Source: Eledone cirrhosa (lineage: Eukaryota). From it: a stretch of DNA of 64,000 bases. Below are positions 1-64,000 of this stretch, in pieces. The translations under genes and the position numbers were made by a program. The stretch covers positions 65,162,001-65,226,000 of the forward strand of contig OZ024740.1 of the NCBI GenBank assembly GCA_964016885.1, given 5' to 3'. Positions within the stretch are counted from its first letter, which is position 1. Every line of letters starts with the position of its first letter. The notes below the pieces were generated by a model. That model was not told the DNA's origin. It saw only the letters and a program-made list of their open reading frames with translations, and made no database searches.

Positions 1-450
1 ATATAACCTATCCTAATGTAATAAGATAAAAATACCTACAACCATAAGTCTTCATATACTCTATATACAATATTATAACTCATAATATAGGTTACAAATG
101 TCCTCCCAAATTAACGTTATTCCTTTCTCTTTTTCTTTCTCTTCCTTCCTTATCATAATTATTTTAATTTTCCATAGCGTCTAAAATAACGTCTTTTCAG
201 CCCTTTAATATAAACATAAGTTGCATACTCATATTAATAATTTTAAATATCTGACTTTTCTTCTGTCTTCCCTTCACTTTCCAGGGATAATTTGAACCGT
301 TAAGGTATATTATCTTTGGTCATCTCAAATATTTATATAACATGTTTTATTTTAATTGATGATAGCGTACCAACATTTTGGTACCCTTGAAATATATATA
401 ATAGAATAAATATGGTTTTATAAATATAGTTTCCATTTATTTAATATCAT
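1..450 (+). mobile_element. Probable 3' end fragment of a Penelope-like element with degenerate hammerhead motif (346-410)
   Basis: TTGATGA-T-AG.GTACC...GGTAC.CT-T-GAAA-T-ATAT-ATA followed by AATAAA, ending at a (TA)n tract; same layout as other PLE ends in the window. Confidence 0.45.
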
Positions 451-452
451 TG

Positions 453-516
<64 letters not shown>

Positions 517-796
517 TACATATTAGGCTTTCACTCTTTTACCATACGGCTGAGGCTATATCTTTATATATATATAAGCATATACATACATATAAATGTG
601 TACATAATTTGCTAATGATAGAATTAACTTAATAATTAATCAATTAGTCAGAGCGGTATAAAATCATAAATAGGTAATGTAAATTATTGAAATTGCTGTC
701 GGAACCAAAATAGTAATTGAGATAATACTTTTACTATATCTATTTATGATTTATGACGTTCTAAATAATTGATTCATTATTTAGTTAATTCATTTC

Positions 797-955
797 AAGG
801 CCAACAATTACCCAGTGCATTACTGTTACTTTATTTTATCGATGCCGTAAGGATGAAAGGCAAAGTTAACGTCGGCGGGATTTGAACACATAATTTCAAA
901 GGCCGTAATTCTTTGCGTCAAATAATGGCGTCCGATCCTCTGCAGATACTGCCAA
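797..955 (-). mobile_element. tRNA-derived SINE (Nin/Deu-domain core), short-tail variant
   Basis: Minus strand has an A-box-like TGGCAGTATC, B-box-like GTTCAAATCCC and core TTAACTTTGCCTTTCATCCTTACGGC.TCGATAAAATAAAGT; about 10 homologous copies or fragments in the window. Confidence 0.8.
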
Positions 956-964
956 TATATATAT

Positions 965-1173
965 ATAATAATGGTTACTCATATAGGCACAAGGCCAGCA
1001 ATTTTGGGGGTGGGGAAAGTCGATTAAATCGACCCCAGTGCGTGATTGGTACTTTATTTCATCGACCCCGTAAGGATGAAAGGCAAAGTTAACCACGGCG
1101 GGATTTGAACTCAGCCGTAACTCTTTGCTGAAAAGCATGGCGTCCAACCCTTTACCGATACAGCCAATACACC
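965..1173 (-). mobile_element. tRNA-derived SINE (Nin/Deu-domain core), long-tail variant
   Basis: GAGTTCAAATCCC B-box, core GCCTTTCATCCTTACGGGGTCGAT, tail GTCGATTTAATCGAC...GGCCTTGTGCCT and (ATT)n. Confidence 0.85.
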
Positions 1174-1606
1174 GAATAATAATAAAATGGATAAGGTCTT
1201 AAATGTTCATTACAATGATTTAGGACTGATGCGTACCACAATTATTTGTTTTATAATCCCTACATTTGAGTGACAAGGGCTAAAACGGGATTCTGTTTCT
1301 AGTAATCCCGTTATTTATCAATCGCCTACGTCTTGCTTCCATTCTTGTGAACTGCATGCCTCGTAATAGTTTTCCCTTTCGAAAACTTCACTGGTAGCGG
1401 TCACTAGAATTGTTCTCTTGTTGTCAGAAGGTTCCCAGAAGAGACGTCTTCTCGCGGCTGATATATTAACTTATTAGAATATCCAGACTAGTCTTCAGGG
1501 TGAAAGTGCAGTCGGAACCTAAAAGTAATTAAGTAATTGTTATAAAAATATATCAGCACTACCACTCTTCTCCGTCTGGCTGAGGGGGGGGGGGGGGGGG
1601 CAACCA

Positions 1607-1978
1607 CCTTGCTTCTGCTGGAAACCACCAGAGAGCGTTAGCCCCAACGTTTTGTATAGCTACAGCTTTCTAAATGTTTACCTGTAAACATACCCTATTT
1701 CTTTAGAAATACCAAATTCTAATACATATCTGTAGACAACTATGCATGAAGCAAAATCCTAATTCTATGCTACTATAAGTTGAGCCATCTTAAGCAACTT
1801 CATATGTAAATGAGATTAATTACCTCATTTACGCAGATGAGAAAACCATATATTTTCGATTGTTTTCAAGTCCAGCAGTCGCAAGTGTGTGAGGCGTCGT
1901 CTTGATGAGTACCAGTGAAGTTTTAAATGCATCAACGATTGTCCCCCTTGCTTCTGCTGGACACCACCAGGGGGCGTA
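1607..1978 (+). repeat. Direct repeat (~32 bp, spacing 339 bp) containing a CTCF-consensus-like motif
   Basis: CCTTGCTTCTGCTGGA(A/C)ACCACCAG(A/G)G(A/G)GCGT at 1607 and 1946; CCACCAGGGGGCG at 1964-1976. Confidence 0.55.
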
Positions 1979-2542
1979 TATAATATATATATATGTATAT
2001 CATTGGCGGACGCGAGAATAAATAATCAATACTGAAGTAATGTTTAAATATTCATTTATACATAAACATGTGCTGGGATTTACAACGAATTTATATCTCT
2101 TCGATAGACACAATTTGATTCCTTCCTTCTGCACGGTAAGAGGTGTCAGATTTAAGTAATAAAGGAAACTGCGTAAAGGTACATTAGCAGATTAAATGTT
2201 TAAATATGGCTTCTATAGAGAATCGAAACCCAGTCGGAAAGTTAATATGCCGGAAGCGAAGTTTCTAAATTTGAAGCGTTGCTTTTGTCCATTACATGAA
2301 ACTATTTTATTTGCCAAGTTCCATACTGAATGCAATTAATCAAGATAAGTAATAGAATAGTTTGAGAATGCCCTCCAGTTAGAAAGGAAACAAAATGTCC
2401 CTAAATAAAAAAAAAAAACGTTCGCATGAGTTTCCTTTTGCATGCATGCAAGTGAAAATAATCTTTCTCTCTCCGTATTATTGATCCAACTCAAATAATT
2501 TCAACAAAGAATCTTGGAAAAAAGATAAATTTATTTAAGGTT

Positions 2543-2606
<64 letters not shown>

Positions 2607-3190
2607 TGCGTGCGTGTGTGTGCGTGCGTCTGTGTGTGTGTGTGTGCGTGCGTCTGTGTGTGTGTGTGTGTATGAGGTGTATGTGTATGTGTGTGCGTGT
2701 GCATGCATGTATATATTGTGGATTCCTGGCCTGGCGGCCAAGTTTAAAATTTATCGTGAGTAAATTAGAATTTAATTTGCTTGATTTAGTTTCATTTAAG
2801 TCTATCTACATGGGGGCGGAGCTATATATTGATTGAGACCGGCGACGTGGAATGGAAATCTGTGAGAATACCAATGTATACAAAGCATGAAAAGATGAAA
2901 TATATATATATAAAGAAAAAAATACCATGAAAAGAACAAACTAGAATTGAAGCAGCTAAGTGGTTTTTGAATAGTGTCATTTGACTAACAAGAAAGGTGA
3001 TATTGTGTTTATTTCCATGTTCATTTATTTCTATTATATTTTAATTTTTTATCGCTCTGGTAGTATGATAACATAGAGCCACCTCCGATAAGATAAACTT
3101 TGTATTAGTGGATTCTAATATCATAACATTTTGATTGGTGCAGAGGAACAAAGGGAATACATTATAATATTATTGTAATATTTTTGTCGG

Positions 3191-3389
3191 TCATATTTGG
3201 GTATGGTTATATGGTTCTAGACACCAACTATAGCCTTCAAATAACGCATCGATAATATAAGCAACAAGGTATCCATCCTCTACTTTAGTAAAAGTATTTT
3301 CGACGAGCGTCCTCGGACTATAAGTCTCCCCTGAGCAGCAGTGGTTTCTCCAAGAAACATCTGTTACTCTCAAGATCAATACCCTATAT
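3191..3389 (-). CDS. Candidate terminal coding exon of unknown protein
   Basis: Polypyrimidine acceptor (T-rich tract then GCTAG) at 3390, open frame YRVLILRVTD...HTQI* in non-repetitive sequence; no homology recognised. Confidence 0.25.
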
Positions 3390-3697
3390 CTAGCAAAAAA
3401 AAATGCTGGCATATATCCGCCCTGTGGTAAAGCTAAATTGGGTAAACAATTCCTCGCACATTAGGAGGATGTTTAACCGCAACGCAGTGAAAATAGGCTA
3501 TTAGTGTATTCCAATATGAAATTCTCCTCTGTTTTTAGCAAGAATTGTCAGTGGAAAGAACTTCCCTTTTCATATGTTTCTTCGTGTGACCGCTGAAAAG
3601 TTAGTTTAGAAGTGTCTCCACAAATATACAGTGGTAGCTATAACTGGACCCCGAAACCGAATGGTCACACATACATGTTAAGTAAACGAAATATTAT

Positions 3698-3767
<70 letters not shown>

Positions 3768-4465
3768 TAAACGGAATAGAAAATGCTGACAAATTGTTTA
3801 CAGTGAAAAGTAGTTTAATTAGGAATAAGTGATAATTAGTAATAGTATGGGTTAGTATTAAGTTTTGGTTTTAAGTTTTACCGGTTGCGCATTTCTATTG
3901 CTTTTCAAAAATAATTTTGAGATAGAACGTCCGTGATGTTTGCTATGAGCTGATTAGTTTTGGGAATTCTACCTGTTTTTGTGTTAAAAAAGTGGCTCCA
4001 GCGGTATTAAAATAAATTTTGCGCCAATTCGTGTTGCAAAAATTCTTGTCGTCAAAACAATTTTGATTGGTCGGTAGAGGTCATGTGAATGTAAAAAATT
4101 GATTTTGCGCCAAATGTAGGTTTGTGTCGCCTGACCGAGAAATAAGTCTAACAAATATGTGTGTGTGTAGTAGTAGTAGTAAAGAGGTTCGTTGTTGTGA
4201 TAATGGTCAGCAGGGATGTGTGTGCGAACCGCAGCTTGTTGACAGTTCAAATGCCTATTAAGACAAGTGTGTGTGTGTGTGTGTGTGTGTGTAGCAGAGT
4301 AATTCGTGGTAGAGGGATGGTCAGTAGGAATGTGTCTGTAAGTGTGTGGGGGATATTTTAACATGTTAAAAGATATTTTTTCAGTTCTTGTCTTATACGG
4401 AGAAGTATGTGTGTGTGTGTGTGTGTGTGTGTATGTCTCTTTGTATGTTAATGTACGCGTGTGTA

Positions 4466-4514
<49 letters not shown>

Positions 4515-4692
4515 ATGTGTGTATGTGTGTGTGTGGGTGGATCAGTATTTATTTCTGTTAAAATGGTGTACATTATTCGATATTTTCAGTAAAATCGATT
4601 CTCTCAATAGAACATCAAAAACCTTAATAATAAAAGGTGTGAAATGATATATAGTATTGGCATAATACGAAGGTGTGTGTGAGTGTGTGTGT

Positions 4693-4967
4693 GTCCAGAC
4701 CGCACGTACTCCAAGGGGGATCCATTAGGCCTTGCCGTATTGGAATACCTGTGCACAAATATGTATCTGGAGTGTGTCCAGAAATTGTATACCCGTGCAC
4801 AAATTGTATACCTGTGCACAAATTGTACATATGTATCTGGAGTGTGTCCAGAAATTGCATACCTGTGCACAAATATGTATCTGGAGTGTGTCCGGATTGT
4901 ACGTACTGCAAGGAGGGGAACCCACTAGGCCCCGCCGTACCGGAACACCTGTGCACAAATATGTATG
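4693..4967 (+). repeat. Complex minisatellite (CCTGTGCACAAAT units; ~197-bp higher-order repeat)
   Basis: Repeated CCTGTGCACAAATATGTATCTGGAGTGTGTCC; flanking GTACT.CAAGG...TAGGCC...GCCGTA duplicated at ~4706 and ~4903. Confidence 0.7.
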
Positions 4968-5259
4968 TGCCCATCATTGTGCAATGCATGTGTGCGTTTA
5001 TGTATGTGTGTGTGTCGGCACGTTATATCTATAGACATCAAAATGTATGCACATTTGTGTATATTTGTGTTGCACCATAGAACATGTGTGTTTACGTATT
5101 TCATTGTGTTTATATGTGGGTAGAGATGTATGCTGATGTAGGTATGTATGTTGACGTGTGTATGTCGTGGGTTCATCTTAGGGAGAAGTGTTTAGACGGG
5201 GTCCGTATTTGTTAATAAAGTAAGATTCCTTGCTGATGCGCTGGTGTGGGTGGCATTAT

Positions 5260-5316
<57 letters not shown>

Positions 5317-6576
5317 TAGATTCAGCGAGCATCGCATTTCGGCGGGTACGAAAGGTGAAACGAAACGAAAAAATCAGAGATGACACTGGCAAAGTGCTCA
5401 ATAGTTAAAAACCAGAGCTAAACAATGTGTTAAGAAGACATACAAAACTGAAAAAGTGGTCAAGAAAGCATTAACCAACTAAGCCAAAGCAAATCAAGCT
5501 AAATAGGTCAAAACAAAATAAATGATAAAAAATAAATGATAAACTAGAACTGGACCTTCGGAATTGCTGTTAAAATCCAATGCAGGGTTTCTATGACACT
5601 AAATCAAAATACTGTCTGCTTAAAAATATAAGCTTTGGGTATAATTATCAAACAAGGAATATCACGTTATCAACAGGTATTTTGATCCGTACCAAATATG
5701 TGAGTGACACAGAGGCAAGTTAAACCACGTGTGGAAATCACAATAGGAAATAACCCCAGATTTCGGCAAAAGAATTCACTAAGTGTATATCATGCAAAAA
5801 ATTGCATAAATAGCACAAATCGAATATTTATATATATATAGATAAATATACACGGGTGCGTATGATTGTGTATAGACGATTATATTAATAAAAGGAATTC
5901 CAACTTTGTCTGATTTATTCGTTTTATTTACAATCTTTTAAAATTTATAATGGTATTAGAATGAAATAGTATGGTAGAATATTAAATGTTAAGTGTTAAT
6001 TGAACAAGTACTTTCATGCTTTCGCAATCTTCTGGTTCATATTCTGTGGTGACAGTCAAGTTTGCAATTTTCAACTGTAATGAGATTGGTACATTTTGTG
6101 CCTTATATACAGTGAAAAGTGGCTACAGAATGCTAAATCTTGCAAACTGTATTTCGACCAATCGGTGTGTAGTTTCACTGGATTACTAAAGCTGATTGGT
6201 TTAGGCGTCACGATTGGTTGAGCATGTCTAACGCTACTATTTGACCCTATCCGAAGCATCAATTGTTTTGCTATTTTTAGAAATGATGAAAAAAGCATTT
6301 TCTAGTAATCATCACCATCAACATCACATTTATTATTATTATTGTTGTTGTTGTTGTTAGTGGTCGTAGTCATAGTCATAGTAGTATTAATACCCCATTT
6401 AGCTTGGGTTGGAATTTATCGTGTTATGGCGTATGTTGTGTTGGTGCGATTGTCCATTTTTAATGTTTTTTCTCAGTGTTCCAGAGTCTTTACCGTAATT
6501 TGCAGCATATTCGTCGAGAAATAATTGTTTCTGCTGCCATAACTTTCTTGATTTGCTTTCTTCTTTTGAGATATCT

Positions 6577-7414
6577 CTGAATTTTAAATTGTGCCATCCA
6601 CCTCATACAAATCTCAACATCCCATACTTCCTAGCCAGAAGAATTTGTACCATTGTTGAAGATTCGAATACCTGGAACAAACCCCTAACAGAACTAAGAG
6701 AATTTTTGCACAAACAAAATACCCATCTCTACTTATAGAAAATGGCATACAGCGGGCTATAAAAATACCTATACACCAACTTAGGACAACCAAGGAAGAA
6801 GAAACCAAGAAAAGGTCATACCATTTATAATGACAGACAACACATGTCACCAGAATATCTTCAACACTGCCAAATCAAACCTACCGATCATTGCTCAAAG
6901 TAATGAATTAAAAGGCTTAATCACAGATCGATCTTTGACTCTTAGTAAAAGGCAACCGAAAAATTTGAAGCAATTACTAACAAAAGATAAGTTTGAAATT
7001 AACAACAAAGACCAGTCATTCACTGTAACTAAATGCAATGATGGTCGATGTGGCACATGTCAATCCATACACACCGGTCATTATATGAAAACAAAAACTG
7101 GAATAATATTCCCAAATGCAAATATGAACTGCAAAAGCAGAAATCTAATTTACTGCATTAAATGCCCGAATTGTGAAGAACTATATGTCGGTCAAACTGG
7201 AAATGCACTATCGGAACGTGCACGGGTGCACCGACAGCAAATCAGAGACCCAAATGTCAGTCAGATATCTCTGTGTAACCATCTAGCAACATGTGCTCAG
7301 AGAATATTTATAATATTTCCATTCTACAAATTACACAGCCCAAGTGAAATCAAGAGAAAAATCAAAGAAAAGACTTTTATTGATAAATTCCAACCCAAGC
7401 TAAATGAACAATAA
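6577..7414 (+). pseudogene. PLE RT thumb, Cys-rich linker and GIY-YIG endonuclease (frameshifted)
   Basis: HPPHT..NIPY..ARRICTI; SKRQPKNLKQLLT; CNDGRCGTC; NLIYCIKCPNCEELYVGQTG..LSER..VHRQQIRD. Confidence 0.88.
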
Positions 7415-7767
7415 TAATGGGGTATTAATCTGACTATGACTATGACCACTAAAAACAACAACAATAATAATAATAAAAGTGATGTTCATGGTGATGATTA
7501 CTAGAAAATGCTATTTTCATCATTTCTAAAAATAGCAAATCAATTGATGCTTTGGATAGGGTCAAATAGTAGTCGTTAAACATGCTCAACCAACCGTGAC
7601 GCCTAAACCAATCAGCTTTAGTAATCCAGTGAAAATACACACTGATTGCTCGAAATACAGTTTGCAAGATTTAGCATTCTGGAGCCACATGTCTCTGTAT
7701 ATAAGATACAAAATGTACCCATCTCATTACAGTTGAACATTGCAAACTTGACTGTCACCACAGAATA

Positions 7768-7806
7768 TGAACCTGAAGATTGCGAAAGCATGAAAGTACT
7801 TGTTCA
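7768..7806 (+). ncRNA. Minimal type I hammerhead ribozyme motif
   Basis: TGAAC-CTGAAGA-T-TGC-GAAA-GCA-T-GAAA-GTAC-TT-GTTCA: 5-bp stem I, intact core, palindromic GTAC loop 3. The left-arm copy (6001-6040) has a mutated core CAGAAGA. Confidence 0.8.
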
Positions 7807-7940
7807 ATTAACACTTAACATTTAATATTCTACCATACTATTTCATTCTAATACCATTATACATTTTAAAGGATTGTAAATTATACGAGTAAATCAGACA
7901 AAGTTGGAATTCCTTTTATTAATATATATATATATATATA

Positions 7941-8147
7941 AAACGAAGGAAATGTGGTAAGGAACCAGGTGGACCATAACGCACCAGAGTACTCAATACT
8001 TAGGGTAGTAGAGTGGGTAATAGGAAAATGTTTAAGACCCCGACGGCAGAGCTCTAGCCGTATCGACATCTATTTCTGGACCTATTTCTGGTCCAGAGAT
8101 AGTCGTCAATACGGTTTGAGCTCTGACCTCAGGGTCTTGAACATATT

Positions 8148-8150
<3 letters not shown>
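7941..8150. repeat. Short fold-back repeat family A (copies also at 22986-23152 and 30168-30270)
   Basis: Shared CCTTACCACA...TACCCTAAGTATTGAGTAC...GAGCTCTGCCGTCGGGGTC sequence; partial inverted head; flanked by (TA)n. Confidence 0.7.
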
Positions 8151-8181
<31 letters not shown>

Positions 8182-8308
8182 AAAATGTTCAAGACACCGA
8201 GCTCGCTGCATAACTATGGAAACATCTTGTTGAGTCAAACAAAGCCGTACGTTAAATCTATCCACGACGCAGAGTACTAACAGCCTCTAACGATAACTTT
8301 TTATCCCA

Positions 8309-8356
<48 letters not shown>

Positions 8357-8359
8357 TAT

Positions 8360-9246
8360 ACTAGCAGCAGTACCCTGCGTTGCCTGGGTAGGTAAAATAA
8401 TATCTGCTTTGATGAAAAGGTGTTGATCTTAGCGACTGCGAGTTTCTTGAAAATCGGTCGTAAGGTGTAGCAAATACCGAAATGTTGAGTGAAATCGTAT
8501 GGAATATGTGGGAGGTGGAAGGAGCTAATGATAGGTCGCCATCCCTGAGCAAAAAATGCAAAGTGTAAAGCTACTACAAGATGTGCAATGATAGGTTCTA
8601 TTGTACTATAAAAGTTGAACCAAATAAATTACTTTATGTGTGAGGTGGAGCCGAAGTTTCGAATTTGAACGAAATTGGTTGAAAAATGTGGGAGCTAGAG
8701 CGGAAAAGGCGGAAATCTGAGCGAAAAGGTGGTATTGTCGAAAATTTTAGTGGCTGCCACGCCGTTCCTCAACAAAAAATCAAAAATATAAAGCCGCTTT
8801 ATACGTGAAATAATCAGATCTAGCGTAGTGTAAAATTTGAACAAAGTAGGTTGATTAATGTGGGAGCTAGAACCTAAAAAGTGGAAATTTGAGTCTAAAA
8901 GTGGTATTTTTGAATATTTAAGCGGCTTCCACGCCGTCCCTGAACAACAACTGCAAAATATAAAGCCCTTACAGGATGTGCAACGACAACATTCTATTTT
9001 GCTTTAAAATTTGAACGAAATCGGTGGCAAAATGTGGGAGGTTGATACCTACAAAAAGGTGACCCCCCTATCGATTTTTATGTGCAGAATGACCCCGGAA
9101 TAAAAAACAATATGCTGATACATAGAAAACACTCCCCGATGACCATTCTATGAGCCTGTAAAGTTTCATGAAAATCGGTCGTAAGATGTAGGCCCCTATA
9201 GGTAATACACAGACACAAACATACATACTTAATTTTATATATATAC
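8360..9246 (-). mobile_element. Non-autonomous Helitron-like element with internal tandem repeats
   Basis: Minus strand ends in hairpin TACCC...GGGTA then CTAG^T; recurrent AAATTTGAACGAAATCGGT...AATGTGGGAGCTAG internal repeats; microsatellite near the 5' end. Confidence 0.6.
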
Positions 9247-9277
9247 AAATATATATATATATATGTATATATATACC

Positions 9278-9319
<42 letters not shown>

Positions 9320-9387
9320 TAAAAATTAGCGAGAATCGAATTTCAGCCTATGAAAGAACGAAAAAACATATATATATATATATATAT

Positions 9388-9600
9388 ATAAGTATGTATA
9401 CGTACATACATATATGTATACAGACGTACAGTAGTATGTATATATATATATACATGCACACATATATATATATGTACGTATACTCTATACATATATATAT
9501 ACTGTACGTCTGTATACATATATGTATGTACGTATACATACTTATATTTAAGAAACAGCCGTACTAAGAGTGAGAAATGAAATTTCGTTTCATTTTTTCT
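9388..9600. repeat. Internally deleted fold-back copy of the 36.7-kb retrozyme-like family
   Basis: TAAGTATGTATACGTACATACATATATGT.TACAGACG arms in inverted orientation, plus tail CCGTACTAAGAGTGAGAAATGAA shared with 37467-37490. Confidence 0.75.
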
Positions 9601-10479
9601 ACTCAGCAAATAATTTTCTACTCACCAAATAATATTTACGCTGTTTACACGTATTTAGTGCTGCAGAATATGAAAACCGATAAAATATCTCTTGCAATGT
9701 TTAACGTTTTTCAATGCTTAAACTCTTCTCTATTAATTCGAGAATCTGCTGTACACCCTTCAGTGAAGTCGTGTATTTGTGTTTTATTCCATCTTTCCTC
9801 ACCATTGTACAACTCTCAATATGTGATAGAGCAGTAGGCAGATCTTAACCTAAGCTTATCTGGCTAAAAATAACTCAAGATATAAAAACTAGTGAGACTA
9901 TTCTATTATATTGGGGGCCTGAAAATACAAAGGCACATATCTAACATTCTAGAATATTATAATGAAGTTGTTTATCGCGATTGCCTGAGAGTTTGAGACG
10001 TATCGACTTAAATCTACACATTTCTGAATAATCATTGCGAGCGTCATTAACCTATATACCACACGCACACACAGAGACACAAACACACACAGACACACAG
10101 ACACACATACACACGTAGATACACATACACACGTAGATACACAGACACACACACACACCTGCAACCAATAGATAACGCTGAAAATAAATACTTTGTAATT
10201 TTAAATAATCTCATTCGTTTGTTTTTACTTCGATAACAGTACCGAGAATTAAACATTTGCTCTCAGAATCCCGGTATAGATGTAATAACTGTCCAGATGC
10301 AGCCCTTGTGAAATTAAGCCATCCTTTATATAAACTAGCAGAAAAACCGCCCCGGGCGGTTTTCTGCTAGCATATGTAGTGTGCATATCGGTATTATACG
10401 CAATTTGTATGTAGTGTACATATTGGTATTATATTATACGCATATAGATATATGTAAATTGCAAAGTAAATTGACAATA

Positions 10480-11082
10480 TCTTCTTCTTCGCCCACTTAT
10501 TTCTGAGAGGGTCGTGGGGCCAGAGTCCTTCTCAAACACTCCTTCCAGCGATTCTGTCAGTAGCAAACATCTCTAATTGATCCAGCTGGATCCCAAAGCG
10601 TGACCAGCCAAGCTCATGTATGTTATCCAACTCTCTTGATCAGGGTTTACCTCTGGGTCTCTTGCCTGTAAAATGTATTCAGCGATTCTTTACTGAGACA
10701 TTATAACCACATGCTCATAATATCGGATTTGGGATCTTTCAATTCGGAGAAGTAGCGGCTCTACCAGGAGTGACTTTCTGGTCTCTGGGCTATGCACGTT
10801 ATCGAGTAACGTTACTCCAAAGACCCTTCGGAGGAATCCAATTTCTGGCGCTTTTATTTGCAAATGTATTCTTTTGGTCATTACTCAAGATTCATGATCC
10901 TCGGTAAGAGTTGGCAGGAATACCAGGAAGACAGCGAGTTTGGCTTTTACACCTAAACCCCTTCTTCTGATTGCTGGATGCTGAGGCTGGCGCATTACTT
11001 AATTCAGCCTCCTGCATTCCATCCCTCATGAACACGGCTCCAAGATACTTGAACTTCTCTAACTGCTTCAGTAGAACTCCAT
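10480..11082 (-). mobile_element. RTE-clade LINE 3' fragment (decayed)
   Basis: QLEKFKYLG; EIGFLRRVFGVTLLD.V....RKSL.VEPLLLRIERSQ.R..HV; (GAA)n tail at 10480-10490. Confidence 0.8.
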
Positions 11083-11295
11083 ATACGTATATATATAAAT
11101 GTGAGAGACTTCTGTCCACCCGTCCATCACGCAATGTCTATGTGTGTGTGTGTGAATGTATGTTTGTGTAAAAGGAAGGAAAGGGATACACACATATATA
11201 TGTCTAACTTAAAAACAGTGACACACACACGTGTCTCTAATTTAAGAACGCCGACAAACTCACGCGCGTGCACATACACACTGTCTTATTACCAC

Positions 11296-11952
11296 TTAAG
11301 AGCTTTGGCCCGAGCAAACATCCCCTCAATTTTGGAACCGTCTGGGTTGTCCTGAATTGATGAGAAAAGACTTTACGGTCTTACTCTGTGCTCCTGGTCA
11401 AGAGGTAGGTGCCTTACCTGGGACGTCACAGTTAGTAACTCTTTTGCTTTTCCCCACATTCTGGATGCAGCGGTAAGGGCAACAGCTACAGCATCCGCAG
11501 CTGAACGGAACAAAATCCTAAAATACCATGTTCTGACAGCTAACTACATTATCCAGCTTGTGGCGTACGAAGCGTTTGGGGGAGTCGGGCTACTGACAGC
11601 GTATCTTCACTGGCGTGCTCGTGAGCGCACTTGGTTGTTCCAGCACCTCAGCGTCACCATCACCCCAAATAACGCTGCGAGTGTGCTAGCCGACCTCAAA
11701 CATTATTAGAGAGGTTTTCCAGTGCTCCTCCTAATATTGCTCTCTTTTGCACTGGTAGCGGCTCGTTTTCCCACTCTTTCGCCTGCATTTTGTTCTATGG
11801 GGTCTAAGATGTGTGTATTACCTGCTTGTGTATTTTTTCTCTTTGCTTTTTCCGTTCCCTTTCCTTTGTATATATTATATTTGTTAGAGTTTTCGTTCTC
11901 TAACCATTATATTAAATGAGTTTTTAAAAAAAGGTTTAATAAATAAATAAAA
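11296..11952 (+). mobile_element. CRE-clade non-LTR retrotransposon 3' remnant (restriction-like endonuclease)
   Basis: Translation RALARANIPSILEPSGL..D.KR..GLTL.SW.RG.CLTWDVTV...AE.NK..KY..L...E.FGG.G...LFQHLSV....NAASVL; (TAAA)n tail. Confidence 0.7.
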
Positions 11953-13777
11953 CGTTATACTTGTTTTACCCTCCCATTTCCAATTCACCAAAGGCTGCTA
12001 TCATGACTGTATGTGTGTGTTTGTGTGAATGTATATGTGTGAATGTATGTACGTTTGTGTGAAAGTATGTGTGAATGTATGTGTATTTGTGTGAGTGTAT
12101 GTCCGTGAGTGTGTATTTTTATAAGTTTGTGTTTGCGCGATTATAGTTATATACTCATAATAGTTATATACACATATATATAGATGTATGTATGTGCACT
12201 CTCATACCCGTCAGCGTGTAGAAAATATTAATCTCTCTATCTCTCTCATCACACACTCTCTCTTTCTATTTATATGGTAGTTGAAGTGGTGGTGTTGGCG
12301 ATGATATACTGGAAGTGTAGACATTTGAGAATTTGAAAAGAAGTCAACTTTAAATTATTTATGTTAACGAAATTTAGTTATGAAATTTAGTAGATAAATT
12401 ATGTAATATTCATTCATTATTTATTCAAAGTAATCCAACTTATTTTACTAACTGGATTAAAAGAAATAAACCGTATGCAGTCCCGCAGTCCTTACTTTAA
12501 TATAGTCTAGCTGTGTAAGGCGTCTTTCCATCTTACCTAGTGCTGCTGGCATATATTTAGCAGTAGTTCTTATTAATTGCACCTAACCAGAACATACCCT
12601 AACACGCAAACCTTGTATCCGGGAAATTATTTCTATACTACAATTATGAAAGCAATATGAGTATTATTTTACGCTTCCTTATACCCAAACACCCGAAATC
12701 AACTCTCGTAGTATGCTATCAAACCTTCATTTTAAAGTTTATATTTATCTAACAAATTCCATCATGAATTCATGATTGAAGGTTTAAGATATGTTTTTAA
12801 AAACACCAATTAAATAATGAGAAATTTAGTTATATTTTTAAACACTGATTTATTGATTATTTACACATTTATCTGATATTCAACTGTAGTATTTTTATTA
12901 GAAATATGGTAACAATAGTTTTAAATTTCGAACACATGTGTATGCACGTTTTCAGTAGTGGAGATACCCTGTTTTATCACTGGTGAATTTCTTACAAAAA
13001 AAAAAAAAAACGACAACAAAAAAAAAAATTCAATTGTAATAGTCTCACACAACATGAATAACAGCAATGTTTGAATGTTCGACGGAGGTAATTAGATATA
13101 TTTTTGCTATGGTATTCGCACGGTATTATAGAGATAATTTGTTTGAAATATTGTAGACATGCAACCTCTTAATTTTAGTGTATACTTCAACAAACAAAAT
13201 GAGTTTCTGGTTAGTTTACACATGAAATACACTTTTATAGTGTGCTACAGATTTGCTCGCACAGTTCTGTAATTTAATTTCTGAAGCAGCAAACATTAAA
13301 TATTAAGTTAGGGATCACGAAAGTTCAAATTTATGAAACAATATACTTTAGTGAAACATTAATGAAAAAAATTCATTCGAACAATAGTCTATGATGAAGA
13401 GCATTTGAATATTCCAATAAGATATTTAATGAAAATTATTATGAAGTTAATTGGAATACAAACAATTACAAATGAAGCTTTTGCCCTTGCATAGTATTAT
13501 TAAACGATCGATTTATTTGTTTATACTGTGCAGAATTACAAATAAAAGAGCGAAACCTTTTGATTAGTATATTAAATTAATTATGTATCCATAAACTTCC
13601 TTAGAATTTTATAATATTTATTTAGTCTTATCCATTGTTTCATTTTAGAGACACTATATCGTTTGAAAATAATTGACTTAAATCTCATTTGAGTTTTAAT
13701 TCACTCTACTGTTTAGGTTTTGTTATATTTATTAACCGGAAAATAAGAAACACACACATGCATGACTGCCTATATAT

Positions 13778-13808
<31 letters not shown>

Positions 13809-14169
13809 AACATATATAGGAAAGAATTATGGGTTCAGGGTTAATGTGTTCGTCCCACGATCGTAAGGTTTTCTGTTGGAACCGTGGCAACTCGTTCTGC
13901 CTGAGCAAAAAACTACATTTTCGTTGCTCTAGTTCACTCAGCTGGCAAAAATCAGTTGTAGCTTTAATACAAAAGACCAAATGTGTCACACACTGCCAAG
14001 CTGAATGACCAGGAAAATGACTTTGAAAGTTAATTTCATGAGCAGACAGTTCCGTTCTTCATACGACTGGAAAATTCATCGGAAACTAGGCTAGTCATAC
14101 AGACACACACACATGCTATCACAGTCATATACAATCTTCATTACGATATTCATGCCACCCTTACATATA

Positions 14170-14566
14170 GTCAAGAATCTTGGGTAATAATTGAAAGAAT
14201 ACGACCCCGTATATAAGCCGCCGAAAAAGGGTTCCTACGAGAGGTTTTTGGAGTAACGTTACCCAATAGAGTATAGCTCGGAGATCAGAGAGCCACTACA
14301 GCTCCAATACTATGGATAGCTCGGAGATCAGAGAGCCACTACAGCTCCAATACTATGGGGATGTGGTTAGAAAGTCTCCGGCAGGAGAACCAGGTGTAAA
14401 TCCCGAGCAAGATGGTTGAACAATATCCATGAGCTTGGGTGATCTCGCTGGGAAGCCAGTCAAATCAATTGTAGGCGATTGCTTCTGTTAGAACCCGATG
14501 GAAGGAATGTTTGAATATTGTGTCCCCACGACTTTCTCAGGAATAAGTGGGCGGAGAAGAAGAAGA
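14170..14566 (+). mobile_element. RTE-clade LINE 3' fragment, same family as 10480-11082, with internal 42-bp tandem duplication
   Basis: CCCCACGAC..TCTCAG.AATAAGTGGGCG.AGAAGAAG end matches the reverse complement of 10480-10520; ATAGCTCGGAGATCAGAGAGCC...TACTATGG duplicated. Confidence 0.75.
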
Positions 14567-14615
14567 GTTGTGCATTGTGTCCGTTTTCACACACACATAC
14601 GCAGAGGCACAGACG

Positions 14616-14647
<32 letters not shown>

Positions 14648-14779
14648 AATCATTACAGGCTCTCTGATTATGTTTACTGAATATGTGTATTTGGCTACCT
14701 GTCACCGGTTGCTGTCTCAGTTTGGGGAGGCGAAGCGATGAAGTTGGAATAGGGAAACCAAAGCATTTTACAACCTAGA

Positions 14780-15598
14780 TTATTGATTAGCATTTTCAAA
14801 CAGCAAAAGGGTACTCCCGTCTGTGCACCAAACGTCAGCATGGTAGACGTAGGCAGAATTGAATTCTTTTGGAAATGTGACAGCAGTTAATCTTCTTCTG
14901 ATGTTGTCATTTACGACGGTGTAAATGTCCTGAACTCTACTGTAATGACAATTATGCGATATTACTTTTACAATGCGCATGTTACAAAGGTTTATATATG
15001 TACGTATATGCGAGTAGCGTGAGAAAATGGAAAGGAACCAATACACCAAGTAATTTATATTTATTATTGAATTTGAGCTTGCTATGAACAAAATAATTAT
15101 TTTTCTATATGTACCAGTCATAGTTAATAGTTTTTTTTTCTAAAACCGTCTAGCTTATTAAAGTAGCATCAAAAAACATTTTACGATAAATTACTTTTCT
15201 TCAAAGGGAAGCCTTTATAAAAAGGATTACCCATTAATTTTTTCACGAATTTCAATTTTCATAAAATTACTTTTGCGTCTATTTCACATTTATGAATAAT
15301 ACCAGAAAGATAAGTCATATCTGCTCAAAAATTATCGTTCACGAAGACATTTACAAATTTCATAAAGGCGACAATCATATTTCTCTCTTCACGATATATG
15401 CTGTATGTCGTGGGTATGCAGTATTGCATATTTCACTTTTCATTTAAACTCATATAGTAGTGTATTGACATCTTGTTTAAAACAATTTGAGTTCATTTGT
15501 ACAGTCAATCAACCGCATAGGAAAACAGAGGGACGTTTTAATTTCAGTGGACGTTTCATATAAATACAATCTACATTCTGTGTTCAAACGATTGGTAA
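14780..15598 (-). CDS. Candidate two-exon C-terminal coding segment (15598-15514 and 14939-14780)
   Basis: Acceptors TTGTCTTATTTAG and TTGTCATTACAG; phases agree, giving VTNRLNTECRLY...FPMRRVQDIYTVV...FENANQ*; donor GTTGAT is weak. Confidence 0.25.
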
Positions 15599-16324
15599 CT
15601 AAATAAGACAACAAAATGAGCTGAAAATTGGCACGAGTGTTGATAAACTCCATAAAAAATAAATAACCTATCATTTATCCTAATTATCTCATTACTTATA
15701 ATCAGAGACAACCACGACGCGTCTGACAAATAACATCCTAGCAAGAGTTTTAAGTTTTCCTTCTCTACAATCCTCTACCCAGTATTTCTTCTTTCTTCAT
15801 ATCCCTTTAGTTATTTTTATGTTCATAGCTATTATATAGCAAACCTATTCCCAATATGTATAATAAATATTTCTTCACGCTAGAATTTAGAATGATGTAT
15901 CCATACAAATATGAACTACCGCTGTATTTCTTCCTCGAAATATGCTGGAATTCATGTTTGTAAATAAATAATAATTTGCAGAGTTACAGATGTCTATCAA
16001 ATGATGAATTTGTCATAAACATACATAATTCTTAAGGATAAGCATTCAACTTAAATATATTTCTAGGCATTTGTTTGACATAAATGTAGTGACATCTATA
16101 ATTTCTGCTTTAGTCGAATTTTGACAGATTTGATAGAATAATGTTATTTGTGTATGATCGAATTAAATCCCCAGAATTCATATAACTTAAGTTTTTGAAG
16201 TTTTGCTAAACTTTCGCAGAATAGGACAGAAATTGCATAAAAAGAACCAACAACATACACACATATGTACTCTGAGGCACACACCCACCCATCTATACAC
16301 ATATAAAACACACACACATACACT

Positions 16325-16357
<33 letters not shown>

Positions 16358-16358
16358 T

Positions 16359-16398
<40 letters not shown>

Positions 16399-17821
16399 TA
16401 TACGGGGTAACAAATAATTGTTATATGCAGTCCACTTAGGTGTAGTTCCGTTATGGTACTCCGGTTAGTGGATGATATCAACGCTTGGCTAAGTTTGAAT
16501 CAACAAGGCGTTTCCATAGTGATGCTGCGAGTATACTTTAATTCCTATGTTGTAAACACTTGGAGTAATAATAAATCAGGAAAGAAGAGTGACACGGTTT
16601 GCTATACGAAAAAGGTTTTTAATCTCATTGCTGACAATTGTTTCTCTGAACTGGTAGGTCTAGAGATCGCTATCCGCTTATTTTCACGTTACTCGATCGC
16701 CAATACAAAGTTATAACCAGTCAGTTCATCGGAGCTTGCGAGAATGAAGAGAATATACAGGCATGAAAAGAATATACAGGCTACTATATGTAGTAGTAAC
16801 GGCATTCAGTTAGAACAATAACAACAATATCAACAATGCTAGCAATAAATTATTTGAAATAATCACAACATCAATCTAGGTGGGAAGTATAGTATATCTA
16901 TGATTTTAGCTTGTAAAACTAGCTGACATGAGGCAGATGTATAGAATTGACATGTAAAAACTGTCGTAGGGTGTATTATATCAAGTGTAAAGATAAGCTG
17001 GTGTTTTTAAACAATGTAGGTCAGGTGGCCGTAATAGTCAGTTTTTATCTGACCGATGAAGTATTTATCACTGTAGTGGAATTTGTGTGGTCTATATTAG
17101 ATGAGAGCGCTGTCTATCTTTCTCATCCTCAATAACATACATGTATAAGACAACACTAACAAAGCTAAATAATGGGCAAGTTAATACAGAGGTTAAGGAG
17201 GCAATATATATATATATATATATACATATATATACACACACATATGCACACAAACATATATATATACACACACACATACACATACATACATACATACAAA
17301 GAGAAAACATGCTAACTATAATTATAGCAAGAAGAAGGTAAAGTTCTGTTGTAGTAGTATCTTTAAATGTTCTTGGATTTAGGATCAAGTGATGACAGCA
17401 ACTGAGAAGAGATAAGTTTATGGGTTGATGAGGTACTTACAGACATTAGTGTGGTATAAAACTAAGAAGGCTAGAATGTACTTAATGATTATATTTCTGT
17501 GGTGATTCGTGCAGAGTAGTGGGTATCCTAGTTGAAAGCTATGTTACGTCGGTTCGATTTACGGAGGTTTAAATTTTATGAATTTAGTGGCGATCCTGTG
17601 CCTGCAGAAGATAGATCTTTCTAACTTGTTAAGTAGCCTTTTTACATTTCTAAGGATATACAGTAGTTCTAGATCACATAGCCTACAGTGTGACATACCT
17701 GTACTGTAGGTTTTAGCAGCTGATAACCTCGACCAGTTGATACTGTAGCTAGTCTTGTTGTCCTTCAGTTCCCATATTTTTTTGGCGAGAGTTGTAGAAC
17801 CCATAAGTGCACGATTTTTCA

Positions 17822-19554
17822 TCGATAGGATAATCGCACAAATAAAGGATAAACTAGAAATCAATTTATGGGGTAATACTAACGAGGCGATTGAATGGTT
17901 CAATAAAATACAAAATAGGGAGACGTGTAACTTCATACAATTTGATATAGACGACTACTATGCATCCATATTCCCAGCCACCCTAAATAAAGCGCTTATA
18001 TTTGCCCAAAATAACTCAGATGTTACCCCTGAGGAAATTGAAATAATAATAACGGCTGGAAGGACTATCATAAAATTTGAAAATAGCTACTGGGTAAGAA
18101 TAGATAGGATAAACAGCTTCGATATAACAATGGGATCAAATGACTCTGCGCAAATCACAGACATCGTGGGGCTATTCATAGCACACAACCTACATAAGGA
18201 ATTCAGTAACCTCCAAGGAGGGGTTTATAGAGACCACACGCTCCTTATAGCTAAGAACTTAAACAACCAGAGCATGGAAAGATTAAGAAAAAACATTAGA
18301 ACATTCTTTAAAAAACTGTGCCTAAGTATTACCTACGAACTGAACCATAAGAAAGTAAACTTTCTAGATGTGAGTCTAAATCTAAATACGGGATTAATAG
18401 AACCTTTCCACAAAAATAATGAAAATCTGGCCTACATTAGTTATAACTCAAACCACCCCAAATCCATAATCAAATCCATAGCACGTAGTATATCCCTTCG
18501 AATATCCCGCTTATCCTCAAACCTAGAAATCTTTAACGAACATGCTAACTATTATAACGCAAAGATAAACTGCAGTATATAGCGAATAAAGACAACGTAA
18601 ACAATCCTTATAGCAACTATACCAACCGCTCACACAAAAATAGAGGTAACTGGACTAGACATAGGGTTAGGCATGTAGCACCTAGAGTGAACGGTCAAAA
18701 CACTAATAACGTAAACCCAAGAAACAATAGAAGAATCAGAGAAAGAAAATACCTATGGTTCAACCCAATCTTCAATTCCTCTGTAAAAACCAGACTGCCT
18801 TCTACATTCTTTAAACTAATAGATAAACACTTCCCTATTTCACATAGATATCATAAAATACTCAATAGAAATACTATAAAACTCTCATACTCTACGGCAG
18901 CAAATATAGAATCGCACATACGCAAGATCAACCACAGAAATATCTCTAGGGAATCAGCCCCACCTATGCGCAACATAGCACCAAATTATAAGCATAAACA
19001 CATCACAGTATCACAACCGCAAGCACATACAAGCGCGAATCAGCAAAACCCCAACGGGCATGAATCACAACCCACTTATAGCAGAGTATTAAACAGCAGT
19101 GTAGAAGCTGCACGAAATAACACCTCAAATTGTAACTGTCACCTACCGGATAGGTGCCTATTGGCGAATAGATGCCTCGATTCGAGCTTAGTGTACATGT
19201 GTACGGTCAACTCAGACAATTCCACCTGGCATTACATTGGATCCACCGCGGCTACTTTTAAAAAAAGATGGTATGTGCACAGGCACTCGATGAAAAATCG
19301 TGCACTTATGGGTTCTACAACTCTCGCCAAAAAAATATGGGAACTGAAGGACAACAAGACTAGCTACAGTATCAACTGGTCGAGGTTGTCGGCTGCTAAA
19401 ACCTACAGTACAGTATGTCCCACTGTGGGCTATGTGATCTAGAACTACTGTATATCTTTAGAAATGTAAAAAGGCTACTTAACAACAAGTTAGAAAGATC
19501 TATCTTCTGCAGGCACAGGATCGCCACTAAATTCATAAGATTTAAACCTCCGTG
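17822..19554 (+). pseudogene. Naiad-type RT (C-terminal part) plus GIY-YIG endonuclease, frameshifted
   Basis: FIQFDIDDYYASI, ITMGSNDSAQITD, VYRDH (YRDD degenerate), VNFLDV, SNHP, WFNP, CNC..DRC....C, YIGST..FKKR, LA..IW.LK, C..C..E, CRH. Confidence 0.9.
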
Positions 19555-19873
19555 AATCGAACCGACGTAACATAGCTTTCAACTAGGATACCCACTACTC
19601 TGTACGAATCACCACAGAAATATAATCATTAAGTACATTCTAGCCTTCTTAGTTCTATACCACACTAATGTCTGTAAGTACCTCATCAACCCATAAACTT
19701 ATCTCTTCTCAGCTGCTGTCATCACTTGATCCAAAATCCAAGAACATTTCAAAATACTACTACAACAGAACTTTACCTTCCTCTTGCTATAATTATAGTC
19801 AGCATGTTTTCTCTTTGTATGTATGTATGTATTTGTATGTGTGTGTGTGTATATATATATGTTTGTGTGCATA

Positions 19874-19904
<31 letters not shown>

Positions 19905-20372
19905 TGCCTCCTTAACCTCTCTATTAACTTGCCCATTATTTAGCTTTGTTAATGTTGTCTTATAAATGTATGTTATTGAGGATGAGAAAGATAGACAGCG
20001 CTCTCATCTAATACAGACCACACAAATTCCACTACAGTGATAAAAACTTCATCGGTTAGATAAAAACCGACTATTACGGTAACCTGACCTACATTGTTTA
20101 AAAACACCAGCTTATCTTTACACTTGGTATAATACACCCTACGACAGTTTTTACATGTCAATTCTATACATCTGCCTCATGTCAGCTAGTTTTACACGCT
20201 AAAATCATAGATATACTATACTTCCCACCTAGATTGATGTTGTGATTATTTCAAATAATTTATTGCTAACATTGTTGATGTTGTCGTTATTGTTCTAACT
20301 GAATGCCATTACTACTACATATAGTAGCCTGTATATTCTTTTCATGCCTGTATATTCTCTTCATCCTCGCAA

Positions 20373-20477
20373 GCTCCGATGAACTGACTGGTTATAACTT
20401 TGTATTGGAATCGAGTAACGTGAAAATAAGCGGATAGCGATCTCTAGACCTACCAGTTCAGAGAAACAATTGTCAGC
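20373..20477 (+). ncRNA. Hammerhead-like motif with CCGAUGA core and long stem II (inverted copy at 16630-16735)
   Basis: GCT-CCGATGA-A-CTGACTGGT...ACCAGTTCAG-A-GAAA-C-AATT-GTC-AGC. Confidence 0.6.
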
Positions 20478-20527
20478 AATGAGATTAAAAACCTTTTTCG
20501 CATAGTAAACCGTGTCACTCTTCTTTC

Positions 20528-21919
<1,392 letters not shown>

Positions 21920-21923
<4 letters not shown>

Positions 21924-22749
21924 TAGTAACACAACTGTTAGTTCACCATACTGAAAACAATTGTTTCACCTAATGCGGATCTTCAGCTCGGACTAGTAAT
22001 GGTTATACGGAACAGGAAAAACCACCGTATGAACGCGCATGCTCAGATACGGTAACTTCGCCCAGGCGATACAAAACCACGAGCGAAAGGTGTAAGGAAT
22101 ATAACAGCGAATGTCCGAATAGATTGTTCGAGTTGATTAGAATACTAGAATGTTGTTGTTATTCAATCCAGAGTTTGTAGTTATGCAAGAGGTGTTTCTA
22201 GAATTGTGGACAGCGTGAGAAGATTTCATTTCTTGAATTTAGGTAATCGCTATTGCGTAATCTCCTTAGAATATTTGTAATTTCTTCAATAACAGTCCAC
22301 ACGACGGATTACCCCTTGCGTTTGGCTTGGACTTAGTGATGGTTTTCCATTGAATGGAGTAGTCTACACCTGAGTGTTTGAGGGACCACACGTGGCTCGC
22401 GAGCTTCGTGGATGATTGATTGTCCAGGTATCTAAAGGTCGACACATGGTTCAGGAAGCGTTTCTAAAATCGGCACTCTGCCATACCCACACAGGATTTG
22501 ACCTCCTCTGGTTGATTTGGTCGGGTGAAGGTGACCACAGCTTAAAAAACAATAGCGGGTGCGTTGAATTGTTGTTGAAGGGAACAATGTTCAGGTTTTC
22601 GTCATGAGCATCCCGGTGGGGTGCCGCTCTTAGGACTGTTGGTGATGTGGGCCTTCATATTCTTAGCGTAGGAGTACCTTAGTTTTACTCTGTGTCTGTT
22701 AAAAATGGAGCGGTATTTGTGACCTATGGTAAAGTGTCTATCTAAGAGG

Positions 22750-22750
<1 letters not shown>
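21920..22750 (-). mobile_element. Naiad-like PLE 3' fragment with HHR at 21951-21991
   Basis: Minus translation LLDRHF..GHKYRSIFNR..VKL.YSY..N; CS*R..EHC; VGMAE.RF..RFLNH; GAG-CTGAAGA-T-CC-GCATTA-GG-T-GAAA-C-AATT-GTT. Confidence 0.85.
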
Positions 22751-22793
<43 letters not shown>

Positions 22794-22985
22794 ATAATAA
22801 TAATAATAATATATGTAGAAATAAATACAGTAAATTGTGTGTCTAAAATTACGAGGGTTGAACTACCACATTGGTTTCATAAAATTAACCTGAAGCAAAC
22901 GGAAAATAAAGAATATATATGCAGACCGTCTGAATAACTATTTCCTCTCTCGGACAGATTAGAGATTTAATATATATATATATAT

Positions 22986-23149
22986 GAAAAAGTATGACAC
23001 CGACGGCAGAGTTCAAGTCGTTTCGACCTCGAAACGGCTTGAGCTCTGCCGTCGGGGTCATACTTTTTGCTATTACCCACTCTACTTCCCTTAGTATTGA
23101 GTACTTTGTTGCGTTATAGTCCATCTGTTTCCTTACCACAACTCCTTCG

Positions 23150-23152
<3 letters not shown>
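22986..23152. repeat. Fold-back family A copy with ~40-bp hairpin head
   Basis: AAAAAGTATGAC.CCGACGGCAGAG.TCAAG.CGTTTCG-ACCT-CGAAACG.CTTGAGCTCTGCCGTCGG.GTCATACTTTTT. Confidence 0.75.
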
Positions 23153-23195
<43 letters not shown>

Positions 23196-23236
23196 ACATA
23201 TATTGGTTATATATTATATATATATATAATATATAA

Positions 23237-24071
<835 letters not shown>

Positions 24072-24260
24072 ATATATATAACCAATATATGTATACACAC
24101 ACACACATATATATCTATATATATACATATATACTGGTTATATATTATATATAAATTAATATATATATATATATATATATACATATATTGGTTATATATT
24201 ATGTATAAATTTATATATATATATATATATATACATATATTGGTTATATATTATATATAA

Positions 24261-24295
<35 letters not shown>

Positions 24296-24298
24296 CAT

Positions 24299-25961
24299 AT
24301 AACGAAACGAAATTAAATTTCGTTTCGTTTGTAACTCACTTTTGTATGACTGACGCTTAAACAATTAAGTTAAAAGTGTACATCCACATATGTATACTGA
24401 AATACTAGTATGCATATAAATACACACACGTATACAAATGTACATGTACCGAGTTTTTCACTGGACACTTTACTGTGAGTGTCTAGCTAGTCTGTATGTA
24501 ACCAAATAGACAAACCGGGTTTTAGAGTCATACGGGTTTTCAAGGAAACACCTTTCCTCTATTCTTCAGAGAGCCAGACAGGAATATTGGACTAGTTTCG
24601 ATGTTATTACATCTCATCAGCAATAAAATCCCATCTTCCGGCTTCTCTAGAGAATCGTAAAAGCATATATCGTTATATGCTTTTTCTATGAAAATTAGTA
24701 GTGGGCAGACTAATTTGCATAGAACGTGAGTCATTATACGCACCGGTTCAGCGGAAACGATAAAAACAAATAACGAAATGAAATTAAATTTCGTTTCGTT
24801 TGTAACTCACTTTTGTATGACTGACGCTTAAACAATTAAGTTAAAAGTGTACATCCACATATGTATACTGAAATACTAGTATGCATATAAATACACACAC
24901 GTATACATATGTACATGTACCGAGTTTTTCACTGGACACTTTACTGTGAGTGTCTAGCTAGTCTGTATGTAACCAAACAGACAAACCGGGTTTTAGAGTC
25001 ATAACGGGTTTTCAAGGAAACACCTTTCCTCTATTCTCCAGAGAGCCAGACAGGAATATTGGACTAGTTTCGATGTTATTATTTGTTTTTATCGTTTCCG
25101 CTGAACCGGTGCGTATAATGACTCACGTTCTATGCAAATTAGTCTGCCCACTACTAATTTTCATAGAAAAAGCATATAACGATATATGCTTTTACGATTC
25201 TCTAGAGAAGCCGGAAGATGGGTTTTTATTGCTGATGAGATGTAATAACATCGAAACTAGTCCAATATTCCTGTCTGGCTCTCTGGAGAATAGAGGAATG
25301 GTGTTTCCTTGAAAACCCGTATGACTCTAAAACCCGGTTTGTCTGTTTGGTTACATACAGACTAGCTAGACACTCACAGTAAAGTGTCCAGTGAAAAACT
25401 CGGTACATGTACATATGTATACGTGTGTGTATTTATATGCATACTAGTATTTCAGTATACATATGTGGATGTACACTTTTAACTTAATTGTTTAAGCGTC
25501 AGTCATACAAAAGTGAGTTACAAACGAAACGAAATTTAATTTCGTTTCGTTATTTGTTTTTATCGTTTCCGCTGAACCGGTGCGTATAATGACTCACGTT
25601 CTATGCAAATTAGTCTGCCCACTACTAACTTTCATAGAAAAAGCATATAACGATATATGCTTTTACGATTCTCTAGAGAAGCCGGAAGATGGGTTTTCAT
25701 TGCTGATGAGATGTAATAACATCGAAACTAGTCCAATATTCCTGTCTGGCTCTCTGGAGAATAGAGGAAAGGTGTTTCCTTGAAAACCCGTATGACTCTA
25801 AAACCCGGTTTGTCTGTTTGGTTACATACAGATTAGCTAGACACTCACAGTAAAGTGTCCAGTGAAAAACTCGGTACATGTACATATGCATACGTGTGTG
25901 TATTTATATGCATACTAGTATTTCAGTATACATATGTGGATGTACACTTTTAACTTAATTG
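24299..25961. mobile_element. Retrozyme-like non-autonomous element: 471-nt HHR-containing unit, ~1.65 copies on minus (24299-25080) and ~1.9 copies on plus (25078-25961)
   Basis: Near-identical units; CTGATGA cores at 25232 and 25703 (471 apart) and at 24614-24620 on minus; no credible ORF; (TA)n flanks. Confidence 0.85.
25227..25267 (+). ncRNA. Canonical minimal type I hammerhead ribozyme (copies at 25698-25738 plus and 24585-24625 minus)
   Basis: TATTG-CTGATGA-GATGT-AATA-ACATC-GAAA-CTAG-TC-CAATA; GUC cleavage triplet; palindromic CTAG loop 3. Confidence 0.9.
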
Positions 25962-25992
25962 TATATATATATATATATATACATATATTGGT

Positions 25993-26124
<132 letters not shown>

Positions 26125-26152
26125 ATGTATATATATACAAATATATTGGTTG

Positions 26153-26191
<39 letters not shown>

Positions 26192-26195
<4 letters not shown>

Positions 26196-26750
26196 TCGTT
26201 ATACAACAGTTAGTTCACCATGCCGAGAACAATTGTTTCACCTTAGCGGATCCTCAGCTCGTAATGGACAAGGTTATACGGAACAGGAAGGACAACTATA
26301 CGAACGCGCGGATGCAGAAACGAGCACTTCACACAGGATATACTAAAGTGCGTACGAGAGGTGTAAGGCAGATAACTGTGAAAGTCCGAAAGTTTCTAGT
26401 TGATAAGAAAATTAGGATGTTGTAGTTATGTAAGAGGTGTTTCCAGACGTGTGGACAACGTGTGAAGAATTAATTTCTCGTGTTTATGCAATCACTATTG
26501 CGTAATCTTTTTAAAATATTTATTATTCATCAATACATAGTCACACGACGGATTGACCCTTGCGTATGGCTTGGACATAGTGATGGTTTTCCATTGAATG
26601 GAGTAGTCTATATTTGAGTCCTCGAGGGACCATACGTGGCTCGCGAGTTTCGATGTTGAACGTCTGACCGGGTACATAAAGGTCGACTTGTGGTTCAGGA
26701 AGCGTTCCTTAAATCGGCCCTCCGCCATACCCACATAGGATTTGACACAT
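26192..26750 (-). mobile_element. Naiad-like PLE 3' fragment (relative of 21920-22750) with HHR at 26224-26261
   Basis: YVGMAEGRFKERFLNHKSTF...LASHVWSL..I.W; CGAG-CTGAGGA-T-CC-GCTAA-GG-T-GAAA-C-AATT-GTT-CTCG. Confidence 0.85.
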
Positions 26751-26757
26751 AGGTATA

Positions 26758-27035
26758 TATTTAGCAGCTGCTACCTCAGTCGGCCGCCACTCGAGGGCGG
26801 CCGACTGAGGTGAAAGCTGCTAAATAGTCGGTCGTCCTCTTGTCTCTGATTTTCAGCCCCATGGATTTTATCTGTTATATTCCTTTGTTATATTTTGAAT
26901 ACCTGATGATGTCACCGGATTCATACTGAACCCGGTCATTGAAATGATGATAGTACAATAAACCTTTCAAGGTTATACACCAGTCCAGCCTCCTGTTATT
27001 TTATAATAATTAACTCCTTACTCGCACACCAACTA
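26758..27035 (+). mobile_element. Mini-element: GC-rich fold-back head (26758-26826), HHR (26900-26955), AATAAA
   Basis: TATTTAGCAGCT..ACCTCAGTCGGCCGCC...GGCGGCCGACTGAGGT..AGCTGCTAAATA; TAC-CTGATGA-T...ACCGG...CCGGT...T-GAAA-T-GATG-ATA-GTA. Confidence 0.6.
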
Positions 27036-27143
27036 TACAAACGAAGACGTGTGAGTTGCATTACGTTGAGGGCTCTCCATAATATTACATCGAGATTGAC
27101 GATACGGAATGACCAGATCTATCCAGTGGTTTACGAACAAACC

Positions 27144-27209
<66 letters not shown>

Positions 27210-27430
27210 CAAGTATTGCACCAAGAAAAATAAAACGTCGGAGATTATGAATTTATTTTGTTTGACACATGTTTCCGTGTCAATTATATATTTTCTACAT
27301 ATGATGAATACAATATATATTCTTCAATCATATACAATACTTAATTATTTATTACACATCATCAGAAATACTATATTAGAGGAATTCAACAATTCATTAT
27401 ACACACACACACACACGCGCACACACACAT

Positions 27431-27478
<48 letters not shown>

Positions 27479-27487
27479 ACACACACA

Positions 27488-27577
<90 letters not shown>

Positions 27578-27689
27578 CGTGTGTGTGCGTGTGTGTGTGT
27601 GTGTGCGTGTGTGTGTGTGTACGTATATATTCACTCATTTCCTCATTCTACTACAATATTTCTTTTGATATATATATATATATATATAG

Positions 27690-28064
27690 TGAAAAATTGA
27701 ACGGGAACAAAACAGAGGCAGTACGAACAAAGGTTTATTAGTTTCACGCTCTTGAGAGTGGGGTGGTGGTGGGGAACGACGTTTCGGGCATAAGCCCTTC
27801 TTCAGGCAAAAAGTGTGTGGGAAGAGAGTTCCAAGGGTGTGTAGAGGAGTGGGGGAGAGACATTTAGAAAAAGGGGGTGAGAGGAAACGGTACAAATGAA
27901 AATAAATATAAAAGCATAATAAAGGAAAAGTAAACATGAAGTTAAACAAGTGGTGGAAGGGTGTACGGCGTGTAGGGGTGGTGGCGGGTGGAGTGGGGAG
28001 ATGGAGGCGGGGTGTCCGAGCGGGGAGGGCTGAAGGTGGTGTGTGTGTCGGTGTACGTGTGTGT

Positions 28065-28105
<41 letters not shown>

Positions 28106-29865
28106 AATGTGAGAGTTGGGGAAGAACGGGGTTGCATGTTCAGGAAAAGGTGTGGGCTGGGGTGTAGCTCGGTGGGTGTGCGTGTGTGGATAGGGAGGGG
28201 GTCAGAGGGGTAGTGAAGGTGGGTGGGAGAGGATTCCGCAGGCTGAGTGTGTAAATATGTGGTGGTACGCACGTGTGTGTGGTGTTTATACGTATTGTGG
28301 ATGTAGGCGGCTGGGGAAATATTATGTCCGTGGGTAAGTTCCTAAGTTAGTTCCGTAAAGGATGTGGTGGGGTGCCGCATAATTTCCTTGTGATAGAGTT
28401 GATTCGTGGGAGTGATGTCTAATGTGTGTAATCCGTGGATGGGTTGGTCGGAAGAGGGGAGATGTGGGGTGCGCGCGCAACAGGAAGTGGTCAGAGTGTC
28501 AAAGCAGGAGGAGGGTTGTGTGTCTGTGTGTGCGGAGAGGTGGTCAGAGATTCAGGGCATAGCAGCAGTCGGGGAGAATGGCAAGTGGAGAAAGTCGGTG
28601 TGTCAGTGTTCGTGGAGGTGCGGTGGACAGGGGAGAGGATGAGGTGGGGAGTGGGTGTATTAGTAGAGGTGTTAGTGGGATGTGTGTGTGTGTGTGAGAA
28701 TGGGTGTGGGTGGAGCGGAGAGAGGGAGGGGGAGAGAACGGTGTGGGGGACGGTGGAGGGAGTGTAGTGTACTGGTGTGTGCGTGTTTGGATCAGTGTGG
28801 TGAAGGGTGTGTTAGTGGGTGTGAGTATACTAGTAGTGGGGAAAGGGTTGAATGCGGGCGTTAGTGGGGGTCAGTGGTGGTAGGGTGTGTAGAGTGGGTG
28901 GTGTAAGTGGGTGTGTGTGTTCGTGTGCGTGGGGTCCGGGGGTGTTAGTGGTATTAGTTGTGGGTGATGGGAGTGGATGTGTGGGTGAGGGTTAGTGGTG
29001 GTAGTAGGGTGTGTAGTTAGTGTGAGTGCGTGTATATATGTACCGGTGGGTGTGTGCGTGATAAGGGGCGGGGAGAAGAAAGGATGTTAGTATTGTTAGT
29101 TGAGGAAGGGTGGTCGGGTGTGGGGTGGGGGTGTTAGTATTGTTAGTTGTGGGGTGGGCGATGAAAAGGAGGAGTGTGTTAGTGGTGTTAGTGGGGGATA
29201 TGTGTGTGTGGGGGGGTCGAAGGCTAAATAAATAGGGGGGTCAGTCCGGGGTGAGTGTGGGTCTGTAGGGTGAAGATGGTGCCTTGTTCGACCCTGAGGA
29301 GGGTGGCGGGTGTTCCGTGGCATTGGAGTAGGCCACAGACTGAGGTTGTGCGCCGAATGTCCAGCGGAGCCAAAGTGGCGGGCGATGGGGGAACTACCGC
29401 CGAGACGGATATCCCGGTGGTGTTCGGTAGACGACGTCCAGTCTGTCTGACGTAGGTTGCGCTGCACTCTGTGCAGTGAAGCCCATAGACTAGGTTGGAG
29501 GAGGTGCAGCGGAAGGCATGCCGGACAGAGAGAGAGTGGCCGTTGGGAACCTGAAAGGTGGTGGCGTTGGTGATGTGGGGACAGTTGTTGCAACGAGGCC
29601 TGGACAGGGAAGGGAACCGGGAGGCGGAGGGGGGGGGGGGTTGAAGAGAGCGTGGTTTGGGGGTAGGGATCTGCAGATGAGGAGGGTGCGGAGACTGCGT
29701 GCGCGTTTGAAGGGGAAGATGTAGGAGGTGGAGGGGTCGGACTGGAGGCGTCGGAAGAGGCGGAGGATGTTGCGGTGGAGGGGTAGGGTGGTCTAAAAGG
29801 TGCGAAACGTGTCATCCGCTGTTCGTTGTTTTGAATATCGAGAATCCCCCCGGAGCCCATCCCCT
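27690..29865 (-). mobile_element. Penelope/Poseidon-like PLE fragment with GIY-YIG remnant, long C/A-rich 3' UTR and minimal HHR (27776-27807)
   Basis: Minus frames: F.CTSSNLVYGLHC..C.ATYV.QTGRRL; EHHRDIR....PIARHF...GHS; CTGAAGA-AGGGC-TTAT-GCCC-GAAACGTC then AATAAA. Confidence 0.75.
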
Positions 29866-30474
29866 AACCCCCCCCCCCCCCCCCCCCCCCGAACACTGGA
29901 CCCCCGGACCCCCAGTTGATGGATGTGAATCCGAAATATATAGGGAAAATGAAATCTCTCCCAAGTAAGTTGTTTTCGTGTTATTATTTTTATCCTTTAC
30001 GCTCTCCTACATTCTTCTACACGCTACACATGTCAACCTACATTCACTTACATCTCTCTCTCCACCACCGGATCTTGTTACCCGGAGATTTACCCATCTG
30101 CATTGTTGAGGCTTCCAAAACGACCTAAAGAAATATACCTTATATATATATAAATGCATACATGAAAAGAGCTCAGCCGTCAGGGTCCTGGGTCTTTTCC
30201 TATTACACACTCTACTACCCTAAGTATCGAGTATGGTCCACCTGGTTGCTTACCACAATTCATTCGTTTTATATATATATATATATATTTAATACAATAA
30301 CAGAGAAAGCTTTAAGCTAAACTCTGACTGGCAACCTTCTCACTCAAGAAACATTAGTATATACGTTAGTATAATCCCAATTTTATGTTTGGGGTGCTAA
30401 CTATATGTATTTTGTGGAAAGCCAGTTGTATTATTTTATATGAGATATAATTAAAATTAAAATATATCTCTCTT

Positions 30475-30596
30475 TCCAAACAATTGTTTCATTATAAGTT
30501 TTCTACAAGTTGGGAGAATGTTTCCGGTTTATGTAGAAGCCTACATATTTTTCTGTAAGAACACATGCAGATGGGCACTTATAAATCATCAGTGGA
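30475..30596 (-). ncRNA. Type I hammerhead motif with long stem II insert (PLE 3' end fragment ~30288-30600)
   Basis: TCCA-CTGATGA-T-TTATAAG...CTTATAA-T-GAAA-C-AATT-GTT-TGGA. Confidence 0.75.
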
Positions 30597-30679
30597 TGCC
30601 CATTAAACTTTGATATAAGAAAAAGATTTCTTACCGCAGTTATTTTTCGTGTCAGCTAAGTCGTCCCTTCACGCATCAA

Positions 30680-31270
30680 ATGACCGCCAAATTTGAAATT
30701 CCAGCAGTCTTTAGACTGAGGAATTTCACAGCGTCACGAAGCGGAAAAGGGAGGCAATCGCGAATCACAAGTAAGTAAAATAATATACACGTGGGTTAAT
30801 TAGTTTATATATATATATAAGTGTATGTTGTTCCGCATGTCTGAGATTTATAAGGGGAGCGTGGAAGTATGACAAATGATGTGGAGAGCATAGCGGGTAT
30901 AGGGAGAAGTTGAACGTTTAAATATTTGGGGATAAGGGATTATATATTGAGAGGAAGTGTTTTAAAATCACCAAAAATGAATTGATTTAATATTTCATGG
31001 AAAGTGTTATTTGCATCTGCCTACTGAGGACGACAACCTATTCTACTTACATGTTATATTCCATTTTGTTCAGGTAGTTTGTGCTTAGAATATCAGATTA
31101 TATCCTATATGTAAAAAAACAAAAACATCGTACAAAATAACAAAAGCTATCTCTTATGTTTGAAGTTTTTCAAGAAAATAAGTATTTACACTTGTTTTGT
31201 TTCCAGATGTTATTGATCATAAAAAAAACAACCTATATTTACATGATATACGTAAGGTTATAGCGCTGAG
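30680..31270 (+). other. Candidate spliced transcript or small ORF: exons 30680-30770 and 31207-31270
   Basis: Donor CAA|GTAAGT, acceptor TTGTTTTGTTTCCAG|, donor GAG|GTGAGT; ATG-initiated frame stays open across the junction. Confidence 0.35.
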
Positions 31271-31723
31271 GTGAGTCTCATGTTCAGCTGAAAAAACAAA
31301 GATCTTTTTATGACTCTTTATTTATGTTTAACATGCAGAACATTCTCATTTATCAATATGTACTAAGAACATGTTAGGCTGTTTATTTATTAATTTTTTT
31401 CATATACTTTATCTCACACATATCATAGCATCTAAATTCTAAAATGTCAACATTTCACTTTACACTCGCAATTTGTCTTTTTCTTACACAAAATATGTCT
31501 ACATACTTCATTTCTTATTATATGCTCACTACACTTGATTGCCAATAGAAAATATCAATACCTTATCATCCTTTCATTGAGTCTCAAACAATTTTCTCAT
31601 TCATCTTCCACCGGATATTTCTTTTCTATTTCTCAGGAGAAGATGCATGCATATATTATAAATTGTTCTGAAGCAACACACATACACATATAAACACGCG
31701 CACACGCATACACACACACACAG

Positions 31724-31773
<50 letters not shown>

Positions 31774-31955
31774 ACGTATATATTTATGTGTGTATATATA
31801 TATATGTGGGTGTGTGTATGTATATGTATACACACATGTATATACATGTATATACATATATATATACATATATATACATATATGCATATATATATGTATA
31901 TATATGTATATACATGTATATACATCTGTGTATACATACATATATACACATACAT

Positions 31956-32058
<103 letters not shown>

Positions 32059-32119
32059 CATACATACACGCACACACATACATATATAAACAGAAACATA
32101 CATATATATACACACACTT

Positions 32120-32158
<39 letters not shown>

Positions 32159-35100
32159 CTGTCTAAGATTTACTAATAACTAAAATGAACGCATCCATAT
32201 AACTCCACTATATTTTCAGCGTGTAAGTTTAAATGATAGAAGGAAAAGAACGATATCGATTTTTTAGAGAACATTTAAAACTCTATGTCGACTAGACGGC
32301 TGCACGTTCTATTTCATGAAAATATAAATAATATTTTTTTTAAAGGGTGTTGCTGTTAGAACGTATTTCCAAATGACAATTTTGCATGAGACCTTCAAAC
32401 AAATAATGAAAGCATGAAGAAGATATGATTTGGCTACTATGACAGAAATTATCGTATGGCAGAAAAAGAGTACCTATGATTTCGCTAGATTACACCCAAT
32501 GTACACGATGTTACATATGCTGTGTAATGTGATCAATGTCAGGTATACAGAACAGTTGCAACTATTAGCATTCAGGGAAATGTTCTAAAGACTTCTTTGG
32601 AATTTCCCAAGGCTTTTGTTACCTATGTGTTATACTCAATAGTTAAAAGGTGTTCTCTAGTTATACTGTAGCCAAACGTAAAACAGCTTTGGGACCATTC
32701 AGCAAACTACTATTTCTATTGCAAACAATGAATGAGAGGGGAACATGGCTATTTAATATAAAGGATTGGCTGGAAAGAAATAAAATGAGGACTTACGCAG
32801 GCTGTGTCAATTGCAATTTAATGTGCTTAAACACCTTAGACCACATGAAGTTAAAAACCATAAAACATTCGGGCTCGCTAGATATTAGCCGTACTTGTGC
32901 AAAAAAAAAAAAAAAAAAATAGGACTGCGACAATGGATATTCTTATTTATGTTAGATGTATTCGAATATACATATTCACACATATTATAGAGAGACACAG
33001 TAACATGCCTTCATGTACTTATATGTACTTGCCGATAGATGTAAATTGTTAGGTGCGGAGGTTATCAGTAGCCATAGGCATAACAATTCTAGACACAGTC
33101 TAGGTCTTCAGCTCTTCAGGTCAACATTTGTTCGATTTGTAAGAAATATGTAGAGCGACATTTGTTCCATGTGGTTGTTGACAACCAGAGAAGGAACATT
33201 ACAAAGTGGATACAGAGTAATTAGAATAATATTTGCAGTGAAAACCATATATCGGAATAGCGAAATGAAGGTAAACGGGAACATTATTGAGAATCATTAG
33301 GCTTGAAAACAAGCTATTTCAGTTTAGTTGACTCGCACAAAACCCAAATTGTGTCGATCAACTTGAAAAATTTGCCAAAGAGACGAGCTTTCTATTTAAG
33401 ATGTGACTTTGATTTTCTTCTTTCATTTTGAATAGTGTAATGGCTGAAATAGTATGAACTTGATGAGTAGAATTCCATGTGCAACCTGTGAAAATGTGGT
33501 TCGAGGTTATCGTAAATGCATCTTTACATCGCGCCGATCAGAGGAATTGAACCCTGTACCACTTTAATATGGCACGAACTGAAGTGTCATGTCTGTTCCA
33601 TAGATAATAGAAATCACCACACTTTACAAATCTGCATTACATCTGAAAGAATGCTAACGGTCATATTCAGAAATCATCAAATTTTGTGATTCTGAACCAT
33701 TACAATGTATTTAAACATTTGCAGAATGAGAAGTTCCAAGCAATTTATTTAATGATAGAAAGTTAAAATAGAGTTTAATTTTTTGAACAATGCTCCGTAA
33801 TATATCTATATGATGTCGCGTTATGTAACACTAAAGATATTGACAACAGATGTAAAAAGATGGGACTGAATGTATTAGAAAAAGTATAAATAAAAATGTG
33901 TGACTTTAATTCCTGGCCCAGCCCCACTAGTCTTTAGTCTTACTGTATTTTTCTTTTTAATTGAAATCGATCATCAGATTGTATATACACTTTCATCAAA
34001 GTTGTATCGCAAGATCCTAATACATTTGTTTCAATTGTCTTTTAATTGTGATCTTCCATTGTACAGCTGTACATTGCAAATTTATATGACTGATAGTTTT
34101 GCTATGAAATAGTTCAATTGTGTAAAACATATTCAATTGCTATAGATTACTTCGTTTAAACATATCAAACTTCATGAAGGAGTAAAGATTTTATGAAAAT
34201 TGCGTTTTATCTTGAGGCAATCAGAAGGATATTTGAAACCGTTTCATTTGTAATCAAAAGAATGTGCGCCATTATATTACTAGTGAATTAGCGCCTTCGG
34301 CAGACTCTATGAGGTCCGTCATTACATAGGAAATTCTTTGATGTAGCAAAATAAATTAGATAATGACCGTGGTAAGGAGAGCGAATTATATGAAAAGAAG
34401 AAAATATTACTAAAATGAATACACTTGATATTATAAGTTTTGTCTTCCTTCGAGCAAATTCGTCATACTAACCAAATTATAGAATGAGCCAATATACATA
34501 AAATATAAGAGATTATAAATACATCCTTTGAGGAATAATTTTATTGTAATTTATCGTTAATATATGTTCACGTCAGATGTCAGTAATGTAATCTACGGAA
34601 GATCCCTTTCTCATAGAAAGAACAATAAAAAACAAAACAATAACGTAATGATAAATGCCCTAAAAATGAAGCTAAAAAACTGTCATTGCTTAAGAAAAAA
34701 TAAAAAAAAATTAAATTTACAAGTTTAACAATACTGCCTGCAAGACTGCGGAATATATGATTATATATTTCATTGACAAAAAAAAAAAAAAAAAAAAGAA
34801 GAAACAAAACAAAACTGCGTGAAAGCCGTCAATTAGACGCAAAAATCAGAATGGAGAGAAATAGTTCTTTGATTGTATAGTATCGGATAAAAAAAATCTA
34901 TAACATTGTGAATAATATATTATATAATAACATGCACTCAATTGTTATTGCTCCTTCAATTTCCTTCGAATTTCTATTAAACTATGACGAACAAGAACAA
35001 TGGTCAGTTTCTCTGTGCCGAGTCCTTAATAAATAACTATATAATGCTTCTAACTATTCAGTCTGTCATTATGAGTTGCTTATTCGTTCTGTACATTGAG

Positions 35101-36474
35101 TGATATAGTCAGCGTCTGAAGATCGATACCTGCTTATAACTATCAAATTATAGAAATTTCATCCAGTGGTTAGTCTCTCTCCGATGACGTTAACCTTGTT
35201 GGTTCGGCTATAAACAGGGGTTCTTTTAACGGAAGACGAATAAAAATAAATATCGTATACATTCAATTTTACGTCAATCGCTGCTGCACTTTTCCTATTC
35301 CCCTCCGCAACCTAAAACTTCATTTCACCAAATCTTGACAATGGCATTGCCATTGAGAAATGAATCTGGGAAGATGAAATAGTTAATTTAGTGAATATCG
35401 CTGGTTGCTCTCCATGGCGAACCATCGTCATTTTGACAGCTGGGTATAGATAGGATGTCCTGCTAAAATGAGTTGGCTTTGTTTTATTAAATTATTGTCG
35501 TTTTTTATTATATGATATTATATATGGTGAAGCACATATCTTAAAATGCTTCCCCATATTGGTTTCCGATTATAAATGTTTATCAATGATGAGTCGTAGT
35601 AAAGAAAGAATTAATAATATATTAAGGGAAAATGCACTAATGTGTGTCCTGTTACGTGATACATACATTTACATAGAAAACCTGATTTCACCGAGGAAAT
35701 CGCTGATACATCAGGCATATAGTTTTTAAAATACCTTTTAGTTTATTTTCAATTTTAGGGTTCATTCTCTATCATCCTTCAGCAATATAGTATTTTATAG
35801 TCATAGGTCTACTGGTTTATATGTTTATGGTATATTAATGGAAGATGATCTTATGAGGTTCTTGTTACTGTAATATGCACGATATATTTGAGTATAAATG
35901 CGAACCAAAATACTTAAAGATTTACTCTATATATTTTTATTCATAAGATATACATTTAGATTACGCGGAACACATTATACCATGTTAAATATTTTATATT
36001 TGTATCATGGCAACAATGTTTTATTAAGTTACTAAATTCCTATTTACAACTGAATGAAATATGAGAAGGAAATAAACATTTTTCCTGCTGAAGCAAATTA
36101 AATTAGTTAACTATCATATAGTCAATCGTGAACACAATATTTCAATAAATCACCAACTAAACTGTCTCTTCCAATTGCATTATCATAGGCTTCCATAACG
36201 CAGCATCCTCCCCCATTTTACCAAACTGTGTAAAATTCTGTTCTGTGCTATGCTATGAGTTGCATTGCGGCAAATACCTATTACACCGGCAATACTATCC
36301 GAAAAAATGCATATATTTTGTGTACATGGATAGGCTAATAGCTTCTTGAAAAAGAAACGTACAGGCACACATAGTCACAGATACAGGCACATACACATGC
36401 ACTCACTCACACACACACACATATACACACACACATACACATAATCACACACACACACACATATATATATATAG

Positions 36475-36657
36475 AAATAGTTCCATAACAGACAATTCAC
36501 CATTTCCGGGAACAATTTATTTCACCTTAGACGGATCATCAACTCGTGTTCTCGGAAATTGTGAATTAGCTGCTGAAGAACTACTTCTACCAAACTCCAA
36601 ACTCGCCACATGGACTGAGTGTTCTACTACTACGAATATAACCCACTAGTGTTCTAC

Positions 36658-36660
<3 letters not shown>
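36475..36660 (-). mobile_element. PLE 3' end fragment with degenerate HHR and extended stem I (36494-36567)
   Basis: CGAG-TTGATGA-T-CC-GTCTAA-GG-T-GAAA-TAAATT-GTT-CCCG, resembling the 26224 motif; between (TA)n tracts. Confidence 0.6.
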
Positions 36661-36719
<59 letters not shown>

Positions 36720-36724
<5 letters not shown>

Positions 36725-37509
36725 TATGTATACGTACATACATATATGTGTACAGACGCACAGTAGTGTGTGTATATATACATACATGCACCCATATATA
36801 TATGTTCGTATGGGTTTACCGAACATTTATTATAAGGTTCAGTTTGTTTGTAAACAACCAGCCCGAATTACGCCGTACAGTGGTCGGCAACTATCGTCGC
36901 CCTTTTGTTCAACACAGGCACAGGAACGATGTACTAGTTTCAAGCTTATTAGCTATCCTCAGCATCGTATACCTTTCTGTCAGATGATTGAACGTCTGAA
37001 AGTATATACTTTCCTCATGCATATTAACGACTAAGCAGCCTAATTTGCATATCGAGTGAGTTAGTCGGCCGGGCATACCGAAAAGGTTTTCGGTATGCCC
37101 GGCCGACTAACTCACTCGCTATGCAAATTAGGCTGCTTAGTCGTTAATATGCATGAGGAAAGTATATACTTTCAGACGTTCAATCATCTGACAGAAAGGT
37201 ATACGATGGTGAGGATAGCTAATAAGCTTGAAACTAGTACATCGTTCCTGTGCCTGTGTTGAACAAAAGGGCGACGATAGTTGCCGACCACTGTACGGCG
37301 TAATTCGAGCTGTTTGTCTACAAACAAACTGAACCATATAATAAATGTTCGGTAAACCCATACGTACATATATATATATATGTGCATGTATGTATGTATA
37401 TACATACTACTGTGCGTCTGTACACATATATGTATGTATGTATACATACTTATATTTAGGTATCACCCGTACTAAGAGTGAGAAATGAACTTTTGTTTCA
37501 TTCTTTTCC

Positions 37510-37510
<1 letters not shown>
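36720..37510. mobile_element. Retrozyme-like element (sister subfamily) as a ~730-bp near-perfect palindrome centred at 37085/37086
   Basis: Arms 36720-37084 and 37087-37454 are reverse complements; HHR in each arm; shares CTATGCAAATTAG.CTGC and tail motifs with the 471-nt unit. Confidence 0.85.
36926..36968 (-). ncRNA. Minimal type I hammerhead ribozyme (plus-arm copy 37203-37245 has C3->G)
   Basis: ACGATG-CTGAGGA-T-AGCT-AATA-AGCT-T-GAAA-CTAG-TA-CATCGT. Confidence 0.85.
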
Positions 37511-37575
<65 letters not shown>

Positions 37576-38458
37576 CGAAACACCTTAAAGGAATACTGTA
37601 ATATTGTACCCTGAATTAGTTATACACACATATAAGATAACAGACATTGATCCCTGGAATATGCAGATATCATATATATGCCAACGAATCATTATTAGCA
37701 TGAAACAGGTAGGTAGAGGTCTAGCATTTCTATTTTATACGTACTAATATTTGCACCAATCTAAAGAATATATACTGGGTGCTGACGCTGCCCCGTAAAA
37801 TTTACATATATGGAAATTAACAATGAAAATTAGGAATTAGAAATGAGGCTAACATATTAGTAAGAGAAATAAATATTCCATAAATATAATGAGAGTTTTA
37901 GCGTAGAATAGCATGAAATGTAAGTCAATGTTTCATATCGTTGCCTAGTTTCATTCAACACTTCACAGTAATAGATAATTATAGTAAATGTATGTAATGA
38001 TTTACGAGGAGAAGTAAAACTGTCTACGATGTGCGAGGAATACACCAAAAGACACTTAATATCAAACTGAACAAGTTGTTCTGAGAGGATCTTAGTATTA
38101 TATGGCAAGCTACACTTTGCAGAGAAGAAGGAATAATATGTGAAGTAAATTGACTCCTGATGGAAAGCAAACTTAAGGAGCAAGTTACTCACACCTGAAG
38201 CAATGCCAATATCTTTCCGCTTTCATGGTACATTAAAGAAGCAAACAAACGGAACAACATTTATTTGAATAATTCATTAAAAGATGAAAGTTGAATGTTG
38301 CTGCTCATTCTATCACATGGCATATTTAATAGCTTTGGTGGTGCGTCATGTAAACGCGCGCACACAGCAACAGACGCTTACACAGAGACACACACACATA
38401 TATATATATGAATGTATATATATATATGAATGAATATATATATAAATGTGTGTATATA

Positions 38459-38584
<126 letters not shown>

Positions 38585-38640
38585 TACGCACACACACACA
38601 TACATATATTTATATATATATATAAACATATATATATATA

Positions 38641-38690
<50 letters not shown>

Positions 38691-39491
38691 TAACAGGTTT
38701 ATATCAAAATTATTCACCGCAGTTAACTCATAACTATTTGATTGAGTTAGCATAACATACCAAGTTTCTGATGACGATCATTCAAAGAACATATTTGAAT
38801 GGGAGCCAGAATAATCAAATTTTACGGTTGCTAGGGAATTTAACAAGATTGGATAACTTTGAAATTAATTAAGATATATTCATGTGACTGAAATCAAACG
38901 ATTTATCACGTCAGCGAAATCACATAAAATTTTGAATATTTCTCTGCAATATGAATACTTGCCAGCTTGTAAGGATGGTCTATGTTTATTTGTTGTCTTA
39001 TAGATATGGAGATTCTTTTATTACTGAAAACCATTGTTCAATATTTAAAAGCTTTGCAAAGGGTGTGAAGAGAATTTTATATGTATATCGAAAAATATGT
39101 CGAAGTTTCATCAATATTTAGAACTACCGCCAGGACCGGTTGACTTAAGATATTTGACAATACTTATGAACGATTTATTGATTATTAATCTTAAATACAT
39201 AATTAATATTAATATCAATTATATCGTTTCCTTTAAATGGGGCAATTAAAAATTCTATTTTAAACGTCCCCAGTGCAAATTTAATTATTAATAACTGCGC
39301 ATGTGCACATTAGAGAAGCCAAGCTATTAGACGCCTTGAAATACTCTATTTTATCTTTGCCCGTATTTACCTTTGATGGATTTTAGTGGGTATTAATAAG
39401 TTCTCGAATATTTCAACTAGTGTATAGTTGAAAATGGATATATTACAAAACCAAATGACTCGATTATTCCTTACGAAATTAAGGAACATAA

Positions 39492-39680
39492 ATGGCGCTG
39501 GATTATCAGTATCGGTAGAGCGTAGGATACCCTGCATGCAGCAGAGAGTTACAGCATTTTACGGTCTGAGTTCAAATCCCACCGAGGTTAACTTTGCTGT
39601 TCATCCTCAGCGGGTCGATAAAATAAAGCACAAGTAATGAACTGGGTTCGATTTAATCGATTTTCCTTCCCTCAACAAAC
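39492..39680 (+). mobile_element. tRNA-derived SINE
   Basis: CAGTATCGGTAGAG, GAGTTCAAATCCC, Nin-like core. Confidence 0.8.
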
Positions 39681-39814
39681 CAACCAGATCACGGAAACAC
39701 CGTAATTTCAAACGTGGAGAGAAAAAATAAATATTTGGATGAAGAAATGAAGAGGTGGCATAGCTGACATACATAAAATCTAGATTATATACTTAACTTG
39801 GTTCTATCATAAAA

Positions 39815-40012
39815 TAAATTTTGGTTTCTTATTTAGGCAAATGGTCCGCAATTTTGGGAAGGGAAAAGTAGATTAAATCGACCCCAGTGCATTACTGGTA
39901 CTTTATTTATCGACCCCGTAATGATGAAAGTTGAAGTTAACCTCGGCAAGATTTGAACTCAGATCTAAAAAGTCGTAAACTCAATGCCATAAAGCATGTT
40001 GTCCGACGTTCC
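39815..40012 (-). mobile_element. tRNA-derived SINE
   Basis: Reverse complement of core and tail (ATCGACCCCAGTGCATTACTGGTAC, GATTTGAACTCAG). Confidence 0.8.
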
Positions 40013-40724
40013 ACATTGACGCTATATTAGGTGGATATTTATATGCTTATAATATCTGATACGTTTGTCCAGTAGCAACGTGCTGAAATCGGTGTCAGAT
40101 ACATACCCCGCTTAGCCGATTTACATTTTTTTTAACTTTAGAAAAATCCGATATCCAGGGTCGCTACGCAACCTTCCGAGATGTTGTTATCGGGTCAGAA
40201 ATGGCCATCTACAAGAATGAACACCGCGGGAAGAGTAGGCTACGTTATAGCATCTGCTTCGCAATACTCCGGATAACGCATCACTGCTCTGTACTTTGGA
40301 GCTGTTAGATAACATCCATTCAACGGATTTCAAAGAACGACATAAGGTAGTGTTATCAGTTAATGATTTTTATCATCATTTCATAATAGCGTTCTTTAAA
40401 TAATAATCTCACAGGAGCACTATTATTTACGATGCATTTACATATTAATAGAAATTATATAATCCTCAAAACGAGCCTGTTTTATGGGTTGTTGCTGTTG
40501 CAAGTTGTAGATGTCTACAAAATCATATTATGACTAACTACGAAATAGGATTTAATTTGAATGCAGAACTACCTTCCCTTGATTTGTACAATTTGAATAT
40601 AGCTAATGGCGCTCAAGGTCCTTCCTGATTAGGATGCAGTGTGTAACATGTGGAAATTCAGACGGAGAATTGACAGTGACACTAAAGCAACACATAGAAC
40701 GATTCGCATTATTTATATCTGCAT

Positions 40725-40902
40725 TAGGGCTGTAGAGGGTCGGACGCCATGCTTTGCAGCATAGAGTTACGGCTCTTTATGATCTGAGTTCAAATCCCGC
40801 CGAGGTTAACTTTGCTTTTCATCCTTACGGGGTCGATAAAATAAAGTACCAGTAATGTACTGGGTATTTGCTGGCCTTGTGCCTAAAGTAGAAACAATTA
40901 TT
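40725..40902 (+). mobile_element. tRNA-derived SINE, short-tail variant
   Basis: GTAGAGGGTCGGACGCC...GAGTTCAAATCCCGCCGAGGTTAACTTTGC...GGCCTTGTGCCTAAAGTAGAAACAATTATT. Confidence 0.85.
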
Positions 40903-40999
40903 TATATCTCCATTCCGAGTTCGATTTACACGGGGTATATATTTGTCTAATTGTCTTTCGGGGTCGATGAATAATATATCAATCCACTACTGGCCTCAA

Positions 41000-41091
41000 T
41001 TCTTCTTCTTCTTCTTCTTCTTCTTCTTCTTCTTCTTCTTCTTTGTTTGTTTGTTTGTTTGTTTGTTTGTTTGTTTGTTTGTTTGTTTGTT

Positions 41092-41127
<36 letters not shown>

Positions 41128-41200
41128 TCATTTTTTCTATCTTTCTTTCTTTCTTGCCTGCTTGCTTTCTTGCTTTTCTTTCTTTCTTCCTTTCTTCTTC
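41000..41200. repeat. Compound (CTT)n-(TTTG)n-(TTTC)n microsatellite
   Basis: Visible directly. Confidence 0.95.
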
Positions 41201-42065
41201 CTTTCGCACTTTCGTTTACTCTCCCTATGGTATTTTGGAAGAAATTATCTGTAGTAAATGCTAAAGCGTGATTACATTTCCAGTATCAATATGCGCACAA
41301 CACGCCGGATGTCACGACGGTCAACTTACGACTCTTTTCAGTGATCATCGATATAGAAACTAGACTATATATTTTTCGAGATATCTGAATTATGTATTAA
41401 TGTATGTATAAAATAATTGACATCCCGTCTATTGATAAGCATTATTAAGAATTGTTAGGTATTTGTATTTTAACTTCAAATATATAAATCTAAATAACAA
41501 TCCGTTCGTCTCATATAATTGTTTCAAATTGAAAATTTCAGCAAGATCAAACATTCTATATATTCTCTCTAAACATATTTTTGCAGTACCGTTTTGCCAT
41601 TTAAATGAAACATTATTTAAAAAGGTTTTTTAAACGTTAACCAATAAACATTTTAGAATATATAAGATACACATAGCTGAGTTAAAGATCAAAAGAAATT
41701 GACTTATTGCACTTCTACTTTACCGTAAGAAATATTTATGTCGTTTTATCTATTCAAAATATGAGTTCATAATTCAATCGTAAACTACATAATTCTGTAT
41801 CGAATCTCCATATTTTCTTCTCTATTTTCTACTACAGGAGAAACGAATTATTTCATTTTATTGATGACACGAAAGTACGAAAAGCATATTTTTCGCGTTG
41901 TCATTCGTTCCAACGCTGTACAGATTAGGATAAAGGATAATGATCCCATAACTCCCTGTGCCCTCGTAAAAGCACCGTAGAACGGCGTGTCTAGGGCACT
42001 TTTAAACTTGGAGGAGCCCACCACTCTCCAGGTCTGAACATAGCCGATTTTTTTCTATGGTGTAA

Positions 42066-42212
42066 GAATCAACCCCAGTGGTACTTTTTATCGACCTCGA
42101 AAGGTTGAAAGGAAAGTTGACACCGGCGAGATTTGAACTGAGGGCTCACAATGAGGTATGACGAATAACGTAAAGCATTCTATCCAACGTCTTAACGTCT
42201 TAACGCCGCCTA
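42066..42212 (-). mobile_element. Degenerate tRNA-derived SINE
   Basis: ATCGACCTCGAAAGG.TGAAAGG.AAGTTGAC...GATTTGAACT. Confidence 0.65.
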
Positions 42213-42674
42213 TGCTGTACACATTATTGACACTAAACAGTGTTATACTTACTGTGTTGAATTTTTATATAATACACAACTATATGCATTGGTGTTTCTC
42301 TGTTAAAAAAAAGCCCAGTGATTTAAATATACATATATGATGAAAATGAATAATGTAAAACAGTAGGTAGGTTGATAGATTGACACTTCATTTATTTATT
42401 CATTTGGCTATTTTCTACATATAACTGTAGTGACTGCAGCCTCGATGGTTCATAGTATGTATCATATTAATTAAATACTGTTTCATACATCACACATGCT
42501 GCTGTTCAGTTATTGTATTTACAAGTAAATATATGCGCTGTGTAGAACTCATACGTTTAAAATAGTACACGTATAAACATTTTTGCAGTAGTGATTCGTA
42601 TAAACATTTTCAGTGTAGAGACATATATAAACATGGAGGAAGTTGTAGTTCACTTGAAACATTGCGTGATGAGG

Positions 42675-42942
42675 TATAAACGGTTCGAGTTGTAAGGCCA
42701 AGACAATGCAGGCATGGATATAGAATATAAATGCAAATGCAAAAGATATTGTTGACAATATCTAATATAGTTAAATTTATTTAAATATCCAGGATATTTA
42801 AATATCCTGGCTATTTAACTATCCTGGAAATTTAAATAAATTTAAGGTAAAAGACTAATTGTCAACAATATCTTTTGCATTTGCATTTATATTCTATATC
42901 CATGCCTGCATTGTCTTCGCCTTACAACTCCAACCGTTTATA
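42675..42942. mobile_element. MITE-like fold-back with ~85-bp terminal inverted repeats
   Basis: 42675-42759 is the reverse complement of 42858-42942 (TATAAACGGTT...AACCGTTTATA); internal palindromes of TTTAAATATCC.GG. Confidence 0.8.
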
Positions 42943-44832
42943 TATAAACATATTTTACTATAAAACCTTCAAATAGTTTCGTATGTTTAAAGTAAGGAAA
43001 ATATGGCTGGAATATATTAATATTCTCAATATTCATAGTTTTCTTATTCCTCAATAGCATATGGGGATGTATGTTGTTGAAAATGTCGGTGGGATAAGGG
43101 ACGTATGTAGGTTGAGTAAAGTAGCTACATGTTCAGGCTATATAGTAGCTAAACACGAAATGAGAATGTAATGGAATTCGTTCTGAACGCTTAGTTGTTA
43201 CAAACGAATCCCGGATGAGTTCCAATATTTCAGTTGAATACCTCAATGACAATGTTTCATATCATCAATCACTTTTTATCTCAAAATAAAACTGAGATTC
43301 AAGCCAGAAAAAAATACACTTTATTGCAAACTGTAAATATTCTGACCAGCCAATGTTAACATTTTGTTTCCAGTCCATCAAACGCTTAATTAAGTATGCG
43401 ATATATTGGAAAACTTCGTCAACGAAACATCGATTTACAATTAATATCTACAACCAGCTTGCAATTCAATACGTGATATTTAACGTACAGAGACAGGACG
43501 ATTCTAGATTCATGATCAATAACGAAGACATAAGTAGAGAACAGGACTGTTTAAAACAAAGGCTGGTAATACGATTCCTTTGCTATTTTGAACTGTTAGC
43601 TGCTATTCTTTTATAACAGTGGAACTTCTAATATTGTGTTAACCAATATATTAAGTCATGTTGACATGATAGATTGATGCTGAAATACTGCGACTGTATT
43701 AATGTATAAAGTTAATTGCATTTCCTCCATAATGTCTGCTACGATTTTACACAGAATATTTCTCTTAGTATAGGGAATGTATATCATTGTGGTGTAGAAT
43801 CTCTGGTTCCTAACTAGTATTGAATTTACTATATATTCGGTTCACTTTAATTCTAAGTGTCTAATATCAAATACGATATTTTGTAATTACAAAAGTATAT
43901 CATGGGATAATGTTCTTCAAAATCTGCATATATTGTATGATATTATGAAAGTCTTAGTGCAATTAAATAGTCTAAGTAGTGATGTTATAGGGAATATAGT
44001 CGCTATAATCTCTGTTGCTCAATGAGATACGATTTTAACGTATATACGAGAGAACTTGTATATTTGTAATGGAGCGGTCGCACAGGGTTCTGTCCCGGAC
44101 CGCAGTGATTCTACAAACAGATTGTACAGACAAATGCAATTTGCGATTTGCAGACCACAGTGGCTGCAGCGGTGCAAATATGCATATCAGTTCTGTATAG
44201 CGTTATCAGCGGATGTAACTAAAATAGCGAGAGATATGAAGTGGAATATCCAGTCCGTGGTGCAAGAAATTACTATTACAATGGCTATTGCCGATAGCCA
44301 TAATTAATTGATTGGAAATTAATCCAAGAATATATAATACAACGTTGCATTGAATGTTTCAGAAAAATAAAATTCAAAATTCATGTTTTAAAACACAAAA
44401 TTAAATGCAGAAATCTAATTGAAACGTCAAATAATGTTTAGTTTAAATGTACAAAACAAGGAGAATAAGATAAATAAAACATCATAACGAGGATCTATAA
44501 TAAGAAATTACGTTACATTTGAGAAAGTCTGGCACTATATTCATGAAAAGTTGACAACTTATTGTAAATTTAGGTGATGAAAGACGCTAATACTTATGTT
44601 GATTAGGTAATCAGAAATAAATTTCGACATTCTCATAATATTCTATTTATTGGTTAATACAGAAGAAAACAAAACAAAAATGTGTTAACCAATCATCTAC
44701 CATGTTACTGGAATGATACTGACTATTGATTGTATTATTTTCTTTTCTAGAATAGAATTACTATATATTTGTCAAATCAATAGCTGTATCTTTCTCTTTC
44801 TTTCTTTCCCTCTCTATCTATGTATCTATTTG

Positions 44833-44938
<106 letters not shown>

Positions 44939-44997
44939 TGTGTGTCTGTGTCACAAACCTTGCAACTATTAATCAAATGTAAATGTTTCATTTATTA

Positions 44998-45284
44998 TCC
45001 TATATATTATTCTAATGTCACGCGAATTATATTTATATTGACAGCTCTGTGCTTACTTGTATGTATGTGTCTGTGAGTGTGTGTCATCTGGGTGTGCTTG
45101 AATGATTGTCTGACGTGTCATTTTAACACAATTGAAGATCGTACAAGATTAGACAAATTGTCCTTATAATATACTGATAGTATAGCGCGTGATTAAGTTG
45201 ATGTCAACTTTCTAATGAATACTATATAGACATCATCAGTGAGAAGACCAAGTAATGCAGACGGGTCAACCTGGGACAGCTAGT
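44998..45284 (+). mobile_element. Possible short non-autonomous Helitron-like element
   Basis: Starts ATCCTATATA with TG-rich microsatellite; ends with short hairpin CGGGTCAACCTG then CTAG^T. Confidence 0.4.
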
Positions 45285-45289
45285 CAGAT

Positions 45290-45930
45290 AAACAGAGAAA
45301 TCAGGATATCAATTTTGCCTAAGTGGCTATTATCATTGCAACAGAAGACATAGAATCTGTTAAGCTAGAAGAAGATTTTCCTCTACCAGATAGTCACCCT
45401 GTCAATGACAATGTATGCAAGAGATATGTAGTAGATTGCTGGCGAAATCACTTCGTAGCGCAATGTATTCCAGCATGGGTGTCTGGGGCATAATACGTCA
45501 GGTCACACACAAGGACCGATTCAAAACAAAGAGCTTCATGGGAAGGGCAAATGAGTATTTTTCCAGAAATTGTGACAACGCAACGAATAAGATGTGCACG
45601 GCATTTATACTAAATTCCAGAGCAATTGATAGCTGGATCTGCAATGATGAGCCTACCAGAAGGGGGAAGATGACTTCGAGCAAGACAAAATATGACATGA
45701 AGTGATATTGTCAAACAAACCATAAAACAACTTAAGAAAAATGAGAGAGCACAGACATGCTGATCGGATTTTTTCCTGCTTCCTGATGTACAGGATGTTA
45801 GAACGGCAGATCCTAGTAGTAAATGCTGCCCAGTCTTGACTGTCATGGGGTTAAATAGCAACAAATGACGCCAAGAGTTATCAAACTTGCCGGTGTAGTC
45901 GATATCACTGCAATCACTAATCAATGTATC
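45290..45930 (+). pseudogene. Possible highly decayed Gypsy-type gag/pro remnant
   Basis: INFA*VAIIIATED resembles the gag motif LTF..A..IA..TED; degenerate zinc-knuckle-like spacing downstream; many stops. Confidence 0.3.
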
Positions 45931-46580
45931 ATGACGAAATAGCTGATTTGGTCTAAATATATTCTCAGTAGATAAAATGAAAATTGTTGATTTGCTAACA
46001 CAGTATATTACGGTGATATATATCGTTTTATACACGTTTTATACATCTTCATATAATTACACGGTTAAAACCGTATACTTAAACATACACACAAACACAC
46101 TTGCACAGACCACACGCAATATTTTGAATTTATATTCTAAAGACATTCGGGCTTTCTTTGAGACTATCATATAACAGACGTCCCACCACCCAGTCTGCAT
46201 TCATCTATTATCCCTTCTTACCTATTTACACACCATTGCCATTCTTCTTTGAGTGAATGCTGGACTGCAGTCCATATGTTTCTTTTCTGTCTTTCTATTT
46301 CTCTATCTTTTCTCCTTTGGCTAAGCCATCGCGTTCTCCCAATTTATCAGTTGACGTACATGGGATAATTTTTCATTATTTTTGTGTAAGTAGCTGGAAA
46401 GGATACCTTGTCCTGTCTTTATCTCTACCTTTTTTTGAGTCCCTATATGTCAACATTAATAAACCGAAACCGTAGTAATTTTAAAGGTTGCCTGAAGCGA
46501 TGGGACTGTCCGTTTGCCCATTTTCTTTTTTTCCATTGCCATTATCCTGTGCACCACCCTATTATGAATATGTATGTATA

Positions 46581-46683
<103 letters not shown>

Positions 46684-46769
46684 GTATAAGACAAGTTTAT
46701 CCCAGGTTCAATCGGGAGTAACCACAGTAAGTAAGGTATTCAATACATAGCAGAGTATAAATATTTAAT

Positions 46770-46995
<226 letters not shown>

Positions 46996-47256
46996 CACAG
47001 AAATATACACGGTTACTTGTGGGGTCTAGTCTAATTTACTATTGATTTTGAATAACATTTTCATTGCTTTTGACAATGGCTGACGATATACACGTATGTA
47101 AATATATTCCTCATTTGATATTTTGTAACTAACCTTACATAGATCGAGAACGAAATATGCGTACGATGTATTATTATAACCTAGAAACGATAGTAAAGCA
47201 GTGAAGTATATTCCTAATGACTTGAATTTTTATTTCATTGTTTTAACTTATATATA

Positions 47257-47613
47257 TATATAATATAAAACGAAAAATCAGTGATGCATCTGGACTCAGT
47301 CTATTGTGAGTTACGTTTGTCTCGCCCGCAGATAGGTCGAGACACGATCATTGTTTGGATGTGTCTGATTCTAGATCGGCAGGTTCTTCGGACACACGCA
47401 ATACATTCAGAACAAATTTTCTTACTGGGGTGTTAGCTTCAACAGTGAGAAAATTTGTTCCGAAAGTATTGCCTGTGTCCGAAGAAACTGCAGATCTAGA
47501 ATCAGACAGATCCATACAATAATCGTATCTCGAGCTATCTGCCGGCGAAACAATTGTAACACACAATAAACTGAGTCCAGATGCATCACTGATTTTTTTG
47601 TTTTATATTATAT
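47257..47613. mobile_element. ~355-bp rod-like fold-back mini-element carrying an HHR-like motif (47474-47563)
   Basis: ~170-bp arms with scattered mismatches and a ~15-nt loop; TGTGT-CCGAAGA...GCAGAT...ATCTGC...GAAA-C-AATT-GTA-ACACA then AATAAA. Confidence 0.75.
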
Positions 47614-47743
47614 CACACTCTGCTCTGTAAGAACATAGAGTGCTCAACTGGCATACCGCCTATGGAAGCATCATAGCTACCATTAAACACACACACATAT
47701 ATATGTGTATATATATATATATATATTAATATATGTGTGTGCG

Positions 47744-47821
<78 letters not shown>

Positions 47822-49037
47822 CAATTTAATGAGATGTTCACTAAAACTTTATTCTTAAATATATCCATAATACTACAGAGGCTACACAATAAATTATTGC
47901 CACTGATAAATTTGCTATATTCTGTTATTTGAAACGGGTGCCGTATTAAAATACAACCCACTGTCTTTCAAAAAGTTAGTTAAATGTTTTTAGAAAATAC
48001 GTGACAGGAAGTATTCTGAATAATTCCGATTAATAATCCTGGAAACCATAGACATGCTAGTCTGGTTTTTAATTATTTCTTTTTCTGTAGTCATAATTTA
48101 AATACTGTATGATTTTTTGTTTTGTGATTCCGACGTGAACTACAGAATATACCGGTTTTAATTTACTATTATATATTAGATTCATGTCCACTAATTATCA
48201 ACGAGCATACATAAATAGAAGCCAAATCTGCTTGAAGGCACACGCTAGAGTAATGAAATATGTTAGAATAGAACAAAATGTGTATTTCAAGATGTATTTA
48301 AGATAGATATTGCTGGAAAACATTTTTTATTCATCTGGTTGATGAGAAATGACCAAAAATACCGAACAAGAATAGGAATGAATTATGTGGCAGCTACAAT
48401 AGATTATATTATGAAAAATATCTCAAATCTATATCACAACATAGATTAGAGCAACAATAATAGAAAATTCAAAGACACTTCAGGTGATAATAAATTAGAG
48501 AGTAACAAAAACGCCACAGATTTCGACCATAGTTTATTAACAACATGAAACCAATTACATTTGCTCATTTTCAAAGAAAATCGATATTTTCATATTTTGT
48601 AAGCATTTGATCCAAAACGTTCTCCTTTTATATGACAAATACACACACACACATACCCCCCCCCCCACACACATATAAATATATATATATCAAATGCTCT
48701 GCAGAGTTTAGGCAACATTGCTTGCATTAACGGAAGCAGATGTTTTCAACTGCTGCCCCAACGCATTGAAAGTTATTTTAGATAACTAGAGGATTGACGT
48801 TATCCTGGGATAAACTATCACAGGGATCGTTATTCAAAATTATTTTACCTACAACAGTCTAATTAGATCTACCTCCCATGTACGGAATGAAAACTGACCA
48901 CTATTGAGCAGAATTCATTCAGCTCAATAACGATTCCGTCCTCACAATAAACAAACACGGGCTGACATTCCTATTTAGGTGAAACGCGAGTGCTCAGGTA
49001 TGGCTTGGTAATTCGTGGGGAGTTAACTCTCTCTCTC

Positions 49038-49076
<39 letters not shown>

Positions 49077-49096
49077 CCACACACACACACACACAT

Positions 49097-49173
<77 letters not shown>

Positions 49174-49423
49174 TATATATATATAGAGAGAGAGAGAGGG
49201 AGGAAGATGGAGAGAGAGGAGGAGGAGGTGACTATAATTAATCCCCCCGGAAGAAAAACAAAGCTTCTAGACCTCTATTGAAACTTTTGGTGGAAGATAT
49301 ATTTTCTTGGATGCATGTGTGTGTGAGTTTGTGTTAATGTTACATTATAAATAGATAGTTTTGCTCACAGACGTGTGTAAGTATTTTTTCATCTATAGAT
49401 CATTATTTAATATGGCAGTATCA

Positions 49424-49552
49424 AATCCCGCCGAGTTCAAATCTCGCCGAGGTTGACTTTTCATTTCATCCTTACGGGGTCGATAAAATAAAGTACCAGT
49501 AATACACTGGGATAATTGGTGGCCTTGTGCCAAAAGTAGAAACAATTATTTA
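49424..49552 (+). mobile_element. 5'-truncated tRNA-derived SINE, short-tail variant
   Basis: GAGTTCAAATCTCGCCGAGGTTGACTTT...GGCCTTGTGCCAAAAGTAGAAACAATTATT. Confidence 0.8.
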
Positions 49553-49559
49553 ATATGCA

Positions 49560-50100
49560 ATGGAAAACATATTATTTGCTTATATTTGCCATGAATTGTT
49601 TTTTCTTTTATTATTCCCTGTTGCTTTGCAAATAAATCCAAGCATTTGTAAAGGGGAAGGAATATGGTTTTTTTTAAAATTTGGTTCTGTTCCTTCCAGC
49701 AGATGCTGCAATATTATTACTTTAAAATATGTGTCGGCTTTCTGCATCACGGATTTATAGCATGCCTATTGTCAATTTTTCGTATCATGACACTCCGGTT
49801 TGTCCTGTGTATTTTTATATATATCCACAGCATATTTTCACATCGATTTTGTTTTCCGAATTGTAGGTGAAACTTTCTTTTACCCTAGAGGTTTAATCAT
49901 CGATAAATCTGAATTCTGGTCCTTCAATTGTAAATAAGCTGCTACGACAGTTTGTTCTTCCGCATGTTTTAGCAGCGCTGTTGGTGATTTGTTTATGTGT
50001 TTTTTTTACTCCAGTAAGTATCTTTCTAGTGTTTTGGGTTGTCTTTTACATTTGATGATATGTGGTCTTTCAAGAAACGTTTTTTATATAAATAAGATGG
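49560..50100 (-). pseudogene. Decayed Neptune-like PLE linker/GIY-YIG fragment
   Basis: IIKCKRQPKTL..YL; KTCGRTNC; YTGQTG; IRD; PLYK-like end; same layout as 6830-7414. Confidence 0.6.
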
Positions 50101-50140
<40 letters not shown>

Positions 50141-50142
<2 letters not shown>

Positions 50143-51181
50143 CCCCGAATACAATAGTTCCATTAGTACACATTTACCAGTACTCTTCTTTAAAATAATT
50201 AAAAGACATTTTCCCACATCACACAAATACCACAAAATCCTAAACCCTACCACTATAAGACTGTCATACTCTACAGCGTTAAACCTTGAACAACACATAA
50301 AAAAGATCAATACTAGAAGGTTAAACGAAAACACTAAGAACTTAAGTACAAAGAACACAAAAAAAACAGTAGACAATACACTACAGAACATAAATAAACC
50401 ACATCTAAGTTCGTCCGCAATACTACTCCAGAGAAAACCCAACGTACACAACTGTAACTGCACCTATCCTGACAACTGCCCCCTCGGCAATAACTGCCTG
50501 GAAAAAAATATTATTTATAAGTGTACCATTAAATCCGGGGGCAACGAGTGGTATTACGTGGGATCAACGGCAACATCGTTTAAATCTCGATTGTATAGGC
50601 ATTCTTACTCAATAAAACACCAGAGCCAAAGAAATGTAACAACTTTAGCAGAAAAAGCTTGGACGCTCAGGGATAGCGATCAAAAGTTTACCCTAAAATG
50701 GGAGAAATAAGCTAAAACCCAAAGCTTTTCCAGGAGCCAAAATTTCTGCAAATTGTGTAATCTTGAGATTTATTACATAATCACACACAAGAAGAAACTG
50801 CTGAATAACAGAATTGAACGAACATTATTCTGCCGTCACAGAACTAAAACCATTTTTTCCCACTACAAGCCGAATATTACATAAAAGAGGGTCATCCCCC
50901 AACTATATAAACCTTAATCTAGTTAGAAAAATATAAAAACAATCTCTTCTCAACATATATTAATAACCTTAAATTACCACACTAATAATGGAAAGATATG
51001 CTGATGAGAATAGGTGCAAATATGCGATAATGAATGTGTCTAAAAACGTCCATAAGTATGTATATATATGTGAAAATGTATATAAATAAGTAAATATATA
51101 TATATGTTTGATGTGTATAGTTAGATGTAAGTGTATTCATGTATTAAAGTGCATATATATTTATGTATATGTGTATGTATA

Positions 51182-51240
<59 letters not shown>

Positions 51241-51977
51241 GTATATATATGTGTATATGTATGTATATATGTGTATATAGATGTGTATGTATGTGTATGT
51301 GTGTACACATGGACTAGAGTAAGTATGTATATATGTGTGTGTCTATACGTGTGTATATAAAGATAAGTTGAGTATGAAAATGTATACACATGAGTGCGTA
51401 TGTATGTACAGGAATACATGTGTGTATATATATGTGTATGCATGTGTATATATATATAAGTATGAATATGTGAATTGTGAGTATATGTATTTTGTAGAGG
51501 TGTGCAAATATATTTGTGTGTGAATGCGTAGGTGAAAGGATACGTACACTTGAAAGAAAAATTTAAGTCTGAATGTTAATTAAGTGCAAACACAAAACCA
51601 ACCACGCATATCTTTACTATCTCTAATCCTTCTATAGATTTAGAAAAATAACCAATAATATATTCTATAAAAAATGTCAAAACAACAGATGGGAATCTAA
51701 TTACTCACTGCCACCAAGAATTCTCACTGCTATCGAAAAACCACTCCTTCAACTATTCTTCTAACAACTTCACCCCTCCCTCCTAATATTCTCTATAAAA
51801 AACTAAATAGGTCCTCAGTAATATTATTCTGATGAAATGACAGTAAATAATAACATTGAAATATTGAATGTCTGCATAACTAAAAGTTTGTAGATAGCAG
51901 CTGTTTTAGGTTATGTAACTGTTATAGAAACACGTGTCAATAAATTCCTTTCAACTAAACTGTATCCATTCAAATCT

Positions 51978-51980
<3 letters not shown>
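50141..51980 (+). mobile_element. Naiad-like PLE 3' part (GIY-YIG 50141-50884, microsatellite-rich UTR, terminal HHR)
   Basis: KRHFP.SHKYHKILN..TIRLSYS; HNCNC...NCPLGNNCL...IIYKC...YYVGSTATSFKSR; C..CNLE; FCRH; ends at (TA)n. Confidence 0.88.
51824..51943 (+). ncRNA. Type I hammerhead ribozyme with long stem II
   Basis: TTATT-CTGATGA-A-ATGACAGT...ACTGTTAT-A-GAAA-C-ACGT-GTC-AATAA. Confidence 0.8.
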
Positions 51981-52045
<65 letters not shown>

Positions 52046-52210
52046 CTAAGTACAAAATTATGATAAATGAATTAAATGAATTTAATCTAAATCGAAATCA
52101 TGGGTGTCATGACATAATGCATGCGCCATATATCCTGGGAATTTAAGCTCAAAGATAAATAAATCTGAGCATATTATAATAACAGAGATTGATTAACATA
52201 TAAAAATACA

Positions 52211-52552
52211 GTATACTAGGGAAAGGATCAGGGGTGTATAACACTCCACTTATCCAGCAGGCAGTATGAGGTTAGCTCAATGTCTGAGGACAGAGCCGTA
52301 ATATAATAAATAAATAACAAAGAACGCTTATAGCATATGCATATCTTTACTTGCTAACATTGTTTCATCCGCACTATAAGTGGGACTCATCAGAGCATAA
52401 AGGTTAATTACATACCATACAAGCAATAACAAATCCAAGACATTGAAGAATGAAAGGTAATAATAGACGATAGAGGATAAGAATAAAAATAAAAATAAAA
52501 GTAAAAATAAAAATAAAAATAAAAATAAAAATAAAAATAAAAATAATATATT
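52211..52552 (-). mobile_element. HHR-bearing insertion with apparent ~15-bp target-site duplication; HHR at 52352-52397
   Basis: ACATATAAAAA(T/C)ACA at 52196 and 52553; TGCT-CTGATGA-GTCC-CAC-TTATA-GTG-C-GGAT-GAAA-C-AAT-GTT-AGCA. Confidence 0.7.
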
Positions 52553-53273
52553 ACATATAAAAACACATGAATAATCACAGGAGATCATTTTTGCTTGCGT
52601 GTAACCGCGCATAGCTAGTTTAGGCAATATTTACCTTTAAGTGTGATTAACCTTCCTTGTATATATCCCATTAAAGAAATATATTTAACCAATTAATCAG
52701 ATGGTAAGTCAGGGAAAGTGGATATTATTGGATTGTCAACAAGGAAAGTGATAATTTCCAGCTATTCGTGCTTACAGAGCGAGATCAAATCTTCAACTAT
52801 TCGTTACCACGTGTTGCGTCCACACAAGATAGCGGTTTCGTTTCAGTGGCGTGAAAAGGTATTCGACAACTAGAAATAGCAGTCAAATTCTTTTCAACAG
52901 AAATTGCTCAACAATTAAGGAGCCGTATATATATATCTAAGTCCAAAATTAAGATAAATGAATTAAATGAATTTAATCTAAATCGAAATCATGGGTGTCA
53001 TGACATTATGCATGCGCCATATATCCTGGGAATTTAAGCTCAAAGATAAATAAATCTGAGCATATTATAATAACTAGAGATTGATTAACATATAAAAATA
53101 CATGAATAATCACAGGAGATAATTTTTGCTTGCGTGTAACCGCACATAGCTAGTTTAGGCAATATTTACCTTTAAGTGTGATTAACCTTCCTTGTATATA
53201 TCCCATTAAAGAAATATATTTCACCAATTAATCAGATGGTAAGTCACGGAAAGTGGATATTATTGACTTCCCA

Positions 53274-53465
53274 ATGGCAGGTGGATTGGCAGTATCGGTA
53301 GAGGGTCGGACGTCATGCTTTCCATCATAGTTACGTCCCTTTACGATCTGAGTTCAAATCCAGCCGAGGTTAACTTTGCCTTTCATCCTTACGGGGTCGA
53401 TAAAATAAAGTACCAGTAATGCACTGGGTAATTTCTGGCCTTGTGCTAATAGTAGAAACAATTAT
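53274..53465 (+). mobile_element. Full-length tRNA-derived SINE with target-site duplication
   Basis: TGGCAGTATCGGTAGAGG A-box, GAGTTCAAATCC B-box, core and tail; flanked by ATTATTGACTTCCCA on both sides. Confidence 0.9.
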
Positions 53466-54320
53466 TGACTTCCCATCTCATTAATTGGTGAAAGATATTT
53501 CTTTAATGGGATATATACAACGAAGGTTAATCACACTTAAAGGTAAATATTGCCTAAACTAGCTATGCGCGGTTACACGCAATCAAAAATTATCTCCTGT
53601 GGTTATTCATGTATTTTTATATGTTAATCACTCACTAGTTATTATAATATGCTCAGATTTATTTATCTTTGAGCTTAAATTCCCAGGATATATGGCGCAT
53701 GCATTATGTCATGACACCCATGATTTCGATTTAGATTAAATTCATTTAATTCATTTATCTTAATTTTGGACTTAGATATATATATATACGGCTCCTTAAT
53801 TGTTGAGCTATTTCTGTTGAAAAGAATTTGATGTTATTTCTAGTTGTCGAATACCTTTTCACGCCACTGAAACGAAACCGCTATCTTGTGTTGACGCAAC
53901 ACGTGGTAACGGATAGTTGAAGATTTGATCTCGCTCTGTAAGCACAAATAGTTGGAAATTATCACTTTCCTTGTTGACAATCCAATAATATCCACTTTCC
54001 CTGACTTACCATCTGATTAATTGTTGAAATATATTTCTTTAATGGGATATATACAAGGAAGGTTAATCACACTTAAAGGGAAATATTGCCTAAACTAGCT
54101 ATGCGCGATTACACGCAAGTAAAAATGATCTCCTGTGATTATTCATGTATTTTTATATGTTAATCAATCTCTAGTTATTATATATATATATATATATATT
54201 AGAATTGGAGCTCTGAAATAGCAATATATATATGGATGTATATATAATGTATTTTGCAATACACTTTATGCTTAATTAAAAAAAGCATAAAGTGTATTGC
54301 AAAATACATTATATATACAT

Positions 54321-54421
<101 letters not shown>

Positions 54422-55069
54422 CGTTGGAATACTTTTGAGGAGGTGGTCGAAAATTTGTATCACAATTTTCCTGCCAAAATAAGAAAGAATCGCCCATATA
54501 ATATTTGAGGATATTGTTTAAATATATTTACAATGTGTTTCCGATAGTAGTAGTGAGTGATTGAAAAAGTTTTGCTTGTGGTATCTCATTACTAAACTGC
54601 CGTATGTGGTGTCTATCTTCGTTACCAGTGATTGTCTAAATATATATAATTAAGTTTACATATATTACACACATACGAACTCACAGACACACACATACAC
54701 ATACACACAGACTCACAGAAACACTTAGCCCCATATATATTTATATATATACATACATACATATGCCAGTCATATTGTCCTAATATATTTAGAGAGATTT
54801 GATCATTTAGAACACAGGTTCTCAACCCATTTATGCCAAACGCCCCCTTTTGTCCCTCAAAATCACGAAACGCATCCTACCCTCTTTTTCCATTTTTCAA
54901 TATACTACTGATTTTGATATCAGTAGATTACTGAAAATTTAACAATATTCCAAAGATACCATTGCAGGCAGCTGAGAGTATAAATACATTCCTTGAAAGG
55001 AAATATATAAACTTCAAAAAAAGGAACATAAATGTTCTTTTTTATGAATAAGGACCAGTTGAATTTGTT

Positions 55070-58034
55070 ACCACATTTGTAAACACTGTACCCACAACCT
55101 CTGACCATAAAAAACTGAAAAATTTCTGGGGAACTAAATCAGAACACCCTGCCATCCCCTGCACACAATCATATACTGGAATCAAGGTACAAATTGTTGT
55201 CCTTGAATGCACGTAGTCTATGCAATAAGATTCATCTTTTTGACTCCTACGTCAAAAGTATTAACTCTGACTTCATTACAGTCACGGAAACTTGGGCACA
55301 TCCCTTACTCTGTGATGGGGTTTTCAGCATAACTGGCTAAAACCTGTTTCGTAAAGACCGCATTAATCGTGGTGGTGGTGGTGTAATGGTCTACGTTCGG
55401 TCAAATTTGTCGGCAATTCCTTGTATTGATTTGAACAAATCACAGCAGAAATTTTTTTTTCTACGATATATGTATGACCATGTCGTTTACCGTCCCCCTA
55501 ATTACCATCAGGATACTCAACTTTGTGATATCCTCAGAGCTGCTGCCAGGAAAACAGCCACTTATGTTTTTATTGCAGGAGACTTCAATCACCCTGAGAT
55601 TGACTGGGAAACCTTTCGTTGGCCGCCAAGTGCAAATTACTTCCTTGAGATAGTGCTGGACTTGAATTGGTCCCAAGTAGTCACCTCCCCAACAAGAGGT
55701 GACAACACTTGGGACCTATCCTCACCACTACTCCTGAAACGGTCATTGGTGTTACTGCTGAGGAACCTTTAGGTCACTCTGATCATGCTATGATCATTGC
55801 CAATCTATCCCTCATGGGCAGTAACAAGAACCACAACCATTCTCCAAACTGCTCACTTTGACTGGAATAAAGCCGACTCGAACTGTTACTGCACCGAACT
55901 GCAACGTCCAAACTGGCTTGAGTTCTACGACTCTGGAGATGTCAAAATTGTACATCCTGAGCTCAATATGGACAGCATGTGCAGCATCGGGGCCACATAA
56001 GCGGAAACAACATCCCAAAAGTGCAATTTGGAAGACTGCAGCAGTCCGTCTTGCTAGAAAAGAATGTCGCAATGCTGAACGTGAGTACAAACTGCACAAA
56101 TCAGACATCAATAGGAAGAGGCGAAATAAATCGTCCAACCACCTCAAACAGGTGACAAAAATGGCAGTGCCTCAATTCGAGCAGCGCATAGCAACCAGCC
56201 CTGACAGTAAGGTGTTCTGGAAGTATGTTCACTCAAATCAGAGGCCTCACTCTCCAGTTTGTCTTCTTCACAATTCCCACACAAGGTTACTGACGACCCC
56301 AAGGAATGCACAGAGCTCATTGCTGAATGCTATGCAAGCATTTTCACTATTGAATACTAGAGTGTACCGTCTCCACCACCTATGACACAGGACTCTATTA
56401 CAACCTAGGAATTTACACATGCAATGCTGCGACGTCACCTAAAAAATATACGCGACCATGCCTCTCCTGGTCCTGATGGTGTTACGTACCTGCTTCTTAA
56501 ACGTGGTGGGGACTTACTTCTGCACCAGCTATCACGCTTCTTTCAATTCTGTCTGAACAACGGTGCTACTCCAGAACAGTGGAAAACTGCCAGTGTCATT
56601 CCTCCGTTCAAAAAGGTTGACCGCACATCACCTGCGACCTATCGTCCAGGCAGTCTTACTAGTTGCATTGCCAAACTGATGGAATCCTGTGTCAGAGAAA
56701 CACTTTGGAATTTCTGGAACTCTCAGTCTTATCTGGCCCTCGCAATTTGGATTTATCCCCAACTCCAGCTGCTGTGATCAACTTATAGAGTTTCTTGAAG
56801 ACATCACCCGGATCACTGATCGCGGTTCATGGGTGGATGTTGTTTACCTTGACTTTGCGAAAGCTTTAAATTCTGGGCCACACAAAAGTCCTTCATTCTC
56901 AGTCGAAGAGAAGTAGTCACGGTTCTGGGACAGCATTCCTCACCATATGTGATGTCATCTGGTGTACCACAGAGATCTGTTCTTGGCCCCCTTTTGTTTG
57001 TGGCATATATTAATGACATAGATGCCAACTTAAAGAATGCCACAGTACTAAAGTACGCAGATGACATCAAGCTGTACCTTGAGATAAAAAGGACAGATCC
57101 TGAACACTATAGATCTTGCTTGCAGTCTGACCTGGACACAATGCAACAATGGATCTCGGACTGGCAACTCAAGCTAGCTGTGGAGAAGTACACCACCATG
57201 CATTTTGGGAGTAAAGACCCAGCATCCACATACTCTCGCCACAGCACTAATATCAAGAAGTCTTCTTGTGAACGTGACCTGGGCATTACGGTCAGCAGCA
57301 ATTTGCGTTGGACGAAGTACGTCTCTAAAATTGTCAAGAGGGCCGAGGGTGTCTTAGCATCACTCAGCAAGACCTTTGTCAGCCGCTCTCCAGCTATCTA
57401 TTTAAGGCTGTACATGGCTATGGTGCGGCCACACTTAGAACTTGATTCACCAGTCTGGAACCCCTATCTTGCTCAGAACATTCACCGCCTGGAAACTGTT
57501 CAGAGACGTGCAACCAAGTGAATACCCTCCACCAGGCATCTACCATACTCTGAACGCCTTGTTTCCCTGGCCATGGATACATTGAAGTAACGACGCCTGG
57601 TAACTGACGTGGTAAACACCCACAAAATTGTTAACCATCTTGCCAACAACAACCCTGAGTACCTTTTTGATTTCCATGTGTCTAATACACGTGGGCATGC
57701 CCACAAAGTCAGAAAACAGCACAGTTGCCATGACTTTCGGAAGCAATTTTTCACGCTCAGAGTTGCTGAAGCATGGAACAAACTACCTGCATCAGTTGTT
57801 AGCTGTCGAGCCACTGCATCCTTTAAAACCTCCATGCTTCCCGAGATACGCCAACACTACACCTAATGTTCCCCCTCCATACACATATACACATGTATAT
57901 CATGACTCATACACTCTTCACTTATCTGACATTTGTATATTATTCTATGTAATATACATGCACATTTGACGAGTTGTAGTGCACCTGAGCACTTTACACA
58001 ATAATTTCATTATTATTATTATTATTATTATTAT
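55070..58034 (+). mobile_element. CR1-clade LINE ORF2 (APE endonuclease plus RT), decayed, with (ATT)n tail
   Basis: LNARSL.NK, VTETW, RKDR..RGGGGVMVYV, VYRPP, AGDFNHP.IDW, SDH, SPGPDG, SQFGF, YLDFAKA, SGVPQ.SVLGPLLF..YIND, KYADD, VRPHLE..SPVWNPY; several frameshifts and deletions. Confidence 0.92.
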
Positions 58035-61000
58035 TTGCATTTATCTTGCTTTATGTTTATACGAGTTATCACCAAGTCACAACCAGTGACCTCAAGAGAC
58101 AACAAGGTCCGCCATGTTCAAGAAAGAACACACATATTCACACATGCATCCTTAGTGTTTAGACTTGTGATGTACTTATATTGACAGGATCTTCCTTAGT
58201 ATATGGGCAGTTCCCATTAGTACTATCTTTTGTATTTCTCCTATACGCGGGTTTCCTGGGATTTGCGATAAGTAGTCGTTAGACCCCTTAGGTATCATTC
58301 CCAGAGCGCCTACAACCACTGGTATTGTTTTAGTTCTCAATTTCCACATTTTTCCAATTTCTATCTCCAGGTACTTATACTTGCTCAATTTTTCAAATGT
58401 TTTTTATAGATACATTCTTGTCTATTGGAACAGACATATCAATTAGCAGGCATACCCTCCTTTGAAAGTCCTTCAATATTATATCAGGTCTATTTGCATC
58501 TATTTTTCGGTCTGTTTGGATGCTAAAGTTCCACAAGATTGAGATGTGATCTTTTTCAAGTATGGGAGGTGGTTGATGCTCCCACCAATTCTTTTGATGG
58601 GGCAGGTCAAAATGCTTACACATTATCCAATGTATGTATTGTGCAGCTCTGTCATGCCTGTTTAGGTATTCGGTTGGAGCTATAGGACTGCACATTGAAA
58701 TTATATGGTCAATGGTCTCTGGTTGTTTTTTGCATACACGGCATAATGGGCTGCACCCATTTTTTATTATGTTGGCTTGGTAATTTTTTGTTGGCAGACA
58801 CTGATCTTGTGCCGATATAATCAGTCCTTCAGTCTCCGATTTTAGTCCAGAGGATGCCAACCACTGATGGGTTAAAATTTTGTCAACATCAGGATTGTTA
58901 GCTCGCTCTGGGTATTTTCCATACAGAGGCTTTTCTTGCCATTTCTTAGCCAGTTTCTGTAGCAGTTCTTTCTTTGCAGTTACTTTTAACTGCTTTGCTT
59001 TTTCTGTGTTTTCCATTTCAGCAGTAAATGGGACTTCTGAAATTTGTAGTCCATTACTGTATCTTTGTGCATCTTTTGTAATGGAATATGATCTTTTGGT
59101 GCTTTCGTGTTTCAAAACGAGTTTGATCATCCAATCATGTGATTCCCTTAGATATGTGGATAATCCAATTGTTGCAGTTTTCAACGCAATGTCTAACTGG
59201 ATTAACCCACGTCCTCCTTCTTTCCTAGGGAGATATATTCTATCTATGTCTGCCTTAGGGTGATGCATTCTGTGCATGGTTAAGAATTTTCGGATTTTTG
59301 TATCGAGCCTACGGATCTCTGTGCTTGACCAGTTGATGACATTGTAACTGTAGGTTACTACTGGTATGGCAAGCGTGTTTATGGCATCGATCCTATTCCT
59401 TGCATTCAATTCCGTTCTTAAGATTGCACTGACTCTGCGGTAACATTCCTTCCTTATCCTTTCCCTCATTGTCGAGTGCTTGATTCCGTCTCCTTCACAA
59501 ACACCTAGATATTTGTAAGTTTGTTCTTGATCAAGCTCCTTTATCACGTTCCCCCGATCAAGATTAATGTCTGAACTCTTCAGCAGCTTTCCTCTGGTGA
59601 ACGTTGCTTTGGCGCATTTATCCAGTCCAAACTCCATTTTAATGTCATCACTGAACTGCTTCACAGTGGATAATAGCCCTTGCAATTGTTCATCATTTTT
59701 TGCAAATAGTTTCAGGTCATCCATGTAGAACAGGTGATTAATGGTTTTGTCATAGACTCTATATCCATGTTTTGTTTCATTGAGCATTTTACTTAATGGT
59801 ATAAGTGCGATGCAGAATAAAAGCGGTGATAAAGAGTCACCCTGAAAAATTCCACAATTAATGTTAACTTCTCCAGCTTCCAGTGATTTTGTTTCACTAT
59901 TCAAAAGGAGTGTCGTTCTCCATGTCCTCATACTGAATGACAAAAAAACCTCCTGACAACGGGGGATATTTTGAAAATCTCTAAACATTTTTCAATCCAA
60001 CTGTGTGGCAAACTATCAAATGCTTTTTTATAATCTATCCAAGCAATCGATAGATTTTTGTGTCTATTATGACAATCTTCCAGTATCATTTTGTTAACCA
60101 GAAGCTGATCCTTACAGCCATATGAGCCTCGTTTACACCCTTTCTGCTCAATGGGAAATAGGTCATTTGTTATCAGGTAGTCATATGTGTATTCAGTTAG
60201 GACTGATGTTAAAATTTTATACATTGTGGTCAAGCAGGTTATCGGTCTGTAATTTTTGGGATTGTTTGTCTCATCATTCTTCGGTAGCAGGAATGTAATG
60301 CCGTTAACTAGCCATGATGGTATCTTTTCTGGCTCCTTAACTATTTCATTGTAAAGTTGGGCTAATAGCTCATGAGACTCTGTGAAGGCATTTATCCAAA
60401 AGTTTTGTATTTTGTCTTTTCCTGGGGATTTCCATTTGCTGGTTTTTCTTAGAGCCAAGCGCAGCTGTTCAACTGTTATATTTTCCCATGTTTGTTCTTC
60501 AAGGTGAGCTGTTTCTTTCATTTGTCTGTCTATCCATGGGGCATGTATGTTATGAACTTTTTCTTCGGCCCAGATCTTTTCCCAGAATTCTTGCACTTCC
60601 TCCTTGGGTGGTATTGATTTAGCAGTTATTGTTGACTTACCAATTTTTCTGTAGAAGTTTCTTTGGTTGTTTTTGAACATATTATTGTCCTTATAGAATC
60701 TAGATCGTTTTTCAAAGCGCCTTATACGAGCAGCTTTGGCCGACACTTTTTGCTTGATTGTTTCTATCAGCATGTCTATGTCACATGTTGATCTTATACT
60801 GTCCTTTTTTTTCAATTTTCTAAGTTTAGTTTGTTTTACATGTTCACCTACTTTATAGTTTGTTAAAATTTCTATGTCAGATCGGAGAAGGTTTATTTGG
60901 CGATTGATGTTATCTTGCCAAGTAGATTTCTTGTGGGAATTCCTTTGTTTTTTCATCTTCACTCCACATAAGTGAGTGGTGACTTTAGCCGATGCATAAT

Positions 61001-61995
61001 AGAGATGATTTAAGTCAGTAATGTTTAGTTTGTTTGTGATGATAATGTTTTTGAGAATTATGTTAGTCTTGTGTATTATCTTTTGGTTCTGTTTGGAGTT
61101 CTGGATCTTAGGGAGGGTGTCTCGTTCCCCCATGTCAGATTCTTTCATTTTCATCCATTCGATCATAATTTCATCCTTCAAGTTGGCAAGTTCATTCTCA
61201 TTCATTTCTTTATCATTTACGATCTCATTATTTTCATTTGGAGTTTCATCCTGAGCATGCACTCCCTCCACTTTTTCGCTCCTTTCTTTAATTTGTTCTG
61301 TTGCCAGTGATTCCGCCCCAACTCTGGGATTCGAAGTGTTACAGTTTACCTCGTTTTCACTGACACATGCTTCATTTTCCCTTCGCTGACTTTGTGCTAC
61401 TAGCTTGATCTGATCAATTTCTATATCAGTTAGTAACTTTTTTCTTACAATATTTCTTCGTATATTGGCTAGTTTGTTACTGTCAATATAGCCTCTGTTT
61501 TCGGGATGTTTCTTTTTCCAGTTGATATATGTTTGCTCTGTATTCGATGTATTTGATGGGTAGTACATGGCAGTGTAGAAAGCCTCAAGGACTTCTTTAT
61601 TATCTTCCCTTGACCATTTTTCTCTCTTTTTCTTTGGATTTCTTGGTGGTGAGCATGGAGGGCCAACAGTAGGAGTATTCCGGTTATGGGAGGTCTCCAG
61701 CTCCGAAGTGATGGGAAGGTTTGAACCATTAGCTGATTTTTCGACCCCAGTCTGGTTCCTCTCTGAGGGACGCGGCCCTTTTTTACCCGGGTGACGGCCG
61801 ATCCGGTATGAGATTTCATCATTAGACATCTACTTTATTTTGTCGCGTTTTATCCTTATCCGCCAAGGGGTAATCATTTCGTGTTACCACTTCTAGAACG
61901 AGTGTCAACCAAGACTAGAGGGGTCGTTCTCCCCTAGAGACATGGCTATTCCCCGCCGGCCGCCATCCCGGTATTTCTTGGTCACGGGGTTTTCT
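58035..61995 (-). mobile_element. Near full-length R4/Dong-clade RLE non-LTR retrotransposon
   Basis: Single ORF 61829->58176 in three pieces; 3' end runs into (TAA)n; ~165-nt structured 5' UTR. Confidence 0.9.
58176..61829 (-). pseudogene. RT plus CCHC zinc knuckle plus restriction-like endonuclease polyprotein, two frameshifts (~59945, ~58393)
   Basis: Myb-like KW...DN.E...AFY; KSPG.D; NYRPITCL; EQKGC; WIDYKKAFDS.PH; GIFQGDSLSPLLF; YMDDLK; YKYLG; CRVC....ETIDHI...C; RHD; RPDI; KY..L; frameshifts lie at homopolymer runs. Confidence 0.9.
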
Positions 61996-62879
61996 TTTTG
62001 TTGTTTTTTTTAAATTGTTATTATCATGAGTGGTTCCTTAATGTGAGCATTGCGTGGCTTAAGAATGAAATTATTAATAATTGTCTCCACTCCAGGCACA
62101 AGGCCAGCAATCACCCAGTGCATTACAATAATATAATATACATTTTGTTGTAGTTGGCTGTTATTGCTGCTGGCTATGTCGGTGGTGGTGCCGGGGCTTT
62201 TTATATTGTTGGTGAGGAAGGGGTGAGCCAGCAGTCCCATAATTGTTGATGTAGACGTTTGTCCGTGGCAAGGTCACCAAGTCAATCTATTTATATCTTT
62301 TGCTAGCCTCTCTCTTGTCTAGTGCTACCACCACCTTCCCTTTTCTCTCTCAAGTTAACAGGGGAATAGTGTCAGTAGCATTGAATGAGTGGTGGCGGCG
62401 ATGATAGATGTGGTGGGGTGGTGGCAGCGGTGGTGGTGTGGTTACTGATATAGTATCTATGAGTTTGTGTTCGTATGTTTAATATATATTTTCATTATAT
62501 TTTGTGTTGACATATTCCCGTAAAATTTGAATTAAACATTTTTTAAAATTTGAGACAATAATAATAGTAATTATTATTATGATGCCGGTGAAGTTGCCGT
62601 TATATTTAGTGTGATGGGATTGGTGTGTATCAAGTTTCTGGTGTTGGTGAAATTGAAATTGCCGCTGTTCTATATAGTGTAGACAGAGGGTGTTTTGTTC
62701 CATTTATAACCATTTTCTTTTTTTGAATACAAAATATATAATACAAAATTAAATATTTGAGCGATACAACAATATAATATGGATCCGAAACTTTATGGGA
62801 CCTCATTCGGTGCCTTTATGCAACATTTGTGCTAAGAATTGTTCTTTCACAATTGATTTAAATATGTTAACAATCAAAA

Positions 62880-62914
<35 letters not shown>

Positions 62915-62949
62915 GGGTAATTGCTGGCCTTGTGCCTAAAATAGAAACA

Positions 62950-62997
<48 letters not shown>

Positions 62998-64000
62998 GTT
63001 ATTCCTTGAATCTCAGTCATTGATGTTGGTTAACTGGAAAGTCCGTTGGATTGAATATCAAGCCACTACCTGCAGCCTCAGATATTCAGGACGTATCGGA
63101 GGGTTCTTGCTGTTCCAAGCAAGCATGCCTTTTGAAGCGTTCCAAAAACGTGAAGGGGCCGATTTTCTTTAACCATCCCTGGAAACCTTTGGAGATAGTC
63201 CCCAGTGTGCCTATGACAATCGGGATCACTTTGACTTCATGGCAGTTCCAAATCCTTTTCACCTCCCACTTTAGGTCCTGGTATCGGTTAATTTTCTCCC
63301 TCTCCTTCTCTTGCACTCTCGTGTCGAACGGGCAGGCCACATCCACAATCAGGCACGATCTTTTTTCTTTGTTCACAACCACCAGGTCAGGTCTATTGTG
63401 TTCCAGTTTTTGTCCGTCTGTATCCTAAAATCCCACAGCACCTTCACCTGACTGTTCTCCATCACCGCCTCTGGCCTATGCTCATACCATTTCTCAGAAT
63501 GTGGTAGATTGTTTACTTTGCACAGGTGCCAGTGGATCACCCTGCCCATCACATCGTGTCTCCAGCCCTTATAGTGGGTCTGGGCTAGGTGTTTACACTC
63601 GGACACAATGTGAGCCACAGTCTCCTCTCTCTCTCCACAGATCCTGCACAGTGGGCTAGCCTCCTCCTTGTAGATATGGTGCTTCAACCACTTCGTTTTG
63701 AGGGACTGCTCCTGCGCAGCCATTAGCATTCCTTCTGTAGCCTTTTTGAGGTCTCCTCTTCTCAACCAGTTCCATGTCTGTGGATCTCTAAATTCAGTTT
63801 TCTCAAAGAAGGTACTATGAAGGGATTTTCCCTTAAGGCTGCTCTTCCTCCTTGATGTTATTTCCTCCTTGGACATCCCCTGGCCTACTGTCCCCTCCTT
63901 CAGTACAGTTCTGAGCATTGGCTCCTTACTATAGGTCACGTATTTGTATAGGTTGTTTTTCTCCATCTGAACACAGTCCTCTATGCTGATAAGACCTCTT
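62998..64000 (-). mobile_element. Second, divergent R4/Dong-clade element (3' part, runs off window)
   Basis: TEGMLMAAQEQ, CRICG...ETVAHIVSEC, RHD, LWDF.IQTD, RPDL, IVDVACPFD, EK..RY.DL, IPIVIG.LG; (TAA)n tail at 62950-63000. Confidence 0.88.

Follow-up and report, generated by a model that had tools for sequence, protein, structure and literature searches.

Non-LTR retrozymes of metazoans are repeats that carry a type I hammerhead ribozyme, lack open reading frames (ORFs), form tandems of a few hundred bases, are low in GC and reach thousands of copies, as described in the available text of PMC7229834 and bioRxiv 10.64898/2026.07.22.740005. In the accessible descriptions, their tandem repeats measure about 150–450 bp, their circular fold is strongly self-paired, and their mobilisation has been proposed to depend on Penelope-like elements, which the available text of PMC7229834 regards as only a strong candidate for this role. 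The 431-nt repeat of Eledone cirrhosa analysed in this study is alike in these respects: its period lies within that range and the circular fold of the unit is predicted to be strongly self-paired (z −6.9). It differs in its head-to-head arms and (TA)n targeting, neither of which is described for retrozymes in the available text of PMC7229834, and in that no homologous pLTR was found, whereas 24 of 57 Xenopus retrozyme families have one according to the accessible part of bioRxiv 10.64898/2026.07.22.740005. A candidate U6-type promoter further sets the 431-nt family apart from non-LTR retrozymes.

According to the available text of PMC8557442, Penelope-like elements leave inverted 5'-truncated copies, have one-sided tails and are biased towards (TA)n; the same text lists the origin of the tandem and inverted structure and the microsatellite bias as unsolved. 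A purified Penelope-like protein cuts and extends both strands and starts at two sites within the RNA, one on either side of the tail; initiation proceeds without homology to the cut DNA, and ribozyme cleavage is not needed in vitro (PMC11167929, accessible sections). The 431-nt repeat resembles these elements, as far as the accessible sources describe them, in its partial tandems, its inverted 5'-truncated copy, its tail at one end, its microsatellite bias, its hammerhead and its two internal start sites. It differs in having no ORF, a canonical rather than a minimal hammerhead and a tail of 52–57 nt, compared with 30–40 nt in the descriptions accessible. It also shows no sequence homology to the autonomous Penelope-like family with which it was compared.

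In L1 twin priming the second target end primes an inverted segment, as we propose for the 431-nt repeat; here, by contrast, priming at the second end usually starts from the same pair of 3' sites, which results in overlapping mirror arms. Newt satellite 2 and a Schistosoma satellite (as cited in PMC2220036, available text) are likewise hammerhead repeats with a small-RNA-type promoter of their own inside the unit. The newt promoter is of the snRNA type for Pol II, whereas the putative elements here match the pattern of host U6, U6atac and RNase MRP and not that of U1/U2 (PMC2220036, for the newt promoter and in its accessible part). Cassandra, Helenus and Ajax (TRIMp3) are also short non-autonomous retroelements in which a Pol III promoter is restored through a repeated structure; the accessible text of PMC10886601 gives them LTRs, tRNA- or 5S-derived internal promoters and short target duplications, whereas the 431-nt repeat has a ribozyme, a candidate promoter of the gene-external type and no LTR.

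Results

Structure of the palindrome

The window is a 64,000-nt stretch of the E. cirrhosa genome, which is microsatellite-rich and measures 3.0 Gb; local GC around the palindrome is 33–35%. Two mirror-image arms, 36715–37084 and 37087–37458, align at 95.7% over 372 nt around a 2-nt spacer, GG (37085–37086), which confirms the inverted repeat reported in the first-pass annotation. Positions within the unit are given here as q coordinates, that is, the window position minus 37086 in the right arm. The left arm (36715–37084, minus strand, q1–372) passes into (TA)n at its 3' end, at the first of the two common end sites, and has no tail. The right arm (37087–37510, plus strand, q1–424) ends at the second common end site, and the 52 nt between the two sites (37459–37510, plus strand) form a tail with a hairpin and a T run. 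The tail (AGTGAG, hairpin, T-run) had been described as kept, which holds for the right arm but not for the left. Both outer ends of the palindrome run into a (TA)n microsatellite recognised from the sequence and by TRF, with the left half of the target at 36661–36720 and the right half at 37510–37573.

Family copies have CG at the place of the spacer, and with these bases the centre was probably once a perfect palindrome, AAAA-CG-TTTT. The exact centre is unique in the genome. Short-read contigs from another sample cover both flanks at >99% and break at the microsatellites, and none of the independent reads or contigs runs across the centre; raw short reads from another sample with the same species label do contain strand-switching joints of the 431-nt family at other places. 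The interval 9388–9600, which had been taken for a deleted copy, is instead a small head-to-head pair of two 3' fragments of the 431-nt family (about q274–368 inverted and q306–422 forward) without a ribozyme.

The 431-nt family and its hammerhead

Tandem copies of the repeat elsewhere range from dimers to several units, and their period, which the first-pass annotation had suggested using to define the monomer, is about 431 nt. The 31-nt ribozyme core has 4,002 exact matches genome-wide, a DNA search with the repeat gave 4,629 candidates, and the sister-ribozyme pattern gave 10,922 matches. The 431-nt and 471-nt units are collinear from end to end, with z 14.8 against dinucleotide shuffles and 14.5 against window shuffles; with both the ribozyme and the AT-rich block left out, three parts of the unit, each scored by itself, reach z 3.5–6.5. 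The doubt whether the homology to the 471-nt unit is significant is thereby settled in its favour, and the description of the palindrome as part of an ORF-less sister family stands, the longest stop-free stretch being only 130 codons, beginning in a TA run, and no protein-coding frame being present. No LTR, primer binding site or polypurine tract is apparent when the unit is read, and no Penelope-like frame is attached to the ends of the family at the loci screened. With its type I hammerhead, its ORF-less tandem units and its low GC, the 431-nt repeat appears to fit the non-LTR retrozymes. We found no description of the family in the literature searched, which lacks most subscription papers, Repbase and Dfam, where the family may be filed.

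In the window, the 471-nt family occupies 24289–25965, where its tandem units are arranged head to head and each outer 3' end lies in (TA)n. An array on contig 1 (5738326–5752444; L147–L166 and L217) comprises about 31 units of the 471 type with a 466-nt period and an inverted last unit, a head-to-head arrangement at array scale. Among multi-unit arrays, L136 and L185 have 5 and 8 private changes, respectively, that are common to their units, unlike most tandem pairs, which suggests local concerted evolution or later expansion.

Each arm has a hammerhead pattern consisting of stem I ACGATG/CATCGT, a stem II loop AATA, GAAA, a two-pair stem III, a palindromic loop and the cut triplet GUA. In the left arm (36926–36968, minus strand) the core CUGAGGA...GAAA...GUA is intact, with a U-U at the base of stem II, a palindromic loop 3 and a predicted cut after 36932. 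The right-arm hammerhead (37203–37245, plus strand) has the core GUGAGGA owing to a C3G change at 37209, a change reported to abolish cleavage (PMC11167929, accessible part), and is predicted to be inactive. Neither arm was matched in an Rfam search at E<=1, and the 471-nt unit reached 28.5 bits with Hammerhead_HH9, under the 52-bit cut-off; miRNA matches from the same search were discarded as microsatellite noise. Since the Rfam models were not reached, the assignment as a ribozyme rests on motif, fold and covariation.

The comparison with the 471-nt ribozyme made in the first-pass annotation is accurate for stem I (ACGATG/CATCGT for TATTG/CAATA), loop 2 (AATA), loop 3 (CTAG) and the downstream TTCCTGT. 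For stem II, the stems AGCT/AGCT and GATGT/ACATC are as described, but in register the basal pair is U-U for G-C and is not compensatory. This basal pair is G-C, U-U, C-G or C-A depending on the subfamily, and a U-U at this place is known from axolotl HHR_Amex2 (PMC7229834, available text). When 14 rows drawn from the two families are aligned, both partners have changed in 7 of the 13 ribozyme pairs, and 93.4% of the cells are paired, a level reached in 0 of 500 shuffles (a pair-counting measure was reached in 54 of 500); these rows represent few lineages, hence few independent events, and lie below R-scape grade. As far as the sequences can tell, the covariation is real, though ordinary for a diversified hammerhead family, any of which shows such covariation according to the accessible text of PMC4209133. 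It had been taken to indicate selection for cleavage in a diversified ORF-less family. The covarying stems bear this out in part; however, as the right arm carries C3G, selection for cleavage would act on the source copies and not on the locus at 36715–37510. This locus has no tandem unit and, together with the C3G change, this makes it likely a dead end.

A candidate U6-type promoter

Upstream of the ribozyme, the sequence ATGCAAATTAG and a TATA stretch, elements of the kinds named octamer and TATA, are kept in both the 431-nt and the 471-nt families. As likely promoter elements, with a function assigned by resemblance, they lie at 37002–37050 on the minus strand in the left arm (ATGCAAATTAG at 37050–37040, TATA stretch at 37008–37002) and at 37121–37169 on the plus strand in the right arm (ATGCAAATTAG at 37121–37131, TATA stretch at 37163–37169). 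Three distinct U6 promoters of the genome have ATGC(A/T)AAT(T/G)AG at −76 to −78 and TATA at −30, while the U1 and U2 genes have TCAGT at −57 in place of this motif. A matrix built from these three U6 promoters finds the motif at −77 in the held-out U6atac (best of eight loci) and RNase MRP genes, with 12.6 bits each, and finds none at RNase P or at six U1/U2 loci (at most 4.3 bits). The two repeat families score 15.5 and 17.7 bits, compared with an average of 5 and a maximum of 16.8 bits in 300 shuffles. The upstream region of the RNase P gene (L285) has no U6-type block and has TCAGT as the U1/U2 genes do, hinting at a U1/U2-type promoter there. A U1/U2-type proximal element at q377 of the repeat (TCAG...AGTGAG) was considered and rejected, scoring 6.7 and 2.8 bits, under the shuffle 95% level of 8.3.

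The motif and TATA columns vary by 1.5% and 1.2%, respectively, compared with 5.8% for other non-CpG columns, and minor letters above 5% occur in 0 of 18 columns in the motif and TATA stretch and in 42 of 189 elsewhere; an RNA hairpin that contains the TATA stretch could also explain why the latter is conserved. The distance from motif to TATA is 42 in the 431-nt family and 43 in the 471-nt family (motif to core, 88 and 100), which does not match the 46–48 of five host genes; such spacing is tightly kept in insects (PMC1761439, accessible text). Because of this difference, we say that the families seem to resemble the type 3 (U6-like) Pol III promoter and do not assign them as members. The predicted transcription start is at q107–112, just before stem I, and four consecutive T first occur at q418. 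From these sequence features, a U6-type promoter in the 431-nt family is quite conceivable, and we place it a little short of an even call. No U6-type promoter in a retrozyme was found in the literature searched, most subscription papers being outside it.

Insertion layout across loci

We next give the layout at 84 loci taken from the first 100 core matches on contig 1, a sample biased towards copies with an intact core, from which the two arms of the window, the reference locus L007 and overlapping or duplicate loci (L039, L044, L045, L061, L191) were left out. An inverted arm adjoins the 5' end at 42 of the 84 loci (45 with laxer alignment), and 39 have none. Forward 3' ends fall at q355–374 in 38 loci and at q420–431 in 34, at least 12 of 14 alternating TA letters follow the 3' end in 54, and, of the 45 inverted arms, 32 share these two end sites with the forward arms. 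The head-to-head form is thus the ordinary insertion layout of the 431-nt family, found at about half of the sampled loci. In the window the pair at 9388–9600 is also head-to-head, and the 471-nt locus also faces (TA)n on both sides.

Where neither arm is a full unit (16 loci), the arms are non-nested in 12, each having >15 nt that are absent from the other, and therefore neither arm is a fold-back copy of the other. Snap-back priming, which the first-pass annotation had suggested from the spacerless palindrome, does not hold as a general cause given these 12 of 16 informative loci and the 32 of 45 inverted arms at common 3' sites. It may account for a minority of loci whose second arm is short: a search with two anchors found 30 other near-symmetric loci, in about 10 of which the second arm is 25–40 nt long and ends off the common sites. 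Perfect palindromes centre on short self-complementary words, namely TCGA (3 loci), GTTAAC (2), CATATG (1) and TATATA (1). A preferred 5' stop at q1 was rejected, as 5' ends are spread over the whole unit, so that the symmetric centre does not in itself mark a start site. An apparent pile-up of inner ends at q225–238 stems largely from BLAST breaks at GTTT indels. At L185, L192, L197 and one match on C9 (L200), an inner junction recurs near q18/q29, each time through one particular 3-nt word, which marks a microhomology hot spot. A MITE or other DNA transposon was rejected, given that the inversion is present in only about half of the loci, the inner junctions vary and 39 of 84 loci have no inversion. 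Judged from these sequences, priming from both target ends seems to fit the layout better than snap-back, and we infer two priming events per insertion.

Penelope-like elements in the same genome

The window contains Penelope-like remnants with inverted arms. Of the several families represented in it, one was examined genome-wide. This family has 29,692 candidates, among them intact 775-aa frames with reverse transcriptase (RT) and GIY-YIG matches, the RT match falling a little short of the Pfam threshold; their linker, CX4CxxC, resembles one named for Neptune in the accessible part of PMC8557442. At 30 loci of this family, the 3' ends occupy two sites in (TA)n, and an inverted 5' arm that ends at those sites is present in 6 of 10 hand-picked intact copies. 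A truncated autonomous element at 5866–7941, used for comparison only, has a GIY-YIG frame at 6785–7414, an inverted 5' arm and the same end signature. The 431-nt repeat shows the signature of a non-autonomous Penelope-like element, namely an inverted 5' copy, partial tandems, a one-sided tail and a microsatellite target, and no homology was detected between it and this abundant family (30 loci) or two remnants in the window.

Other elements were noted in the window. A Penelope-like remnant at 16504–20532, with an RT frame (17749–18582), an endonuclease-like frame (18558–19442) and a CxCx5C-like linker, has long inverted arms and a right end that runs into (TA)n, and gave no Pfam match; near 20370–20480 it has an apparent hammerhead with an extended stem II. 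A related truncated frame follows a TA run at 50096–51050, with a degenerate CUGAUGA motif near 51000. At 52050–54182 lies an ORF-less element with tandem and inverted segments between TA runs, possibly another non-autonomous family of the same type. The window also has remnants of two LINE-type reverse transcriptases, at 58393–61829 and 55341–57521 (RVT_1 matches), which are unrelated to the palindrome.

Differences between the arms

Compared with 41 other copies, the two arms have 10 derived changes in common, all within q52–249, along with 8 substitutions private to the right arm, 5 private to the left and an indel. When the comparison is limited to the five nearest relatives and AT-rich parts are masked, 261 sites are left, of which 7 show shared changes and 3 differ between the arms. 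Two multi-change patterns are restricted to these two arms genome-wide, and therefore no source copy is present in the assembly. The inner parts of the arms differ at 2 of 218 positions, compared with 5.24% in old long-spacer pairs (p 0.0007, with the boundary between inner and outer parts set after seeing the data), and the outer parts at a typical 8 of 114; the absence of shared changes from q250–372 has a chance of 0.018 if they were uniform.

The arms of two other perfect old palindromes, the only two measurable, differ at 3 of 234 positions (p 0.003). Pairs of the old subfamily with spacers of 9–40 nt show no homogenisation (53 of 1,068, p 0.76), so that within this subfamily a short-spacer effect is seen only at zero-spacer loci. 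Pooled short-spacer loci differ by 2.85% compared with 5.19%, values that are confounded by young subfamilies and search anchors, and show no gradient of arm difference with distance. L097 was dropped from these comparisons as an alignment overlap. L114, a candidate second homogenised palindrome with 20 shared and 2 different changes, belongs to another subfamily and with its nearest relatives has 1 shared change. Our best reading of these sequences, reasonably probable on three loci, is that arm-to-arm copying took place later and is limited to spacerless palindromes.

Discussion

In this study, we examined a palindrome that is a decayed non-LTR retrozyme copy with a Penelope-type insertion signature and is itself of little importance. 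We think it likely that it represents one retrozyme insertion, in which a Penelope-like enzyme copied both arms from both (TA)n ends and the inner halves were later homogenised. Tandem units would be transcribed through, likely from the putative U6-type promoter just upstream of the ribozyme, and cleavage by two hammerheads in succession would release a monomer, which may circularise. As a simple linear transcript would lose an upstream promoter, a tandem or circular RNA template would restore it. An autonomous Penelope-like RT-endonuclease would then cut both strands of (TA)n, and each 3' target end would start reverse transcription at one of two internal sites, both ends being alike since (TA)n is self-complementary. 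Joining of the two cDNAs would take place where each is truncated, in many cases at a short self-complementary word, which here is CG, and the resulting spacerless palindrome may later form a hairpin or cruciform, or undergo fold-back repair, by which mutations within about 250 nt of the centre would be copied between the arms. The purified protein initiates without homology to the cut DNA and, in vitro, needs no ribozyme cleavage (PMC11167929, accessible text), and AU microhomology and circles may therefore not be required.

Snap-back at integration offers another account of this locus, in which a cDNA ending at q1 folded back to prime synthesis of the second arm, and an old, diverged source copy supplied the changes common to both arms. 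The nesting of the left arm in the right one, the recurrence of perfect palindromes at short self-complementary words, the near-identical arms of two of these and the short second arms off the common end sites at about 10 of 30 near-symmetric loci would all be in line with it. However, the assembly holds no source copy with the shared changes, these are missing from q250–372, and the left arm, as would one primed independently, has its 3' end at one of the common sites in (TA)n; moreover, a zero-loop hairpin would be unable to prime, CG giving only 2 nt, and most informative loci are non-nested. We therefore consider snap-back unlikely here.

A single old copy could also have been mirrored long after insertion, by replication fold-back with re-entry at the TA run, which would account for the zero spacer and the shared private changes in one event. 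Yet copying of a whole arm would leave a uniform difference, whereas the outer parts differ as in ordinary two-arm insertions and the inner parts little, and inverted arms at half of the loci need no late event, which makes such a duplication quite improbable. That the centre is unique and spanned by no independent contig or read could, finally, point to an assembly or chimeric-read artefact. Between the arms, however, there are 13 substitutions and an indel, and their ends lie at different sites. Joints at which the family switches strand are present in raw short reads of another sample, and the layout recurs at half of the loci and in other elements of the window; we regard an artefact as very improbable indeed.

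Two features make the family of interest: the evidence for priming from two ends seen across its loci, and its candidate promoter of the U6 type. An ORF-less repeat with the same insertion signature as an autonomous element of the same genome bears on the question of who mobilises retrozymes, and arms that are not nested suggest that each insertion involved two priming events, as the activity on both strands in the accessible part of PMC11167929 would permit. The U6-type promoter, if true, would give a reason for tandem or circular templates. Tentatively, and as a possibility we hold with less than even conviction, the repeat may thus represent a retrozyme lineage with its own U6-type, gene-external Pol III promoter, kept via ribozyme-cut tandem or circular read-through, that borrows a Penelope-like enzyme priming from the two ends of a TA microsatellite. 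If this is true, the short copies, in their thousands, would document the way in which tandem and inverted insertions of the Penelope type arise, and the spacerless ones among them would record arm-to-arm conversion.

Follow-up and report, generated by a model that had tools for sequence, protein, structure and literature searches.

A dispersed non-coding 535-nt repeat in Eledone cirrhosa with a predicted U3-A8 type I hammerhead and a Penelope-type insertion footprint

What kind of element occupies positions 52043..54180 of the 64-kb stretch of the Eledone cirrhosa genome analysed here (64,000 nt of contig OZ024740.1; hereafter the window), and how did it get there? In a preliminary description, it was taken for an array of tandem and inverted units without open reading frame, built like a neighbouring retrozyme array but with only a degenerate hammerhead-like junction. 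Based on the results below, we consider it probable that the locus arose by a single insertion of a non-coding 535-nt repeat that is abundant in the genome. The repeat carries a U3-A8 type I hammerhead predicted to cut, and a borrowed reverse transcriptase-endonuclease of Penelope type has likely copied it into TA microsatellites.

The region consists of two back-to-back divergent arms of an ORF-less unit with (TA)n on both outer sides (Table 1). On the minus strand, the left arm extends from approx. 53264 down to 52035; the right arm occupies 53466 to 54187 on the plus strand. Most of the anatomy given in the preliminary description was confirmed: the tandem period is 535-536 nt (given as approx. 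536 nt), the arms are inverted and each runs into (TA)n, CUGANGA is absent from the unit, and a 46-nt motif quoted there is present four times. The unit has no frame of at least 100 aa, and the sole frame in the span (52328-52630) covers a nested insert. What had been overlooked is a complete U3-A8 hammerhead and two nested insertions. One of these, a fragment of another repeat family (1,631 candidates; matches listed are 99-100% identical), is surrounded by a duplication of approx. 14 nt of the 535-nt unit; the other is a SINE-like repeat with several 80-91% identical copies elsewhere within the window. Both complete hammerheads of the locus carry damaging private changes, which are likely disabling; the left-arm copy is predicted to be dead because G12 is replaced by U. 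The two inner hammerhead copies lost their core at the inversion. Outside the element, a near-perfect short palindrome lies between TA runs at 54244-54312, with weak Rfam microRNA matches far under the gathering scores.

Table 1. Features of the locus, with positions counted from the first nucleotide of the window.
Feature	Positions	Strand	Basis or remark
(TA)n target, left flank	51981..52045		Sequence
Left arm, outer piece (unit positions 145-323)	52035..52210	-	Outer limit at fixed end site 2 (+271 nt past the predicted cut, counted in unit positions)
Nested end fragment of another young repeat family, 342 nt	52211..52552	-	Foreign to the 535-nt unit; canonical minimal hammerhead, CUGAUGA 52393-52387 (-), predicted cut after 52356
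Left arm, approx. 1.3 units, 5'-truncated at the inversion point	52553..53264	-	Unit comparison
Quoted motif, first copy: hairpin, CUAGCUAU linker, start of second hairpin; non-hammerhead	52603..52648	-	Sequence and fold; starts at 52648
Complete type I hammerhead, U3-A8 core 52739-52733	52652..52748	-	G12 to U at 52687
Quoted motif, second copy	53138..53183	-	Sequence match; starts at 53183
Hammerhead 3' half, core removed by the inversion junction	53187..53264	-	Predicted cut site 53195
SINE-like repeat, 187 nt, at the inversion junction	53274..53460		15-bp duplication 53259-53273 / 53461-53475
Right arm, 1.35 units	53466..54187	+	Outer limit at fixed end site 1 (+133 nt past the predicted cut)
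Hammerhead 3' half without core	53466..53525	+	Predicted cut after 53517
Quoted motif, third copy	53529..53574	+	Sequence match; starts at 53529
Complete type I hammerhead	53965..54061	+	Stem I 53965-53973/54054-54061; core UUGACAA 53974-53980; stem II and insert 53981-54025; GAAA 54026-54029; 9-bp stem III 54029-54052; predicted cut after A54053; first stem II pair lost through a private G-to-T at 54024
Quoted motif, fourth copy	54065..54110	+	Sequence match; starts at 54065
(TA)n target, right flank	54178..54201		Sequence

Copies of the unit are scattered over the 3.0-Gb genome, where scoring 40 of 1,995 candidates gave 157 matches; this dispersal speaks against a single-locus duplication. 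In total, the non-coding repeat is present in well over a thousand copies. Sister subfamilies have units of approx. 534 nt (C), 568 nt (B; 3,320 candidates) and 548 nt (D), the labels A-D being those of this analysis, and identity between single subfamily representatives is 71-90% in the aligned columns. When 155-nt segments are compared, the difference is 2.3% within the same arm, 3.5% between opposite arms and 7.0% between loci, but the nearest neighbour of a segment lies in its own locus in only 29 of 49 cases. One insertion recurs in at least four copies at a spacing of approx. 5 kb, apparently inside a larger tandem duplication (loci L036 and L037).

Although the family had been described as having only a degenerate hammerhead-like junction, a compensated U3-A8 hammerhead lies directly upstream of the quoted motif and ends 3 nt before it. 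It is composed of a stem I of 7-10 bp, the core UUGACAA, a U-U mismatch, a stem II of 2-5 bp enclosing approx. 35 nt, GAAA, a 9-bp stem III, UA and the 3' strand of stem I. The core elements of the type I hammerhead are present, i.e., UUGANAA (U3-A8) or CUGAAGA, GAAA and the UA triplet; subfamily D has the canonical CUGAAGA in the identical frame. A search for CUGANGA and Rfam both miss this hammerhead because its core is UUGANAA. The hammerhead is predicted to cut the unit RNA after the AUA triplet.

Exact patterns matched genome-wide 1,602 times for U3-A8, 156 times for C3-G8 and 26 times each for the mismatched combinations C3/A8 and U3/G8, and the reversed controls gave 0 matches each. The Watson-Crick 3:8 pair is kept in 1,758 of the 1,810 exact matches, a covariation which reflects few lineage events among related copies rather than 1,810 independent ones, and core position 7 takes A, C, G and T. 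For an alignment, one copy per locus and at most 16 per subfamily were taken, giving 47 copies of three subfamilies (16 A, 15 B, 16 D); the selecting pattern itself fixes much of the core and of stem III. In this alignment, 96.4% of cells pair, compared to 33-55% in controls with slid partners. It excludes seven copies retrieved for U3/G8 and a B copy truncated on its 5' side. The 3:8 pair is U-A in 31 of the aligned copies, C-G in 15 and unpaired in one. Helices I and III, with 93.6% and 99.3% of cells paired, are seen in the lowest-energy folds and in the RNAalifold consensus; changes in stem III are mostly from G-U to A-U, plus one double change. Helix II is weak: 94% of cells pair over the 4 bp beyond the U-U mismatch, no two-sided change occurs among the 47 copies, and the RNAalifold consensus did not recover this stem.

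A general type I descriptor (stem I at least 4, stem II at least 2, stem III at least 4), written after the motif had been seen, matches three of three real units versus 0, 2 and 3 of 2,000 shuffles. A strict descriptor matches B and D and misses the A copy used, which has a private change in stem III. Rfam detected no hammerhead in the window, the element or two intact copies. Since canonical minimal hammerheads in the window were missed as well at the gathering threshold, this negative result weighs little; the assignment consequently rests on our own descriptor. With a narrow pattern for canonical-core relatives carrying another stem I, four matches were found, all of the known C3-G8 type, and the exact stem III pattern had 0 matches in metagenome contigs. 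Elsewhere in the window, hammerhead-like motifs at 7773 (+), 21986 (-), 26257 (-) and 36962 (-) have a common U-U mismatch at the helix II base, and two of them have the same UCC...GGU as the 535-nt unit family.

The predicted folding of the hammerhead raises the question of its activity. In the lowest-energy fold of A and B, U3 pairs with A17, and G12-A13 are hidden in a UUACCA/UGGUGA hairpin; this fold lies approx. 3-4 kcal/mol below the one with the core held open, and the rival hairpin of the helix II insert is thereby predicted to hide the GAA. Such sequestration would suit an account in which the same element is mobilised by Penelope-type proteins while its hammerhead is vestigial or nearly silent, uncut multimeric transcripts serving as template. 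The earlier idea of a ribozyme-dead but mobile derivative is here transferred to a real ribozyme. Consistent with it, hammerhead mutants of the anole Poseidon element are described as still inserting in vitro, cleavage being dispensable in that assay (PMC11167929), and the mismatched sub-lineages have spread a little: 12 of the 26 C3/A8 matches have one diagnostic stretch in common (7 loci), and 7 of the 26 U3/G8 matches another one (6 loci), which suggests a few rounds of mobility with a weak ribozyme. However, these mismatched lineages remained small, and the core is kept across subfamilies that are otherwise so diverged, with position 7 free and the 3:8 pair compensated. Further, natural U3-A8 hammerheads are stated to be active in vitro (PMC3088659). 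We therefore regard a vestigial hammerhead as a serious yet rather unlikely account, and prefer a hammerhead that cuts.

The quoted 46-nt motif itself had been read as a degenerate hammerhead or, alternatively, as an unrecognised self-cleaving RNA. In favour of this, the motif has a hairpin whose GGUA/UACC base is conserved, and the CUAG behind this hairpin is conserved too, which resembles GAAACUAGUC in the neighbouring retrozyme. However, the letters resembling a core vary: CUUAAA is changed to UUAUAA in B and to UUUUUUAAAA in D (a U-run plus AAAA), and UAAA is found in 28 of 54 subfamily A copies, next to UAUA in 25 and UAUU in one, and is replaced by CAAA in 11 of 12 C copies and by UAC in B and D. 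While the base of the hairpin is kept, its inside measures 5, 13, 34 or 32 nt depending on the subfamily. The supposed 3' strand of stem I is half of a separate hairpin, GYGYG-NUUA-CACRC (GCGUG/CACGC in A and C, GUGUG/CACAC in B and D), in which the sub-lineage of the window has one C-A mismatch. Folding of the motif gave a z of 0.11, with 108 of 200 shuffles as good, and showed no three-way junction. Neither a hammerhead nor twister, twister-sister, pistol, hatchet or HDV-like ribozymes were matched by Rfam in the element or in two intact copies at E up to 10. Since a proper hammerhead adjoins, no ribozyme is needed in the quoted motif; judging from these comparisons, such a reading is very improbable and already largely refuted. 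A larger three-way junction around the motif, closed by UAAUCA/UGAUUA, was considered and dropped because the covariation from UGAUUA/UAAUCA to UGAUUG/CAAUCA favours a downstream hairpin. What is conserved around the motif are two hairpins joined by CUAGCUAU, beginning 12 nt past the predicted cut. The motif lies in the stretch that separates the predicted cut from the first insertion end, which is where Poseidon has its required RNA region (PMC11167929), and it may, as also proposed in the preliminary description, be an RT-recognition motif.

Hints of how the repeat spread come from its insertion ends. Measured from the predicted cut, the arms end at +133 or +271 in A, at +157 or +299 in B and at +170 or +283 in D. 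One end lies at each fixed site (within 4 nt) in 44 of 63 divergent-arm rows (18/27, 14/18, 12/18), which were derived from 90 loci, with a few rows repeating one locus and with the A and B loci chosen by full-unit matches. In two of the other 19 rows, both ends fall on the same site; the remainder are truncated or interrupted. Inner arm starts are scattered, and the longest arm reaches 1,568 nt, i.e., nearly three units; arms exceeding one unit would fit multimeric linear RNA as well as a circle. As for non-autonomous Penelope-like elements, we find partial tandems together with an inverted 5'-truncated arm, a "tail" in the form of two alternative ends, and microsatellite or AT-rich targets, the insertions of the family being flanked by (TA)n. 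According to PMC11167929, the protein of Poseidon acts on AT-rich DNA, where it cuts and extends both strands, and two internal RNA start sites for reverse transcription downstream of the hammerhead give the tail; PMC8557442 likewise describes partial tandems, inverted truncated copies, tails and a (TA)n bias. In terms of sequence, the two fixed ends downstream of the predicted cut thus appear as the Penelope tail signature. Because one arm ends at each fixed site, we class the 535-nt repeat as a non-autonomous Penelope-type element (animal non-LTR retrozyme), which by this analogy was likely inserted by the enzyme of a Penelope-type retrotransposon. This agrees with the earlier proposal of a dispersed, mobilised element that shares its architecture and class with the neighbouring retrozyme array. 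The tandem and inverted copies, with arms resembling terminal inverted repeats, might also suggest a local duplication of DNA, a satellite or a MITE-like DNA element. These alternatives are refuted by the dispersal over many contigs and by the end structure: the inverted arms lie inside, vary and are truncated at random, and the two outer ends fall at different unit positions.

A potential donor of the enzyme was searched for in the genome. Open frames of 775 aa combining reverse transcriptase (RT) and GIY-YIG are present, and the inspected copies run into (TA)n; the minimal hammerhead of this abundant autonomous family shows the U-U feature as well, and its RT motif is reminiscent of the Neptune clade. 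At the loci of this one family searched, the unit matched only at a neighbouring unit array, in one partial match and in short AT-rich stretches. No sequence is common to the units and the Penelope-type remnants of the window or six 8-10-kb loci, and a comparison of five window proteins with 161 loci yielded no autonomous element sharing unit sequence. At five loci, adjacent fragments of an RT or endonuclease were interpreted as nested insertions. In a single case (locus L098, 1456-2290), a Penelope-type RT fragment is joined directly and on the same strand to a subfamily D unit, possibly by a template switch or by a deletion between nested elements.

Several other repeats of the window and genome were noted alongside. 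The window sequence 5881-7926 (loci L197-L202) is a remnant of the abundant autonomous Penelope-type family, for which 29,693 candidates were seen at first look and many copies of which keep the 775-aa frame with RT and GIY-YIG, the minimal hammerhead and (TA)n targets. Broken Penelope-type elements with another RT type and inverted arms lie at 16571-20536 and 50096-50710; they had no Pfam match at E 0.001. At 24292-25965, a two-armed 471-nt repeat is located in (TA)n, with canonical minimal hammerhead cores at 25232 (+), 25703 (+) and 24620 (-) and two different outer ends, a footprint like that of the 535-nt family. The family of the nested fragment 52211-52552 (loci L077-L087 and L118-L121) is very young, with 99-100% identical matches and a canonical hammerhead; four 10-kb loci have paired inverted hammerheads 1.4-3 kb apart, with no Penelope-type frame of 200 aa apparent. 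Finally, LINE-type RT remnants with RVT_1 matches in three frames lie at 58393-61829 (-) and 55341-57521 (+).

For the 535-nt family, we infer from these observations a cycle of expression, cleavage, possible circularisation and mobilisation by a partner protein. A tandem copy of the unit would be transcribed, and hammerheads one unit apart would cut after the AUA triplet to release a monomer, which may close to a circle. A Penelope-type protein would then bind the hairpin-rich stretch 3' of the cut, the quoted motif included, and nick both strands of a (TA)n target. The two DNA ends would prime at the internal RNA sites +133 and +271 nt, one each, giving cDNAs of variable length, sometimes longer than one unit, which would be joined back to back. 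At the copy studied here, two nested insertions and point changes likely disabled both complete hammerheads later on.

A further, tentative reading would treat the hammerhead as a switch. The helix II insert and the U3-A17 pair might hold it off until a Penelope protein or a second unit refolds it, such muting might have let U3-A8 outnumber C3-G8 approx. 10:1, and the hairpins between the cut and +133, including the quoted motif, might form the protein-binding site that sets the two primers 138 nt apart. As a whole, we think this reading doubtful.

The results turn a supposedly ribozyme-less element into a family with at least 1,600 intact-looking hammerhead motifs. Since CUGANGA descriptors and Rfam miss this family, retrozyme counts in such genomes are underestimates. 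Further, C3-G8, U3-A8 and two small mismatched lineages form a natural series in one backbone, which bears on whether cleavage matters for Penelope-type transposition, and the strict rule of one end per site offers a clean readout of two-site priming.

How does the family compare with known systems? An ORF-less tandem unit, one type I hammerhead per unit and many dispersed copies are all present, and judging by the features that can be tested in sequence, the 535-nt family belongs to the animal non-LTR retrozymes. These are described as ORF-less, AT-rich tandems with one type I hammerhead per unit and thousands of dispersed copies (PMC7229834; bioRxiv 10.64898/2026.07.22.740005), and the latter preprint treats them as non-autonomous Penelope derivatives. 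The U-U mismatch at the helix II base is found in the axolotl HHR_Amex2 as well, which is reported to cleave weakly as a monomer (PMC7229834). In contrast to the 170-400-nt circles of the animal non-LTR retrozymes studied, the unit measures 535-568 nt, yet this falls inside the range of 51-972 bp given in the preprint. Also different from them are the U3-A8 core, the 9-bp helix III, the approx. 35-nt helix II insert and the two-armed insertions with two fixed ends; moreover, those retrozymes were studied as circles, whereas the 535-nt family is known here from its sequence.

The compensated U3-A8 core swap and the Penelope-type context are shared with the Cercyon Penelope-like hammerheads of Schistosoma mansoni, among which U3-A8 is reported for approx. 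1,300 Schistosoma Penelope hammerheads (PMC4209133), and the core swap with natural variants (PMC3088659). However, the Cercyon hammerheads are described as minimal, without a stable helix III and mostly single, whereas the 535-nt family has a full helix III and tandem non-coding units. PMC4209133 describes a large helix III in elements of fungi and protists and does not present it as typical of animals. For U3-A8 in retrozymes, the literature found comprises PMC4209133 and general papers; it is no proof of absence, and figure supplements of PMC4209133 and of the preprint may show similar long-helix motifs.

The family also resembles EN+ Penelope-like elements, namely Poseidon PAc (PMC11167929) as well as Neptune, Naiad and the non-autonomous Chlamys (PMC8557442). 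In both, tandems are partial, one arm is inverted and 5'-truncated, a tail distinguishes the two ends, the targets are microsatellites or AT-rich, and a hammerhead lies upstream of the start sites. Unlike these elements as described there, the family has no ORF, and its tail spans 113-142 nt compared to 30-40 nt; Naiads are characterised in PMC8557442 as being without canonical hammerheads, whereas the 535-nt family has one. Thus, the class, the U3-A8 core variant and the footprint have each been described already, and what is uncommon in the 535-nt family is its 9-bp helix III together with a helix II insert of approx. 35 nt.
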